Part shown: in pieces, positions 1-12,127 of the stretch
Layout of the letters: each line of letters opens with the position of its first letter
Numbering within the stretch: the stretch's first letter is position 1
Virus record (IMG/VR): IMGVR_UViG_3300022750_000190
From: a virus
Lineage: Duplodnaviria; Heunggongvirae; Uroviricota; Caudoviricetes
Strand: one strand, 5' to 3'
DNA length: 12,127 bases
Notes under the pieces: generated by a model
What the model saw: the letters and a program-made list of their open reading frames with translations, nothing else
Databases searched by the model: none
What the model was told of the DNA's origin: nothing
Translations under genes and position numbers: made by a program

Positions 1-381
1 ATGACTGAACAAAAAGAAATTATTATCAATGGCAAGCCAGTAGAATTAAAAGGCGAATATTATTCATATTTTGCATGCACTTGTTCTGATGAAGACAAAG
101 AATATTGGGATAAAATGATTGAAAAAATCCTTGAACAACAAAAGGTAGATGATCGTTCAAATGCTTTGGCTTATCAAATCTCTCATTGCTTTGATGGGTC
201 TGTCACCTCTATTTATGCAGACATGTGGATGGGTGTTGGTGTAGAGATTGGCAATAATAAATTCAAGATGAACATTACATGCGATCAGCTTCAATATGGT
301 CTTGCAGCAGCAATAGTAATTGCATCCAAGCTAGACGCTGAAAATGCAAAAGAATACGATCTTGAGAACCTACTTGATTAA
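1..381 (+). CDS. Hypothetical protein, 126 aa (start coincides with window edge)
   Basis: Open frame with TAA at 379-381; upstream RBS not visible; no motif recognised. Confidence 0.75.
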   Translation: MTEQKEIIINGKPVELKGEYYSYFACTCSDEDKEYWDKMIEKILEQQKVDDRSNALAYQISHCFDGSVTSIYADMWMGVGVEIGNNKFKMNITCDQLQYGLAAAIVIASKLDAENAKEYDLENLLD

Positions 382-386
382 AAAGG

Positions 387-415
387 TTGTGTTATTCTGA
401 TTTTTGTATTATAAT
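387..415 (+). promoter_or_regulatory. sigma70-type promoter TTGTGT-17-TATAAT
   Basis: Consensus -10 (410-415), 17-nt spacer, intergenic, followed by AAGCCATCTT. Confidence 0.6.
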
Positions 416-449
416 AAGCCATCTTTCATAAATTTAGGTAGCTTTTAAG

Positions 450-656
450 ATGTTCTTAAATATAATTGAATATGGCTCTGCAACAATTTTTATGCTATTT
501 TCATGGGCTATGTCGCTTTGTTTTGCACAATACGATGAGAGAGAAAATGAGTTCAAACTCTTTCTTTGGGTTCCACCATGTGGCATTGCGTTTTTTCTTT
601 ACAGGATGACCCGTGCCGCATTTCTTGCCACCTTCGTTGACGATGATAACGATTAA
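450..656 (+). CDS. Small membrane protein, W-x21-VPP family copy 1 (68 aa)
   Basis: SD-like AGGT at 436-439; two hydrophobic segments; motif shared with 674-949 and 1453-1638. Confidence 0.75.
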   Translation: MFLNIIEYGSATIFMLFSWAMSLCFAQYDERENEFKLFLWVPPCGIAFFLYRMTRAAFLATFVDDDND

Positions 657-673
657 TTTAAAAAGAGGTTAAT

Positions 674-949
674 ATGCAAAATATTTTTTATTACTTGATA
701 GGCATGGCTGGAATTTTAGCATGTATGGCTAGTGTTTCTTTGTGGCTTGTTGCAATGCTATTGAAAAGCCTTGATTCTTGCTATAAAACTGCCTTGCTCT
801 TTTTCTTCGTTCCGCCAATTGCCATCCTGTATGGTATCTTCATGCTTAAAGTTGAAAGCATGAGAATTTGCCATTTGAGCGATAAAGACGCATTTCTTCG
901 GATTGTCCAATCATTCAAGAGAAAGCCTGAAATCTGTCTGAAACGCTAA
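674..949 (+). CDS. Small membrane protein, W-x21-VPP family copy 2 (91 aa)
   Basis: SD GAGG at about 665-668; hydrophobic segments; VPP motif 22 residues after Trp. Confidence 0.8.
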   Translation: MQNIFYYLIGMAGILACMASVSLWLVAMLLKSLDSCYKTALLFFFVPPIAILYGIFMLKVESMRICHLSDKDAFLRIVQSFKRKPEICLKR

Positions 950-956
950 TAAATAA

Positions 957-985
957 TTGTCAAATATGGCTTCCTGATGTATAAT
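957..985 (+). promoter_or_regulatory. sigma70-type promoter TTGTCA-17-TATAAT
   Basis: Near-consensus hexamers, 17-nt spacer, intergenic. Confidence 0.7.
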
Positions 986-1017
986 GGAAGCCTATCTTAA
1001 CTACTAAGGCATCATTA

Positions 1018-1443
1018 ATGAAACAAGTAATCATCTTCCTTGACTTCGATGGTGTCTTTCATCCTTATTTTTCTGAACAAAAATTCGAAGACCTTCCCGC
1101 TTTTGAAAATATTGTTCGCGAATACAAAAACCTTTTGGATTTTAAATTGGTTATTTCCAGTTCTTGGAAGAAACGCAAGAGCCTCGAACAGATTAAATCA
1201 ATTTTTTCAAAAGATATTTCTGATATAATTATTTCTGTAGCACCTACTCTTGAAGATGCAGATGGCTCTCGTTTGAAAGAAGCTCAAATGTGGCTTGAAG
1301 ACTATAATCAAGAATGCGAATGGATTGCACTTGACGATGACCATTATGCTTGGAATAAATCTGAGAACCTTGTTTGGTGCTTGGATAAATTTAAAGAACA
1401 TGAGTCAACATTGCTACGAAATAAATTAAACAGTTTTTTGTAA
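1018..1443 (+). CDS. HAD-superfamily phosphatase, resembling the HAD domain of Swiss-Army-Knife RNA repair proteins (HAD_SAK_2-like)
   Basis: Motif I FLDFDGV at the N-terminus, motif II VISSSW, R..E...WL, motif IV WIALDDD. Confidence 0.85.
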   Translation: MKQVIIFLDFDGVFHPYFSEQKFEDLPAFENIVREYKNLLDFKLVISSSWKKRKSLEQIKSIFSKDISDIIISVAPTLEDADGSRLKEAQMWLEDYNQECEWIALDDDHYAWNKSENLVWCLDKFKEHESTLLRNKLNSFL

Positions 1444-1452
1444 GGTCTTAAC

Positions 1453-1638
1453 ATGGTTCACGAAATTTTCGAATTTTTAATATTATATCTTTCTCTCATT
1501 TTCATTCTTTCTTGGATAGGAAGTCTTATTGTTGCCATAACTGAAAAAGATAAAAAACACTTCATTTTGTATCTTATCGTTCCTCCATTTGGCTCATACA
1601 AATACTACAAAATTCGCTATCAACACTGGGGGTTCTGA
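1453..1638 (+). CDS. Small membrane protein, W-x21-VPP family copy 3 (61 aa)
   Basis: SD AAGGT directly after the HAD stop; aligns ungapped with 450-656. Confidence 0.75.
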   Translation: MVHEIFEFLILYLSLIFILSWIGSLIVAITEKDKKHFILYLIVPPFGSYKYYKIRYQHWGF

Positions 1639-1651
1639 AGGTTTTTTCAAT

Positions 1652-1680
1652 TAGATTCACAGCTTGTTATCAGGTATAAT
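1652..1680 (+). promoter_or_regulatory. sigma70-type promoter TAGATT-17-TATAAT
   Basis: Consensus -10, partial -35, intergenic. Confidence 0.55.
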
Positions 1681-1712
1681 GACTTTATCAAATCATAGTG
1701 GAGTAACTTCTA

Positions 1713-1898
1713 ATGCCTAAAGAACAAGAGTTTACTGAACTGCATTGCGAAATCGTTCGTGCTATTTTTAATGTTGCTCGCCAACATGAAGGCATCAGTG
1801 CCAAAGACGTTATGAAGCATCTTAAATCACTGTTTCCTAAAGCGTCTAAAAAAGATTTCAAACTTTCTACTTCCCTGATTGAAGGCGCTTCCAAATGA
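1713..1898 (+). CDS. Hypothetical small basic helical protein (61 aa)
   Basis: SD GGAG at 1700-1703; ATGA overlap with the next ORF. Confidence 0.75.
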   Translation: MPKEQEFTELHCEIVRAIFNVARQHEGISAKDVMKHLKSLFPKASKKDFKLSTSLIEGASK

Positions 1899-2365
1899 GC
1901 AATGTTGTCAGCATTCTGAAACACAAACCACTTTCTGAGCAAGAACGTTTTGAATTAGGCGAAGCCGAAAGTAAATTTGAATATTTCTCTTGGCTTTTGG
2001 ATAGTGCAAAGAAAGCAGAACAAGAAAATATTGCCAGTTCTCTTGGTCCTATGTTTAACATCTATGGACCACACAAAAAAGAAACAACAGAACTATTTCT
2101 TTCTTTTCTTAATAATCCCACCAGTAATACTTGGTCTGAAATTCGTAGCTATTTGGTATATGGAAATCGTACAGCTTGGCAAATTTGGACAGACTATGAT
2201 CAAAAAGCACCACGCAATTTAAGTGGAAATAATGAAGAACTTTTTCCTGAACCAGAAGACTTCATGAATTATATCAATCTTCATCGATTAGCTCAAAATG
2301 TTGAATGGGAAATCGAAGTAGAAACCGCTGAAAACATTATTAAAAAATATCAAGGTAGAAATTAA
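1895..2365 (+). CDS. Hypothetical protein (156 aa)
   Basis: Translationally coupled by ATGA overlap; no named family recognised. Confidence 0.8.
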   Translation: MSNVVSILKHKPLSEQERFELGEAESKFEYFSWLLDSAKKAEQENIASSLGPMFNIYGPHKKETTELFLSFLNNPTSNTWSEIRSYLVYGNRTAWQIWTDYDQKAPRNLSGNNEELFPEPEDFMNYINLHRLAQNVEWEIEVETAENIIKKYQGRN

Positions 2366-2623
2366 ATGAGCGACGTTAAACCAGAAGAAACAAAAGAAGA
2401 ACGCAGGAAGCGTGAGCGCAATGAAGATGATGCAAAACTTAAAGAACAATTGACAGTTACTTTGGATAATATTAAGAAGCTTAGAAAAATGCTATTGCCT
2501 ATTGATTCCGTATCTGTTCGAGAATCATTAACACAAGCAGAAAATGCAATCCGCCCTATGCTTTACTTTCTTCGTAGTGTTGAAGAAAATGATAAACAGA
2601 GAACAACTGATCGTCAGCATTGA
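2366..2623 (+). CDS. Hypothetical charged/coiled-coil protein (85 aa)
   Basis: ATG immediately follows the upstream TAA; SD AAGGT inside the upstream gene. Confidence 0.75.
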   Translation: MSDVKPEETKEERRKRERNEDDAKLKEQLTVTLDNIKKLRKMLLPIDSVSVRESLTQAENAIRPMLYFLRSVEENDKQRTTDRQH

Positions 2624-2633
2624 TTTAAAATTA

Positions 2634-2663
2634 AATCAAGGCAACATTCGTGTTGCCTTGATT
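2634..2663 (+). terminator. 13-bp perfect hairpin with TTCG loop; probable terminator or processing/stability stem
   Basis: AATCAAGGCAACA-TTCG-TGTTGCCTTGATT directly after the stop at 2623; only a broken U-rich tail. Confidence 0.6.
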
Positions 2664-2681
2664 GCATTTCTGTTGTAAAAT
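2653..2681 (+). promoter_or_regulatory. sigma70-type promoter TTGCCT-17-TAAAAT
   Basis: -35 lies in the 3' arm of the hairpin; upstream of the SprT pair. Confidence 0.55.
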
Positions 2682-2718
2682 ATGCCCTTAAACCAGTGTA
2701 TCTAAAGGGCTATTCAAA

Positions 2719-3276
2719 ATGAAAGATTTAGCAAGCTTCCATCAAAAAGTTCTCGAAAAAATTGAAGAAGCTGCTCATAAATATCATCTTGAAGATCGTT
2801 TTCTTAAAGAAGGTCAGGTAGAAATATCTTACTACAAAGCTGGCACTGCTGCTGGTAAAGCACATTACAAAATGAACATGGTCGATGGTTCAAAGATTTT
2901 TAAGTTGATGTTTAATTTGTTCAACATTGAAAATAATTATGACCGCATGGTTAGTGAAGTTATCCCTCACGAAGTGGCTCATATTGTGGGCATAGCTAAT
3001 CCTAAATTGGCTAATTTGCATGACAAAAATTGGAAACGTGTATGCCTTGCTCTTGGCGGTAATGGCGAGCGAACTCATGATATGGAAGTCAAAAAAGCCA
3101 GAAAAACAGTTCAATGCATTTATGAAGTTGCTGGACATCGCATCCCTGTAAGCCCTAGAACTCATGACAAAATTCAAAACTCAAATGCTATTTATAGTTA
3201 CAAAGTAGGTTATAAAAAGCTTATCCTTAGACCCGCAAACTATATTGGTTCAACTCTTGATGGCATAAGTGCATGA
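2719..3276 (+). CDS. sprT: SprT-like zinc metalloprotease, copy 1 (185 aa)
   Basis: VIPHEVAH (HEXXH), downstream HDKNWK, G..G.RTH, and upstream GTAAGKA, as in the SprT family; SD AAGGG at 2705-2709. Confidence 0.85.
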   Translation: MKDLASFHQKVLEKIEEAAHKYHLEDRFLKEGQVEISYYKAGTAAGKAHYKMNMVDGSKIFKLMFNLFNIENNYDRMVSEVIPHEVAHIVGIANPKLANLHDKNWKRVCLALGGNGERTHDMEVKKARKTVQCIYEVAGHRIPVSPRTHDKIQNSNAIYSYKVGYKKLILRPANYIGSTLDGISA

Positions 3277-3806
3277 GTAGTGTAGAAAAATTCACAGCAG
3301 AAATAAAAGAAAAACTTAAGAAAGCGATTTCTCAATTTAATAGCAATTTTTCTGCTGACGAAGTTGTTATTCTCTTCACACTAAAAGGCACTCGTGCTGC
3401 CACTGCATTTTTTGATGTAGTTAATGGCGTTCGTATTTTTGGACTAAATTTTAATATTTTCAATATTGAACATGATTATAACGAAATGGTCAATGTTGTT
3501 ATTCCTCACGAAATTGCACATCTTATTTGCTTTGATAAACAACATTTTCATCCCAAACATGATAACGTCTGGAAAGAAACTTGCTTAGCACTTGGTGGGA
3601 CAGGGGAACGAACTCATAAAATGACCACTAAAAAAGCAAGAATCACAAAAAAATACGTATACATGATTAAAGAACATAAATTCACTATAAGCTCTTTACA
3701 TCATAAGAAAGTGCAGCTAGACGAATTATTTTTTCATGTGTATATTGATGGTATTCAATGTGCAATTACACCACGTCATTTTACAGGCGAAATCTTACGC
3801 CATTAA
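3273..3806 (+). CDS. sprT: SprT-like zinc metalloprotease, copy 2 (177 aa)
   Basis: VIPHEIAH, HDNVWK, CLALGGTGERTH; ATGA-coupled to copy 1. Confidence 0.85.
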   Translation: MSSVEKFTAEIKEKLKKAISQFNSNFSADEVVILFTLKGTRAATAFFDVVNGVRIFGLNFNIFNIEHDYNEMVNVVIPHEIAHLICFDKQHFHPKHDNVWKETCLALGGTGERTHKMTTKKARITKKYVYMIKEHKFTISSLHHKKVQLDELFFHVYIDGIQCAITPRHFTGEILRH

Positions 3807-3817
3807 TCAGAAAACGA

Positions 3818-3846
3818 TTGCATCGGCAATCATATTATAGTATTAT
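3818..3846 (+). promoter_or_regulatory. sigma70-type promoter TTGCAT-17-TATTAT
   Basis: 17-nt spacer; overlapping alternative -10 TATAAT at 3844-3849; -35 lies in a GATTGC/GCAATC inverted repeat (3816-3831). Confidence 0.5.
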
Positions 3847-3877
3847 AATGACATCTAAACAGCTAATGGAAATCGAA

Positions 3878-4213
3878 ATGAAATACAAAGATATGCACAT
3901 TCACAAGAAATATGCTTTCAATGGCAATGAATATGAAATTGCTTCTGTAACTTCATTCGGTCCCGGATTGCTTTATCTTTGCTCTCTTTTCACATTTGTT
4001 CCAGTACATGATAAAACTCTTCCAGAAATCTCTGCGATGCGTTGGGCTGATGGTGAAATTGATCGATTCAAAATTGTAAAACAACCTCTGTTTTCAAAAC
4101 CTGATACAAACGAACGTCATACCTACAACACTGAACAGCAACGTTATGACGACATGCTCAGGGGATTTGGAAGTAAACCAGAATATTACGAAAACATGCG
4201 CCACGCTAATTAA
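3878..4213 (+). CDS. Hypothetical protein (about 111 aa; start moved from 3758)
   Basis: GGA 7 nt before ATG 3878 and downstream of the promoter; the 3758 start would overlap SprT copy 2. 3866 is an alternative start. Confidence 0.7.
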   Translation: MKYKDMHIHKKYAFNGNEYEIASVTSFGPGLLYLCSLFTFVPVHDKTLPEISAMRWADGEIDRFKIVKQPLFSKPDTNERHTYNTEQQRYDDMLRGFGSKPEYYENMRHAN

Positions 4214-4228
4214 CAAAATAGGTGATTT

Positions 4229-4483
4229 ATGGATTTCTCAGTTAAATATAAGATTAAAGAAGATGGCGATGTAAAAGAATTTGTTGTTAAATCAACTTGG
4301 TTCAACGAAAACCTCGATGATGATTATATTGCTGACGAAATTTATGAATACATTTACGTCAATATGGATAATAATGGATTCGATACCGATGATAACGAAA
4401 ATATGGATAACATCCACTTTATCAATCGTGATCAAGTAGTACAAGAAATTTCAGAGTATTTTCAAAATAGGAGAAATAGCTAA
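4229..4483 (+). CDS. Small acidic protein, paralog A (84 aa)
   Basis: SD AGGTGA; 21 D/E versus 8 K/R; about 30% identical to 4606-4848 by manual alignment. Confidence 0.85.
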   Translation: MDFSVKYKIKEDGDVKEFVVKSTWFNENLDDDYIADEIYEYIYVNMDNNGFDTDDNENMDNIHFINRDQVVQEISEYFQNRRNS

Positions 4484-4538
4484 ACGATATAGATTCTTAT
4501 TTTAATATAACCAAATACAAAAAAAGATAAAAAAAGAC

Positions 4539-4568
4539 TTGATCTGACACATTAACTTCATATATAAT
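4539..4568 (+). promoter_or_regulatory. sigma70-type promoter TTGATC-18-TATAAT with upstream A-tracts (UP-like)
   Basis: Two A7 tracts about 10 bp apart just upstream of the -35. Confidence 0.6.
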
Positions 4569-4605
4569 TACCACATTACAAACTGATAGGAAATAAGGAA
4601 ATAAA

Positions 4606-4848
4606 ATGAGCTTTAAAATCTCTTACGCTGCAAACGATGAAACTAGCTTTAAGACTCTGACTCTGAAAGAGAAGATCTTTGGTTCTGATTGGGATGCTGA
4701 TCGAATTGAAGAAGAAATCAAAGAGTATGTGTATAACGATATTGAAAACCGTGGAATTTCTTTGGATGAAGATGCAGTCATCTACAAAGATATTGAAAAG
4801 GTTGTTCAGAAAATTGTGGACCATTTTCAAAATGAAAATCACTACTGA
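4606..4848 (+). CDS. Small acidic protein, paralog B (80 aa)
   Basis: SD AAGGA; 19 D/E versus 10 K/R; shares EI.EY.Y..N.G and VVQ.I..FQN with paralog A. Confidence 0.85.
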   Translation: MSFKISYAANDETSFKTLTLKEKIFGSDWDADRIEEEIKEYVYNDIENRGISLDEDAVIYKDIEKVVQKIVDHFQNENHY

Positions 4849-5020
4849 TTCTGTAAAAGCTTCTGAGCTTACTATCGGTCAGAAAGTAAAATATGGATTC
4901 TTTGAACTTTCCTTTATGGGGATTGACCATCGAAATCATGTACTGCTTAAAGACAGTGATGGGGAAATTAGAAACATATTTTTGGAACTTTTTGAAAAAA
5001 ATGCAAAAATAGTGTTTTAA
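4832..5020 (+). CDS. Hypothetical beta-rich small protein (62 aa; start moved from 4679)
   Basis: ATG at 4832 overlaps the end of the upstream gene by 17 nt; the longer version lies almost wholly inside 4606-4848; ends just before a terminator. Confidence 0.65.
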   Translation: MKITTDSVKASELTIGQKVKYGFFELSFMGIDHRNHVLLKDSDGEIRNIFLELFEKNAKIVF

Positions 5021-5032
5021 AACTCACAAAAT

Positions 5033-5058
5033 AAAGCCTCTTTCATAAGAGGCTTTTT
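5033..5058 (+). terminator. Intrinsic terminator
   Basis: AAAGCCTCTT-TCAT-AAGAGGCTTT followed by further T residues. Confidence 0.85.
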
Positions 5059-5064
5059 AATTAG

Positions 5065-5073
5065 TGCTAAAAT
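5065..5073 (+). promoter_or_regulatory. Possible extended -10 promoter TGcTAAAAT
   Basis: Immediately after the terminator and before ORF 5096; no good -35. Confidence 0.4.
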
Positions 5074-5095
5074 ATCAGAAAGAAGATTTTACATT

Positions 5096-5476
5096 ATGAC
5101 TAACTTTCCTGATTTAAAAATAGATGACACAAGACGCACAAATGAAGCTACTCGCAATAGTCAACCATTTGCAATTTGCATCATGAATCCAGAACCGGCT
5201 GTTCGTGCTTTTTTCATGAAAGTATTCAAGAATACTGACACTATCTCAACTGATTACAATGTTATCAAAAAGACTGGCGCTCTACTTGACCAAAATACAA
5301 AAAATGTTTTAAGAGTCACATTAAAAGACAATGCAGAATTGTTTAAGAAACATTTGGAGATCGATTATTCACGTTGGTACAAAACACAAGAACGTTTTGG
5401 TTTGCTTGCTGGATTAATAGAAAAAACAGAAAAACAATTTGATAAAACAAAAAATAAACAAAGATTATTAACATAA
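5096..5476 (+). CDS. Hypothetical protein (126 aa)
   Basis: Open frame that fills the space between flanking genes; weak SD. Confidence 0.75.
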   Translation: MTNFPDLKIDDTRRTNEATRNSQPFAICIMNPEPAVRAFFMKVFKNTDTISTDYNVIKKTGALLDQNTKNVLRVTLKDNAELFKKHLEIDYSRWYKTQERFGLLAGLIEKTEKQFDKTKNKQRLLT

Positions 5477-5519
5477 TCACGGTATATTATTTAAAATACA
5501 ATTTGAGAATTTAAAAGCC

Positions 5520-5816
5520 ATGTTTAAAATCAAAGCTTATACAGCTTATTATCTTTTGAAATATATTTACGGATATGATGTTTCTATTGGTTGCTCCATG
5601 GATAATGGTAAACTCAATTCTTTTACAATCAATAATGATTACAATAAAGTTTCAGGATACAAAGATAATTACCCGCATGCCAGCTTATCCATTAAAGATA
5701 ATCATGAAAATTTTACTTTAACAACCTATCACAATGGGAAAAATCAAGTATATTCAGGAAAAATGTCTGATATGATTAAAATTTGGAATCAGAAACATTT
5801 GAAACATATCACTTAA
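5520..5816 (+). CDS. Hypothetical protein (98 aa)
   Basis: Open frame; weak SD (GAG); no motif recognised. Confidence 0.7.
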   Translation: MFKIKAYTAYYLLKYIYGYDVSIGCSMDNGKLNSFTINNDYNKVSGYKDNYPHASLSIKDNHENFTLTTYHNGKNQVYSGKMSDMIKIWNQKHLKHIT

Positions 5817-5829
5817 TATCAAAAATAGC

Positions 5830-5858
5830 TTGTATTTGTGCTGTTAAACTACTATAAT
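5830..5858 (+). promoter_or_regulatory. sigma70-type promoter TTGTAT-17-TATAAT
   Basis: Intergenic; bracketed by a perfect 10-bp inverted repeat. Confidence 0.65.
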
Positions 5859-5888
5859 ACAAGCTCATTCACAATATGAAGAGTTATC

Positions 5889-6122
5889 ATGAAAGACCTT
5901 AAAAAAGATGATTTTCGGACATTGGTTAACGAAGACCTTTATCGTGCTTTGTGTATGTTCTATGACAACCAAATGAATGACGAAGGCTATAAAATTAGCG
6001 CTAGTTCTTTGAAAGATCTTCACGAAACAGGTCTGATTCGCTACAAAGAAAAAAGCATTTACGAAAACGAAAGAAATTTTGAAGTGACATCTTTTGGTAC
6101 ATTCGTTGTATTGTTCTACTAA
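5889..6122 (+). CDS. Small protein, possible winged-helix DNA-binding domain (77 aa)
   Basis: SLKDLHETGLIRY...FEVTSFG matches the generic L..L...GLI....T..G pattern of wHTH wings (weak evidence). Confidence 0.7.
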   Translation: MKDLKKDDFRTLVNEDLYRALCMFYDNQMNDEGYKISASSLKDLHETGLIRYKEKSIYENERNFEVTSFGTFVVLFY

Positions 6123-6151
6123 AAGCACTGAAAAAAAGATTCAAAAATGTA

Positions 6152-6180
6152 TTGACAGCGAAAACAAACTGACTTATAAT
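6152..6180 (+). promoter_or_regulatory. Perfect consensus sigma70 promoter TTGACA-17-TATAAT with UP-like A-tracts
   Basis: Exact consensus; A-tracts at about 6131-6147; hairpin ATCTTC-TGAC-GAAGAT (6187-6202) at the predicted +1. Confidence 0.92.
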
Positions 6181-6251
6181 CATCACATCTTCTGACGAAG
6201 ATACAACAAAAAACTTAAATTTTATCAATAACGTAACAAGGATATATCGCA

Positions 6252-6395
6252 ATGCCTATGACTGCACAAGAACAGCGTCAACAAGAAATCGACCAAGCTT
6301 GGTCTGCACATCAAAAGTCTACTGCTCCTAGCAAACAAGATGCTTGGAAGCAAGCCGAAAAACAAATGGGCAACCGCCTGAAATCTTCTGTTTAA
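6252..6395 (+). CDS. Microprotein, GNRLKSSV family copy 1 (47 aa; not in ORF track)
   Basis: MPMTAQEQRQQEIDQAWSAHQKSTAPSKQDAWKQAEKQMGNRLKSSV; SD AAGGA at 6238-6242. Confidence 0.9.
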   Translation: MPMTAQEQRQQEIDQAWSAHQKSTAPSKQDAWKQAEKQMGNRLKSSV

Positions 6396-6436
6396 TCAAA
6401 TCATTTTCTTTTATTTTAAATTATAAGGTAATTATC

Positions 6437-6580
6437 ATGTCTGCCACCACCCAAGAAAAACGTCAGAAAGAAATTGATCAAGCATGGGAAGCCCATCAAA
6501 AATCCAACACTCCGAGCAAAGCTGATGCTTGGCGTCAAGCCGACAAGATTACTGGCAACCGCCTGAAGTCTTCGGTTTAA
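6437..6580 (+). CDS. Microprotein, GNRLKSSV family copy 2 (47 aa; start moved from 6344)
   Basis: MSATTQEKRQKEIDQAWEAHQKSNTPSKADAWRQADKITGNRLKSSV; SD AAGGT; 34/47 identical to copy 1. Confidence 0.92.
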   Translation: MSATTQEKRQKEIDQAWEAHQKSNTPSKADAWRQADKITGNRLKSSV

Positions 6581-6634
6581 CAAAACCTCTTTAATCCTTA
6601 AACAACTTAATCATTTACTAGAAGGTAATTCATC

Positions 6635-6790
6635 ATGGCTACTACACAAGCACAACTCAACGAACAAAAACGTCAAGCCGAAATTGATCAGGCTTGGGCG
6701 CAGCATCAAAAATCCACCGCTCCAAGCAAAGCCGAAGCTTGGCGTCAAGCTGACAAGATTACTGGCAATCGCCTGAAATCCTCGGTGTAA
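6635..6790 (+). CDS. Microprotein, GNRLKSSV family copy 3 (51 aa; not in ORF track)
   Basis: MATTQAQLNEQKRQAEIDQAWAQHQKSTAPSKAEAWRQADKITGNRLKSSV; SD GAAGGT; 34/40 identical to copy 2 over the core. Confidence 0.92.
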   Translation: MATTQAQLNEQKRQAEIDQAWAQHQKSTAPSKAEAWRQADKITGNRLKSSV

Positions 6791-6807
6791 TCGAAAAAAA
6801 ACTCCAT

Positions 6808-6833
6808 AAAAAGCCCCTTACAGGGGCTTTTTT
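6808..6833 (+). terminator. Intrinsic terminator (possibly bidirectional)
   Basis: AAAAAGCCCCT-TAC-AGGGGCTTTTTT, 17 nt after the copy 3 stop. Confidence 0.9.
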
Positions 6834-6834
6834 G

Positions 6835-6863
6835 TTGACTTTAAAACAATTTAGCATTATAAT
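6835..6863 (+). promoter_or_regulatory. sigma70-type promoter TTGACT-17-TATAAT
   Basis: Abuts the terminator T-tract; ATCTT 6 nt downstream of the -10. Confidence 0.8.
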
Positions 6864-6901
6864 AATTCCATCTTAAACGACAACACTCTTTGGAGCATGT
6901 C

Positions 6902-7438
6902 ATGCTTATCGATTTGCAAATTAACAAAATTGCTGCTGTTATGTCTTTTGACAAAAAAGACATCTTTCACCGTCTTGCTAAAATCCTTGAAGAACAAGGT
7001 GAATTGGCAGAAGCTCTTATCCTTAATGACCACAGCGAAATTATTGAAGAATCCATTGATAACTTGATGGTTCTGACTTCTATTGCTTATGTTGTAGATG
7101 ACAATGCGATGGTTCTTGCTCAAAAAGTCGTAAACGATGTTTTTTGCAACCATACTTATGGCTCTAACAGTATCAATAGTCTTTGGATGAACTACAACGT
7201 TGATATTGGTAAAATGTCCAACGCTGTACAAAAGAACCAACGTATTGGTGCAAGCTCCTACAAGGGCTTTGCAACTAGCGAAGAAGTTGTTAGCTTGGTA
7301 ATGGTCGCAATCAGCCACTTGACTGCTTTCATCTCTCTGCACACCCAAGACATTGACCTTTTGAATACAATCATTGTTAAGAAAAACGCCAAATGGCATC
7401 AAAAGACTGTTGAAGGTCAAACCACTAAAGCAGCATAA
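6902..7438 (+). CDS. mazG: MazG-like all-alpha NTP pyrophosphohydrolase (178 aa; start moved from TTG 6890)
   Basis: KILEEQGELAEA...EESIDNL matches the EExGE..E..D metal-binding pattern; C-terminal KKNAKWHQK; GGAG SD (6892-6895) lies 6 nt before ATG 6902. Confidence 0.75.
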   Translation: MLIDLQINKIAAVMSFDKKDIFHRLAKILEEQGELAEALILNDHSEIIEESIDNLMVLTSIAYVVDDNAMVLAQKVVNDVFCNHTYGSNSINSLWMNYNVDIGKMSNAVQKNQRIGASSYKGFATSEEVVSLVMVAISHLTAFISLHTQDIDLLNTIIVKKNAKWHQKTVEGQTTKAA

Positions 7439-7449
7439 GGATTATCAAG

Positions 7450-7671
7450 ATGAAACCTGTACTTATTTCAGTTATTGACGAAAAAAGCAAAACGCCTTTT
7501 TTTCATGAACGAGTAAATATTGCGCATATTGTCGAAACACGTAAACATAAGGATATTGACCTTTTGATTGCTGTACTGGTTACAGGTCGAAAAAAAGTTA
7601 TTAGCCAAAGTGATTTGATGGAACACGCAACTTTTCATGTTTCAGAATTCACTATCACAAGAGACAAATAA
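7450..7671 (+). CDS. Hypothetical small beta-rich protein (73 aa)
   Basis: SD AAGGA overlapping the upstream stop. Confidence 0.8.
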   Translation: MKPVLISVIDEKSKTPFFHERVNIAHIVETRKHKDIDLLIAVLVTGRKKVISQSDLMEHATFHVSEFTITRDK

Positions 7672-7672
7672 A

Positions 7673-7888
7673 ATGAATAAAACATCTTTTTTCAGAACAA
7701 TTGACACTAATTTCGATAACTGCATCAATTTCACAAGTTCCATGATTCACATCGATAATATTGTCACAGCAACTACGACAGAAAAAGATCCTAGCATTTT
7801 AATGGTTATTGACGTAAATAAAGATACTCATTATATTCGCGCTGTAGATTTTTACAGTCGAGCGGAAGTTGTCGTAGAACGTGATTAA
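7673..7888 (+). CDS. Hypothetical small beta-rich protein (71 aa; start moved from 7637)
   Basis: ATG 1 nt after the upstream stop; GAGA SD-like sequence. Confidence 0.75.
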   Translation: MNKTSFFRTIDTNFDNCINFTSSMIHIDNIVTATTTEKDPSILMVIDVNKDTHYIRAVDFYSRAEVVVERD

Positions 7889-7897
7889 TTTTAAAAT
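7869..7897 (+). promoter_or_regulatory. Possible promoter TTGTCG-17-TAAAAT
   Basis: Correct spacing ahead of ORF 7960; the -35 lies within the upstream ORF. Confidence 0.35.
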
Positions 7898-7959
7898 CTA
7901 AATACATGTTTCTTCTTAAAATGATATTTTAAATAGATAAGCTAGATGTTAGGTGAAAC

Positions 7960-8454
7960 ATGGGAATATTCTATACAATAAAATTAAAACTAAAACAATT
8001 TAAGAGTATATTTTTCTTAACCGAAAATGAAAAGAAATTATGCCCACAATGTAACAATAAAATGTTTTGGAATTCAAAAAATAATAGTAATGATTCCTTT
8101 GCTCGTTTTGATTGCAAAACTTGTGAACATTTTGAATACCGTAGTGATGGATATGGTCACTACACATATGAAAAGATCACTTTGAAAAGATCTTTTTTGA
8201 TTAAACATGGTATTTTTCAATTCCTAAATGGTTCAGATAATCAACCTGTTTTTATTTCTGAATATTCAGAAGTTCCTAAAATTACTGAACGTGCTAAAGA
8301 AGAATTGTTTAAATGTATTTTCAACCAATTAAGCAAAAATCATGTAACACAAATCGATTTTGTTTACAAAGGCTATATCGGGATAGATAATATGACTAAT
8401 GATCAGTTAATAAAAGAAATGCTTGATAATCATATTGACCCATACTTGAAATAA
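7960..8454 (+). CDS. Zinc-ribbon-containing protein (164 aa)
   Basis: CPQC-x20-CKTC; SD AGGTGA. Confidence 0.8.
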   Translation: MGIFYTIKLKLKQFKSIFFLTENEKKLCPQCNNKMFWNSKNNSNDSFARFDCKTCEHFEYRSDGYGHYTYEKITLKRSFLIKHGIFQFLNGSDNQPVFISEYSEVPKITERAKEELFKCIFNQLSKNHVTQIDFVYKGYIGIDNMTNDQLIKEMLDNHIDPYLK

Positions 8455-8488
8455 GAATATAATAACTGCTTGATTAAAGGATAAAACA

Positions 8489-8728
8489 ATGGAAAATTAC
8501 AAATATAACAGTGTACAAGAAGTCTCTGATGCTTTTAAAAGTGGCGAATTAAAAGGTTATATTCTCGTTGTTGACAACGATAGTTCTTATCTGCGATATC
8601 AAGGACTTGAAGGAGACACTGATGAATATATTCAGATGAAAGACGAAGAAACACTTTATATTGGTGAAGGACAAAACGATATTTATGATGCTCTGAGCGC
8701 TGCTGGCATCCCTAACGAACCTTGTTAA
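8489..8728 (+). CDS. Small acidic hypothetical protein (79 aa)
   Basis: SD AAGGA; 17 D/E versus 5 K/R. Confidence 0.85.
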   Translation: MENYKYNSVQEVSDAFKSGELKGYILVVDNDSSYLRYQGLEGDTDEYIQMKDEETLYIGEGQNDIYDALSAAGIPNEPC

Positions 8729-8762
8729 TTCTTAACACACTAATTTCTTAAAGGAAAACAAA

Positions 8763-8966
8763 ATGGCTTACTCTCAATCTGTTAGTACTGACAAACTGAT
8801 TATCATGACAAATGCCGCAAAAGAAATGCTGGCAAATCATCCCGATCTCAGTAAACGAATCAAAACTCTTTCTGTAAAATGGAACGAAGTCGGAGATGTA
8901 GCTGTTCCTGATATTTTGATTGAATTCCATGAAACGAAGCCCGGAATTAACTTGGGAAAAGAATAG
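8763..8966 (+). CDS. Hypothetical protein (67 aa)
   Basis: SD AAGGA; open frame. Confidence 0.8.
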   Translation: MAYSQSVSTDKLIIMTNAAKEMLANHPDLSKRIKTLSVKWNEVGDVAVPDILIEFHETKPGINLGKE

Positions 8967-8992
8967 ACATTTCTATTGCTTGTTGATATAAT
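8964..8992 (+). promoter_or_regulatory. sigma70-type promoter TAGACA-17-TATAAT
   Basis: -35 begins with the upstream stop codon TAG; followed by AAGCCATCTT as at 410-425. Confidence 0.75.
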
Positions 8993-9024
8993 AAGCCATC
9001 TTATATCAACAGGCTCTTGACCTC

Positions 9025-9330
9025 ATGCTTAATATTCGCCGTATTGAAACCACCACCTATAATTCCGTACAAGAATTCATTAAAAATGAAGATTTTATGC
9101 TTCGTATTGGAATCTTGTCCGGTTTTGGTTTTGATCTCATTGTTTGCCATCAAGATCCAGTCAGTAAAGAAGTTTCAAATCTTGGTTCTATCAAAATGGA
9201 TACAAATAAATTTCAAAAACTATTTGTTCCTGATACTGAACCTTCTGGAAGTTTTGATTTTGATGAGAAAGTAGTTAAACAATATCTTATCGAAAGCGCT
9301 ACTGATATTATTCCTATTAATAACAATTGA
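9025..9330 (+). CDS. Hypothetical protein (101 aa)
   Basis: Open frame after the promoter; weak SD AGG at 9011-9013. Confidence 0.8.
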   Translation: MLNIRRIETTTYNSVQEFIKNEDFMLRIGILSGFGFDLIVCHQDPVSKEVSNLGSIKMDTNKFQKLFVPDTEPSGSFDFDEKVVKQYLIESATDIIPINNN

Positions 9331-9355
9331 CTTTTAAGTTATTTCATATTAAAAT
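9327..9355 (+). promoter_or_regulatory. sigma70-type promoter TTGACT-17-TAAAAT
   Basis: -35 contains the upstream TGA stop. Confidence 0.7.
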
Positions 9356-9387
9356 CATCCTTTAAATATATCAAGAGTAAAATAATC

Positions 9388-9756
9388 ATGGGTCTTGTTG
9401 AAATCTTGTCTTATAGCCTTCACTTCCGTGTTAATAGTTCAAATGAGCCTCACATGCTCATCAACAATGTATTGTTTAATTATGGTGATAAATCTTTATA
9501 TGAAAAATATAAAGAGCATACACCTGAAAGCCTGCATGAAGATTTAAAAGCTCTTGATGAATTAGATCTTTATCTTGAAAGTAATCAAAATGGTTACTAT
9601 CAGTTCTTTATTGTTACCAAAGATAAATCTGTTGCTCATTCTGCATTCAAAACAGTCATTAGTCTTTGCAAGCATCTTCATGGTAGCACTTATACAGTAG
9701 ACGCTATCGTTAAAGAAAAATATATTGCTGAATCACCAACTATATTAAGTATTTAA
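9388..9756 (+). CDS. Hypothetical protein (122 aa)
   Basis: Open frame, GAG SD-like sequence. Confidence 0.8.
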   Translation: MGLVEILSYSLHFRVNSSNEPHMLINNVLFNYGDKSLYEKYKEHTPESLHEDLKALDELDLYLESNQNGYYQFFIVTKDKSVAHSAFKTVISLCKHLHGSTYTVDAIVKEKYIAESPTILSI

Positions 9757-9766
9757 GGAGAATAAT

Positions 9767-10093
9767 ATGCGTGTCGATTCTATCAAAAAAATAAAGAAAA
9801 TTATTTGGCACGCTATTATCAATTATGACAAAATAGTTTTTGATTCATACGTCCAAGGATGGATGATGTCAGAAATCAGAAAAAACAAATTCTCTTCTGC
9901 ACGATTCTATTTTAATTCTGATGAAGCGCTTAAAGATAGTGCAGTCAATATAAACGACTTCAAAATACGCTCTGCTTTTATAGAAGGGTTTGATGACTGT
10001 ATCAATGCAGAAGAAAAAGCTGGCGCAACAACACCTTTAGTGTTAAAATGCAACTGGCTAAACAGTTATTCATACCACTCACTTAAATTTTAA
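9767..10093 (+). CDS. Hypothetical protein (108 aa)
   Basis: Strong SD AAGGAG. Confidence 0.85.
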   Translation: MRVDSIKKIKKIIWHAIINYDKIVFDSYVQGWMMSEIRKNKFSSARFYFNSDEALKDSAVNINDFKIRSAFIEGFDDCINAEEKAGATTPLVLKCNWLNSYSYHSLKF

Positions 10094-10109
10094 TTCAGAG
10101 TTGACCTCA

Positions 10110-10388
10110 ATGTCCATTCCAGTTAAACGTGTCTTCATTAACATTATGAAAGCTTCTAATGGCGTTTTCTTTTATGTCACCATTGTTAATGAAAATGGCA
10201 AATCCATGACGCCATATTCTAGCGAACACTTGGACCGTGCAATTCACACTGCTGATGGATACTCATATCTATTTGGTCTTGAACCAGAAAAGGTTTTACC
10301 AAGTGATCATGTCTCTCAAGAAACTATTAATAAGGCTTATGAAGAAGCCGAAATGATGAATTTCCTAAACGAAAAATATAAATCTTAA
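10110..10388 (+). CDS. Hypothetical protein (92 aa; ATG 10110 preferred over TTG 10101)
   Basis: GAG at 10098-10100, 9 nt before the ATG. Confidence 0.75.
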   Translation: MSIPVKRVFINIMKASNGVFFYVTIVNENGKSMTPYSSEHLDRAIHTADGYSYLFGLEPEKVLPSDHVSQETINKAYEEAEMMNFLNEKYKS

Positions 10389-10408
10389 TTTAAAAAAAGA
10401 GTTAAAAA

Positions 10409-10903
10409 ATGAAAGAACTTCAAATGATTGCTGATTGCATGTTGCTTTCACTTCAAAACAAGAAAGATAAAAAAGAATTAGAAGATATAATTAAGAAAAT
10501 ACTTGACCTTGTAAAAAAGGAAGACTTTTTCATGGCGATTATGCCTATGGAACGCATAAGAATCAATCCCGAAGATATTTTAGAAAAACAGTTCTTGGAA
10601 CTTTTTAAAAAAGAAGTATATGGTGTAACAATTGAAAATATTCAAATCAAAATTGATTCCATCTTAAAATTTATTATTCCCAAATTGCCAAATTTTAGTA
10701 AACTGAATAATAAAGCATATATTTTCAATGGTATCCAGTATATGGCTTATCTTCCAAAAAATCTGGATGAAACAAAAAAAATGTCAGTAAAACTCTTGAA
10801 ATCTGAAAACAAAAACAATTTGGCATTTGCATCTATGTTGGATAGGGCTATTATGATGCAGGAAATTGTTAATGAGTATCAAGAAAAAATAAATCTTTTA
10901 TAA
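10409..10903 (+). CDS. Hypothetical helical, Lys-rich protein (164 aa)
   Basis: Open frame; GAG SD-like sequence. Confidence 0.8.
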   Translation: MKELQMIADCMLLSLQNKKDKKELEDIIKKILDLVKKEDFFMAIMPMERIRINPEDILEKQFLELFKKEVYGVTIENIQIKIDSILKFIIPKLPNFSKLNNKAYIFNGIQYMAYLPKNLDETKKMSVKLLKSENKNNLAFASMLDRAIMMQEIVNEYQEKINLL

Positions 10904-10925
10904 AAAACTCCAAAGGTATATTTAA

Positions 10926-11249
10926 ATGCAAAAAAAAGCAGAAACTATTAAAGCAAACTTGGTTAAAGATACTTTAGAAATTTTAGAAACTCTTTTCAAG
11001 GAAGGGAAAACAGTAACTTATTATACTCAAATTGCTGATGGTTATGAAGAATACAAATTTAAAGACAGTTCATTAATTATGAATGGACCTTATGCCAGTT
11101 TCGCAAATGAATGCATGGAAGATATTCTATATAACAATCTTATCACCATTGGAGTTGAAAGCGATCTAGGTGTTAAATATTCATTTGAGCAATTGAGAGA
11201 ACACATGACATTCTCAATGGCTGCTCGTATCATTGATGCATTGGCTTGA
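10926..11249 (+). CDS. Hypothetical protein (107 aa)
   Basis: SD AAGGT; open frame. Confidence 0.8.
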   Translation: MQKKAETIKANLVKDTLEILETLFKEGKTVTYYTQIADGYEEYKFKDSSLIMNGPYASFANECMEDILYNNLITIGVESDLGVKYSFEQLREHMTFSMAARIIDALA

Positions 11250-11274
11250 TACATAACAAATATTATGGTATAAT
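11246..11274 (+). promoter_or_regulatory. sigma70-type promoter TTGATA-17-TATAAT with extended -10 (TGg)
   Basis: -35 contains the upstream TGA stop. Confidence 0.8.
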
Positions 11275-11294
11275 CTTTTTTCTCTAATACAGTT

Positions 11295-11981
11295 ATGGTC
11301 ATAATCATGAACACTCAACAGCGCATCGAAAATTTCCTATCTAATTTCAACAATGAGGAATTGAAGACTCATTTTGAAAATGAAGACCTTATTTTCATTA
11401 AAGGTGCGCTGTATGGCAAAGGTCGTGCAAGAAACAACTACAACCTCATTGCACAATTTTCATTTAATGAATTTTCAGTTACCGATATCTGCCGTAAATC
11501 AGGTCAAAGCTTTAATGAACCTCTTGCTAAAATAACAAATGACAATAGTAAATATATTCAAGTCGAATGGGGTAATGATGAGCTTGGATTGATTCAACAT
11601 GATTTCAACATTATGGAATCAATTAATACTTTCAGACCCTATGATGAAATTTTTAGCATCATTTCAAAAACAACTGATGCAGAAAAAGATTATCCTTATG
11701 TTGGTGTGGAATATGAAGAAATCAATGGCAAATTTGAAAAATCCTATACATTCAGACTGGAATTAAATTCCTATGGACGTTTTATTTTCAAATCAAAAAC
11801 GATCAACCTTTTCAAAGATGAAACATTTCATAATTGGATTATCTTTTTTGTTAAGTTTCATTGGGGCATTGAATTAGACAAAGCTTCTGTTTATCATGAT
11901 ATTGTTGCTGAACTCAAAAAACTCCCAAAAATGCCAGATGATAAAAACTGGAAACTAAACAAACCACAATTTAATCGGTGA
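11295..11981 (+). CDS. Hypothetical protein (228 aa; true start may be 11307)
   Basis: Longest ORF in the window; no motif recognised. Confidence 0.8.
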   Translation: MVIIMNTQQRIENFLSNFNNEELKTHFENEDLIFIKGALYGKGRARNNYNLIAQFSFNEFSVTDICRKSGQSFNEPLAKITNDNSKYIQVEWGNDELGLIQHDFNIMESINTFRPYDEIFSIISKTTDAEKDYPYVGVEYEEINGKFEKSYTFRLELNSYGRFIFKSKTINLFKDETFHNWIIFFVKFHWGIELDKASVYHDIVAELKKLPKMPDDKNWKLNKPQFNR

Positions 11982-11986
11982 ATAAA

Positions 11987-12127
11987 ATGAAACCTCTATA
12001 CACTAAAGTAACTTTTTACAAAGGCTTTCTGATCATTGAACATCAAGTTACTGAAAGCAATGAGATTGTAGCATGTCCTTATGACCGCCCCGGTAATATG
12101 GGCTATGTAATTACTGACACTGCGTAT
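11987..12127 (+). CDS. Hypothetical protein, 3'-truncated by window edge (MKPLYTKVTFYKGFLIIEHQ...)
   Basis: ATG 5 nt after the upstream stop, GGTG SD-like sequence, frame open to the end (47 codons). Confidence 0.65.
   Translation, partial: MKPLYTKVTFYKGFLIIEHQVTESNEIVACPYDRPGNMGYVITDTAY

Follow-up and report, generated by a model that had tools for sequence, protein, structure and literature searches.

The window, by which we mean the entire 12,127-nucleotide stretch of DNA analyzed here, carries a cassette of three tandem paralogous genes for microproteins of 47 to 51 residues, preceded by a consensus promoter and closed by a terminator. The genes are under purifying selection and define a new protein family, although the kind of phage feature to which they belong is familiar. 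The architecture of the cassette and the coding status of its genes hold with high confidence. The best explanation, one that we rate as evenly balanced between right and wrong, is that the cassette is a self-contained three-gene unit in an early-type, promoter-dense region, and that its product is abundant and acts stoichiometrically. The window lies within a metagenomic contig of 604,209 bp; the G+C content is 33%. We treat the contig as that of a giant phage; it looks lytic-type and very large, and no lysogeny genes are seen in the window.

All features of the cassette are on the + strand. The promoter, found by a scan of the window, is a sigma-70-type TTGACA-17 nt-TATAAT sequence at 6152–6180 that matches the consensus at 12 of 12 positions. 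A perfect match is expected by chance only 0.01 times, as estimated with dinucleotide-preserving shuffles. The first-pass annotation, made from the sequence alone, had described this promoter as the sole perfect TTGACA-17-TATAAT in the window, and indeed no other 12/12 match is present. Five further promoters with 11/12 matches lie elsewhere on the + strand of the window; thus, the cassette promoter is the best in a dense array rather than a lone promoter. Immediately 5′ of the −35 box is an A-rich tract, read directly at 6131–6151, that resembles an UP element and may function as one. A stem-loop at 6187–6202, ATCTTC-TGAC-GAAGAT, has a 6-bp stem and a folding energy of −5 kcal/mol (z = −5.6). 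It begins 7 nt past the −10 box, that is, 0–2 nt from the predicted transcript start. The UP-like A-tracts and the hairpin at the predicted 5′ end, both noted earlier, are therefore present. An A/CA-rich leader, again read directly, extends from 6203 to 6251 and includes the Shine-Dalgarno sequence of the first gene.

The unit had also been said to be closed by a strong terminator, and an intrinsic terminator is found at 6808–6832 (listed as a part at 6808–6838), with an 11-bp stem, a 3-nt loop, a T-run, and a folding energy of −15.4 kcal/mol. The T-run directly adjoins the −35 box of the promoter at 6835–6863, from which the MazG-like gene is served. A search of Rfam returned nothing at the gathering score, and the weak sub-threshold matches all fall on the terminator hairpin.

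The three ORFs each have a Shine-Dalgarno sequence, as first described, the one correction being that copy 2 starts at 6437 rather than 6438. Copy 1 (microprotein P0001, 47 residues) extends from 6252 to 6395 and is preceded by AAGGA at 6238–6242. Copy 2 (P0003, 47 residues) extends from 6437 to 6580, with AAGGT at 6425–6429, and copy 3 (P0002, 51 residues) extends from 6635 to 6790, with AAGGT at 6622–6626. The window proteins show 72% identity to copy 1, and 31 columns are invariant in the alignment of the three. The differences between the copies at the C-terminal end had been reported to be synonymous; the final eight codons contain five differences, every one of them a synonymous change at the third position. 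Among the window copies as a whole, the variable sites number 13, 10, and 29 at codon positions 1, 2, and 3, respectively.

Nei-Gojobori estimates of dN/dS are 0.05–0.24 overall, 0.12–0.19 among the three window copies, and 0.05–0.19 in a related lineage with four copies. These values are far from 1 and bear out the proposal that selection acts on the peptide. The dS values between paralogues are 0.55–2.3, near saturation, and those between strains are 0.02–0.18. Since dS between the paralogues is near saturation and dN/dS is low, it follows that the duplications are old and that every copy has been retained by peptide-level selection.

Codon choice in the three ORFs is shifted relative to that in 29 neighboring ORFs. 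Arg is encoded by CGT or CGC at 8 of 8 positions (background 56%), Leu by CTG or CTC at 4 of 4 (14%), Thr by ACY at 9 of 10 (55%), and Asn by AAC at 4 of 5 (31%). When the 32 window ORFs are ranked by their use of E. coli-type optimal codons, the cassette ORFs are 2nd, 4th, and 5th; pooled, 82 of their 134 codons are optimal versus 1537 of 3187 (Fisher p = 0.0035), for an E. coli codon set that may not be that of the host. The comparison covers 134 codons only, and the codon bias is taken as modest support. The conserved promoter, the 5′ stem-loop, the A/CA-rich leader, and the shifted codons mark a predicted high output, in line with the first description of the unit as a high-expression cassette.

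The microprotein family consists of proteins of 44 to 51 residues found only on giant phage-like contigs of 0.6–1.9 Mb. Close relatives came from a first profile search, and adding a distant member from a JGI contig led to a much wider set. The family-wide alignment contains 44 sequences, with protein identity down to about 35%, and reading frame and length are maintained across that range. Fused or longer forms are absent except for one over-extended ORF call. Only E12, A16, K28, and W32 are invariant in the 44 sequences; I13, A31, and A35 are nearly so.

There are two subfamilies, W-type and Y-type. The W-type, which includes the window copies, has the consensus ...R-Q-K-E-I-D-Q-A-W...S-K-x-x-A-W-K-Q-A-D-K...S-S-V. 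The Y-type consensus is ...T-K-E-Q-E-I-[DE]-Q-A-Y-A-Q...A-W-K-Q-A-D-K-E-L..., and its members end in ...[KP]-[SQ]-S-V (46 residues) or ...Q-N-K-G-K-D-L (44 residues). The tails vary among relatives: one stably retained paralogue ends in ...ASSVK, another lineage in ...RSSVQ, and others in ...KQSV or ...NKGKDL. Thus, the C-terminal GNRLKSSV, which had been called invariant, is so within the window lineage but not family-wide; with only E12, A16, K28, and W32 invariant across the family, GNRLKSSV is a lineage feature.

The layout of the expression signals is conserved in the relatives, the loci of which are designated by L numbers. In every relative, the gene or array is the first thing after a near-consensus promoter. 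All W-type lineages have a perfect TTGACA-17-TATAAT, with a spacer sequence that varies between lineages; reading of the cassettes gives the same hexamers and spacing in L001–L006, L009–L016, L023, and L025. The Y-type copies have TTTACA-17-TATAAT or TATACT. A-tracts upstream of the −35 box are also present in all related cassettes. The 5′ stem-loop occurs once per locus and always 6–7 nt past the −10 box. Its stem is conserved and its loop ranges from 3 to 6 nt: L025 has 3 nt, the window, L001, and L013 have 4, and L015 has 5. In L023, the stem is shifted and 7 bp long (TCTTCTG/CAGAAGA). Such variation in loop length favors a hairpin over a protein operator that depends on spacing. The 5′-arm motif ATCTT is common to several promoters in the window, so that what is peculiar to the cassette is the complementary 3′ arm alone. 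Because ATCTT is shared with these other promoters, the conservation of the stem may belong in part to the promoter class.

In the window, L001, L013, and L015, the unit ends with a terminator, as do 5 of the 6 copies examined in L020 and L021; none follows the gene in L023 or L025. The unit had been proposed to be stand-alone. That description fits the window, L001, L013, L015, and most Y-type copies, but not L023 and L025, which lack the terminator. Thus, being promoter-proximal is universal in the family, and being stand-alone is common but not universal.

Variation in copy number among relatives, which the first-pass annotation had suggested recording, is found: 1, 3, or 4 tandem copies, or 3 dispersed ones. 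Three tandem copies are present in the window and the close strains L009–L011, and four in the sister lineage L001–L006. The more distant W-type lineages L013/L014, L015, L023/L024, and L025/L026 have a single copy. The Y-type genomes (contigs of 0.68–1.86 Mb, including L020–L022) have three dispersed copies, each a separate unit, 2.5–4.5 kb apart. These are counts at the loci examined, and the 604-kb and 1.86-Mb genomes may hold more. In a tree based on the codon alignment, the single-copy forms branch outside the arrays. Sister pairs are formed by copies 2 and 3 in the window lineage (bootstrap 84) and by copies 3 and 4 in the lineage with four copies (85), which indicates lineage-specific duplication or homogenization. 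Copy 2 of L010 contains a 23-nt stretch identical to copy 1, changing D-K-I-T to E-K-Q-M, and from the sequence this looks like a short conversion tract.

The position of the cassette is collinear among the closer relatives and differs in L015, where the unit is directly upstream of a gene for a PEP-utilizer-like protein. A homologue of that gene, 62% identical over the C-terminal half, is found in the window genome about 8 kb upstream of the cassette. Across lineages, no neighbor is common to the single-copy and dispersed forms. In the window genome, the cassette is surrounded by small same-strand genes, nearly all without a Pfam match; the annotated neighbors are a MazG-like gene, two SprT-like genes, and a HAD phosphatase gene, with a tRNA cluster a few kb downstream. 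A neighboring 508-residue protein has distant relatives only, all in phages. The neighborhoods of the family include genes for MazG-like, SprT-like, HAD, Lar-like, Acb1-like (a weak match), and CinA proteins. This content fits what is typical of phage takeover and counter-defense regions and singles out no target. No gene for an AimR/Rap-type receptor is apparent among the neighbors by Pfam or PHROG match, and the genes called in the 10 kb to each side include no modifying enzyme, protease, or transporter.

The family proteins have masses of 5.0–5.7 kDa (about 5.4 kDa for the window protein) and are extremely hydrophilic, with GRAVY values of −1.2 to −1.7. Reading of the family sequences reveals neither a signal peptide nor a membrane segment. 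The window copies are basic (pI 9.4–9.8), rich in Lys, Arg, and Gln, and have two Trp residues. The Y-type relatives are acidic (pI 4.8–5.7), and the net charge across the subfamilies runs from +2.6 to −2.5. Given the flip in charge sign and a tail that is not conserved family-wide, a single common partner surface is not obvious.

AlphaFold2 predicts two helices, residues 5–23 and 27–45, whether a 16-row or a 44-row alignment is used, with modest confidence (mean pLDDT 69, pTM 0.3). The microprotein is predicted to be a cytoplasmic, two-helix protein. In helix 1, the conserved residues E12, I13, A16, and W/Y17 (i, i+1, i+4, i+5) form one face; in helix 2, K28, A31, W32, and A35 (i, i+3, i+4, i+7) do so. 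These faces would fit an antiparallel helical hairpin packed through Ala and Trp residues. Antiparallel packing around the loop at 24–27 would set A16 opposite A35 and I13 opposite position 38, a position that is hydrophobic in most members. The surface outside the conserved faces is variable, as is the C-terminal tail. A two-copy complex prediction scored 0.00, a "no answer" that speaks neither for nor against self-association.

That no family could be recognized was borne out by sequence and profile searches, in which no characterized family was matched. Pfam, PHROGs, NCBIfam, and PADLOC gave no named relative of the microprotein. In Pfam, the window copies had no match at E values up to 0.1, and the 44 members gave only chance rows. 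The sole repeated row, phrog_15485 (function not known), has E values of at least 0.0045, matches a 129-position profile in part only, and probably reflects composition. A sequence search of the PDB found no relative; its best match, a designed TIM barrel, shares only the short motif K-D-E-A-W-K-Q and is put down to chance or to amphipathic-helix likeness. When 1.84 billion cluster representatives were compared by profile, all against all, only the family's own cluster was returned. No family match was found in GenBank phages (by DNA and tblastn searches), IMG/VR, or GTDB species genomes, and our search of the literature found no description of this microprotein family. Fold searches are uninformative for a helical protein of 47 residues. 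Foldseek with the AlphaFold2 models gave no match in the PDB, BFVD, AlphaFold DB clusters, or Swiss-Prot; a wide VIA-align search gave generic long or kinked helices at Z scores of 4.9 or less; and the ESM Atlas gave no match, its shape search returning generic small helical models only.

Profile comparisons with three named families were negative. The J-domain model PF00226 is not listed for any of the 44 members at E values up to 10. The His-Pro-Asp loop that J-domains have between helices II and III is also missing, the family loop being S-T-A-P-S-K or Q-E-x-x-x-K; the short, non-significant matches to J-domain helices in the PDB (E 0.2–10) are judged to reflect chance or amphipathic-helix likeness. 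The NKGK-type tail of one subfamily may resemble that of the ribosome-rescue factor ArfA, and ArfA (PF03889) is not listed for any member. Neither the window copies nor the 44 members have a profile match to the lambda CIII family.

We propose that the cassette works as follows. Host sigma-70 RNA polymerase would start at the consensus promoter with its A-rich upstream tract, and the 5′ end of the RNA would be at, or within two nt of, the short stem-loop. Such terminal placement of a stem-loop shields E. coli mRNAs from 5′-end-dependent decay, and the cassette stem-loop may likewise contribute to mRNA stability. Translation would begin at the three separate Shine-Dalgarno sites downstream of the A/CA-rich leader, and the terminator would insulate the next gene. 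The microprotein would be abundant early in infection and would bind by mass action to an abundant cytoplasmic host component, or to a defense or takeover target. Amplification of the gene would raise the dosage, and the tail, ...[KR]SSV here, would adapt the scaffold to its partner. That the microprotein is made early, folds as a hairpin, and acts on such a partner is our inference. The first-pass suggestion of a protein required in stoichiometric excess right after infection, perhaps as an inhibitor, decoy, or sponge, is a reasonable one. This mechanism of stoichiometric binding is plausible, with chances that reach even at best. An extension of it, which we think unlikely, is that the Ala/Trp hairpin is a scaffold with swappable tails, ...[KR]SSV, ...KQSV, and ...NKGKDL, each of which plugs a different host machine or defense sensor.

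Other readings of the same features have been weighed. The basic window copies, with their many Lys, Arg, and Gln residues and two Trp residues, and the predicted very high output, which suits coating, bring to mind an abundant accessory protein that coats nucleic acid or associates with the ribosome. Examples are a small basic helper of phage RNA or DNA or a protein that modulates translation, as opposed to one that inhibits a host protein. The acidic Y-type proteins speak against a shared role in coating nucleic acid, and no likeness to ribosomal, hibernation-factor, or histone-like proteins is found in Pfam, NCBIfam, or the PDB; we regard the accessory role as rather unlikely. The tail itself might instead be the address. 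The basic-then-small sequence ...R-L-K-S-S-V-COOH would then be read by a host machine that recognizes C-termini, such as an AAA+ protease adaptor or pore, and the abundant microprotein would compete as a substrate or inhibit the machine, much as lambda CIII does with FtsH. The tail may resemble C-terminal degrons; ...[KR]-x-S-V or ...[KR]SSV is retained in both the W-type and the Y-type despite differing preceding residues; and a high dosage suits substrate competition. Yet Val is not always the last residue, as the ...ASSVK paralogue and the ...RSSVQ lineage make plain, a whole subfamily ends in ...NKGKDL, and no Pfam model, that of lambda CIII included, matches any member at a meaningful score. 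A decoy addressed by its tail is accordingly quite unlikely.

Short tandem ORFs whose extreme C-terminus is invariant within a lineage also bring to mind a signal precursor of the arbitrium or Phr type, whose mature peptide would lie at the extreme C-terminus, or the precursor of a RiPP; systems of these kinds often have their precursor genes in tandem. Several observations make this very improbable. The N-terminus, M-S-A-T-T-Q-E-K-R-Q..., is hydrophilic, with no visible signal peptide, and the scanned and Pfam-annotated neighbors include no receptor, peptidase, transporter, or modifying enzyme. The best-conserved parts are the two helices, not a short core, and the single-copy and dispersed forms do not share a neighbor. 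Finally, the structured leader and the dedicated promoter and terminator are like those of sRNA genes, so that the ORFs could be incidental and an RNA or a DNA repeat the functional product. The low dN/dS, the saturated synonymous sites, the dominance of third-position variation, the Shine-Dalgarno sequence before each copy, the maintained frame and length, and the lack of an Rfam match at the gathering score render that reading barely credible. The abundant, stoichiometrically acting microprotein remains the reading that we prefer.

Microproteins of less than 50 residues are routinely missed in phage annotation, and the few that have been studied include sharp tools for switching off host machines. 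The family described here occurs only in the largest known phage-like genomes, is under strong purifying selection, always lies first behind a near-perfect host-type promoter, and has been repeatedly amplified. The combination of these traits ranks it with the more promising candidates that these uncultivated genomes offer for a takeover or counter-defense factor that acts in an amount-dependent manner, and the microprotein is small enough for direct synthesis and testing. The promoter, 5′ stem-loop, leader, and terminator are predicted to make up a compact natural high-expression part. If the tail-swap proposal were true, giant phages would tune takeover through tails and copy number, and the family would represent a new class, that of high-dosage, tail-addressed microprotein decoys.

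Among known systems, the cassette resembles the morons, which are autonomous promoter-gene-terminator units in lambdoid phages such as HK97. Like a moron, it has its own promoter and terminator and lies between genes with signals of their own; its placement differs in L015 and is collinear among the closer relatives. Morons, however, belong to temperate phages and are expressed from the prophage, whereas the cassette genome looks lytic-type and the cassette has been amplified to three or four genes. Host-takeover modules of small early genes, such as the immediate-early genes of T4 and genes 37–60 of the Bacillus phage SPO1, are similar in their dense, strong host-type promoters, their strong ribosome-binding sites, and their many very small proteins whose fold is not known. 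No sequence relationship between these modules and the cassette was found, and to our knowledge, tandem paralogues of one microprotein have not been described for them.

Phage inhibitors of this size class include lambda CIII, a helical competitive inhibitor of FtsH with 54 residues, as well as T7 Gp2, lambda Kil, and T4 Dmd. The cassette protein resembles CIII-type inhibitors in size, in being predicted to be helical and cytoplasmic, and in the amount-dependent action proposed for it, but it has no detectable homology to them. We know of no case in which CIII, Gp2, Kil, or Dmd is encoded as a multi-copy array. At the RNA level, the stem-loop is reminiscent of the stabilizer in the 5′ UTR of E. 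coli ompA: it lies 0–2 nt from the predicted start, with a conserved stem and a variable loop. It differs in that its 5′ arm overlaps the ATCTT motif common to several window promoters, and the start to which it is referred is a predicted one. Finally, the gain in copy number of a small gene of the host-interaction type, varying among related genomes, is like the gene accordion amplification known in viruses, as for poxvirus K3L. In contrast to an accordion, the cassette copies are old (dS 0.55–2.2) and each is under purifying selection, making them stable paralogues with occasional short conversion tracts rather than a transient expansion.

The cassette does not keep the same neighbours in all of its relatives. 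In L015, a locus carrying a single copy, it lies immediately 5′ of a PEP-utiliser-like gene. Comparison of L015:209-1163 with L007:76-1602, L007 being part of the window's own genome, shows that this gene shares 62% identity with the C-terminal half of another, which in the window's genome precedes the cassette by about 8 kb. Thus, either the cassette or its neighbours have moved. The downstream side is kept in the 3- and 4-copy lineages, where the cassette is followed by a MazG-like pyrophosphatase gene (window 6902-7438, 178 aa). This gene has its own 11/12 promoter, the -35 box of which abuts the cassette terminator, and a tblastn search of GenBank phages gave no match to it. Two lineages have tRNA genes near the cassette. 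In the single-copy relative L013, a tRNA-Leu(UAA) follows it after about 340 nt (L013:1583-1666); in the window's genome, a cluster of five tRNA genes lies downstream of it at a distance of about 7 kb (L007:17544-19372).

Several strong promoters of the window carry C-C-A-T-C-T-T-A, or a close variant, 3-8 nt past the -10 box, with motifs of this type at 6864-6875, 8993-9003, and 986-1000. The ATCTT of the cassette hairpin is common to this promoter-class motif.

Over 23 nt, copy 2 of L010, a close 3-copy strain (L010:1009-1152), is identical to copy 1, so that D-K-I-T becomes E-K-Q-M. The stretch resembles a short tract of gene conversion between the tandem copies.

A few kb from cassettes of the second, Y-type subfamily is another tiny ORF of 47 aa (L018:5538-5681 and L022:1033-1176). 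Kept between two lineages, it has a very high content of Gln, Lys, and Asn, and its product looks disordered.

Phage-like contigs of about 1.85 Mb were obtained from several independent metagenomes. L017, L020, and L021 are on contigs of 1,859,102 and 1,851,360 bp, and other family members are on contigs of 1,843,594 and 1,917,244 bp. Small genes are densely packed on the same strand of these contigs, and there are Lar-like, T4 Y00F-like, and CinA matches. Since these lengths are close to three times ~617 kb, the contigs may represent a 0.6-Mb genome assembled as concatemers, and not genomes of 1.85 Mb.

Helix 1 of the microprotein, as predicted by AlphaFold2, bears E-I-D-Q-A-W/Y, which fits a pattern seen in helices II and III of J-domains, E-I-x-x-A-Y; in one J-domain from mouse, the sequence is precisely E-I-D-Q-A-W. 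The likeness concerns residues 8-19 of P0003, the copy 2 protein, and PDB entries 1wjz, 4j7z, 1bqz, and 2kqx. Unlike a J-domain, the microprotein has neither an HPD loop nor a Pfam match, and the E-values of the J-domain PDB matches are 0.2-10. Kinship is therefore rejected, and the likeness of helix 1 to the J-domain helices is reckoned to be due to chance.
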